From the NCBI RefSeq assembly GCF_006345805.1, contig NC_043002.1:52824001-52888000 (forward strand): a stretch of DNA of 64,000 nucleotides. Reading direction: 5' to 3'. Source of the DNA: Octopus sinensis. Taxonomy: Eukaryota. Below are positions 1-64,000 of the stretch, piece by piece; the first letter of the stretch is position 1, and each line of letters opens with the position of its first letter. Under the pieces are notes generated by a model that was not told the DNA's origin, did no database searches, and saw nothing but the letters and a program-made list of their open reading frames with translations. Both the position numbers and the translations under genes were made by a program.

Positions 1-834
1 ATGGACCTGGTTGAGAACCACTGATGTAGACGGATGCAGACGATGACCATGATATCTGACTTGCCTCATCCGGTTCACTACACTCCAGAATGTGTTACTG
101 CAGCTGCTTTCACCTCCATTGAACCACGACGGTTTCTTCCGCAGAGTCCACCGGATCCAATCTTCACATGCATAGGCACACAAGCTCTAATATGCTAATT
201 AACCCATAGCTGGAACCCTGACAAATGCTATTACTTCGGGTCAGAGTAAATCTCGAAAGAACAGTGGCTGAGAGGTGATTCTACATTCATCAAACGTTGA
301 TGTACGAATCTAAGGGAGTCGTAGTTCAATACTCGTATGTATTCAGTCCTCCTTGGTTGCATTGTGTCCTAACAAATGCAGTGTTTTAATTTGTGTCGTC
401 TGCCAGTATTTCGTACGTCTGTAAGCGCTTCTGCTTGCTTGTTTTTATGATAGAAATGAATGTACTTTTTATCAGAAATATAAATCCGTATGCAAAAGCC
501 ATAAACATGCACACAAATGCAAAGACAGACTCAAACAAAAACGCAATAATAAGCCAACATGCACAACTCACATGAAATAATTAATTTTATCCATACATAT
601 TTATGCGCGCGCACACACACATACCCATATACACACACAGTTTCCTTCATTCTTATACAAATATATGTTATACGAAGTTGATCTTCATTCTTGTAAAATG
701 AGAAGTATTTCAGGATTCATGGTTTGTATGAATTATTTATATTGCTTTTGGTTGTTTTTCTTCGAAGATAATTCTCATTGGGGTAGGATTACACTTAGAT
801 ATTAGTATCCAGCTTTGGTAGGTTCTGTGTTATG

Positions 835-879
835 CATATACATACATACATACATACATACATACATACATACATACAC

Positions 880-948
<69 letters not shown>

Positions 949-953
949 GTATG

Positions 954-989
<36 letters not shown>

Positions 990-1194
990 CATATATATAT
1001 ACATATATATTTATATATACATATATTCATTCATACTGTTACAAATGCACGTATCTGCATACATGCGTACTTGCTTAAAATTGTCTATGCACAAATCTGT
1101 AAGTTTATATGCACTTTGGGAGCTTGCTGCATGCTTTAAGTACATATACTTAAAGCACGCGACATGTATGTATGTATATGCATACATACATACA

Positions 1195-1225
<31 letters not shown>
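835..1225. repeat. compound (TACA)n/(TA)n/(TATG)n microsatellites
   Basis: Seen directly. Confidence 0.97.
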
Positions 1226-1226
<1 letters not shown>

Positions 1227-1659
1227 CAAATGCGTTTGTGTTCATTCATGTATTCAGAACTATACGAACGAGAGGTGCTTGTAACATTTATATGAATGAA
1301 ATTTCCAAATGTCGTCACACAATACAACCCTAGCGTAGCACTAATCGTTAAAAGAAAACATAGCAAAAAAAAATCCGAACTGAAAAAAAGCGACATAATA
1401 TGGCCGGATGTACTTTCATTTCGAAAGCCGCTCCAATCTTAAACTTGTAAAGACATTTAGTAAATGTGATATGCATCTTTATTATTCAAATAGTAAAAGA
1501 TTATAATAGAAGTATATTTCTTTTATGAATATATTTTGTTTGAATTAACAGAACTTTTGCGTCTACGATCTTTAATCTTCATAAATTGAAGGTTACTGCT
1601 CTTTTATCTCTTTTTCCCTTCATAATTCTCTGCTTTTGTTTTTCCACCATTTTGTCTGC

Positions 1660-2281
<622 letters not shown>

Positions 2282-2586
2282 TCTGTCGACTAGATATCAG
2301 TCAGATTTTAAGCAATTGATCACTTCTTTACGTTGGATATAAAGTCTACAGCTGATGTTTGCCAATTCTAGAAAACAATGAAAGTCTGGCTTCGGCAAAA
2401 ATTACTTCCGTAAAGTTTACTCAATCGAATGAATTTGTGTGCCGTGTGAAGAGAATCATACTGTTCCCAGCATTCTACGAAGCATCGCTCTGCCTGAATC
2501 GATAGAGTTTCTTCTTAAAACACATAAAGTTGTTTTCCAATTGTGAAATTTCTCGTTTAATTACTTAATTTTGTTAGTCCTGGTAG

Positions 2587-2670
2587 TTTAACACATTTAA
2601 CATTTGTCCGGAATATTTAACACATTTAACATCGTATTGTCCGGAACATTTAACACATTTAACATAGTAT
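2587..2670. repeat. three tandem copies of a ~30-bp unit (tttaacacatttaacat...tgtccggaa)
   Basis: Seen directly. Confidence 0.9.
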
Positions 2671-2832
2671 TAAAGTTCTTACTTGTTCGCTTATTCTCTA
2701 CCCAGTCTTTCAGAATATTGAACAGAACTTGGAGTGGATTTAATCTCTAGTTTATTCATAAGGATTCTCTGAATCTCTTTTTGATTTTATCTTTATTGTT
2801 TTTATATATATATATATTTTCATTGTACTCAA

Positions 2833-3046
2833 GGCGGAGAACTGGCAAAATCGTTAGCACACCGGAAAAAAATGCTTAGCGACATTTCGTCCGTGGTTAT
2901 GTACTGAGTTCAAATTCCGCCAAGATCGACTTTGCCTTTCATCCTCTTGGGTATCAATAAAATAAGTACCAGTTGAACACTGGGGTTATGTAATCGACTT
3001 AACCCCTCCCCCGAAATTTCTGGCCTTGTGCAAAAATTTGAAACCT
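2833..3046 (+). mobile_element. SINE family A (tRNA-like head GGCGGCGAGCTGGCAGAATCGTTAGC, core GCCTTTCATCCTTTCGGGGTCGATAAA, ATT-repeat tail)
   Basis: About 210-bp unit present many times in the window; A/B-box-like motifs (TGGCAGAATCG, GAGTTCAAATTCC). The core resembles the Meta/MESC-type SINE domain (from memory, not searched). Confidence 0.9.
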
Positions 3047-4199
3047 ATGTTTTCATTGCACTTTATTGTGTCTTTACACAAAATTGAGGGTTTTCTTTTC
3101 TGTTCCTTATCTACTATGCATACTTTATTAGAGCTTTCCAGTTTGTCTCGAATAATTTCGGTATGTGCCGGTCGAGTATATTCTTACTATTGCAGCTTTT
3201 GGATGGTGAGTTCGCAATGTATCAAGTAATTTTCTGATTTTGCACTTCAGGCTCCTTACTTCGCGTTAAATATCAGTAAATAAGAGGAGTGCGAATGAAC
3301 CAAGATAATTCAGTGAACTTGCAGCTCGACGCCTGGAGAGAAAAGTGCATGCTGGTCAGCATCGAGCCGAAATGAATGTCCTGTAAAGATACTAGGAGTG
3401 TAATACTGGCCATACTTCTTGGTGAATAGGAACAGAGTTGTTTCTCGTAAATGAAGAGGAAACTATCTCTGAGGTGACGAACGTAAAGACGACCTCCATC
3501 TTTATAACTGTCTGACCGTCGTGTCTTGAACCAGTTTTCATTTTCACTAACTGAAGCATCAGCTCTTTTGTTTCTTGTGGGAAAGGGTACGTTCCACTTG
3601 TTAGGTCCATCTATTGCCAACATCTCTGCGCTGAGGACTCGATATGGCTGATGATGCCCAGGCATGCGCTAAGTCTGCGGATATTTCCGGATTAAGTAAA
3701 GGGCTTCTGAGGCACGTTTTCTTGTATTTCGTATGACTGACAGGAGCGCCTGGCAGCTGGAATATTGTTAGGGGCATTTTATAGTAGACAACATTAAATG
3801 GATTGAAGACAGACACTCCTCTTTGGTCAAATCCTCATCAATTTCTTCAAGTTTTCCTTGAAGACTAAGGTGAAAGTAGACAGGATGGTACAGTCATCTG
3901 GTGGAATTTATGAAAAGTGAGCAAGATTATAAAAAATGCGCTTGTAGGCCAGTGTTGATAACTGAAACGGAGTTCTCGTCCTTTGTAGTTAGGGTAATTC
4001 TGGATTCCACTTACTGTTACACTTAATTTCATATCTTTTGCATACTTTTCTTTTCCGAGTGTGTACTTTTTTAATAATTTTTGTTTACACTCATACTGTT
4101 CTTTGCAATTTGTCACTGTAATGTTTCCTTCATCCCATATCTTGATGATTTCTACCAAATGATAGAAATCATCATCATTATTATTATTATTATCATTAA

Positions 4200-4429
4200 G
4201 GCGACGAGATGGCAGAATCATTAGCGCGCTGGACGAAATGCTTAGCGGTATTTTGTCCGTCGCTACGTTCTGAGTTCAAATTCCACCGAGGTCAACTTTA
4301 CCTTTCATCCTTTCGGCGTCGATAAAATAAGTACCAGTTGAACACGGAGGTCGATGTAATCGACTCATCCTCTCCCCCAAAATTGCTACCCTTGTGGCAA
4401 ATTTTGAAACTATTATCATCATCATCATC

Positions 4430-4479
<50 letters not shown>

Positions 4480-4686
4480 CGAGCTGGCAGAATCGCTAGC
4501 AAGCTAGGCAAATGCTTAGCGGTATTTCGTCTATTTTCACGTTTTGAGTTCAAATTCCGCCGAGGTCGACTTTGCCTTTCATCCTTTCGCGGTCGATAAA
4601 AATGAGTACTAGTTGAGTACTGGGGTCTCTGCGATCGACTTTCCCCCTTCCTCCAAATTGCTGGCCTTGAGCTAAAATTTGAAATC
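4200..4686 (+). mobile_element. two tandem SINE family A copies (4200-4410, 4481-4686) separated by (ATC)n/(ATT)n
   Basis: Direct similarity to the other copies; CpG-rich. Confidence 0.92.
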
Positions 4687-4687
4687 A

Positions 4688-4739
<52 letters not shown>

Positions 4740-4774
4740 GTCATCATCATCGTCGTCGTCATCATCTCTTTCGC

Positions 4775-5078
4775 GCATGGCTTTGTGGTTAGGATGTTGT
4801 ATACACGATTGCGAAATCGTGGTTTCGATTCTCTATCGGACGTTGCGTCGTGTTCTTGAGCAAAACACTTCATTTCAAGTTGCTCTGCAATCATTTCGTT
4901 ATCTGATATGTGGCACGTCGTGCACCTGTAGAGGTAATGTTGATTCGATGGAAGGGAGTGAGCTTATGTGAACACAAACATTTGATCACTATAATCAAAT
5001 CATCTGTGTGGTTGCTCAGTAAGAAATTTCACAACCCACATACGTTGTCTAACGATGGGAGAGTCCATGATTATTATT
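4775..5078 (+). mobile_element. SINE family B (tRNA-like head, GTGTTCTTGAGCAAAACACTT core, GGGAGAGTCCAT tail)
   Basis: Homologous to the copies at 58518-58804 (-) and 58903-59208 (+). Confidence 0.85.
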
Positions 5079-6418
5079 TAATTCGTGAAAGAATTGTAAA
5101 ACATGTTAAGTCTTTATATCCTATAATAAAGAGTAATGAAACCAACACGGCTTATTTTCAGTTTGAGAAATCTCCAGATTGATGTTTGGTGATAACAATT
5201 GGGCAGGGAATCGTCAGATCTGGCTGAGGAAAAGCTTTTTGAAAAATATTTATTAACTGATCAATGGAAAATGATACTGTAGAGAAGACTTGAAAAGTTC
5301 TGGAGTGTTTATTATATAGTTTACTTAATCACATAGTTTTCAAACAAAGAGAACACCACTACGAGTTGTTATAATATTGATGAGTGAATGCTTTACCTTT
5401 CAATAGAATTTTTTTTAGGGATATGATTTAATATGTTTGTAGTGTGGTAGCGAATCCATATCTGATGTGGAGTGCAGAACTCAAATTTCTAATGCGAAAC
5501 GAGCTGATACCTTATTGGGAGTCGGTGACTGTTTAAAACTGAATAGGGAATTTAAGTTTTGGAAATATAACATCGGCTACGTTGAAGATGTGTTGTTGCA
5601 ATGAAATGTCATCCGAGGTTGTGATATTAAGCAGTTGTAGAAAAGTTAAAAAGGTCGTTGTTGTTGATTGGTTTTTATGAGTAGAAGAGATTCTGATGTT
5701 TCTATTGATACTTGTTCTTCATATTTCCTAGTGTTTAATGATGAAAAGGGGGCTGGGTGGCGAAGGGTTTAGAGACTGGATAATATATAGAGGACTCATA
5801 CAAAGAGGATCGTAGATTTAATGTGAGCCCTTGATCTGCCAGAAAGAGCAATCAACTCTCCCTCAAATCACAATCAGACCCGACACTTTAAATAAACAAA
5901 TGATACTTTGGATAAAAGCCAAGACAAATTTAAAAAGATGTGGTTACAAATGGAATGCGTTTGGCCAAAGATTTGTATATAGACATCTATCTATCTGTCT
6001 GTCTGTCTACCTGGCTGGCTGGATTTGTCTGTCTGTCTGTCTCTCTGTATGTATGTATGTATGTATGTATGTATGCATGTATGTTTGTAATTATAACTCT
6101 AGTGACCACTTAGTTTTTTTTTATTCTGTTTCCATAATCGCGATTTTAAATACTTCGTAATACATTAACTTAAAATTTTTTTATACAACTACGTTATTCC
6201 TGCTTGCGAATGTAACAATATACTATCTGCTGGAGTGTTTCTAGTTATTGTTAAAAATTCTTGTTGCCGTTAATATCGATATGATTATCGTTATTACTGT
6301 TGTTATCATTTAGCATATGCATGTGTATATGCACACAAATATATGCATATATTAACCTCTAAACGCATCAGAAGAGTATTGGATCCTCATTGTCGTCGTC
6401 GTCATCATCATCATCACC

Positions 6419-6461
<43 letters not shown>

Positions 6462-6569
6462 CCATCATCGTCATTGGCTTCGTTATCATCATCATTAATA
6501 AATTTTGTCTATCCTTACATATTTTCACACACTTTTGTATGCTATTATATTGCATGAATGAATAGGCCC

Positions 6570-6795
6570 TGGTCGCAATAATAAAGAATCATTAACGCGC
6601 CGAAGAAGAATGCTGAACGGCATTTTTATTTTCGGTTTTATGCTCTGGAGTGAAATTCTGCCGAGGCCAACTTTGCCTTTCATCCTTCGAGGTCGATAAA
6701 ATAAATACCAGTTGAACACTGGTAGGGTCGATGTATTCGACTTGTCCCCTCCTCCGAAATTTCAGGTATTGTATCTATTATAGAAAGAATTATTA

Positions 6796-6854
<59 letters not shown>

Positions 6855-7035
6855 GGGGAACTGGCAAAATGTTTAGTGCGTTGGACAAATGCTTAATGGC
6901 ATTTCTTCCGGTTTGCGCTCCAAGCTGAAATTCTGCATAGGTAAAGTTTTATAAGTATCAGTCAAATACTAGAGTTGATACAATCGACTAGTCTCCTCCG
7001 CCAAAATTTCAGACCTTGTGCCTATAGTAGAAATC

Positions 7036-7094
<59 letters not shown>

Positions 7095-7334
7095 CATCAT
7101 CATTATTATTATTATTATTAAAGCGATGAGCTGGCAGAATCATTAGCACACCGGGCAAAATACTTAGCAATATTTCGTCGGATTTAGCATTCTAAATTCA
7201 AATGCCGCCGGAATCGACTTTACCTTTCATTCTTTCTGGGTCAATGAAATGAGTACCAGTTGCACACTGGGGTCGATGTAATCAACTTAGCCACCTCCCC
7301 GCGAAGCTGCTGGTCTTGTGTCTAAATTTGAAGC

Positions 7335-7389
<55 letters not shown>

Positions 7390-7612
7390 TATTATTATTA
7401 TCATTATTATTATGAAGGCGGCCACCTGGCAGAATCGTTAGCACGCCGGGCAAAATGCATAGCGGCATTTCGTCCGCCTTTACGTTTTGAGTTCAAATTC
7501 CGCCGAGGTCGACTTTGCCTTTCATCCTTTCGGAGTCGATAAAATAAGTACCAATTGAACCGACTCATCCCCACCCACTAAATTTGCTGCGCTTGTGGCA
7601 AAATTTGAAATC
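6570..7612 (+). mobile_element. array of four head-to-tail SINE family A copies (~6570-6790, 6855-7036, 7122-7336, 7416-7612) with (ATT)n spacers
   Basis: Repeated head, core and tail motifs; each copy starts in the ATT tail of the previous one. Confidence 0.92.
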
Positions 7613-7739
7613 ATTATTATTATTATTATTATTATTGTCATTATAATCACAATTTTCGTTATCATGGTCATATCGTTATTTTTTGCAAGTATTGTTTTCT
7701 TTGTTATATTTCTCAGCTCCTTTTCTAATATTACAAATT

Positions 7740-8720
7740 CCATTATTGTTCACCAATGTTAACCAATGTTTACCAATGCTGATGCTATTGTTTACAAAGT
7801 CAATACCCTCATTTAAGCGTGTTCATCAACGAACGACGCATCATTGAATCCTCCAGTTATTTCATTTTACTAACGCTCTTATCAATATTCACCGACGTTT
7901 AACAATCTTCGTTCCATTGGGGATTAATATTCACCAATGTTAACACCATGTTTACAATTTTTTTTGTATTAATAATACCATTGATTACCTATGTTTACCA
8001 ATGTTGTCTGCCACTGTTTACTATTGTTGATAGCATCCTTTACCGTTGCTTACCAATATTGATCCCTTTGTTGATATTCGGTACTCATCAACATGAATAC
8101 CTTTCTTCAGAGATTTTGCCGATGTTTGTTGATAACAAGATTTAACCTCGTTTAACGATGTTAATACAATGTTTACTAATGTTGAATCCAATCTTTTTCT
8201 ATGTTGATACTAATGTTTACTAATTATCTACCATTATATACCAACGTTTAACAACGTTAATATCATTTTTGTTTACCAATGTTTTACCATTGCTGACCAG
8301 TGTTTACCAGTTTTCTACCATTGTTTACCAATGTTTAATAATATTCTTCCATTGTTCACCAATTTTTAACAATGTTGGAACCATTATTTATCATCGTTTA
8401 ACAATTTTGATATCATTTTTGTTTACCAATATTTATCAATGTTTTACCACTGTTCACCAGTGTTTATCAGTATTCTACCATTATTTACCAATGTTTCATA
8501 ACATTCTGCCAATGTTCACTAATTTTTACCAATGTTCGTAGCATTCCCAAACAATGTTTACCGATGTTGATGTGTTTATCAATGCCTGCCATTATTTAGC
8601 AAATTCGTTGACGAATGTTCATCGACGTTGTACCATTGTTTACCAATGCTTTCCGACATGGCTATCGTCGTTTACCAATACTTAACCATAGTGATGCCAT
8701 CGTTTATTGCTATGAAAATA
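7740..8720. repeat. degenerate ~10-11-bp tandem repeat (TGTTTACCAA / TTGTTTACCA)
   Basis: Dozens of variants of (a/t)tgtttacca over ~1 kb; source of ORFs 7948-8145 and 8269-8541. Confidence 0.85.
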
Positions 8721-9040
8721 ATCATTAACAAAATATGTTGCCATCCCCCATTCCATGCCCAGTTTTTCTTCTACTACTACTACTACTACTACTACTACAC
8801 ATAATTTTTAATTTAAGAGTTGGTAAAACGTTGGGGGAAAGTCCTTGCAATAAAATATATTGGATCTGTTACATTTTGGTTTCAAGTACCACCAGAGACA
8901 ATCTGGCATTTCATTTTTTTTAAGGGATGGGTCTGATAAAATTCGTATTTGTCAAATACTGGTGGTTCTTTTAGAAATACGTGTGATCCTTGGCCAAAGC
9001 TAGAAATCCCCCACCTCATCATTGCTATTATTATTGTCAA

Positions 9041-10010
9041 AGGTGGCTTGCTGGCAGAATCGTTAGCACACTGGACGAAAATATTTAGTGGTATTTCGCC
9101 CATCGCTACGTTCCGAGTTCAAATTCCAGCACGGTCAACTTTGCCTTTCATTCTTACAGGGTTGATAAATTAAGTACCAGTTGCGCAATGGGATCAATGT
9201 AATCGACTAATCACCTTCCCCAAAATTTCAGTCCTTCTGCTTATAGTAGAAAGGATTATTATTATTATTATTATTAAGGTGATGAGCTGGCAGAATCATT
9301 AGCATGCTGGACGAAATGCTTAGCAGTATTTCACCCATTGATATGTTCTGAGTTCAAATCCCACTGAGGTCAACTTTACCTTTCATTCTTAAAGGGTTGA
9401 TAAATTAAGTACCAGTGAAGCACTGGAGTTGATGTAATCCACTAGTCCCCACCCTCAAGAATTTCAAGCCTTTTGCTTATAGCAGAAGGGATTATCATTA
9501 TTATTATATTATTATTATTATTATTATTATATTATTATTATTAATGCTGCAAGCCACCAGAATCATTAGCACACTGGATAAAATGCTTTGCGGTATTTGG
9601 TCTGTCTTTACATTCTGAAGCCAAATTCCACCGAGGTTGACTTAGCCTTTCATCCTTTTGGAGTGGGGAGGTTGCAGAGATAAATACCAGTTATGTACTG
9701 CAGTCAATATAATCGACTAGCTACTTCCCTAAAATTTCAGGCCTTGTGCCTGTAGTAGAAATGAAAGGATTATCATTATCATTATTATTATTAATGCTGC
9801 TAGCTGCCAGAATCATTAGCATGCTGGACAAAATACTTAGCAACATTTTGTCCGTCTTTATGTAATGAAGTCAAATTCCTCTGAGGTTGACTTTGCCTTT
9901 CATCCTTTCAGGGTCGATAAAGTAAGTACCAGTGAAGTACTGGGGTTAGACCAAATCGACTTGCCCCTTGTTCTCAAAATTTCTGGCCTTGTGCCAAAAT
10001 TAAAAAGAAT
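9041..10010 (+). mobile_element. array of four head-to-tail SINE family A copies (~9041-9256, 9278-9492, 9545-9770, 9795-10010)
   Basis: Same motifs as above with (ATT)n spacers. Confidence 0.92.
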
Positions 10011-10706
10011 TATCATTATTATTATTATTATTTATTATTATTATTATTATTATTGTTATTATTATTTCTAATATCCCCTCTCTGTTTACCATGGTATTAA
10101 AGTGAAAAAAAAATGGTTATTTTTTGTTATTGTTGTTAATATTCATTTTTTTTAAATATATATTTTTTTTGTTGTTGTTAATACATCTTGCTGATTGTTT
10201 ACAAATTGTCATGATCAGATCAATGATAAAAATGAAAAAAAAAATTTAAAAAAGAACTAAAAATAGATACAAAAGACATTTACATGAATATACATAAAAA
10301 TATGCGCACACACACACAGACATATATCACACTCATGTGTTAATATAAATACACACATATATATATACATATATATATATTTGCATATATGCTCATTTAT
10401 ATGCAGTATGTATGTATGTGTGTGTATATATATATGTGTGTGTGTTTATGTATGTATATATATAAGTGTGTGTGTGTGTATGTATATATATATAAAAATA
10501 TATATAATGTTGACAAAAGAAAACTATAAACTACTATCAGTTGTTTACATCTATCTTACAAGTCTATGAAAGCAAATCATAAATGATGTTACACGTTAGA
10601 AAGCCTATTAATAAAAATTGATTTGAAAAATAATTTATAATGTTTTATCTCTGGTGTTTGTTGATCTTTTATTTGTTTTGCTGTATTTTGCTGTTTGTTG
10701 AATATA

Positions 10707-11199
10707 TAGTAATATCTCACTTTACAAGGACCTTCTTTACAAGGCCCTGGGTTTATGAGTTTTATTTTTCAAGCACAAGATCCAAATTTTGAATGAAGTG
10801 CAAAAGTTTCTTCTGCCATAACAAATGCTTCTGTGTGTTACCGAGAAATTTATAGAGCGCGAAAAAATGCTTCTTCTAAGCAAACAACTCTAGACTTGTA
10901 TTTCAAAAAGAAATCTACAAGTCCGTCTAAAATGATCACATCTACAAGTAATGGTGTGTACAAGTCTAGTGCAAGGGAAAATGATTCAGAAAATTATTAT
11001 CTTTTATTATAAATGATCTTGAAATTCCTCTTACATTACATAAAACTTTCTTTACATTCTATCACTGTTTTATTCCTATTTATTTATGAGTATTATAAAT
11101 TTTATTGGTAAAATATTTTCTGGGAACGAATTACGATTTATAACATTGCTACTACGGGCAATTATTGTTCTGCTTTATGAGTATATCGAGGTGTTACTG
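10707..11199 (+). mobile_element. internally deleted Tigger/pogo DNA transposon with transposase C-terminal remnant
   Basis: Ends TA|tAGTAATATCTC ... CGAGGTGTTACTG|TA form imperfect TIRs with TA duplication. Internal frame (~10776-10915) reads QDPNFE*SAKVSSAITNASVCYREIYRARKNASSKQTTLDLYFKKK, the DPN..RS.KV...CYREI...QT.L..YFKK tail of Tigger-type transposases. Confidence 0.88.
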
Positions 11200-12829
11200 T
11201 ATATCTATTACTGCTTGCCATGGATTGGATTGTTTATTTGTTGACTCAGCTCTGAAGGTATGTGGCAGTGATTGAGTCCCTTCATAAAGACTTTATAGAT
11301 TAGAGAAACTGATATTGTTAATGTTCCTTTTGAACCTTTACGAGTTAATAACTGCAAGAAAGGCCAAAGGTGCATGGAAGCAGGAAGGAAGGAAGAAAAG
11401 AAAAAATGGGCATATTGGGTTTGATGGATGAGTGAACATGCCAAAGATGCTTGATAAGAGGAGGGGGAACAATTTGTTGTGAAGCCCTGAGTAGATGTGA
11501 TATAAGCTTAGTCAGCTTCCAAGAGTAGCAGCCCATTAGAGTACTGATATAAAAAGGAGAGAGAGGAGACATCACCTCTGTGGGTCAGAGTTCAGAAGTC
11601 AGAGTGTGTTCTGTGAGTAACTTTATGCAAATAAGTCAAGTGACTCTCTATATTTTTTATTCTTTACTTCATTCTATTATCAGTTTGAGACAAAGGCTGT
11701 GGGCATACTTGGGTACTGCATGGCACTTCTCAAACATTGCTTTTGCTTCATTAATCTGAAGTTCTTCATAATCTGACAACGTTTAATCTTCTGGTGATTT
11801 TAGTGGAATAAACTTTGTTACAAGCCTTTAGATTAGGTTCCTAGTATGAACATGACTTCTTCCATCAGTCATTGAGGCCCTGTAGTGGGACATTGGCACA
11901 ACCCTGAGTTCTCTTCAAAAATAGATAAATAAATGGAAAACATCTATGCATCATTCTTAATGAATAGACATTGGGAAAAACAAATTTAGTGTTGTATTTG
12001 TTGGATGACTTTCATTGCCTCTGATATATATTTATTTTTAAACCCAGCACGTCCATAAAAGATATTATCTCTGAATGAATACTACAATAAATTTGCACTT
12101 CAGGATGTATTTATATTAAGTATGAGTCATATATGACTCTTTTAATCTGAGATTACTTCTGTTGATTATAACAAATATTCTTTCAATTAGATAGCAATTT
12201 GCAACACTTGTGATATCAATAGCAGCAAATTTCATGTAAGTACACTGTTGGTTATTAGTACATGCTTTTGACAAGCATATGATGAGGCAGAAATGCATCG
12301 GGCATTCTCACCAGCCACTGCTGAAAGATTTTTGACTGTTTTTTAAATACAGCACATCTCAGGATGAAAACTGAAATAAATTCGCCTTTCATGATGCATG
12401 TATATGAAGTATAACACACTGATGGCTACTTTAATCAAATACTGCTTTTAAATGAAAAACATATAGATGGTTCAAGCAACTAAGAGAAATTTTATATGGT
12501 TGCTCATAGCAACAAAATTTTCCTTAAAATACACTGTATTTTCTTTAAAAAGAGGTCAAAATGCAAGCACCTAGTAAAACATAAAGAGAAAATGGTCAAG
12601 ACTATAGTACTTTTGAGTATAGGTCTGCACTATCTGGGTTGATTTGATGTTCATAAGCAATGCAGGATTTTAGATCTAGCAAATGAGTCATGATATGGTC
12701 TCCTCAGTCGCTAGAAATGGTGGCTTTGTATCTCAAATCGCAGCCTACATTCTTAAAAAAAGTAAAGACATATTGAAAAATAGTCTTAGGTACATTCACT
12801 ATGTTAAAAAATATATGAGACCTTTTACA

Positions 12830-13285
12830 TGGACTGCAGCCATGATGGAGCATTGCCTTGAAGGACTTATTCTATGGGTCTCTTTTGGCTGAATTGCAAT
12901 GTTACAGAAACATAAGCAAACCAACACCAGTTGTCTAGTTGTGAAGGTACACACACACACACACACTGTAAACTTATCCACAGTTTCTGTCAAACCAAGT
13001 AGTAGAAGAGACTTGCCCAGGGTGTCAAAAGCATGTACTCACAACCAACAGCATGCTTACATGAAATTTACTGCCACTGATATCACAAGTGTTGCAAATT
13101 ATTATCTAATTGAAAGAATATTTGTTATAATCAAGAGAAGCAATATCAGATTAAAAGAGTCATATATGACTCATACTTAATGTAAATACACCCCGAAATG
13201 CAAATTTATTTTAGCATTCATTCAGGATGTCATGCAGTGGAACTGAACAGGAAACTATGTGGTTGTAAAGCAAGGTTCTTTTAAT
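12830..13285 (-). mobile_element. degenerate SINE family C copy interrupted by a ~200-bp insertion (13023-13227)
   Basis: Similar to 13957-14399 on both sides of the insertion (gacttgcccagggtgtca ... tgtcatgcagtggaactgaac). Confidence 0.75.
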
Positions 13286-13302
13286 ATTTATAAACTTAGT
13301 AA

Positions 13303-13515
13303 GGCAGCGAGTTGGCAGTATCGTTAACATGCAGGGCAAAATACTTAGAGGCATTTCATTCATCTTGACATTCTGAGTTCGAATTTTGCTGAGGTTGATT
13401 TTTGCCTTTCATCCTTTCAGGGTCGATAAAATAAATACCAGTTGAACACTGGGGTTGATGTAATTGACTGATCTCCACCCCGAAATTGCTGGCTTTGAGC
13501 CAAAATTTGAAATCA
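13303..13515 (+). mobile_element. SINE family A copy
   Basis: Head, core and tail motifs present. Confidence 0.9.
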
Positions 13516-13956
13516 TTATTATTATGTAATAAAAACTATTTCTTAGCATTTTCTGAATCTGCATTGTTTAAAACAGAAATTAAAGAATGATTAAAAAAAT
13601 AAAAGTTAGAGGAATGGAAACATCCATTCTAAAACAAAAAAAATAGCAAAACTATTATGTTGTGATTATGGTTAGTTCTTAAAGAACAAGTGTATTTTGT
13701 AGTTACAATCATTCTAAAAGCTGGAAAAGTTTTACACCTGACAAAAGTGAAAGTATGATGATAAAATTGACAATTATTTCATTGACTTGCAGAGCTGCAT
13801 TCAATATTTCCTCTAAGAGTAGCTTACATGGTAGCGGGTTCTGGTCTTGTTCTTCAGGATTCAATTCTTCTCATGGAACTGTGAATGAGAGCGTGTGTCT
13901 ATGAAGCCAACATGTTCTATAGACACTTCATAATAATATCATGTTCAGTGGTGTTT

Positions 13957-14179
13957 CTTTTATTCTTTTATTTGTTTCAGTCATTTGACTGTGGTCATGC
14001 TGGAGCACCGCCTTTAGTTGAACAAATCGACTCCAGGAATTATTCTTTGTAAGCCTAGTGCTGATCCAATTGGTCTCTTTTGCCAAACCATTAGGTTACG
14101 GGGATGTAAACACACCAACATCGATCAAGAGATAGTTGGGGGAAAAACACAGACACACAAACATATACACACGTGCACG

Positions 14180-14235
<56 letters not shown>

Positions 14236-14399
14236 ACAGGCTTCATTCAGTTTCTGTCTACCAAATCCACTCACAAGGCTTTGGTTTGCCCAAGGCTATA
14301 TAGAAGAAGACACTTGCCCAAGGTACCACACAGTGGGACTGAACCAGGAACAATATGGTTGGTAAGGAAGCTACTTTCCACACAGCCACTCCTGCACCT
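13957..14399 (-). mobile_element. SINE family C (tRNA-like head AGGTGCAGGAGTGGCTGTGTGG, internal (TG)n/(TA)n, A-rich tail)
   Basis: Head with A-box and GGTTCAGTCCC B-box. Partial homologues at 17645-17812, 36305-36570 and 52100-52210. Confidence 0.88.
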
Positions 14400-14570
14400 A
14401 ATAAATTATAAGATTCTCCATCAACATTCTGTTAGGAAGTTCAAAGATTCATTGCCTGTGTAGTGATGGGAAATGACCAGAAAAGATAATATAAAAGGTT
14501 GATGTTGGTGAATTGGCAGAGTTGTCAGAGTGATGGATAGAATGCTTCAAACTATTTGTCTCTGCACTCT

Positions 14571-14795
14571 TATTTCTTTATTGCCCACAAGGGGCTAAAC
14601 ACAGAGAGGACAAACAAGGACAAAAGGATTAAGTTGATTACATCAACTTCAGTGTGTAAATAATACTTAATTTATCGAACCGAAAGGATGAAAAGTAAAG
14701 TCGACCTCGGCAGAATTTGAACTAAGAACGTAACAGAAGATGAAATACCGCTAAGCATTTTGCCTGGCATGCTAATGTTTTTGCCAGGTCACTGC
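14571..14795 (-). mobile_element. SINE family A variant (different 3' tail)
   Basis: Reverse complement has the family A head and core with tail CCCCTTGTGGGCAATAAAGAAATA. Confidence 0.85.
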
Positions 14796-15139
14796 TGGCA
14801 CTCTATCCAACCAAGGTCAATTTTGTTGTTCATCTTTTTCAGAGAGGATAAAAAGGTACCAATATAAGGTAGTGGATTATTAGGACTGAAAGAATGTCAG
14901 ATTGGATGTCTTGAGATATTAGCAATGATTCTTTGTGTTCCGAGTTCAAATTCTGCCATGACTTACTTGGTTGGTAAACTTAATTTATCATGTAGTTTAA
15001 CACCACCACCACCACAACTCTGTTGAAAACATTTGGGCCTGGTCACCAGTCTGATAACACCTTCCTTACTATCTCATTGTCTCCCACCAGTTTTGTAGCC
15101 CCTGTAAAAGTTCACAGTCACTACCTAACTTCCAAGCTG

Positions 15140-15705
15140 AAAAAAAGGAGGGAAAGACTGCTGCCCCATTTTTCTCCCAAATTTGTCTATCTAAAAAATT
15201 TTTTTTGCCAAAAACCCCTGTTTTTGGATATGGAGGTTCTGGAAAATTGCCAAAAATCGGCATTGTTAAGTTTCTGCCCTTCCCTCCAATTCTTCAATTT
15301 TGACTTTTTTCCCCAACACTAACCCTAATCCTCTAACCCTAGCCCTAAATCCCAAACCCCTAAGCGTAACTGCAGAAATGCTTTGAAATTTTTGACCGAA
15401 TCATAATGTCCATATTTTTCTGCATATTTAGAAAAAAAAATTCTTTAAAAAGAATTTTACAAAAATTTTTGGAAATCTTTTTCAGAATCATAATCTCCGT
15501 ATTTTTCTGCATATTTTGAAAAAAAAAATTCTAAAAAAAGTAAAAAAATGAAGGAAATTGGGGTGGGGATGGTAATTTAAAAATGCCGATTTTTGCCATT
15601 TTTTTTTGCAGATTCATATTCCCTGTGGGTTTGTGTCGAAAAAGAAAAAAAATTTTTTAAAGGGTGGTTTTTTGGGGGGAGGGGCAGGCTGAAGTCTTGC
15701 CAAAA
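15140..15705. mobile_element. MITE-like element with nested inverted motifs and a degenerate CCCTAA tract
   Basis: aaaatcggcatt (~15252) versus aatgccgattttt (~15582); aagactgctgcccc (~15154) versus ggggcaggctgaagtctt (~15681). Internal direct duplication gaatcataat...ttttctgcatattt at ~15398 and ~15485. aaccctaatcctctaaccctagccctaa at ~15320. Confidence 0.55.
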
Positions 15706-16164
15706 GGAGAAAGTATGTAAATATAAAAAGAGAATGGTATCTCAGTAATTATAAAATTTAGGTAGAAATGATGACTCTAAAAGGAAAGCAGTATCAACAA
15801 CTAAACAATTAGCTAATAAATGCTATTGAATGATTAATGAGTAGTTTACCCATTAATCACATTATGGAATACAGCATCATTCCACAAAGCCCTGCTTGTG
15901 AAATGTTATGTTGTTAGTCAATTGCTTCAGGTGTCGTCATCTGAAGTTTCAACAAATAGATACTGAAATAATGATTTCCTCAAAAATCTAGTTGTTACTG
16001 ACAGTACCACATAGGTACCAAGATTTAACCCTTTGACTGCTTCTGCACTACTTTTCCAGTATCTCTTGTAGGTATGGTTTTCATATTCTTCACTAAAAGT
16101 ATTTTATTCTCACTCTGTAAAAAGATATTTAGCCTTTTATTATTCAAAGCAACCATATGAGGCC

Positions 16165-16696
16165 GAAATATTCTTCCTTTTTTATGTTCAAACTGACCAG
16201 ATCTGGCCTCTCACACTCTTAAAATAGACAATCACATCATTGAAATCTTGAAACTAAGAAATAGTGTAAAGGTAAAGACCCTCTTTGGTTATGAAAGACC
16301 ATGGAATTGCACTCAGAAAGTCACCCTCCGAGACAAAAATCCAGGCAAGTTTGTGTATGGAAGACCAGTAGTTGCCCATGCATGCCAGCCTTCTCTCTCC
16401 ATGCCACTGATGTTATCCAAGGGAAAGGCAAAGACCAATACAGCTTGGCACCAGTGACATCACAACTCATTTCTACAGCTGAGGGAACTGGAGCAACATG
16501 AAATAAAGTGCCTTGCTCAAGAGCACAACACACAGCCTAGTCTGGGAAATGAACTCACTGCCTCATGATTGTGAGTCCAACACTTTAACCAATGAGCCAT
16601 GCACTTTCATGAAGCTAAGAGATAATGCATGATTAACTGAAAACAATATGAATAAATGAGCATTACAGTTGATAGAGTAATCTGAATGCTAAAAGG
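16165..16696 (+). mobile_element. TTAA/CCC (piggyBac-like) MITE fragment with nested SINE family D
   Basis: Flanks match 38721-39375. The nested SINE is bounded by a diverged duplication gaaactaagaaatagt / gaagctaagagataat. Confidence 0.6.
16267..16605 (-). mobile_element. SINE family D (tRNA-like head, CCTTTCCCTTGGATAACATC core, CTTTAC tail)
   Basis: Homologous to 36571-36830 (-) and 50818-51163 (+); explains the similar ORFs containing LPFPWITSVAW. Confidence 0.88.
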
Positions 16697-16747
16697 CAAA
16701 CAAAATATGTAAAACAAAATTAAGAAAGTCTGAAGTGTCATTGGGGT

Positions 16748-17078
16748 TATAATAATGAAATTATTGTATACAGTGCTCAGGTGCACCACAACTTGTCACA
16801 GTATATGCAGTAATGTACAAATGTCTGGAAAGCGAACAATGTATGAGTCAGATACATGCTTGTGTGTGTATGGAGGGGAGAAAATCAGGTGTAGTGTTGG
16901 CGAATCTCAGAAAGCATAGAAGTTTTGAAGGATGCAGTGCTCCGAAAACTAACAACTGATGCCGGGAGTTTGTTCCATGCTTCAGCAACTCTCAGCGTGA
17001 AAAAATGTTTCCTGAAGTCATGGGAGCTGTGCTGTTTTCTGACTTTGTAAATATGTCCACGGGTGTTAGATGGGTGGG
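16748..17078 (-). mobile_element. CR1-type LINE 3' end (ORF2 C-terminus plus 3'UTR)
   Basis: ORF 16885-17088: NTRGHIYKVRKQHSSHDFRKHFFTLRVAEAWNKLPASVVSFRSTASFK carries the TRGH..K / FF..RV...WN.LP / FK motifs of CR1 ORF2. Confidence 0.9.
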
Positions 17079-17432
17079 TTGTCTTCACTTCTTGTAGTAT
17101 AAGGAGAATTTTCTTTTTTCAAAGCTATATGGTAAAAGTGCTTTCCACAGTTAATGGTAAGAAAAATTTTGTTCTACTCAGAAACACTGCAAGAAATTTC
17201 TAGTTGAATTGAACAAGTGACCTAAGAATGAGCTATCCAATAATGTGAACCATTCTGCAACACAAAGTCCACAGCAAGCTGCAGCACACTGTTAAGCAAT
17301 GCCCCTACACACACATATATATATATACATATACACATATATCGTCCAACCAATGCCAGCATGGAAAACGGACGTTAAATGATGTCAAGTGGTGATTGGG
17401 GGACAAACCCGGACACAAAAACCACACACATA

Positions 17433-17642
17433 CAGGGTGTCCCAGAAGTTGTGCACTACCCTAGTTTTTTAAAAGAATAAACCCTTATTCATTTCAAAAA
17501 CACTTTATTGAAATTAATTGTAACAAATGCTCAAATTGAGCACCCACTACAATAAAACATGCTGAAAAAAATGTAATAAAATAAAATGCTTTAATTATTT
17601 TAAATGAAAACCAGAATGGTGCGCGACTTCTGGGACACCCTG
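17433..17642. mobile_element. Tc1/mariner-type MITE, 210 bp, nested in a SINE family C remnant
   Basis: TA|CAGGGTGTCCCAGAAGT ... ACTTCTGGGACACCCTG|TA: perfect 17-bp TIRs with TA duplication. Confidence 0.93.
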
Positions 17643-17841
17643 TATATATATGATGGGCTTCTTTCAGTTTCTGTCTACTAAATCCACTCACAAGGCTTTG
17701 ATCAGCCTGGTGCTATAGTAGAAGACACTTGCCCAAGTGTCATGTAGTGGGACTGAACCTGAAACCATGTGGTTGGGAAGCAAGCTTCTTACGACACATC
17801 CATGCCTATACCTAAACAAAAATAGCAGACCAGCTATTGGA

Positions 17842-17908
17842 TGCTGAAACTCGGGATTGAACCAGGGACATTTAGATTTTCAATCTAACACTCTCCCAGC
17901 TGAGCTAT
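17842..17908 (-). pseudogene. tRNA-Phe(GAA) pseudogene
   Basis: Minus strand atagctcagctgggagagtgttagattGAAaatctaaatgtccctggttcaatcccgagtttcagca aligns to metazoan cytosolic tRNA-Phe. The 5' acceptor strand GCCGA is lost and several CpGs have decayed. Confidence 0.88.
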
Positions 17909-18097
17909 ATGTATTTTACATATTTCCCTTAGGCATAGAGTACTAATAATCTGTCATTAGAACTCAATATACAGATGCTTCAAGAAAAAGCATTAGTAGA
18001 ATACAGAGCATAATAAGAGATTAAATAAATAACAAGGGAATAAAAAACTGTATGTATGTGCGAGTGTGAGTACGTATGTACATGTATATATATCTCT

Positions 18098-18408
18098 ATT
18101 TTTTAGTTATAAATCTTTCACTGAGGAGGGAGCTGGTTTCCAACAAAGATACAATGCTCCATTAACACAAACAAATTCACATTTGGTACTTGAGAAAAGT
18201 CTTGCATATTTTTACTGTTCCACTCACAAATTGCACTCATAATGTACAAATTAGCTGGTCAATTTCTCTTCCTGAAATTCCCAGTTTATCCAGATTCTCC
18301 TTTAAGCATTTACTTACAAAATCTAGTACTCCAGTTATTATTGGTATGAATATGAATGCATAGTCTGGATAGAGAAGCTGGATGTTTCCAAGCAGTTGTC
18401 CATAGACA
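18098..18408 (-). mobile_element. R4/Dong-like LINE 3' fragment
   Basis: VYGQLLGNIQLLYPDYAFIFIPIITGVLDFVSKCLKENLDKLG; homologous to 60770-61090. Confidence 0.82.
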
Positions 18409-19224
18409 TGTATGTATGTGTGTAAGCATGCATGCATATGTATGTATGTATGCATGTATGTATGTGTGCATGCATGTGTGTATGTATATGTGTGCGTATG
18501 TGTGTGTTTGTTTACATATCTGTTCCCCATCACCAAATCACTCAGCTATGGGTAGTAGTGATATTGATGTGATTTTTTCCTTGTTAAGAAATCATCAACA
18601 TTCAAAAAGGTGTGGAATAAGACAGATCTTGAAAAACAGGCAAGGATTAGCAACAAAAGAGGCATCCAGCGGTAACACAATGAATGCTTCAACAATATAT
18701 TTGTTCAACCAATGCTAGCTTAGAGAAAACTACCTCAGCTTCAAAGTGTCAAATAAATCTATAAACTTTTTTATGTATATAGAATGCTTTTTCTTCTCTC
18801 ATTTGTACAACTACAAACAATGGCAAAAAGTAAAATGAAAATAAAAATAAATAAATAAACATATTTTCCTGTTAGATATTTAATTAATAACAATCCCAAT
18901 TAATGTTTAAAAACAAATTAAAATAAATAAAAAAAAAAAAATGAGAATGCATCAAGCCAAAATCCCAATAATAGAAGTTGAGTTATTGGCTATTTATAAT
19001 TTGTTGACAGCAGTGAAAACAATTGTTGATCCAAAGTAGTTAAGAAATACAGAAAAGAAATGTGGAAATTAAATGAAAAAAAGAATGGAGAGAGGGAGAG
19101 GGACAGAAAAAGAGAGGAGAAAAAAAACAACAAAAGATCTTTTCAATTAAATATCAATAAGTTTAATATCAAATTTGTTTGCAGAAATATGTAAGAGAAA
19201 ATCCTAAATTAAAAAAAAAAAACA

Positions 19225-19368
19225 ATATATATATATATATAGTCTATTAAAATAAGTCATATAACATAATTTATTTTATTTATATATATATATTATATAT
19301 ATATGTATATATATATATTATGTATATATTATATATATATATGTATGTATATATATATATATATGTAT

Positions 19369-19402
<34 letters not shown>

Positions 19403-19590
19403 AAATATATCTACATATTATATCATACAGTACGTAAATATAATACACACATATATATGTATATTTATGTATATATATGAATATTTATGTATGTATGTAT
19501 ATATATATATATATGTATGTATATATGTAAATATATATATATATATATATATATAAGTATATATGTAAATATATATATATATACATATGA
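19225..19590. repeat. (TA)n/(TATG)n low-complexity tract
   Basis: Seen directly. Confidence 0.93.
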
Positions 19591-19875
19591 GTTAGAAATT
19601 CTTCCTAAAAAAAATTAAAATGAAATTTAAACTAAACCGTAGAAGACAATTTTTGTTCAAACATAACTAAAACAAATATATAAATAAATATAAGTGTTTC
19701 GCATTGGAAACAAAAAAAAAAAAATTAAAATAACAATAAATAATAATGATAAATATAGAAAAGTTAGTATGTTTTTTTTTTATACCAATTCTCAAACTGA
19801 CACACCTTGATAATTTAAAGAAGAGGATCGGGGGAAAAAATAAACCGTTGTGAAAACATATTTCCAAATAAATAA

Positions 19876-19910
<35 letters not shown>

Positions 19911-20219
19911 AACGTGAGAATAGAAGGATAAAAAGATCCAGGGTAAGGAGAGGGAAACCCTCATATTATTAATATATTTTTTGTTTGTTTAACACTGGAG
20001 TAAATACATAAGAAGCAAACAATATAAAAATCGTTTGACAAGAGATGGGTTGTTTGATGGATATGACATTGAGGTACATTTTTTGTTTTTGTTTTGATTT
20101 CTTTTTTCTTTTTGTTTTTTTCCCCATATTTCCAAAGATTAAATTAAGTTCTTCTTTGTAGACCACTCACTACAGATTTCTAATATATATATATTCCGGA
20201 CAAAAATATCCAGGTGAAG

Positions 20220-20459
20220 ATATATATATATATATATATACATATATATTTATAACATATATATATGCACATATATTTACACATAATATATGTACACACA
20301 TATATATATATATAGGCATATATACATATATACTTATATATATACATATGTGTATATATGTATACATATATATAAACATATATATGTATATATATATATA
20401 TGTATACATATATATAAACATATATATGTATATATATATATGTACACACATATATATAA

Positions 20460-20497
<38 letters not shown>

Positions 20498-20536
20498 ACA
20501 CATATACATACATATACATATATAAATATATATATA
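20220..20536. repeat. (TA)n-rich compound microsatellite
   Basis: Seen directly. Confidence 0.95.
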
Positions 20537-20954
20537 CGAAGTTGAGACTTCACTGCTGCTACTCCAAGTTTCCCCATTTCTTTTCTTCACATATCTTTGT
20601 CATTTATATGAAAGTTAGTTTTTAAATAATTTTTTTTTTTTCCTTTTACATGTGTTTCTATATTCTTGAATAAAATCCTTTTTTTAAAAAAAAAAAGGAT
20701 TAACGAATGAAAGATATTTGTTAATAAATAAAACATAAAAGGGATTAATTAATAGATTAGTAAGTTACAAAAAAAAATTTTTTTAAAGTAAAAACCCATG
20801 AGAAATATAAAGCTTACAAAAGAATACACACACACACGCACACGCACACAGAAAACAGAATTATGGAAGTGTGAAAAATGAAAGGTGAATGAAAGCAACA
20901 ATGAAATTTCAAAGAAAATCTAGAGAATTAGAAAAAAAAAAAATAATTGTTTTA

Positions 20955-21832
20955 AATTTTGGTACATGGCTAGCAATTTTAGGGGATGTGGGCAGTGCCA
21001 TCTTCAGGCATGAGCTCACTAAAAAGTTGCCCAGGTGTCTTGCAGGTTTAGGGGCTTTAATTCTGATCAATGTGTGTTGTGGGTTGTTGTCAATAAATTA
21101 CTATAGGGTCCATTGCATTGATTTTTCCCAGGGGCCAATAATACTGCGAAGACGACCCTGGAGCTGGGGTTTAGCCAATTACACCAAAACTCTAGTGTTG
21201 GACCGGTGCTTTAATTCATTACCCCAGAAGGTTCAAAGTCAAAGTTGACTTTGACAGTATTTGAGCTCAGACTGTAAAGAGCTTGAAATAATGCTGTGAA
21301 GCATTCTGTTTAATGCTCTAACAATTCTGCCCACTTGCTGCCTTAATAGTAATAAGAAGAACAGAAGTAATAACAATAATTCTTTAATATTTTGGCACAA
21401 GGTTAGTAATTTTAGGGAATGGGGCAAATTGATTACATCAACCTTAGTGCTCAACTGGTATTTAATTTATCAACCTCGAAGGGATGAAAGGCAGAGATGA
21501 CTTCAGCAGCATTTGAACTTGGAACATAAAGAGCCAGTGAAAACACCACTAAGCAATTTGTCTGCCACAATAATAATTCTGCCAGCTCACTGCCTTAATA
21601 ATAAAAATCTTTTCTAATATAGGCACAAGGCCTGAAATTTTGTGGAGGGGGCTAGTTGATTACATCTACCCCAGTAATCAACTGGTACTTACTTTATCAA
21701 CCTTGAAGAGACCCTGAAAGGTTGAAAGGCAAAGTTGACCTCGGTGGAATTTGAACTCAGAACGTAAAGCTAGAAGAAATACTTCTGAATATTTTGTCTG
21801 ATGCATTAACAATTCTGCCAGTTTACTGCCTT
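20955..21832 (-). mobile_element. three tandem SINE family A copies; the first is interrupted by a small hAT-like MITE (~21031-21160)
   Basis: Reverse-complement family A motifs at ~21190-21345, 21385-21596 and 21610-21832. Insert ends ccaggtgtctt ... aagacgaccctg. Confidence 0.85.
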
Positions 21833-24800
21833 AATAGTAATAAAATAATGTAAATAATCAAAAAAGATATTAACAAAGAATGCAATAAAATAAAAACAAT
21901 AACTGAATAAATTCAATAAAATTTGAATACCAAAAGGAAAATTAATTTGAGATCATTTGAGGTTTTTTAATTATACAACAGAGTAGATAAATAAGGTATA
22001 AATTTCTTTAAGAAACACTGAAATGGAAAATTCAAGACTGATATAAACTAAACTTTTGATCATATTCTATGTCATTTAATTTTTCCTTTGTTCTTTACAC
22101 TAAGTTAAGAAATTTCTCAATTTCATCCAACTAATATTTTGGTATGGGATTTAAGGAATGGAAGTGTGAGTGAACAAAGTTTTTGGGAGGGCATTAATTA
22201 TATATTTGTTCCTTCTGGATTAACCTGGAGTAGAGCGTTCAGCTTTTTCATCAGCAGCAAATGTTGAGAAACCACAATTGGTTGTCAATAGTAGGATAGA
22301 AGACAGCTATAGAAAACTGTGTGTACTTTAACAGCTGGCGTTTTGACAGAGTAATCTCCACCATGCCAAATCACAGCCTACTGGAAAATTCCAGGGTATA
22401 CACTTTGTGTGTGGGATCAATAAGATTTATATATATATATATATGTGCATGTATTATTCATATATATATATATGTGCATGTATTATTCATATATATATAT
22501 ATATATATGTAATATGTTTGTTACTCACTACTCAAAAGTAGAGCTGTTACATGGTCAGGATTTGGCGGTATGCACAGTGAACAAGGCACAGGCCACAGGC
22601 GCCTCAACCAAAGCTGTTCTGTTCACTACTCTGTTTCTGACATTGTAAAAGATTACAGATTACATAAGGAATTTTTAAAACTGCACTCATGTACGCCAAA
22701 ACAAAGCAAACTGTGTTTGTATAAAATATCATATGTGGTTATATATTTAAGTTTTTGTTTGTCAACATTTTGTTTATGTCAACATTTTTCTTCCCATGTG
22801 CAAAAAAATAGAGAACGTTACTTCTAGAAAATAATTTTATTTATTACCTCCCTTACACAACTTTTCCTTTAACCAAATGAGAGTTGCCTCCCATGCTTGG
22901 ATTTCGTCATTCCGAGTTTAATGGCATGCTACTAAGCATTCACGTCTTTGCCCGCTGTTTTTGTATTGCTTATAAACTACTGCAGTACAGTAAGAAGGAC
23001 AAATGTTCAAAACTGAATTTAAAAGCACATAAAAACAAAGGATTATCCGATACAATGCGATTATAAAACAATAGCCACTGATTTTTATTTGCTATTTGAT
23101 TAAATGTAGTCGTTCGTCTTCAAATTTCAACAAGAGTCCCTCACACTCACGTACTGTATATATCACTGGTCAAAAATGAAGAACTATCTACCCATACATC
23201 GACGCACACACATATAAGTGAGTGTATGTATATATATATATATATATATATAGTCATATATATGCTAACGAAGTTAATAACCATGAAGACAAAAACTTAA
23301 TCCAATAAAGAACAAAGCAATGTTTTGTTTGTTTTTTTACTTTTTCCATTTTTAATATTTTAACACAAAGATTATATAAATTTGGGGGTCAAATGGAAGC
23401 AGAGAGGAATGAGTAGTACAGGTATTATTATTATTATTGTTACAATTATTCAATACAATATCACAAAAACAAAAACAAAAAAAAAACAGAAATATCACTC
23501 GAGTAATAATAATAGTAGTAGTGGTAGTAGTAGTGGTAGTAGTAGTAGTAGTAGTTAGTTGTAGTAGTAATATCATAGTTGAAACCATGCATTTTAGACA
23601 AACACATGCATGCACTTATAACATCATACAGTGATGGATGAAAAGACATCATCTGCTTCTGGGTTTTCGTTTCCTGTGTGCGTTCATAGCTGTTTCAGGC
23701 AGTACTGACAGTCCATCAGATTCCCATAGACACACAAACACATACGCATATACATTCTCTCTTACACACACACACACACATCTGCGCTGATGATAACACT
23801 CTCTTTGAATTATTATTTTTTTTTTTTTTTTACAGTTCTTTACTTTTGGCTTGGTTTTATTTATCATTTTTTTTCTTTGTGTTGTTTTCTTTCTTTGTTT
23901 CTTCACATTTATTAATGATATTATTATTATTTTTTTTTTTTTAAATACAGATATACATATATAGATTGATGAAAGTCTTTTGTAAATAGAATCCTCTGTA
24001 GTTAATTATGTTTTCATTTTAAAAAATGTATTAAGGATCTTTTTGAAAAAAATAAAAGAAGTTGAAAAAACAATATGAGGATGTAATTATGTAAGACTAA
24101 ATAATAATAATTAGCTGAAATACAAGATATATATATATATATGTCCTAGCTCAATTGTGGAAAAAGATATAGATATTAAAATTATAGAAAGGAAAAGTTT
24201 TTGAACATGATGTCAAATATTGATTTCTATTTTAAGGCTCATAGCCATTTCTTTATTTCTCTTTGTAAAAGAAGGTTTAAAATTAAACAAACTGAATCAA
24301 TTCCCAATATATAACTGGGATTCATATAAACAGCCTGCCTAAACATACACATGCCCCGTGGAGATGATAAATAAAAATTGGCACAAGCAGGATGTGAACT
24401 CAGAGCATAAAGATATGAAACTAAATATTGTAATGAATTTTCTTTTAAATCAGGCACTCTACCACCTCAGCTACCTTCACTGCATAAATATAAACCCAGC
24501 ATAACAGTTCACTAAATTTAGAATAGGAGAGAAAGAGAGAGAGAGAAATTAAAATTTTTACCAATTTAAAGACGAATTGTTTTATGACTTCTAAAATTTG
24601 CATTTGACTAAATTAATTCTATTACTTACTGCAATACATTTTACCAATATTTTCTCCACCCATCCAATCATGATATAAGTACTCAATAGTTTCACCTAGA
24701 CACCACAGAGATAGAAAATTAAACCCTAGCATTACCAGGATGACTATGCTGACATGACAGTTTCAATTTGGGTTAATTCAACAGAATCTAGTCAAAACCA

Positions 24801-27800
24801 GATTTGTTATATATCTTATTATTATTATTATTAAACCTATGAAACTCATAAAGCATAATTTCAGATATTTAATATTAACTACTCTTGACTAGACACCAAC
24901 AAAATCTCAGCTTTAAAAAAGGACAGGAAATTGGATACTGTTAACATTCATAATTTCCTCAAAGGTAATAGCAACATAAACCAATGGAAATGGCTTCAGC
25001 TAGAAATCATAAGACATCACAGACCTGTTTCACAGAGAGTTCACCTCCAATTGTAACAATACCAAATGCTGACAGCAATAAAAATCAAAACAAAATATGT
25101 CCCAGGGAAATCTGAATGAAAAGATCCTTTTTATCTTTATGAAGATTCTCAAAAGCAAAGACATTAACTTTGCACAATAACGAGGATGTGTGTATGTATA
25201 TATATATATATATAACACTTTTACTCACCAACATTTGTGACCATTTATCTAACAGCAACAGATTTTTTTAACAATATGCAAAAGGCAGCAGAACCTCCTC
25301 TAGAATGCAGCCAAACCTTTAAAATGATTAAAATTGAAATCTTCAAACACTACCATATCCATACAACAAATATGGAAAAAAGATTATCATAACCAACCAA
25401 TATATGCAAATTTGAGATGCAGAACCTCAGAGTTAGTTCTAAATGTTTAAACACGAAAGAACAATAATAGCATTCTTCAATCACATTTGACTAGGGCTAC
25501 TTAGGAACAATCACAACAACAACAGTAATAATACAGTTGTCATCAAATCACAAATTATTTCACAGTTAAAATTCAAGACTTATATTTCACTATGTTGAGC
25601 CAAGTGCACATGTGTGAGTAGGTAAGTATGTGCATGTGTGTATGTATATGTGTTTGTATATATATATATATATATAGATAGATAGATAGATAGATAGATA
25701 AAGTAACTCATTGGAGGTTTCGCATTCAATTATATTGTTTTTCTACTTTATTTCCTGAACCTACCACTTAATAAAATTCAAAGAAAACCAATGAAAAATG
25801 TATGCATGTGTATTTCAGCATTTGAGATGATATTTATATGTAGGTGTAATGGAGTGTTTGACACTTCAGTGAGAGATAGAGAAGGACTCAACATTTAACA
25901 ATAGTATGTAAATCAGTAAATGTAAAATTAATTCACATGCACACCTATATATCATATGAGTGTATGTGTGTGTGCATGCAAAGGTTTGATATATGTGTGT
26001 GTATGTATGTGTGTGTGTATGTATATACGCTGGTCACTTATATATAAATCTAATTGCATGATGGTGCATGTGATTGTCAAAGCCTAATATCTAATTAAAA
26101 TTAATAAGACCATCTCATACAATAATGCCTCAGGGCTTTCCCCATAAGGAAACAATGCTCAAGCTTTGATCCAGATATCCTTTAACATAAACTAGATGTT
26201 TGAATATCATTTTTCCTTCTGAAATTATATCACATATTAATTGATGCTCCAGTGAATTAAGTATATGATGAATTCAATCAACAATCTCTTTACAGAAACT
26301 TGAACGCATACACACACACACATAAATACATATGTAAACACCCATTAACACAATAAAACAAAATGTTTTGTAGTTAAAGAGTGAATATAAAAAAAGAATA
26401 TCACAGACAACTGTGAGATAAACCCTTATCCATTGAATATTTTTATTCAGATTTTTTTCCCCATGACAAAAAAATTTCCAAAGAAAATGTTAACATTTCA
26501 AATTAAAACCAATACCATTGTCAATTTTATAACATGCCGATTGGCAGTAACAAAGATACCAATAAGTATATCTACAGACTGAAAGATGCTTTACCAAAAA
26601 TAACCTAGAGAAAACTCAAGGCAGCAGTAACAAATTCTCAAAGTAACAAGAGTAAACTCGGAAAATAACAAAACATCAACTGAGCTGATGCAAAAGAATA
26701 GCATTAACCACCATCATAATCATTCCGGAAATAAGTCATGTCCGTAAAAATACCAAAGTAATATATATATATATATGTTCACACATACACATGCATGTAT
26801 AATATATACATATATATATATACACACACATATGTATATACATACACACACACACACCACACACACACAGAGGCATACATAGATACATGCCTGGTAAAGA
26901 TAGAACTGAACTTTTAATCTTTTTCAAAACATTCCCACTTTCTACAAGATTCTAGTTTCACATTTCATGATTACAAAATCCCTTTGAAACTTGATTTCAG
27001 AAATATCCAGACAGAACTATCCTTGGAAATGAATTCGAACTGAGATTGATTTACTGAGACTGTGACCCCCATGAAATTTAGATTAACGCTAGTTACATAA
27101 TTCAAAAAGGAATGCCACTTAAACTTTTTCTCCTCCTCCTCCTCCTCACTTGAGTGAACGATTCTTCTTTAGTCGTCTATCTATTGACTAAAGGTAATAT
27201 TTGGACTACCTTTTAGTGGTTTACATATAGCAAACTAAGGGAGTTCATAATTTATATATTTTTGAAATTTTTTTCTTCTTAAATAGGCAAATATATTGTG
27301 ATATCCAGTGCAGAGTTATTGACTGTAGATCAAAGTGTTTTGAAATTACAAAATTAAAGATGCATACTACAAACATATAACCATTTTCACATGCTTAATT
27401 AATTTTTTTTTTAAACTACAAAAAAGGTTTCCCGTTCTTTATAACATTGGAAATAACCAAATGGACTATAATATATATATGTATATACATGTGTGTATGT
27501 GTATGTAAGTGTGTGTGTGTGTGCCAAAATTATTCTTAAAATGTAACAGAATAAGTAACAAAGTTAAATACAGTTGAATCAATGCTCCTTTGGTGCATTG
27601 TAAAAGCACTCGTGAATGTTGTGTGTCCAATACGAACAATTAGAAAAAAAATGGCATTTGAAAATAATTTATTTAATTTTATGGGAGACACATAGCTACT
27701 GAATGTATGTGAGTTGACAGCTTACATCACGTTAACACATTATTTTGTTCCAAAAACAAATCATTTCAATTTTTTAAAAAAGAAGTAACAAAAAAAAATC

Positions 27801-28948
27801 TTTTTCTTTTACTACTTCAGTTTAATTTTTTTGGTAAACCTCAAAGCTTAGAAAAGCAATAGATATCTAGAATAACTTTGAAATAGTTATCACTTTAAAT
27901 CCATCAAAATTTATTTAATATTTAACTATGGCCGTGAACTTATAAAATACATTTTTTCTATTTAGAGTAAAAAGAAATGTCTATTTGATTTTTGACTAAT
28001 AGAAAGAAAGAAATCATAATTAATTAAAATGTTATAAGATTTATTGTTAAACAAATCACATATATATCCTAATCACATTTCTTGAAAAAGAAATCACAAA
28101 ATATTTCAATATAAGTGATAAAAGATACAGAAATAAATCTTTCTGTAGAGTGAATAAATAAAAATATTTTGAAACTACCTTCACTCACCAGGTTAGCAAA
28201 TGATGCTCTAATTAACAACAATGTTTAATGACTAATCACAATTAGTTTTATACACATTTTGTGTACATGTGCACAAATGTAGAAATGTGCATGTGCGAGT
28301 ATAAATGAATGCATATGCATCATATACACATAGTTTATGCATGCACTGTACATATACACACAGTATGTATGTTATTGTATATGCTTCCTTATCTATTAAT
28401 ATCTATTAAAGTTCTCAGTATATAATTGTATGGTATCATGAATTTGAAATTATACCTAGCTTATAAGCACAATTCATCTGATAAAGGGAGGAACTGTGAT
28501 TACCAGTAAGAAAATTTCCTACAATGAACAGGGATCACTTCTGTACCTACAGGTCAATTCTGTGGGTCTGAAAGATATCCATGTACAAAAATTCCATGTG
28601 TGTGTGTGTTGGTAATTAAAGATGTGTGGCAATTAAACACAAACAGAACTAATAGCAAGAAAGAAAAGAAAATTTGTAAGTTTGATTATGAAGTTCTTAG
28701 AGAATGCAAATCTTGATTTATATTCTGTTAATAACTATAAGTGAATATAATACTTCTCAACAAACAGACATTGTATGTATTTTCAAAAGTGGAAAAAAAT
28801 TTAGATTGTTAGAACCAGAACCAAGCTGTTCTAATTAGTTAGAAGTAATTTGAACATTGCGTATTTTCTCTTTCGGGGAAGGTTTTTTTTATTTTACATA
28901 CATATATGCATGAGTGATTTTGTCTGTCTGTCTGTATGTATATGTATG

Positions 28949-28995
<47 letters not shown>

Positions 28996-30310
28996 TATTA
29001 CAAAAAACATTTTATACAGTTTTTATCAGCAGATTAAGCTTAAATAGAAAACAAATTTGGTGGGAGTGGGGTTAAGTCATTAGATAAAAATTATTTTTTC
29101 TGTGTTTATATTTTTTGTTGTTTTTAATTTTGAGAGTGGTGAGGGAAAATCAAATGAGATATTCCAGATGGCAGCATGTGCATCAGAGAAAGTAGTATAA
29201 AGCTATAAGAATAGTTTGGGATCTCATTATGAGGAAATAATTGTGTCATTGTACTTTAGAGAGTAATATTTATTACCATGACACGTTAATTGTAGAAAAT
29301 TCTGTTAGACGACACACATGCATGCATATATATTTGCATATGTACATATACATATATGCATACATACATACACTTATATGCATACATACATACATACATA
29401 CATACATACACTCAAACGCACACATATGTATACAGATACATAAAAATACACGCGTATATGTATACATACACATCTATCTATATAAATATATACACATACA
29501 TATCCCAATATGTTCAAAAAGAAATAAACAAAATAGAATTATTCATAAGGGATATGAAAAAAAAAAAAGGGATATTAAAAAGTATTTACTACAGAAAAAT
29601 GTTTTGACATAAACACAGTTTGTGTCTTTGCCAAATTAGGATCATATTTATATTTTGAAGGAAGTAAAAACTAGAGATATATAATTTTCCTTTCTTTTTT
29701 TCACTTTTACTTTCCCAGAATTTGGATTATTTGGAACAATTCCTTTTCTTTTTTTGTTTTTTGTTTTGCGTTAAGATAAAATGATGGAAGAAATGCTATG
29801 AAACCAATAAATATCTTTGTTTGAGAAATTGCTTTTAAAGAATTATTTAGGACAAAATTTGCCACAGACAACTTTTTAGAAGCAGTTCAGTTTGGATTGT
29901 TGGATTTTTAATTAATTAAATACATTTATCCTGTATTGTTTTACAATATTTTATTCTTAATTATAATTTTTGGTTTTTAATGTTGCCTTTATCATATTAT
30001 GCGTGTCATTTAACTTAAACCCTCCATGAAAATATTGCACTAACATTAGCCAAATGCAACTGACTGCAAACTGTGACTATACTGCACTTAATAAAACAAC
30101 TAACATGGAAAAAAGATTGCAAACATTGAGTACACTTCTGGTGAATTTACACTTTCTGGACAAGAAATAGCCTCCAATGAGACAACAATAGAAAATGTTA
30201 TCACAATTTTCCAACAAGCATCAAAAAGACCATTATTGAACAGAAATAGAAAAAGAAACAAAATAACCAAAAAGCTTACATATAAACAGACTGAATGTAG
30301 ACATATCATG

Positions 30311-30341
<31 letters not shown>

Positions 30342-30436
30342 AAGATATAGTAGCTTCTATTATATGTGATTATCAGCAAACAGTGTAATTCATTAATAAA
30401 ATATACTACAAAATTTGAGAAACTGAAAATGTCAGC

Positions 30437-30511
<75 letters not shown>

Positions 30512-31369
30512 TATTAAAAGCTATATGATGGAAGGGTTTGAGAAACTATTTAAATTAAAGAGTTTTGGCATTTTGCTATCAAAATAATTTTTTTTTTTAA
30601 ATGTGAAGTCACAACTGAAAAAGAGTTAAACATTGTGTAAAGCACAGACTAATTTTTTTATTACTTTCTTTCATCTTAAAGAACATACACATATATTCAG
30701 ATGATTATTTTTCATCACAACACTGTTTATATGAACATTAACTGTTGTTGTTTTTATTATTATTATTATTGTTATTATTATTATTAGTTTAACAAATTAT
30801 CAGATTGTTATTTTTTGTTTCCATACATTTTTTGAAATAATTTTCAAATGATTCCATGTTTTCCTTTTTTTTCTTCTTTTTGTATGTAGTCATTGTTAAA
30901 ACATATTTAAAAAAAATTTTTGCAGTTGATAATTTGAACAATTTTTATTTTTTCTTTCTTTTTGCTATATACTTTTTTCTCTCTCTAAGCAACAAGAAAA
31001 AAACAAAAAGAAATGAGGACTGCAATATTTTCATCAAAACATGCGCACAAATTACAAACACACACACGCAGACGCACAAAATATATTCAAAGCAAATTTT
31101 TCCTATTGCACATGTCACATTATAAATATATATATATATATATTTATATAACTTTTAGTTAGTAAAAAGAAGATGAGATCTTAATTGTTATGTCACTTAA
31201 AGAATATACCAACACAATGAATATGTGGAGGTGGTAGTGGTGTTTGGAGAAGGGAAATGGAAAAATAATAAATAAATTCAACCTCCCCACCCACGCCCAT
31301 CAACAAGCAACATTAAGTTAGATAAAATATTTATCAAATAATAATAATAATCCACTTTACTAATTTGTT

Positions 31370-31678
31370 TCTAACGTAGGCAGAAAGTTTCAAATTGTTT
31401 TTTTTATTTCTTTTTCAAGGAAAAGAGTACTGTTCAGATTGATGTACTCCTTCCTCCTCCACCTCATATTCCCTCAGTATTTCACTGGTATTCATTTTAT
31501 CATAACTCCTCACACCTCCAGAAGTTAAAAAAAGACAACAAAACAATGAAAGGCAGAGTTAACCCCCTAGGCAGGATTTGAAGATTTTGAAGACAGAACA
31601 TCAAAAGTGATAGTGGTTAAACACCACAATGCATTTTGTCCGGCACTCTAAGTCAGCTAATCCGCTGCCATCACAAGC

Positions 31679-31725
<47 letters not shown>

Positions 31726-31938
31726 TAATGGTTTCAAATTTTGGCACAAGGCCAGCAGTTCCTGGGAGGTAGGCAGGTCGATTACATCGACCCCAGTGCT
31801 GAACTGGTACTCATTTTATCAACCCAGCAAGGATGAAAAGCAAAGCCAACCTTGGTGGAATTTGAACTCAGAATGTAAAGACAGGCAAAATGCCACAAAG
31901 CTTTTTGCCTGGCATGCTAACAATTCTGCTAACTTGCC

Positions 31939-31973
<35 letters not shown>

Positions 31974-32106
31974 TATTATTATTTTTAACATAGGCACAAG
32001 TCTACAAAGTCTGGGACAGAAGGAGGGGGTTTGCCAATTAAATCAACCCCAGGACTTGAACAATGCTTTATTCTATCAATCCAAAATGGATGAAAGGCAA
32101 AGTCAG
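31370..32106 (-). mobile_element. three tandem SINE family A copies (one degenerate, one full at 31728-31940, one truncated) with (AAT)n spacers
   Basis: Reverse-complement core ggatgaaaggcaaagtc and tail ttggcacaaggcc. Confidence 0.85.
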
Positions 32107-33692
32107 CATATATTTTGTTCCTTTTTTGCCTTTTTAATTCTTTTCTTTTTTTCTTCTTGATATCATTTGGAGTAAAAACAAAAATGTTATGAGATGTTTT
32201 ATGTGCTTGAAATTGAGGAACACATCCATAAATCCAAACTGAGAAACTTGTATTGTCTTCAATGTAAAATTTTATTGTATTGCCAACTGTGAGCTTCAAA
32301 TCTAGAACAGAGAGTTCTTAAAGGGAAACTTGTTATGCCATATATATATCGCTCATCTCACAATGATGAGCACATATATACATACATAAATTTATATATG
32401 TATTTGTTTGAGATATATATATATATATATTTATATATATACACACACACACACATACATGTGTATACACAAGTATGCAAAAAATATAATATTATCATAT
32501 TGCATGAAAAAGAAATAAAAATAGCAAGATATTTATGTAGATATAGAAAGTCCTTACCTAAAACCTCTCATGCATTCTACCGTTTTTTCATGTGAACAGG
32601 TGGGCTATATTCATTTCTATATAAATTGAAGCCACCTTAAAGAATCATTAAATTACTGCAAAGTCCTGATATTGTTCTTTCCTAACCATGTTGCTTTTTA
32701 TCTCGCCCTTCTGCTTTTCAAGCACATATGTTACTAACATGAAACCTAAGGTTCCAGAATAATTTGAATTTAATTTCATTAAAGATTTTGAACTCTACCT
32801 TCCAGTAATGAGTGCTGTCTCATTTCAGTTCATTGCAGTTAAGGTTTATATATGTCTGTACATATGGGGATATATATATACACATATATCATCACACACA
32901 CACACATATGTATATATATATATATATATATACACACAAACACACATACATATAGATGTCTTTGGTGCTTTGCCCACATGTGCAAAAATATTCTGCAGTG
33001 TTAATAAAAAAATTAGTGAATGGATTTGAGTTAGGAGAAATACACACACACTCACATTACATGCACACACACATATATATATATTATATATATATATATA
33101 TATATTATGTATATATATATTATATATATATTTCCACACATGCAGATTAGTGAGAACACTATTTCAAAAAAAAAAAACCCCAAAATCTAAGAGTAATGAA
33201 ATAGAAATGCAAACAAATATTATCATAAATTACATGTGACTCAATAATAATCTCAAACAATTTTCCTTTAGTCTTCATTAGCTAATGTAATTATGTGTTC
33301 CTATCATCACCATAAAAAAATAATTGTTGTTGTTATTATTTTAATTATTATTATTATTATCATTATCATCAGTGTTAGAAATCATTGTTATTATTTATTT
33401 ATATATAGTTATTGTTATTATAATTATTGTTATTTTTTAATTCAAGTTCTTTAGTCATTTTTATTTATTAAGAAAAAAAACATTTTTTCAGCCGTCCCGG
33501 CTGATGCTATGGTCAGGCATAGCCAGATTTCACAAATTTATTTTTGGTTTCTCACATTTCTTTATGCCTCCCAATTCTTTAAATATTTACTCTCCTCTTT
33601 TCTCTTGCTTCTGAAGTCAGGAGTGACCAAGCCTGCTTTGAACCATGGATATGAAGACTAGACAGAGTAATGGGGTGGGGTATAAGGTGAGA

Positions 33693-33963
<271 letters not shown>

Positions 33964-34224
33964 AAAGGAGATTGAATCAGGTGTCTGAGGTAGAAACCTT
34001 AGGATACAATTTTTCACACTTTATGGGAGGGAAAAGAAAGAGGAGGTAAGTTTTTGTTAGACAGCACAAGATGTGAAGAAAAATGGAGAAACACTGTTAA
34101 TTGTAGCATATTTCACAAACAAGAAAAGTTCTACAGTTATACTCACACTTCACATGGATAAAAATGAAGTTCCACCACACACTCATATATACACGTGTGC
34201 ATGTATGTGTGTGTGCACACACAT

Positions 34225-34256
<32 letters not shown>

Positions 34257-35108
34257 GAAGAGAGTGACATCTTTTCTTTGCAGCTCAGTAACTAGCAATG
34301 GCCATACTCATTATTAAACTGAGTACCATACTCATGTGTGTGTGTGAATGGGCGAGTATGAGTGCATGCACATGTGTGTATATACATACACACACACATG
34401 CATGTATGTACATACACACACACATGCATGTATGTACATACACACACACATGCATGTATGTATGTATGTACGTGTATGTAAAATAAATATATGTGTGTGT
34501 GTGTACTGTTTGTTTTCATGTGGCAAATGTTGTATAGAGGCATGGATAGGTCTGTCTTATTTTTTTTCACCCGCTCTCTCTCTTGAAATGAAAGCAATAT
34601 GGACAATTTCCAAAACAACGGGGAAAAAAAAATTAACTTTTGTAACAATACATAATACATATTGCTGGAGAGTGGGGAATGGGGTGAGGAAAGGCCACTG
34701 AGCAGCATTGTTTCATCCTGACCCATGAACGAAAAAAATGTCAATGTACTTTCTTCATAGTTCCTTTGTCCTGTTCTCAGTGATTTCAATTTTATTATTA
34801 TTATTATTATTATTATTACATCATTACTATTATCCTTATTATTATTATCATTATTATTATTATTATTTTATTATTATCATCATTGTTGTTGTTGTTGTTT
34901 TGTTAGTGGTGTTTTTTTTCATAGTTGCAGCAAATCCTGTTTTGTGGGTGTTTATTATTGTTTTGTTTTTCATTCATTTTTTTTTTTTTTATGAATCAAA
35001 TAATTTAGATGACCCTTTTAAACAAGATCTTCACTGTTGTAAAAAAAAAAAAACAAAAAAAATTCATGCAAAGTGTTGTCATATTTTTTGGTTTATTTTG
35101 TTGTTGAT

Positions 35109-35144
<36 letters not shown>

Positions 35145-35611
35145 TATTATTATTTTTAGTTTTAGCATGGAGAATAAAAATAAGTTTAATGACAGAATAT
35201 TCTTTCTTTTGTTTGCATCTTTTTGTTTTTTTTTTTTTTAAATAATTTTAAATTTTTTTTATATATTTATATTATGTATGGAAGTAATTTTGTAAAAATG
35301 GATGGGAGAAGGTGGTTACTGAGTGTCTTTTTGCTGTTCTTTTTCTTTATTCTTTTTTTTTTTTTGTTCTTTCCATAATTCATATAATTCTTAAATAATA
35401 CCAATTTCATCACACTTGTAGAGAGGGAACAGCAATCTGTAGCACAGCAGCCAAAAACATTAAAAGTAAGTCGTTTGGCTTGATCAAATGCACAGTGGAG
35501 GCAGCAAAGTCAGCCAGTGAAATGTAGCAGTTTTTACAGCGCACGTTTCATCGTTTGTCTTCTTTTTGTTTTTGTATAATAAAAACAATCAGGTGGCCCA
35601 CTTTAGATAGT

Positions 35612-35988
35612 TTAGAAAGCCTCAATGTAACAATAGCTCATTAAACTGGTCAGCAAGATGTATATGACCCAGAATAGGATAAAAATGGAAGCTGCCACAT
35701 GTCTGTAGACGGGAGGCCCGCCCAACTCACCGCCGACCTTCTTGTGTCTCCGTAACACGAGAATGAGAGTTGTAAAGAAAGCAAAGACACAGAAGACTGT
35801 GACAGAGAATGCCAAGGTTCCTGGATGGACGCGGAACACTGATCCATTGGCAGCATGGTAAATAGCTGCAATACTCCAGGCAATGCCAATTCCAAGGAAT
35901 ACGTTGACAGCATTGCTGCCAGTAACATTACCAATTGAGGAATCTGCATATTTGTCATTTACAGCAGCTACTTTACTGGCAAAAGTAT
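35612..35988 (-). CDS. NCX: NCX terminal coding exon (alpha-2 repeat second half, last TM helices, stop)
   Basis: tcttaattgtag|AT ACT TTT GCC...; translates (D)TFASKVAAVNDKYADSSIGNVTGSNAVNVFLGIGIAWSIAAIYH...RRHKKVGGELGGP...SYCYIEAF, TAA at 35612-35614. The NVTGSNAVNVFLG and GGELGGP motifs identify SLC8. Confidence 0.98.
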
Positions 35989-36304
35989 CTACAATTAAGA
36001 AATAAAGAGCATATATGAATATCATAATTAACAGAAATGAGATAGTTTTAATTACATAAAAGTGATGATTGTGATAAATTGGTGACAATTACAAGAAATG
36101 CTTGATATTTACAAGAATGTGATTAAGTTACACAAGAAAATAGTGATTTGACAAAAAACAAAACAAAAATAGTCAAAAAGAGAGGAGAGCAAAGTGAGGG
36201 TCTTTACTGGAAATTTTTAACCATGAATTTTCTTGATTAATGTTGGCTGGGGACTAAGTGACAACAAAATAATGCATATTGCTTTAATTAAACCAATTCC
36301 AGTG

Positions 36305-36880
36305 TCTTTTATCTTTTACATGTTTGTCACTGAATCCTGGCCATGCTGGAGCACTGCTTTGAAAGGTTTAATTGAACAAATTGACCCCAATACTTAGTTT
36401 TAAAGTCTGGTACTTATTCCATCAGTCTCTTTTGCTGAATTGTTGAGTTACAGAGACAAAAACAAACCAACACTTGTCAAGAAGTAGGCAGCATAGCAAT
36501 ACACACACAATTGGCTTCCACACAGTCTCCACCAACCAAATTTATTCACAAGGCATTGGTTGGCCTAAAAGGGGAAAAGACCCATTTTGGTCATAAATGC
36601 CCATGGGATTGCACCGAGAGAGTTCCTCTCTGAGGCACAAGCCCGGGCAAGGTTGTTTATGGAAGACTAGAAATCGCCCTTGCATACTAGCCTCCTCTCT
36701 TTGTGCCACTGATGTTATCCAAGGGAAAGACAAAGGCCAATACAGCTTGGTACCAGTGACATCAAAACTCATTCATATCATGAACTAGAGCAACATGAAA
36801 TAAAGTGTCTTGCTCAAGAACACAACAAGCAACTCAATTTGTTTGGCCAAGAGCTATAATAAAAAGACTCTTGCTCATAA
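36305..36880 (-). mobile_element. SINE family C remnant with nested SINE family D fragment (36571-36830) in the last NCX intron
   Basis: Similarity to 13957-14399 and 16267-16605. Confidence 0.8.
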
Positions 36881-37079
36881 AAAAAAGAGAGAAAAACTGA
36901 ACCCGCCTTAATTCTAAAATATGTAAAATATGAGCAATGCTGTGACACATTTCACAGACATATATAAATCCTCAGATTTGCTCACGGACACAAACAATCC
37001 TTGAATGATACAAATGAGGTTATATGACAGAAATAATATTAATAAGGAAGACTCAGTATGATGTAAGTAAAAATATTAC

Positions 37080-37238
37080 CTGGGACACTGGTGCCCAAAG
37101 CTACAAAGGAAACGGCAGTTACAGCATCTTTCAGACCTATCGTGCAGCCAAAATGACTAGCAAAATCACCGATGAAGGCAGTCAAAACACCAATGAGACA
37201 GATGCTTACTGTAAAACATGCCCAACCACCCCAGTATT
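37080..37238 (-). CDS. NCX: NCX internal exon, 159 nt, phase 1 to 1 (TM helices, first half of alpha-2 repeat)
   Basis: tttctcttgcag|AA TAC TGG ... GTC CCA G|gtaat; translates (E)YWGGWACFTVSICLIGVLTAFIGDFASHFGCTIGLKDAVTAVSFVALGTSVP. Joined to the next exon it gives the GTSVPD alpha-2 motif. Confidence 0.98.
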
Positions 37239-37681
37239 CTGCAAGAGAAATGAAAAGTTTTTTTAAAAATTCAAATACATAAAAAAAGCTTTTATACATT
37301 TTTGAAAGAAACAGATGAAATCACTGGAACTAATTTAATCCGACTTCTAGTGACCTTGTAGAATTACCATATTTGACAAATCTTCTCTGGCATATTACAG
37401 AAATGGTTTGTCATATGCCTTGCTCATGAGTTCAGTACTATCTGACATAACTAATTCATCTCAGTGTCTATTTAAAGCTAGGTAGAATGGGTTATGGGCA
37501 ATATTGAGAGTTTTGAACCACAGCCACTGGTACAATGTAAGACTCTGAGCTGAACATGAACCTCTTGCCTTTTAGCTGGATGTCCAGTAACTTGTCTATT
37601 AGATATTCTATAATCTTAGTCCTTCCAATGAGCTACACAAAGTTTTCATCAACTAAATTTCACTCACAAGGCTTTCGTCGA

Positions 37682-37895
37682 CTTTTTAGTATTCTGTTAA
37701 ATGCTATGCTTATTCATTCATATTATTTTGTATTAATCATGCATTATCTCATAGCTTTGAAGTTTCACTGATAAGATTGATTATTTTTAGAATGTCAATC
37801 TTGGGTAGGTGTAAGAGGCTTGATATGGCCAGTATGAACATAAAACAGATAGAATATTTGGACCAGTTATGGTCGGTTTAAATGCTGAAGGATTG
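37682..37895 (-). mobile_element. degenerate TTAA/CCC MITE copy, inverted relative to 38721-39375
   Basis: Shares taatcatgcattatctc, taggtgtaagagg and tttaaatgctgaagg in reverse complement. Confidence 0.7.
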
Positions 37896-38720
37896 ATCAT
37901 GTCTGAACCAATATACACACACATCATTCATTGGAAACAAGAGTCACATGAGAGCACCTTCAAATTTCCTGTTTAGATAGTGCAGTAATTGCAACAAATG
38001 GCAAGCATTCAGAACCAAATCACAGAACTACATTGTGAGGAAATATTTAAAAGTGTTTCTAAAAAAGAAAACACTCTAAGGGAGAAGGGGGACAATTCCA
38101 TTCATGAAATCTAAGTTATGCCCCTTTAATCCAATAAAGAATATGAAGAGTATCGTTATTGTTGACTGTTTAACCTTTAGTACACTGTACTAGAATTGTT
38201 TCCCCTGTCAGTGTCCTATTAGTATAGGGGAGAAAATTCATACATGATATACCTACAGTGTGCTAAAGGTTAATACACTTAATGTCCTTTAATTTGATGT
38301 TGTCATCTAAAAAAAAAAAAAATAGGTGCAGCAGTAGTTGAATGGAGAAAAGGCTGAAGTGCATTAAAACTGTCAGATAAATCTGGTTAGGCAGGTGTGT
38401 CTTCCAGTTTAGTAATAAAAATTTGTTTAGATGCATATGTCTTGTAAAGATCTTTGACCTCAAGATTATTTAGGAGGTCAGTGCTGTTCTTTGATCTAAT
38501 AAGATGTGTATCCTTTCCACTGTAAAGAGCAGTACACAATGTATGTGACTGAGTTCACTAAATAATTAATACTTGAAAATAACTTCATCAGGAATATAGA
38601 ACAGAATTACAGTCAGTAAAAAAAAAAAGTCACAGTGCTTTCATTCATGAACGTGTCAGCTAGACTTGTAAGAAATATCAGTTAAATATCCTTAAAAACT
38701 CACCAAGCCTACTACCTTAA

Positions 38721-39375
38721 CCCTTTAGCTTTTAAACCAGCTATATCCAGCCCAAAAATTCTATGTTTTAAGTTCAAACCCACCAGATCTGACCTATCAC
38801 ACCTACTCTACAATGTCATACATATTTGAAATCTTGAAGCTACAAGATAATAATTGCTTAATTCACACAATGTGAATAAACTTGTGAAGACCTGTTGAGG
38901 CAAGTGAGGATCAGAATCGAAATCGATCAATGGAAATTGCAGATGTGTTACCAGTGCTGGTGGCATGTAAGAGAACCATCTGTTCGTGACCGTTGCCAGC
39001 ACCGCCCCGACTGGCCTCGTGCCGGTGGCATGTAAAAAGCACCATCCGTTCGTGTCAGTTGCCAGCCTCGCCTGGCCCCCGTGCCGGTGGCACATAAAAA
39101 GCACCATCTGTTCGTGGCTGTTTGCCAGCTCTGTCTGGCACCTGTGCGGGTGGCACGTAAAAAGCACCCACTACACTCACGGAGTGGTTGGCGTTAGGAA
39201 GGGCATCCAGCCGCAGAAACACTGCCAGATCTGACTAGTCCTGATGAAGCCTTCCAGCTTCACAGACCCCAGTTGAACCGTCCAACCCATGCTAGCATGG
39301 AAAACGGACGCTAAACGATGATGATGATGAATAAATAAACATAATATTAGACATAGTAATCTAAATGATAAAGGG
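38721..39375 (+). mobile_element. piggyBac-like MITE containing a nested SINE
   Basis: TTAA|CCCTTTAGC ... GATAAAGGG|TTAA ends with TTAA at 38717-38720 and 39376-39379. Confidence 0.85.
38881..39327 (+). mobile_element. young 5'-truncated SINE family E with internal ~59-bp tandem repeats and (GAT)n tail
   Basis: Four units containing GGTGGCA(C/T)(G/A)TAA; tail CCAACCCATGCTAGCATGGAAAACGGACGCTAAACGATGATG; flanked by the duplication TGAATAAA; CpG-rich. Older tails at ~53760-53945, 54595-54690 and 55411-55472 (-). Confidence 0.9.
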
Positions 39376-39904
39376 TTAAAAAAAAAAGAGCATCTTAGAC
39401 AATGTTACCCAAGATGCCCATCCTATCACCAACCACTTTACAAAGGGTACCAGGTGAGGTTTATCTTAGCACCAGCACTAGTGAGGTTGACTTGCATCCC
39501 ATGAAACTAAGAACCCACACTATTCCGAGATGTGTTAATTTGCTTAAGATATAGAGTGAGAAGGTGAATAGAGAACAATGGCAGAAGTGCTAGGAGGACT
39601 GGGAAGAAAGAGAGCAAAAGTATATAGTAAAGGGAGGGTGCAAGTGGTAGCTGAAATCATGTGATAGATGAGTGCATCAGAGCTCAGTTTGCATGAGTTG
39701 CTAAGTCATATTTTTTGTTCCTGGTTTTCATCGATTTAAAGACTGACATCACACACACAGGTATGATTGTATATCCTAAACTTAACAGCCAGGTATGGAA
39801 AGTACAGTTAAATGAGAGCAGCTCACTCTAGATATATTTCATGTTTTCTAGCAACAAATTACTCACCAAAACAAATAATACTTACTCATTGCTAATAGAC
39901 TTAC

Positions 39905-40015
39905 CTGTTGGTGGTACAAAAGCAAACAACACTTTCCAGAACAAGCAGACAAAATGCATGATGTAATCCATACAAGAAGGGAGTTTTTCTTCTTCACCAT
40001 CGTCGTCATCATCTC
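39905..40015 (-). CDS. NCX: NCX internal exon, 111 nt, phase 1 to 1 (acidic linker, LPSC motif, amphipathic helix)
   Basis: ctgttttag|GA GAT GAT GAC ... CCA CCA ACA G|gtaagt; translates (G)DDDDDGEEEKLPSCMDYIMHFVCLFWKVLFAFVPPT, typical of SLC8. Confidence 0.97.
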
Positions 40016-40465
40016 CTAAAACAGTAACAGTATTGTTTGTTCACATGCACATACATATCATATACACATAAGTACGTTCTTCATATATACCAATAAAATT
40101 ATTGATTCACCAGAACACCAGGTATATGTTTATTTAAAAAGGAAATATAAAATAAGAATATACCATAAAACAAAAGTTTATTCATTAAAATGTAAAGGCT
40201 GAGTGTGTGCATACACACACACACAAATATATATGGAAGTAGTATGGGGCACTATGGCCTCTTGGTTGAAACAGCTGTAAGATACTATCCTATGCTCTTA
40301 GTTATATATTTTAATAATTACTGGTATTTTTATATATTATATATGTAAATCATAATATGTTATACATGTATGTATATTGTTATAATTGTCTTTAAAAAAA
40401 TAGACATAATATAATGTCTAAAAGTTGATGAATACCACCTCTTGATCCCCTCCATTTTCTTATTG

Positions 40466-40507
<42 letters not shown>

Positions 40508-42213
40508 GTGCACTTGTTTCAATAAGAGAGAAAGTACTTCATCATATGCAGAATTTATATCATTTGTAAGCTATAAATATTTTACAATTCTATAATATTG
40601 ACTATACCTTATCAAATATCATAAAATTCAGATTATATAAAACTGTGACACCTGGATATATGTGTGTGATTATTTATTTTTACTTTTTTATATTCATTAC
40701 ACTGGGAGGCATCTGTTCTGTTACTGACTGCTCAAACTAGCAATGAATGCAACTTTCAAGAAGTTAAATCCTTTCTATAATGCTTGTCCATTTCAACTGC
40801 TAACCTGAAGATGTTGGAACAACTACTCATAATATTGACTTCCTATGTAAGGACCTACATTTTTAGAGAAAGGGAACATTTTATGTAATGCTTGTCTTTC
40901 CAAAGGGCAAGGCAGTAAGTGCTCGGTGTGGAAAAAAGTGTTGCCCTTAACTTTTATAGAACGAAAATGAATTACAGTAGCTTAAGAAAAGTGTCTCATC
41001 AAAACAACAGATTTGTTATGATTAACAAACTAATTAACATGTCCAAAATGTTCTCCTTTGTGTTCAGCACAATGACAAATCTTACCAGCAACACTTCTAG
41101 AAACTATTTGACACATTTCTATGTCAGAAATTGCTTAATTTAAATTAGGAATTATTTTCAGCTTGAGTCTGTAAACAACATCTTTTAGTACACTCACGAG
41201 AAAAAGTCAAGTTGTGAGCATGGTAGCCCTATGCCATTCTATACACCACTCAAAATTAAGATTCAACCATTGCTGAGTGCTTAATATATACTATAAAATA
41301 CATACAAACTAAAAAAATAAAAATAAAAACTTATACAGTAGAAACCTAAAAACAAATTTAAAAAGGTATTACTTCTTCTGCACCCTGTATTTACTCAACA
41401 ATAAAAATCATGTTGTGAACAGAGCTTCCTTTGAGCTCAATATTGTATAGCTTATTATATGGTAAATCATATTTTGGTCTTCTTTGTTAAGTATAAAATC
41501 AATGTCTAAGAAGGCCCACCAAGATGTTTTTGAGTGTCTAGAAGCAGCAACACTGTCACAAACATTCATAAACTAAACTCCAGTTGCAAGTTTTATTTGA
41601 GCTTTGGAGAAGGCTTGCAATTGGTCAAAGCTGAACAATTTACAAGGTGCCACAGAGGTACCGTAGTTATAATATATATAATACATAATTAGAGATTTAT
41701 AGAAATGACTGTTATGCTGTGGGAACTATTTACAACATAATACTCTATGCAGTTGCTTGGCCTGCTAAAAATATCAACAAGATCTCTTTCAAATTAACAA
41801 AAATTAAGGACACATTTGACAACGTAGTCAAGGATGCACAAAATTTTTTATAAATATGAGATGGTCATATCTGTACGGCTCCACATTGATTCATTTCAAA
41901 AAATTTATTCAGATGTAAGAATTGTGATTTTACTTTAGCATTAAGTGCTCAATACTAATGTCTATATGTTTGTAGTAAATTCTGAGTTCTTTTGCTAATT
42001 ATTAATTATCAATAAATGATTGATATTATAAGGGATGTTTTAATCTAAGAGCTAAAATTTTCCTTTGGGCTTATATATGGAAAGGCTGAACATTGGTGAC
42101 ATAATAAAGACTACCAACAACTTCAGAGTGTGGTTATGATTGCCATAGCAGAAAAAAAGAAACTGTAAACACTAAGCACTTATCAAACATATCATGCATA
42201 TTGTATAATGCAC

Positions 42214-42214
<1 letters not shown>

Positions 42215-42281
<67 letters not shown>

Positions 42282-42290
42282 TATATATAC

Positions 42291-42322
<32 letters not shown>

Positions 42323-42363
42323 ATGTATATATATATGATTGTATGTATGTGTATGTATGTATG

Positions 42364-42421
<58 letters not shown>

Positions 42422-42430
42422 GTATATATG
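42215..42430. repeat. (TA)n/(TG)n compound microsatellite
   Basis: Seen directly. Confidence 0.95.
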
Positions 42431-43264
42431 CGCACACATATGTACACAAATATGTATATTTGTGTATATCTTTGCATGTATACATACACATAAAAATGTA
42501 TTTCTTTTCTTCTATTCGCACCTCGAATAATTAAATCAAATCTTTTCAAAAGAAATGTTTTTACATGTTTAACAAAATTCTAGCTTACAATTCATACAAT
42601 AATACACATTTTCTAACGGCCGATCATTTAATGACAAGAGAAAGATATTTACTGTACATACCTACCTGCACACAGATTAGATATAATGTAATGGATACAA
42701 AATATTTTAAGAAGCTGGAATTACACATCCTTGTAACAAAGGAGATGGTAATAGAATAGTTTCACAATCATATTTATTTATGTAGCAATTGACAGGAACA
42801 TAGTATGCTTTCATCCTCCTTATGTTACAAAAGCAGAATCAAGCATATGGCACAGTAGAAATTTAACATAGTTGATAGAAGGTTAAAGTAACGTTATTAA
42901 CAAATAGATGGAAGATCCTAGTGAAAAGGTGAGTGACCGTAGTAAAAAGAAAAAATCATTCAAATGAATGGACTTAATCTAAGCATGTGCATATAGACTG
43001 AAGAACAACAGTTAGGCAAAAGCTTGTACCCTTGGTCATCAGGGTAATCTTGGATCTGTGGAGTTTCTCCTCTATCATGAGGATTACATTGTAGTTGTTT
43101 TTGAATATTTTGTATATTAGGTATTACTTTTATTTCATTTCACCCTCTCCCTTTTCTGCCCCCAATTTTTTTTTTATCTAAACCATCACACAAATTATAA
43201 AGAGGCCTTCACCCTCATCTGATACCTCTCTGGTAAATAAAAGAAATTATTATTATTATTATTA

Positions 43265-43633
43265 TTATTACCTCCACCTTAGCAAAGGCAGAGGTATTGT
43301 TTTCAGTCGTGTTTGTTTGTTTGTCCTTGGGCAAGATATCTCAAGACTTGCCGGATGAATTTGGATGAAACTTTCAGGGATGTTTGTCCTAGTGACTGGC
43401 ACGAACTGATTAGATTTTGGGATTGATCCAGTACCAGACAAGGATTTGGGATTATTTTTCCTGCTTTTTTACTAAATATTTGAGAGCAGTTGGGTTCAGT
43501 TTTAGTATTCTTGTTTGTGAGAGCAGTAGAGTTTATTTCAAATATTCTCATTTTAAAAATAATCTCTAGCTAATTGTTGCGAGGATGTTGGTGTTGCCTT
43601 GGCAGAGGTTTGTGCTCTCTGAGTGCTCTTGTT
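43265..43633 (+). mobile_element. non-autonomous Helentron-associated (HINE/DINE-1-like) element
   Basis: 5' TTATTACCTCCACC, (GTTT)n tract, 3' subterminal inverted copy GGCAGAGGT followed by the hairpin GTGCTCTCTGAGTGC; inserted in a TTA tract. Confidence 0.8.
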
Positions 43634-43665
43634 ATTATTACTATTATTATTAGTAATAGTATTAA

Positions 43666-43960
43666 GGTGGCAAGCTGGCAGAATTGTTAACACACCAGGC
43701 AAAATGTTTAGCAGCATTTCGTCTGTTGCTACATTCTGAATCAAAATTCTGTTAAGGTCAACTTAGCCTTTCATCCTTTCAGGAATGGAAATTAAGTACC
43801 AGTTGAGCTCTGGGATTGATGTAATCAACTAGTTCCCTCGCCGCCAAATTTCAGGCCTTGTGCCTAAATTAGAAAAGACTATTATTACTATTATTATTAA
43901 GGCAGCAAATTGGAACTGACCAACAAAATTTCAAGCCTTGTGCCTATAGTAGGAAGGATT
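43666..43960 (+). mobile_element. SINE family A copy plus internally deleted second copy
   Basis: Head, core and tail motifs. Confidence 0.88.
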
Positions 43961-44543
43961 ATTATTATTATTTTTTTCATTATTGTGCCTCTCCTGCTTC
44001 AGTAGCAATAATTGGATGAGATTGTAGAATGTTCCCAGATATTTTAGAGTCTACTGTCCAGTGAATTAATCCATGTAGAAACAGAGAGCAATGTGATGCT
44101 GTAGTACATGGTACACAGAGACATGGATGTATACAGTTATTTTGAAAAGTACCTTAACCCATTCAATCAATAAGGTCACCTAAAGTTTTTACGATATACT
44201 TTTGCATAACATTGCTTTCTGGATATCAACATTAATGAGAAAAATATGATTGATGAACTAATCCATTCACTGATTTTTTTTTATATATTAACATTGAGCA
44301 ATTATAACTGATGAACCAATCCACACTTTATGAGTAAATAATTAGAATCAAGAAAGATTGTTGTTGTTTTTATCTTTAGTAGAAACATTAACACCAAGTA
44401 TAAATAATGAGCTGAAATTGTTGAATTAGATCGATTTAAATTAAAATTACTGATTATTTGATTGATAGTGTTGATATTTATTAGTCAAAGAAGATGATTT
44501 AATAGTCCTTAAGTTTCATATTAAATGTTAATATATATGTATG

Positions 44544-44612
<69 letters not shown>

Positions 44613-44837
44613 GAGAGAGAGAGAGAGAGAGAGAGAGCAAGTGAGAGAGAGAGAGAAAGGGTGATAGATATTATTAAAAAGAAAGATCTACATGCTAATT
44701 AAAGAAATAGTTTGATTTCGTTTCTTTTGCATAAAATGTTTTAAACTGGCTGACTTGATAAAACTAGAGAGATAAATAAACTTACAGGTCACAAAAATAG
44801 TCTCTGAATGACAAAGATTTATTTCATGTATGGTCAT

Positions 44838-44992
44838 ACAACAGCTTGCAGAAGATGTTGGATGCCAAGTTGAAAACTTAAAAACACTAATAGAAGATCG
44901 GGAAGGATGGAGAGAGGTAGTTAAGCTGGCCTGAGTAATCAGCCTAACTGAATGATGTCTCAATAAGAAAAAAAAAAAAAAAAAAAAAAAAA
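44838..44992 (+). mobile_element. RTE-type LINE 3' end followed by poly(A)
   Basis: Frame reads QQLAEDVGCQVENLKTLIEDREGWREVVKLA* (DR..WR terminal motif of RTE ORFs); A-run at ~44968-44992. Confidence 0.72.
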
Positions 44993-46489
44993 CCCATCAG
45001 ATTGAGAGAAAAGTCATGCAACTATTTTGCACTTAAATAATAAATGCAGGTCTTTAAATTTAGATGTTCGTATAAATTTTCAGACAATTGCAACTGATCA
45101 AAATATTAAAACATCACCAGGCAGGACAGTCTTAGCAGTGTTAAAGACACCTCAGGGATATCAATGCACCTGGCACATACTGACAGCAAGCCACATAATT
45201 CATAGATTAAAATTGGGCCCCTAGACCTGTGAAGCCTCTGGACAACTGTCGTGTGAGCTCATACCTTAAGACGGTAATGCCACCAGACCAATGGCTGAAG
45301 TTTCAACAGTTTTGCTCATATCATCAACACTGTACCATGTTCTTGGCAAAGAAACTTAAATCTGGGTGGACCAAGTCTAGTTATAACTAATGAGAAAAAT
45401 GAAAAATGGCTTCTACTCCTTTGATTGATAATACGTAACAATATGGTGCCATGTTACTAAGGAAATAACCATTACTTTACCACTTAATGCACTGAAATGA
45501 GATAAACTTTGGTCTGTTATAATTCCTTCTTTTAATTAATAGCAAAACCTGAGAAAAAAACGTTGGGGATAAATGTTTTCTTAGTTACATAGTTACTCCC
45601 TCTCTCAATTTAATTTTCCTTATGTATGTGCAGAAAAAAAGAGCAATATGCATGAGAGAAAGATTAAAAGAAAAAGAGACAGATAAAGAGAGAGAAGAAG
45701 ACTACATGAAAGAGAGAGAGAGAGAGAGAGAAAGGAAGACTGAAAGAAAATAAGACAAAAAAAGAGAGAGAGGAAGATTGAAAGAAAAAGAGACAAACAG
45801 AGAGAGAGAGAGGGGGGGAAGTAAGATAGAGACAAAGAGAAAATATATATTTCCATATAAAGAAAAGCAAAGCACCATTACCACTATGCCAACAAAGGAG
45901 CCTTGAACAGCCATTCGATTTGCTAGAAATAGTAGCCAAATACTGTTCATTCATGCATTAGCCCTTTTATATAAAAGACACATTAGAAAATGCAGTCTTA
46001 GATATCTCTAAAAAGACAGGATGGTCAAGGCTGCAGAACCTTTGACCATAGTTCTGTTCAATAAATTTGACCTGAACAATAACAATATCAAAAACCTTTT
46101 CATAATTTATAAACATCAGTGATTCTAGATATATTTTCATTCCTTGGCTGAAGAAAATAATTTTTCTTTGAACATGTGTTGAGTGAGAAAATAATAAAAA
46201 CAATTAATTAAGTATAGAGATTAATCTGAAATACAAATCATAGCACTCCTATATTGTAATAAATTAAATCTGACTTAAAATAAGTAGCGAACCAAAAATA
46301 TAAATCTCTAATAGCAGAGTTAAATAAACCATCTCCAGCTTTGACAACTTAAATATTGTCATTGTTGTATTTTTATTAATGTTCATATTGATGAAATCAT
46401 ATTTAAAAAATATTTTCCATATTCAATACACCTATATCCTGGAACTATTTGAAGTTGGGTGTTATTTGGGGGTTACAGAACAAAATAAT

Positions 46490-46564
46490 CAAGTAATTAT
46501 TGATGATCCCTTAATTTTAGTAGACAAGTAATTATTGATGATCCTTTAATTTTAGTAGACAATC
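46490..46564. repeat. 36-bp tandem duplication (caagtaattattgatgatcc.ttaattttagtaga x2)
   Basis: Seen directly, one mismatch. Confidence 0.93.
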
Positions 46565-46975
46565 TTGAAGTGCTAGTCTAATTCAGACACACAAATATAC
46601 ACTCATATACATCCTATGTATATATTCATTCACATCAATGAACATATCCATTTGCTGTAAAATTATAGAAGACTTCACAATAGCCTTTCACATTTCTTCA
46701 TTATGTTATTATTTTCAAAAATATATTATCTTTGGTGCAAATTATTTCTCAAAAGAAAAGCTGTATAGTTAAAAGGGATCCAGCTAAATAGATATTAAGT
46801 GATTTATTTTTAAAATTTAATTTGATAAAATGTGATAAAAATAAAGTTGAATTAATATATTTTTAGCATAAGTATTTGATCATTATAGATTATTTCACGT
46901 TGGAATTTTTTAAAAATTTAATGTGATATATTAGTAATAGTGTCTACTTTAAACTACGAGTAGTTATTAGGAAAC

Positions 46976-47011
46976 CTTTTTCCTTTCTGTCTTCAGCATT
47001 TGCTTTTTCAG
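46976..47011 (-). CDS. NCX: candidate 36-nt cassette exon of NCX (AEKANAEDRKEK)
   Basis: tttgcttccttctttgcag|CT GAA AAA GCA AAT GCT GAA GAC AGA AAG GAA AAA G|gtttcc; phase 1-1, no stop, purine-rich, but the donor is weak. Confidence 0.35.
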
Positions 47012-50000
47012 CTGCAAAGAAGGAAGCAAATTTGAATTATTATTATTGGCGGTTTCGGTGGTTAACATGTACTTTATTCATCTGAAATTGAAGAAAACTA
47101 GGTTGGAATGAAAACTACTAATGATTTATATTTGCTTTTGAAAAGGAAGAAAATGTGAACAGCCTCTCTCGTTAACATCTTCGTATTTTATGGTAAAGAA
47201 AAAAAAATTACTTAAGGGAAATAACTCCATAGCTTCATTGCGCAAGGGAGGGAAGCAGGCATTACATATTTAACACGTTTTCAAATCTCTGGATAATTTT
47301 TTTTTTAATTCAGAAATTATCTGCCAATTTTATGCTTCAAAATAAGTTAGTGTTGACGGCGATATTGTTTATTAATTTATCAAAATTAATCTAGAGTCTT
47401 ATTGTGTTTACATAAACGCATCAAGTATTAGAAAAATAACAATCTTAAGCTAAGGTTATTTAAACGAATGGTAAAACTATGGGAAAATGCTTAACTTAGA
47501 GGGGGATAAACCAAGAAATATAACAATTGTATTGATTTACAATTCCTTGTTTCATATTCACATAATCGTTGTGCCAACGAAACAAACCGAGCTGAGTGAA
47601 CAAGGGAAACTTTATAAGATTGCTCAACACGCATACAGCAGAAGGTAAAACTACCAAAAATCATATCCTCGTCTTTTGAGAAAGGAAAAGAAAGAACATA
47701 TGGGATAATGTACACCTGTTTACACTATATCTTCAAAAAATACAGAGTGGTCATAACTGGAACGTCTCTGATTCTGAGTGTCCGTTTGATTAACTCAGGC
47801 TTTATGTTTGTTTTATCTTTTCCACTTTAAGTAAGCTATAATTTATTTCAAAACTTGATAGCTTTTTGCCTCTATAGTATTTAAATAATATCAATCATTT
47901 ATAGTAAACTGTAATAAACACTATCTATGAAGAGTTTTCAAAATTATTAGCACCCCCCAAAAAAAAATTCAATCAGATTTGAAGCAAATGATGTAAAATT
48001 TCACTTAAAATAAATGATTGCTAGTCTCTTATCATACATTATAATAATGATAGTTGCAGAAGAAATACCTCCATTTGTGTGGCAAGAGCATAACAAAGTT
48101 TAAAGAATGATTCAAAGAATTTCACTCCACTTCTGCTATGCTACATATGCCTTTGGAAAAAACGATATATATCATATGTTCTTATTGTCTTAAACCAAAA
48201 ATATTTGACTTATGTGCCTCATAAAAAGAGAGTGGTATTATCACTGCCATAGAAAAAGACCAATTTCATAGTCAAATAGGATTAAATTAAACAATGGTTT
48301 ATATATGTTTCCGCATTCTCAAGATGACATTTTTAGTATTAAAATAACGAAAATAAGCTCTTTCATTATTGTGAAGCTAAAAATTATTAGACGAAAACTA
48401 TATAGACAAGACCTATGTTGAATGTCAGTTAGAAAATAAAATTCTATATTGGAACAATACTTTATAATGAACTTGCGAATATTTCTAAGGTAAATATCAT
48501 ATGTTGGAAATTAAGAAACCAAAAAAAAAGAAAAAAATCAAACATCAAATTTCAATGACACTGTTCAATATTTAAAGATCAGATTGATAGCTATACTTTA
48601 TACTAGCTAATGACTAAAAACTTTTAAATTGACATTAGTAAATAAATGACTTACTTTTATTGTCAAAAGAATTTTAAAATATATGACATTTTTTGTGAAA
48701 GGATTTTAATTTGTAGAACAAAAGAAAAATATTAGTTTATATTTCTCCAATGAAAAAAAAAAAACTGATATTTCATTAGCTGCAAATATATATTAATAAT
48801 CCAGTAATATAATTATAATTAATAATTTTATTAGGTATTATATGAGTAGTAGACTCAAATGTAGAAGAAAAAATATGTAATAAACTATATCTCAAACTTC
48901 AGCAAACAGAAACTATAAAAATAATCACTTAGTCTATAATTAAAATTGACAGTTTTTATTCAGAAACATTTTAGTAAAAAAATAAATCACGACTTCATTA
49001 GGTTACTTAGTCAATCCTTTAGAATCCAGAAATAGTCTTCATGTTAAATATTATCCATGTTAATATGATAGGCATTAAAATGTGTTAGTAAAAACAAGCA
49101 TTCCCAGAACAGATTTTACCACATTGAAGAGTTACTTTGAGTAATTTAGTTTGATACCTCTAACAGTTATGAAATGATAGGAAAAAAGTTAGGTAGACTC
49201 CTTGTTTTAAGTCCTATAGTGAAGATGTTATCACAATGTGATATTTGTGAAGAGAGCAAAGAAAATGGAGAAAATGAAGAATTATGAATTAAGTGCCGAA
49301 GAAGAGTTAAGAAAGATAACAGGAAGTATGATGGGTTTTTGTTGTTTTTGATAAAAAAAAAAAAGCAGTAGCAGAAAATATTTGAAAGAGACAAAATAAA
49401 ATGTTTCCTATACTCCAGAGAAATATTTTCCTAGGTTGTGAAATTTAAGATTGGAAGCTTGGTGGATAAGAATGTATATTTTTAGCCCTAGTTAGCACTT
49501 TACTATTATCCCTTTGGGATATAATATAAATATCTTCTTCATACTTTCTTCCAGAAATCTCAGTAACATGAAATCTTAATTTTCATATCCTATGCAACGT
49601 GAAACTAATTTTGTAAGCATTAGAGAAATAAGAAAAAAATTCATTTATGATAATTTTGATTTGTTCAGTGTTGGAAAAAAAACTAAGTCATATGAATTAA
49701 GCAAAATATCTCTGACCGAAGAATGTTTATGCTACAACTTAGTAAAAACATGAAGGCTTCAGATTCATATTTGAATATTGATAGGAAAAAAAAAAAGTTG
49801 GCATCACTATGGCATCTATTTCAGTTTTGTGTTCAGGATTTGATGAATGAAGGAGTTTAATTTTACCACTTTCACCTGTCTTTGCTGCTATAATGTAAGT
49901 TCATCAGGTCTGTGTCGATTGTACATAGCAGGATGTCCAAATCCTCAACAAAGACACTGACATCAAATTTACACATTTCTCTTGTTTCAAGAGAGAACAT

Positions 50001-50817
50001 TGAAGAGCTGAAATCTCTTGAAATCCAGAATGTTGCAGAACTTTGTCATTATAGAAGGGAAAAATCAGAACTTTTGGAATTATGAAATGGTGCCTTGAGC
50101 CGGGATTCATGTAAGTTTCAATGTTGAAGTTTGGCACCATTCTATCTCAGACTTTATAGATACATGACTGCAAATTGTCCATTTTTTATGTCCCAACTTC
50201 AAAGTTTACAAGGCCTCTCAACTTTTCACCTGGTGCACAAAATCATTCTTATTTGAGTAAGTCCTCTGGACTGTCTCTAGATCACTAGTGAGCTTTGTAA
50301 TAGGAGTAGCCACAGCTGAGAGAAATGACAGAGAACAAATGTCTTCCAGGGAATAAGCATGATCTCTTGTGCTCTTATTCTGAATATTTTGCCATTCATT
50401 TGCATGTAGAATAGTACATCATTGGTCATTACATTTTCCAGACACTACAGAATTTCTGACTGATACTGTAATTTCTTCTGAGACTCAGTACACAGGATGT
50501 ATTGTGTTAGAGGATTGATAGCAAACTAATCTCCATTGAATTTTATGTTTATTCAGCCACTAAATTTTATGTTTCCTTCAGTACATCTTAGGCTTTTGAT
50601 ATCTTTGGAGGAATTTTACTGCTCATGATGGTTTAATTCTCATTGGCAAAGATTATGAGGATGGCTGCACTGACAACCACAATTAAATCATATGGAATAA
50701 TTGCAAACAATAAAATATCCAAGATGGCCATCTATGGTACAGCTGCTCAGTATATGTAAACCACCAAAGAAATATTACCTGAAACAACATACTTTCTATT
50801 TTTTAGGGAGTCATACA

Positions 50818-51163
50818 GCACATGGCTCAGTGGTTAGAGTGCTGGGCTCACAATCATGAGGTAGTGAGTTCAATTCCTGGACTGGCTGTGCATTGTGTTC
50901 TTGAGCAAAACACTTTATTTCACATTGCTCCAGTTCACTCAGCTGCAGAAAGGAGTTGTGACATCACTGATGCCAAACTGTATCAGCCTTTGCCTTTCCC
51001 TTGGATAACATCAGTGGCATGGAGAAGGGAGGCTGGTATGCACGGGCAACTGCTGGTCTTCCATAAACAGCCATGCCTGATCTTGTGCCTTGGAAGGGAA
51101 CTTCCTAGGTGCAATCCCATCATCATTCAGAAGGAGACAGAAGGAGATCTTTACTCTTTACCC
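50818..51163 (+). mobile_element. SINE family D full-length copy
   Basis: TGGCTCAGTGGTTAGAGTG A-box and GAGTTCAATTCC B-box, then the family D core. Confidence 0.9.
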
Positions 51164-51599
51164 ATACAGCCACTGTCTCATTTTCTTTAAAGTTTGTAAC
51201 AATGTCCTATGCTCAAATTTGTCAAAAATCTTTGCAATGTCTCCTTATAAATGCTTGAGTAACTGTATGAAACAGCATAAACATGGACGAAAAAACCCCC
51301 AAAAAACAATGAGACTAGGTATCATTTAGCAAGCTTTAGATACACAATGAGTTTTTCCTCGATAAACATTTTCCAAGACATTGATGATATATAATGTAGA
51401 CAGTGTTCCTCTAATTCTTTGCAAGCACATTTTTGCTTCTAATATGTAAAGGAAATATTTTGGCTTTTCAGTAGATTTTCTTCATGGCTGCCACTTTTAA
51501 TATAGCTTTCAATAGTTAACCTAAGCATTTTGGTAAGAATTTGTTTTACATATGAGAATATATAACATAGAACACATACACGCAAATATATAAACAAAT

Positions 51600-51632
<33 letters not shown>

Positions 51633-51734
51633 AATGCATGTATACATATGCAATTTTGGGTACATACAGACATATATATATATGCATGCACACCTACATA
51701 TAAATGCATACATACAAATATATATATATATACA

Positions 51735-51990
51735 TAACAAAAAGTTTTGAATGGTACAACAATGCACTATAATACAGACAATGGGGTATAGCAGTTGTGA
51801 ACTCGGCCTGACCCAGGTGTAGAGATAGGAGAGTATTGTAGTTTGCTTGAAGCATTGTGTATTGTTTGTAAAGAATAAAAAGTTTTGAATGGTAGACAAT
51901 GTCTGTATTATAGTGCATTGTTGTACCATTCGAAACTTTTTATTCTTTAAACAATACACAGTGCTTCAAGCGAACTACAATACTCTCCTA
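51735..51990. mobile_element. palindromic MITE-like element
   Basis: Arms 51826-51894 and 51924-51990 are near-perfect reverse complements; 51738-51782 is the reverse complement of 51897-51940; TA repeats on both flanks. Confidence 0.8.
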
Positions 51991-52728
51991 TATATATATA
52001 TAATGCATGCATAGATACATATATATGAGTGTGCGTAATATGAATATATACTACATGTATAAACATGCACACACTCAAATTCACATATGTGTGAGTGTGA
52101 GGTTCACTTGCCAACCACATGGTTTCAAGTTCAATCTCACTGCATGCCACTTCAGTAAAATATTTTCCACTGTAGCCTTGTGAATAGATTTGGTATACAG
52201 AAACTAAGAGAAGCTAGCTGTGTGTGTGTCTGTGTGCGCACACACATATACACACACGCATATGCATCAGTGAGTTCATATTTTCCCTCATTTTCACATG
52301 TGTCCAACCCATGCAAGCTGGTTGCACGCAATGACTTTACTGTTCATGCACATAGTGGTATTTGCTTGCAGTTCACCACAAAAGCATGTCTGGGCTCCTC
52401 AATATATCTTGACATGTTGCACAATCTTTGTAAACAAAATATTCCTTTATGCACTGTCGTCTGTGTTCCACTTCTCTGTATAACTACGTCCAAATTGTTT
52501 GTTGTTCAATAGACTGAGTGACTATTATCTTGCTTCAAAAACAGGTGGGTATTGGCAACTGGAAGTGCAGCCACATTTAGAAAAATCTATCGACTTCAAT
52601 GCATTGTTATGTGGCCAATGCAAGTATGAGGAAGTAGGTGTTTAGACAATGATGAGGGCAATGATATGTACATATCTCTTGAACAATATAAAATTGACAT
52701 ATATATATATTATATATATATATATATA

Positions 52729-52794
<66 letters not shown>

Positions 52795-55573
52795 GTATGT
52801 ATATATATATATATATAGATACACACACACACATATATATCCTCAACACATCTTAAATCAGAAGAACTGAAATAAATTTAAACATAGACCTTCAATGTGA
52901 GTTAAGCACACTCTTATTCAACTCATAGTTAGGTATTATTATACTTGCAAAATTATGTGTGTGTGTGTGTGTGTATACACATACATTATCATTTACATAT
53001 ATAAGTATATAGATACATATATATATATATATGAATGTAATCAAACATCACTGCAATAAAAAGTTTACATCTGAGAGCTAGCTAGCAAACTATATAAGCA
53101 TCTAAAAAGTCTAAAGCTATTGCAGCAAGCAAGACTAATGGAATATCATTAATTTACTCTAATAAAATCAAAACTCAATATGCTAAAGTGGGAGAAAAGG
53201 AACAAAATTTGAGCAGAAAATTTTAATTCATATTTTATTTTCTGTTAATTGAGCTATTCTTCCAATCAACAAGATGCTACTGGCTTCTGTTTGGAGAGCT
53301 AATTAAGTGTAAAAGTAGTTCCAAGGAATTCTGGTGTTGTGTGACAAACTTTCTTGAAAGGCAACAGGCCGAAAATATCAGTTTTATTACCATGTTAAAA
53401 TATTGCACTTTAAGCTTGGCAAGATTTCCATTGCTGTCATATCTATTCGCGAATTTGAAATTATTGCTATCTCACTTCATCAAAATCAAATTATGTTAAA
53501 GGCTGTATAAGTCAAAGATCCTGTTTGTTAGGCATGACACAGCGATATATAAAAGTACATTTACATACAGCAACACACACTCAATTGCATTTTGTTTATG
53601 TTGTACTCCTAGCTTAATTTTATTAGATAAGATGTCATCAGTATGTGCATACTAAATGATGTGTCATAGGCCAGGATACATCAGATTTAATTCTATTATT
53701 CTTCTGAAATCACATATAATACTATTGACTTTGGGTGTATTAAAATGTGAGTGCTTTAATCTGGTGGTGTGAAGAAACACTCAATTCACTCTGAAAAGTG
53801 GTTGGTGTTTGAAAGAGCATCTAGTCATAGAAATGATGTCAAAGTTGACACAGGAGTTTGACACAGCCCTAAGGCTTGCCAGATCCTGTCAAAATGTCCA
53901 ACACATGCCAGCATAGAAAATGGATGTTAAATGTTGACGATGATGTATTTGTATGCAATACTCTCAAAGTCTATGAATAAAAGTCTCATTATCATCAATC
54001 CTCGTATGCTACAATCTGATTTCAGTATTTATTTGCAGTATACAAAGAGGTATTTTTAGGCTACTATAAGTTTCTCTGCCTGATATGTCCATTTGTGAAT
54101 CTTAGTCTTGTTAGATGTTTATGTTTCAAAGAGAAATCCATAAGAGCCAGTTCATTACAGCCCAGATAGGATACCCCCCACCCCCCCAAAAAGTGTTTTT
54201 TTCATGGACTGAACTGTCTCTTAAAATTCTACATTCACCTGCTTGTGAGAAATTCAATTTACTGTTCAGTGATGATTACTCATGATCCCAGTGGTTGGAA
54301 ACAGAAAACTGCTAACTAGAATATATAGGTGCAAGTGTTAATAAGCTTGCTTCCTGACCAGTTGGCTCTAGGTTAAGTCCTAGTGTTGCAGCTTGTGCAG
54401 ATGTCTTCTATAATCCCTGGCCTACGAGATGGAAACTAACCAAATGGAGCCCATTATAGATATATACATATATGTGTGTGTGTGCATGATTGGTGCAAAC
54501 AGGTGTTACTCTCATACAAACTGCGTCCTTTGCTTCCAAACATCTGTGAAAACATGTTCAACCATGGGGAAATATTAGCTAATTTGGAAACAGAAGGGGG
54601 TTGGTGATAAGGAAGGGCATCCAGCCATTGAAAATCTGCCTTCACAAATGTTATCCAACCCATGCAGGCATAGAAGAGTGGCCATTCAAATAATAAAGAA
54701 TATTATTCTTGGCATTAAGCATGAACTGACAGAAAGATATTCGATCATCTCAAATATTTTCTTTCATTTTGCAGTATCAGCATGCATCTGAAGTTTGGTG
54801 TGTTATGTGTATTATGTAAAGTACACAAGCCATTTTTTTTTATTTATTTACTGCCTTATATCCATTTTCCAAAGTAGTATGTGGTGATGGCTTGTTTTTT
54901 AGTCATTAATATTATTGTTGGTGAAGCAAATGTTTTTACACCTGGATGTTCTTATTCCTATACATGCAATTCCTCCTACACACTTACGTAGGAGTGGAAC
55001 AAGCACTTTTGTCTGCCAAGCAAACTGGAGCAGACAGAGTTATGTGCCTCATTCATGGATACAACACAAATGGATGCAGTAATATACCATTTTAATCTTA
55101 CAGTGTTATACACATAACCAATATATATTGTTACATATGGGTTTGTTTTTTTTAATCTATTCAGGAGAGGTGGGAATATAATCAGTTTAAATATAATACC
55201 ACTTTCATAACTCCTAGAGAGATAGAGAAGATAAAAGCAGCTCTACTCCTTTGGCAGTTACTCAGAAATTGAGGATGGCTTGGAAGCATATACAGTGTGT
55301 TCAAAAATCATCTTTACAACTTCCACAATTTATAGTATCTATTAAAGTTGAGATCCAGCAATCAACTTCTTTGCAAACAATGAAGCCCATGTGGAAGTGT
55401 TCTGCTGTTTATCATCATCATCATCGTTTAATGTCCGCTTTCCATGCTAGCATGGGTTGGACGGTTCAACTGATAATAAAGCTATTATAATAATTTTAAT
55501 AAAAATAATATAATATTATAATAATAATATTAAAAATAATATAATATAAATATAATAAAGCTATTATAATAAT

Positions 55574-55686
55574 AAGGAATTACAACCGTGTTTTGTGGTC
55601 TGCTACTACAACAGCTCCTTTATAGGATCCAATTAGCTCAAGACATCATCAGGAGGAACCACGTCCGGTTTCGGCCCCTACTCCTC
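55574..55686 (-). mobile_element. 113-bp insertion with 10-bp target duplication, possibly a Penelope-like terminal fragment
   Basis: TTATAATAAT at 55564-55573 and 55687-55696; minus strand carries GGCCGAAACCGG and CCTGATGATG. Confidence 0.55.
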
Positions 55687-56705
55687 TTATAATAATGCTA
55701 TTTGTTTGTCCATGCTTTCCAATAAATTCTGCTAATTTATCCTTATTTTTCAGATTTTTCTGAATTTTTCAAATTATAAAAAGGAATTTATAGACTATTC
55801 TTTTGTTAATTACTTTTTTTTAGAGTCCTATGCAGTTGAGAGTAGACACCGAAACCCTCTTGGTTCCTCCACTCCTGACTCAACAGAGCATACAAGATAT
55901 CTCAGATGGATGGAGAGAGGGCTGCATGAGCATCAAGCACTTGGCTGGTATTCATTTTTGGCTGAGTTGATTGAAGCAACATGTAATGAATTATCTTGCT
56001 CAAGGACACAACGCAATGCCTAAACTAGGAATTGAACCCCTAACCTTATGATCATGAACTAAGTCTTTGAACTACCGGACAAATCAAGTGGAAACTAAAT
56101 ATACTATACAAACTGATCCTTCTCTTTTCCTTCTTTGCCAGTTTAGTTATATAGATCTGGGCATTCACCATTGCTGTAATTAGCATAAAGCACCTATATG
56201 AAACAGGGTATGGGACATTTCTAGTACGTGTCCCTTTAAACATATATATATTTTTACTTTATATATAATAATTAGTGAAGCAAAAGTTTAAGTTTGAAAT
56301 GCTACTATTTTTTTTTTTTTTTAATATTTTATGCAAAAGGGCTTTCAAGAGAGAAAAAAAAAGTGAGGAAATAAAACAGAAGACTAAAGTTTAAAGACTT
56401 GGAAAAGAGGAAAAATAGTAAAGAGAAAGGTGGTAGAATAATGCTATTTAGCAGACAAGCAGTAAAGAGTAAGTTTGACTAGCAAGCAGATGAGAAAGAA
56501 TGAGTAGAGTGAGTGAGCTAGTGAGTACTAAAAAGGAGCCTTTCAAATTAGATTTTAAAAAGTGTTTGAAAGAAAGGAACGAAAGGAAAAAAAAAAAATA
56601 AATAAAAGTGATGTAAGAAGGTAAGTGAAGAAATAGCCATTGCTAATAGAAAATGAGAAAAGATATTTGGTGATAGTTTTTTTTTTTCTTTGTTTGTTTT
56701 CTTAC

Positions 56706-56708
56706 CTT
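56706..56708 (-). CDS. NCX: candidate 3-nt microexon of NCX (adds one Glu: VNA-E-GDDD)
   Basis: Minus strand ttttctgtttttgtttttcag|AAG|gtaaga: long pyrimidine tract, CAG acceptor, near-consensus AAG|GTAAG donor; frame-preserving in the phase-1 intron. No transcript evidence available. Confidence 0.62.
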
Positions 56709-56901
56709 CTGAAAAACAAAAACAGAAAACTCAAGTTTTTTCTGCTTGCAGTTTAAAATGTCTTCCAAAGACTCCAGCAAGAAGCAATGCATACAATAAA
56801 AAAAATGGGAAAGAGAGAGAGAGAAAGAAAGAGAGAAAGAGGTTTGCATTATTAACATATACAAAAAGTAACATCGTCAATATTAAACCATAGGTACATA
56901 C

Positions 56902-56932
<31 letters not shown>

Positions 56933-58517
56933 CATACATATGTATATATGTGCATATACACAAACACATACATGCATACTGCATTCCTGCAATACATACA
57001 CTGTTATGGTCACATGAACCCACAGACAAAAGCCTGGACAATAATGGATCTTAATGCAAATAAAGGGCAGTAATTTCAAGAGGCAACAAAAAAAGAAAAC
57101 GTGTGCGAGTGTGGGTGGGTGGGGGGGGGGGGAAGGATGTAGCAAAGACAATAAGAGATATTAGGGAAAGAGGGAAAGGGTGAGGGAGGAACTGATAGGA
57201 ACAAAAGAGAAAAGATGACAAGGAGGAAAGGAGGAGACAGACAGACGAGAAAACTTTTGATTTGCAAAATAACCAATGAAAAACTAGAAAGAAGAATGAA
57301 AGAATAAAGAATTGGCCAAGTACATGGCATCTTGGAAAAGTATCTTGTACCATAGCCTCGAGTTGTCCCAAAGGTAGAGAGAAACTGTTTGGAAGCATAT
57401 CAAAGGAAACTGTCCTTGTAATTCTCAGGCCCAGCCTTGTCACACAGCCATGCTAATTCTCCTTGTGTGTTATGTTAAGGGTATGTCTGTGTGTGCAATA
57501 GTTAGCAACTGGCACCTTAATTCAGAGTAGGATGTTCCATTGATCAAACCATTGGACCACACACATTGTTGAAATCAGACAGACAGGGAGAGAGAGGTGG
57601 GGGTGGGTGGGTGAAAATAAAAGAGGAGAAAGAGTAAATGAGAGGTCACAACAGGTAGGACTTGAGCTTCATGCCCACTAAAGATTACTGGTATCCACAG
57701 AGCTACCTGTGTACAACTATGGTAAGGATTTAAACATAGTTACAAAAGCACATAATGAACTCTGCATGCTTTATAACAAACATATATTCATGGCACTTTA
57801 AAATTTTATGCATGTAAGCCATAACGCACATAAGCGACACTGTATACATACATATGCATATATGAAATACACATATCAACACTACTCTCGTGATTTCTGT
57901 TTTGGTAGTTAATTTGATAGGTTTTTGTTTTGTGCCTTGCATAAACTGACAGGAAGCGAAATTTGACAGTAAACAAGTCTGATTGCTACAGTGGTAAGAA
58001 ACAGAAACTGCACAACTAAGCAAAGAGCAAAAATAACACCAACAGCCAAAACAATGAAATACTGAATGAAATACAATGAAGCTTCACTGTAAACAAGCAT
58101 AACAAAACAAAAAACAGAAGGGGGGAAATATCTAGCAACAGGCATGGCAGGGAACAACAATAATATGGAGTTTGGTGGGGGGGAAAATACACTTTTGAAA
58201 ATCAAAGGGAGACAAATCGAAATCTTAGGCTTAATTTTGTTGTCACTGCAAAAGGAATTTCATTATGAAAAATAATCTTTTCTTCATTGCTTCCACCTGG
58301 CTAGCTGGCTTTGATGGATGAATGTATGATTGTTTTATTTGCCTATTATTTATTTATTTATATGCATTTCACAAAAGAAAAGAGGCAACTGTGAGAGAGA
58401 GAGAAATACCATCATTCACAAGTAGTCACCAGAGTTCTCCATGGAATGAGTTACACTATATCAGTATTCTCTTTTTAATAATAATAATAATAATAATAAT
58501 AATTATGATGATGATGA

Positions 58518-58804
58518 TGGACTCTCCTACTGAAGACAATGTACAAGTGTTCAGCTTTTGCTGGATGGCCTGCACAAATGATTTGTTTACAGTGATCAAA
58601 TGCATGTGCTGTACATAGCTCACTCCCTCCATCAAATTGACATTGCCCAGACAGGTGCATGGTGTACCAAGTGTCAGGTGTTGAAGTGATCCCCAGAGCA
58701 ATGTGAGATGAAGTGTTTTGCTCAAGAATACAATATACCACCTGCACTAAGAATTGAAACCACAATCTTGCAATCATAAGTGCAACACCCTCACCACTAG
58801 GCCA
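58518..58804 (-). mobile_element. SINE family B copy
   Basis: Reverse complement of 4775-5078. Confidence 0.87.
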
Positions 58805-58902
58805 ATAATAATAATAATAATGACAACAACAAAAATGATAATATCAATGATAATATTATTGATATTAAAATTATTATTATAATTATCATCATCATTACTA
58901 TT

Positions 58903-59208
58903 GGCATAGTGGTTAAAATGTTTACACTTACGATAGCAAGATTGTGGTTTCAATTCCTAGACTCGGTGGTTCATTGTATTCTTGAGTGAAACACTTCATT
59001 TCATGTTGTTCTATGATCATTTCAACACCTGACTTGTCCAGGAAGAGTCAATTTGATGGAGGGAGTGATCTAATATATGACATAAATTGAACACTGTAAA
59101 CAAAACATTTGTGCAGGTCATTCGACAAAAAAGCACTTATGTGTCAAACCCACCCCCAAAAAAAACACACTTATATGTCATTTTTGATGGGAGAGTCCAT
59201 CATTATTA
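58903..59208 (+). mobile_element. SINE family B copy
   Basis: Similar to 4775-5078; head-to-head with the previous copy. Confidence 0.85.
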
Positions 59209-60663
59209 TGTGCTAGTGAATGCCAGCAGCACTATTGAATAGTGGAATCGAACAGGTAGATGGGTAGGGTAGGTAAGCAGCCACAACCATACAATTTGAA
59301 GCAAGGGGTCAAAACTGAAAGGTCACAATATTTGTTGGGTACAGGAACAAAATCAATAATGAAAATAAAAAGATAAAAAATTATTTTAGAAATTCTATTG
59401 AAGAAGCCGAAATTATATAAAGTTTGTAATTATTTCAATTTAGAAAAATAAATTTTCTTCAAAGAATTTTTTTTTAAATGGAAAGAGAAAATTTTTTTTT
59501 ATGTATATGAAACAAAAATTAAAATGAAAAAAAAAGGAAAAGTATAAAAAATAAAAAGAAACAAAAAGTACAAAACAAAATAAAAAACAAAAAGTAAAAC
59601 AAAACCAAAAGAAAAGAAATAAAATTCTTTTAAAATGAAGTAAAAACAAAAGAAAAATACAGTGATGGGAAGGGTGAGAAATAATAATAATAATAATAAT
59701 AATAATGATATTATTGTTATTATTATTATTATTTTCTTATTTAGGCATAATGCTAGTCATGGGGTGAACGGGAACAGTGAAATATATTGACCCCCAGTTT
59801 TTGACTGGTACTCATTTTTTTTAAAAATCAATCTTGGAAGGATGAAAGGTGAAGTTGCCCTCTTAAACTTCCAGGCTTGATATAATGATAGTAAGAAGAG
59901 GAAGAATGTAACAACGAAGAAAAAATTTTTTACAAATGGTACATAAAAACAGTGTGACAGCGTAGCAAATAATATCGAAATCATTCATAAACATGTTCAG
60001 ACAGGGTTTACAACCGATACGGGAGAAGAGTATTGCGAGAGTCTCTGGATGAAATGATAACAACCTTTTTGTGACGCAAAAATGCGGCGAGAGTTTTCAT
60101 CAGAAAACTGGTCAAACTTTAATAGTCATCAGATAGGCTTCTAAAAACAACAGACACTCAAACTAACAATATTGATAAGAATAGCAGCACGTTTCATATG
60201 TTTAACAGACTTTATAACCAAATAGTTTGAATCTCAGCTGCCAGTTTTATTAGAAGAGGAGCTGTAATTGCTTGAATCAACATCTAGTATGTCGCTATAC
60301 TTATCTTATCAACAAGCATGAATTTCCAGTTCAAATCTGTGTGGCATTTTGGTGTATATCTCAACTTATATTTCTGTCATTAAAATAATTTTTATTTTTT
60401 CACATATGTAGTTGCTGAGATATTTTTCAAGGGTAGAACACAAATTTGTGACATTCATGCTTTAACCAAAAGGCAAAAGTGATGAAAAAGAATAAAATAA
60501 AATGTTTCCAACCTGGCTGAGAATGGAAACTAAGTCATTGAGAATTTACTCCATTGCAGTGGTACTCATTCATGAATAACAATAACAGTGAGAATAACAA
60601 TAAAATAGTTGATATTAATACTGGTCTATATTCATACATTGAATACATATCATATCATATATA

Positions 60664-60710
<47 letters not shown>

Positions 60711-60769
60711 ATAAAATTTGCACATGGATTTTATAATTACTCAGTATGTATGTATGTGTGTGTGTCTTC

Positions 60770-61470
60770 TATTTTTTAATTATTATAATTATGAGGAGAC
60801 AGCAGGTTTCCGACAAAGATACAAGGCTCCATCTTTGGAATGTAGTTAACACAGACAAATTCACATTTGGAACCTGAGAAAAGTCTTGCATATTTTTACT
60901 ATTCCACACATAGATTGCACTTGTAATGTACGAATTAGCCGGTTGATTTCTCTTTCTGAAAGTTCCAGTTTATCTAGATCCTCCTTTAAGCATTTACAAA
61001 CAAAATCTAATACTCCAATTATTATTGGTGTGAATATCAATTCATAGTCTAGATATAGAAGCTGGAGGTTTTGAAACAGCTGTCCATAAATATTCTTTTT
61101 TTGTTTTTGATTTTCAAAGAGATATTTATATCTACAGAGTAGCTGACATCTATGATGGTACATACCTTGGCCCCTCTGTCCCAAACAACAATATCCAGCC
61201 AGTTATGTTTATATTTGACAGAAGTTTTGATGGGAATATTCCACCAGTATTCTTTGAGTTGGTGTTTAAGAATGTATTCTATAACAGAGGGATTTTCTAA
61301 GTTTATTTCAGGACAGTCTTTTTTGTGGATGGCATTGTAAATTGTTTTAGCAACAACATTGTGCCACATAAAGAGGTAGTACCATGATGACATTTTAGGA
61401 CAACTGCTAATCACATGCATGATGTCTTCCACAGAAACATGACATAGCTAACACATGAGGTTGCACCTTG
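60770..61470 (-). mobile_element. R4/Dong-like non-LTR retrotransposon 3' end (CCHC knuckle plus restriction-like endonuclease), frameshifted
   Basis: C*LCHVSVEDIMHVISSCP (CCHC), WHNVVAK (RHN.VA), HNWLDIVVWD (RPD), IIDVS, K...IYGQL, PIIIG across ORFs 61049-61432 and 60861-61184. Confidence 0.9.
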
Positions 61471-63104
61471 GGATTACAAGAGCTCACTATGTTTAATGAT
61501 TGCATTTTTCAATTAAATGGAGCCACTTGAAACAGTCGTACTGCATTGCTACTTGATATCCTGTTGCTTATTTTGATTTATATATATATAATGTGCACAC
61601 ATACATACAGAGTTGCTATAAAATCAATGTGCAAATTAAAATACTTGTAGCATGATAGAATTAAATTGCACATGGACTTTATAGACCCCCTATATATATA
61701 GGTGCATGGAGCAGGAAGCTCCATGCAACTTAAATTTATATGAGATTGTTCATTGAACTGAATTCATCAGACCAAGAGATTTGATGAATGAATCTAAGAA
61801 ACTCTAAGCTGCATGGAGCTGAATAAAAAAATAATATATAAATATAAAACTAATAACTATTTGATTGCATAATACACACACATATATATGTTACATAGAT
61901 GTTATATATATATATTTATTTATTTATTTATTGTGTATGTATGAATATAGTAGAATTAGTAAATATCAACTATTACACACACACACACTTATACAAAGTC
62001 ACAACATAAGTGACCATTTAAACTACATTATGTGAACTGCAGAGAAACTACCTTAAAAATTGATTGGAAAATTAAGTCATTCACTTTAACCAAACAAAAT
62101 TAATCAGAGAGAATAGAAAATGGAGAACAATTCTAACAGATGCTGCTTCCCACAGAAATACTAAATTGCAGACTGGTAACAGTAATAGCAGCCTAAAAAC
62201 AATGGCTAAGAAAGAATAAGTAGAAGTTGCAGTTTACTTGGATCTTATAAGCCTAATTCCTATGCAAGTTACTAACATCAAAGAGACATGAATGGAAAAG
62301 AAAGTAAAAATCAATAAATTTTCTTCTTCTTTTTTAGCTAAATAGTTTAATTTAGTTCAGTAGAGAACATCTGCTACTGAGTACCATAATACAGAGGTGT
62401 ACTAAACCTCAGGTCAGCACGATATACAGAAGAGGAATCAATTGCTTCCATTTTTTGTTTTGTATTATGGTATCCTTTATTTTATATTAGAAGCCTGTTA
62501 CTTAAAAAACAAATATTTTAAAAAATTGCTTACATGCATGAATACATGAATCACTAAATGCACTGATATTTCCCCCACTTTTTTCTATTATTTATGATAC
62601 ATATTACAAAATTCAAAGTTTTATGCTTTTATTAACCAGACTTAAGCCTCCCTTAGAATTGCATAATGGTACTGCTAATAATGCATTTTTCTCTCTCAGC
62701 AACAGTAAATTCAATAACAGCTGTCACTGGTCTTACCAAACATAGTAAAAGTTTCATGGCAAGTTCACAAAATCTACGATACTTATAGCATCATTTATGA
62801 TTAATATAATTTATTGCATTTATCCAGCCTAAAGCAAGATATTTGGCATGGTACTAGATCAAGATGTAAGCTAAATCGCAACACAATAATACATAATTGC
62901 AACACACTCAAATCTCTGATGTGTAATACACAGAAAAGATAAACAATTTTTCAATATCAGATGATTATAAAGTTTCTTTTTAATAACTAAGAATAAAGAA
63001 TAGGTAAATATTTTCAAAAGAAAGTCGATCATTTACATACAACTCGCATACACTCACCACTATATATACACATATTTATACACACAGTGCAGTAGTTTAC
63101 TGAC

Positions 63105-63204
63105 CTGCATTGACTGTTATGGCCTCAATGAACTGTTCTCTCCAGGAAGAAGTGCTAACGACAAGAGATAAGTTAGCTTTCTTTAGTAACTTGTCAACCA
63201 CACT
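63105..63204 (-). CDS. NCX: Na+/Ca2+ exchanger internal exon (end of large cytosolic loop), 100 nt, phase 0 to 1
   Basis: Minus strand reads ccttttatcttttcag|AGT GTG GTT GAC ... GTC AAT GCA G|gtcagt and translates to SVVDKLLKKANLSLVVSTSSWREQFIEAITVNA. This matches the SLC8 segment STVDKLIKKTNLALVVGTNSWREQFIEAITVSA. Not in the ORF track; upstream exons are outside the window. Confidence 0.96.
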
Positions 63205-63499
63205 CTGAAAAGATAAAAGGAAATGTGATTTGATTCCAAATGGTAGCAGGTAAATATTTCATCCTCACAGTTAATCTAGGTTAGGTGAGGGACGTTAGAG
63301 GGAATAGCTGGGTGTGTTTGTTAGGTTCTCAGACAACCAGACAAAATACTGGCAGTTTTCAACCTAACATTACACTATGTGTTTTTTTTAATGGTCAAGT
63401 TCACCAAGTTGAAAATAGACACCCTATGTTCAGAACAACTCACCATTATAAGCAATAACATTGCAGAGCGATATAGTGTAATGTCAGTGTGTACGGATG

Positions 63500-63740
63500 A
63501 CAAAGAACAGATTTGTCGAGAGAAAAATTGGGTATAAGAAGAAAAAGTGTGCTAGTGGCACAACTGCAGTGGTAAGGGCAAGTGATGCATACAGCTGATG
63601 ACAGTTTGGTGAAGGAGTGCCAGGAGATCTACATAGAATTACAAAAAAATGGAAGCAGAAGATATGGGTAGGAGTGGTGAAATCTGATCTCAAGATGCTG
63701 AACTTCATAAAGGAACACAATAGATAAGTGATGGGACACT
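63500..63740 (+). mobile_element. highly degenerate RTE-like LINE 3' remnant
   Basis: Fragments LVKEC and WVGVVKSDLKMLNF resemble the RTE C-terminal W..VV..DL motif. Confidence 0.35.
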
Positions 63741-63809
63741 TTTAAAACCAATAAAGCCAGCGATTGTGATAGCATAGTAAAATTGACAAGTAGCTAGTTA
63801 GCATACAGT

Positions 63810-64000
63810 GGGCACTTTGTCAATTGTAATGATGACCATTCCAACTGACCTGGTCAACAGAACAGCCTGCTAGTGAAATTAACGTGTCAGTGGCTGAGCA
63901 CTTCAGAGACACATGTACCCTTAACATAATTCTCAGGGAGATTCAGTGTGACACAAGATGTAACAAGGCTGGCCCTTTGAAATACAAGTATAACTCACTT
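63810..64000. mobile_element. SINE family F, cut by the window end; inverted partial copy at ~57410-57560
   Basis: cccttaacata...acaaggctgg is shared in reverse complement with 57430-57482. Confidence 0.7.

Follow-up and report, generated by a model that had tools for sequence, protein, structure and literature searches.

Within the 64,000 nucleotides of Octopus sinensis DNA analysed here (the whole stretch being referred to below as the window) we encountered a candidate three-nucleotide exon, AAG, at positions 56706-56708 on the minus strand, whose inclusion adds a single glutamate (residue 695 of the octopus protein P0006) to a Na+/Ca2+ exchanger. It is likely that this is a real cassette exon conserved across the coleoid cephalopods, the residue being present in databases and apparently unrecognised as an exon. 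On the reading that we consider probable from the sequence comparisons, this coleoid microexon is mostly included and sometimes skipped, and its glutamate would fine-tune, not switch, inactivation of the exchanger.

The host gene was assigned by homology to the SLC8A/NCX Na+/Ca2+ exchangers on the basis of its transmembrane and Calx-beta domains, XIP region and pre-TM6 cysteine. RefSeq isoforms X3-X6 of O. sinensis NCX (PF01699, PF03160, PF16494) are 100% identical to the last NCX exon of the window, and human NCX1 (8jp0) was aligned with octopus P0006 over residues 18-910. The window holds four NCX coding exons, all on the minus strand. The first of these (63204-63105) encodes the end of the CBD2 region and TMH1, as judged by homology and from the human NCX1 alignment, and ends in WREQFIEAITVNA-G at a phase-1 donor. 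It is followed by a phase-1 intron of 23,089 nt (40016-63104, minus strand), which hosts the microexon, and then by an exon beginning GDDDDDGEEEKLPSCMDYIMHFV (40015-39905) that by homology encodes the acidic linker, a cysteine equivalent to the NCX1 palmitoylation site, and TMH2. The two remaining exons are located at 37238-37080 (EYWGG to GTSVP) and at 35988-35612, the latter being the last coding exon and running up to the stop codon. Because the upstream exon stops at 63105 (VNA G, phase 1) and the downstream exon starts at 40015, inclusion of AAG gives A-E-G-D and skipping gives A-G-D, and these exon ends agree with the phase and the alternative products given in the preliminary description.

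Read along the minus strand, a T-rich tract leads into cag, the AAG of the exon (56708-56706) and then gtaaga. The polypyrimidine tract with its CAG acceptor (56709-56730) contains 17 pyrimidines in 22 positions and the donor (56700-56705) matches the consensus, placing a very short exon between canonical AG and GT. A UC-rich/U-rich tract located approximately 90-135 nt upstream (56797-56842, minus strand) may be a regulatory element. The strong acceptor and strong donor, 3 nt apart, that had been pointed out earlier are therefore seen again both in the minus-strand sequence and in a strict scan, the rule for which was fixed after the AAG site was already known and required a YAG acceptor, at least 16 pyrimidines in 20, a tract without AG, a GTRAG donor and an exon of 1-30 nt. 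Under this rule the AAG at 56706-56708 is the sole match in the whole 23,089-nt intron. The chance level was estimated from block shuffles of the intron (1000 for every one of three block sizes): a strict match of 3 nt arose in 0.6-1.0% of shuffles (P 0.006-0.010), an in-frame strict match of up to 30 nt in 7-9% and any strict match of 1-30 nt in 20-25%, and since some candidate appears this often by chance, the sequence by itself is at most suggestive of a microexon. Over 144 kb of the gene strand (the window plus 80 kb upstream) the AAG site is the sole 3-nt match, and the opposite strand over the same distance yields none under the strict rule and one under a relaxed rule. Four sites of the form AG-A[A/G]G-G[T/C] occur in the intron, with a pyrimidine tract plus a consensus donor at 56706-56708 only. 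Over its full length, the 561-nt flank of the microexon matches the genome once, and the remaining 24 of the 25 matches listed are confined to its short CT repeat. A transposon origin of this flank is thus unsupported among the matches listed, and the earlier statement that roughly 1.2 kb around the site is free of recognisable transposons can be upheld for the 561 nt that were covered, which are single-copy apart from the CT repeat.

Proteins from other sources supply the included form. Of the 18 coleoid proteins in which the junction could be read, 12 contain VNAEGD, namely four RefSeq isoforms of O. sinensis, the squid cDNA product O02196 (NCX-SQ1) and seven Logan proteins, and in the remaining six the residue is skipped. 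The comparison of VNAEGDDD with VNAGDDD in cephalopod exchangers that had been proposed earlier therefore finds the glutamate in two thirds of the coleoid sequences, NCX-SQ1 included, and the included form is represented in transcripts at the protein level. VNAEGDDD is present in all four of the RefSeq isoforms found (X3-X6), so that the residue already stands in RefSeq as well as in a 1998 cDNA. The genome analysed here, or one very close to it, may underlie the RefSeq models; their glutamate likely reflects transcript evidence, because the ends of the flanking exons cannot supply it. Read-through of the octopus donor gives G-Q and of the acceptor L-G, and in cuttlefish-like sequences donor read-through yields G-Q (P0020, P0133) and acceptor read-through S-G (P0289, P0290). 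As read-through at both intron ends is free of glutamate in octopus and in the cuttlefish-like sequences, a tandem donor or NAGNAG acceptor at the flanking exons was rejected as the source of the residue.

Three of the skipped sequences (Logan P0009, P0130 and P0131) are transcript-derived and share 99.8-100% of their aligned residues with included forms; they are full-length open reading frames on contigs of 3-4 kb, which implies RNA. The other three are genome-based models (P0007, P0019 and P0038, of which P0007 and P0038 are octopod) that could simply miss a 3-nt exon and say little on skipping. Both forms are present in two transcript-derived decapodiform clusters. In the cuttlefish-like set (P0008, P0009, P0122 and P0123, 100% identical over aligned residues) the included form is found on 84 contigs and the skipped form on 2, although contigs keep majority paths and these counts are consequently not inclusion levels; P0126 and P0127, which are 98-99% identical to this set, also include the residue. 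The second, decapodiform-like cluster has two included and two skipped forms. All four combinations of the glutamate with a 7-residue insert in CBD2 are present. A search of sequencing runs listed 24, of which 20 contain part of the stretch; none is on record as RNA and all are stored as contigs, so they speak neither for nor against the exon. The 91 distinct linkers, obtained from 251 of the 307 proteins, include four that start with EG, and all four are coleoid. The Sepia gene model P0020 contains FFVFSE, which resembles the read-through of the octopus microexon (FCFCFSE), a likeness that offers a weak hint, the model being unreliable. The three protein searches for NCX brought up no protein labelled Nautilus, so the origin of the exon is not datable below the coleoids, in which octopods and decapodiforms separated roughly 270-300 million years ago. 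Taken step by step, the spliceosome very likely uses the AAG site at 56706-56708, the glutamate in squid and cuttlefish probably derives from the orthologous exon, and it is fairly probable that octopus too skips the exon.

It is possible to read the same data as an exon that is real but effectively constitutive and neutral, with skipping an occasional error at a tiny exon and the glutamate a tolerant acidic spacer residue. The strength of both splice sites, the contig counts of the cuttlefish-like set, the uniform inclusion among the RefSeq isoforms and the wide natural variation of the linker all accord with this, but the equal numbers of included and skipped forms in the second decapodiform cluster do not, and the retention of a 3-nt exon in octopods and decapodiforms, together with recurrent optional inserts in other phyla, suggests selection. 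We consider a neutral, constitutive exon rather unlikely.

Alignment to human NCX1 places the glutamate between A722 and G723, inside the segment 709-SWREQFIEAITVSAGEDDDD-728. This segment was mapped by Gok et al. as necessary for XIP binding, for which an electrostatic action was proposed (PMC7296346, accessible sections). The proposals that the site lies in the XIP-binding segment, upstream of the palmitoylated cysteine and away from the CBD2 splice region, thus hold in the NCX1 alignment. According to the accessible part of the cryo-EM account, residues 708-757 of NCX1 form the membrane-embedded helices TMH1 and TMH2, palmitoylated C738 starts TMH2, and XIP forms with the TM1-2 hairpin a beta-hub that cuffs CH2; that part describes no XIP contact with the acidic linker (PMC10550945). 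HDX ties TMH2-TM1-TM6 to regulation in the sections available (PMC11021524). The structural placement of the glutamate is derived from the alignment and these published structures. Linkers across the family comprise 9-43 residues with a net charge of -3 to -15 (median -8; 91 distinct linkers), and the exon shifts the octopus linker from 11 residues and -7 to 12 residues and -8. One glutamate would thus slightly lengthen and acidify the regulatory linker; it is small beside the family-wide variation, and at most a small tuning of inactivation might be expected. That the altered length and charge between TMH1 and the palmitoylated TMH2 would have a measurable effect on Na+-dependent inactivation is conceivable, though doubtful. 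NCX-SQ1, which represents the included form and came from a stellate ganglion library, has Na+-dependent inactivation (PMC2217150, accessible sections).

More diverse insertions are found at the same junction in other lineages. We read the TMH1-TMH2 junction in 20 non-coleoid NCX clusters (up to 15 listed members of each), 7 of which were picked since an insert was already visible and 13 without one. Forms with and without an insert occur in 9 of the 20 clusters among the members listed, and clear variation is present in 3 of the 13 that were picked without a visible insert. The inserts are DKES in Ostrea, DKDS in Magallana, VGQL in both of two Haliotis clusters (one of which also has EACR and GMDSEYET), 6 residues in Mytilus, 9 in Mya, 11 in Dreissena, a single residue in Lineus, and 2, 5 and 9 residues in Branchiostoma. 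They are known from proteins, mostly automated models, and some may be shifted splice sites. Among the members listed, variation by insertion is absent from 9 of the 20 clusters (Saccostrea, scallops, horseshoe crabs, Ptychodera, Saccoglossus, Asterias, Antedon, Xenopus NCX1 and one other), the Xenopus NCX1 junction being invariant in 14 of 14 readable records. Two clusters fall outside both groups, one consisting of Elysia models and the other of flatfish NCX2a, in which 1 of the 15 listed members has an extra Ala. Three different inserts occur within a genus in Haliotis rufescens (P0214-P0216) and in Branchiostoma (P0238, P0240 and P0239), which suggests several, or mutually exclusive, small exons at this junction in these animals. 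The recurrence of unrelated inserts suggests a second NCX splicing site beside the XIP-binding segment. A more far-reaching proposal is that the TMH1-TMH2 intron is an overlooked splicing hotspot, in which coleoids, oysters, mussels, abalone, clams, ribbon worms and amphioxus would independently have placed different tissue-regulated micro-inserts that tune XIP- and palmitoylation-dependent inactivation; in this full form we consider it unlikely. Were it true, cephalopods would do so with the smallest possible unit, a single glutamate, and in the very exchanger on which the classical squid axon studies were made.

The preliminary description had pointed to the mostly neural, SRRM/eMIC-dependent nature of microexons and had proposed a one-residue splice switch that could tune Na+-dependent inactivation. 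In its full form this reading would make the exon a neuron-specific switch driven by Srrm234/eMIC, with a clear effect on that inactivation. In its accessible sections, the published eMIC code comprises a weak 3' splice site, a long AG-exclusion zone, UGC by the acceptor and a strong CUAAY branch point (PMC8797185). The octopus exon has a strong 3' splice site, an AG-exclusion zone of 21 nt (compared with 47-112 nt for the six further NCX exons with protein support that were measured), its nearest UGC at -42 and no CURAY branch point within 200 nt. Apart from the UC-rich tract upstream, the features of this code, which was derived from flies and mammals, were not found at the exon; with most of them missing we do not class it among the eMIC targets, and the claim of eMIC dependence is not established. 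A neural switch is compatible with the cloning of the included form from stellate ganglion (PMC2217150, accessible sections), with the UC-rich tract itself, with the enrichment of ion channels among fly eMIC targets and with a match to SRRM_C (PF15230) in the genome that lies above the cut-off (32.6 bits, E 3.3e-4). It is weakened by the dominance of inclusion in one cluster (84 contigs to 2) as well as by the cis-features, and as a whole it appears quite improbable. Higher inclusion in nervous tissue, taken by itself, is a reasonable possibility if not quite a probable one. The SRRM_C match is partial (positions 13-55 of 67) and is situated in RS-rich sequence on the minus strand of a small contig (G000:C11337:11167-11301, L009), a sequence that may be a fragment of octopus Srrm234.

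A further alternative takes the site as a recursive-splicing point. Use of the second AG (AAG followed by GT) would remove the intron in two steps and leave no insert, use of the first AG would leave the 3-nt exon, and the two isoforms would then reflect a choice between tandem acceptors within cagAAGgtaag in place of exon skipping. The arrangement of the site, two AGs 3 nt apart with a consensus donor directly after them in a 23-kb intron, is what such a point might look like, but AAG is a weaker acceptor than CAG, and we regard this route as very improbable. It is extremely improbable that the motif is a chance event and that the glutamate comes from elsewhere (an indel allele, or an exon absent from the assembly), for although a strict candidate of 1-30 nt is common in shuffled introns, a 3-nt one occurs in no more than 1% of them, and this one encodes the observed residue in the right phase, is alone in having good signals among the four sites able to encode glutamate, and has both of its forms recurring across two separate decapodiform clusters.

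Several other candidate exons and elements were observed in and near the gene. A single Ala in CBD2 distinguishes RefSeq isoforms from one another (KKPA or KKP), ahead of both possible next exons. In the corresponding CBD2 intron of 28.5 kb, the best of six AG-CNG-G[T/C] sites is a CAG on the minus strand (L005:6206-6208), situated upstream of the end of the window by approximately 46 kb. Its donor reads GTGAG, its acceptor (AAG) is weak and a UGC is present at -18; it is possibly a second one-codon exon in the octopus NCX gene. A 21-nt cassette exon encoding DTDSAHS (L005:2366-2386, minus strand) belongs to the classical CBD2 splice region and may be present or absent in octopus as well as in the two decapodiform clusters. 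The 23-kb intron contains a possible 36-nt in-frame exon on the minus strand (46976-47011), of which the acceptor is good and the donor weak. As an octopus homologue of a 21-residue stretch in Sepia P0020 it was rejected, the loose similarity not being significant (an equally high score was reached in 38 of 200 shuffles), and it is represented in no retrieved protein. A strict 18-nt candidate at approximately 64016 (L001:16 into window 63999, minus strand) lies within the intron that precedes the 63204 exon; this intron is not phase 1 and stop triplets occur in some frames, and the candidate may be a chance match or a poison exon. Degraded fragments at 60861-61447 and 18237-18545 (minus strand) share near-identical translated stretches and resemble a non-LTR retroelement.

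A literature search, with most subscription papers outside its reach, found no paper describing the AAG exon or splicing at this junction and no report on a skipped form of NCX-SQ1; the accessible parts of PMC9820601, PMC4384741 and 10.1101/2023.03.23.533999 are silent on the site. Splicing at the TMH1-TMH2 junction is apparently new for the NCX family. The conserved one-residue exon and the unrelated inserts point to a second tunable site by the XIP-binding segment and the palmitoylated cysteine. A single-residue test is possible in an exchanger that has already been cloned and patch-clamped, NCX-SQ1 being the included form, and it would bear on the disagreement between peptide mapping, in which XIP binds residues 709-728, and cryo-EM, in which it acts through the beta-hub and CH2. 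Genome-only gene models of cephalopods can miss the glutamate. We attach moderate weight to these points, as isolated microexons of 3 nt belong to an established class, databases already contain the glutamate and its effect may be small.

Among known systems, the neural microexons governed by Srrm234 (SRRM3/4, eMIC) in bilaterians, as described in the accessible sections of PMC8797185, resemble the octopus exon in being very short, frame-preserving and located in an ion-transport gene, and the genome has a partial SRRM_C match. In contrast to them, the octopus exon has a strong 3' splice site, a short AG-exclusion zone, a distant UGC, no CURAY and apparently majority inclusion. Squid NCX-SQ1 (O02196) is an orthologue, approximately 85% identical over aligned residues to octopus NCX, and has the glutamate. 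In the accessible text it was published as a single cDNA with this residue unrecognised as an exon, and nine RT-PCR clones from neural RNA gave He et al. no other isoform, a result discussed there for the CBD2 region (PMC2217150). Splicing of NCX1, NCX3 and Calx is described for CBD2, involving exons A-F (PMC2408596, PMC2217150; accessible sections of both), where small in-frame exons likewise diversify the cytosolic regulatory part, and the octopus gene also varies in CBD2, by inserts of 1 and 7 residues. Unlike these, the AAG exon encodes a single residue and is found some 80 residues downstream of them, in the stretch that separates TMH1 from TMH2. The 'Type I convergent' tissue-specific exons at equivalent intron positions were reported in a preprint (bioRxiv 10.64898/2026.09.05.749416) whose accessible main text mentions octopus three times and does not name NCX, SLC8, Calx or an exchanger; the likeness to the TMH1-TMH2 junction lies in unrelated short inserts that recur at one and the same junction.
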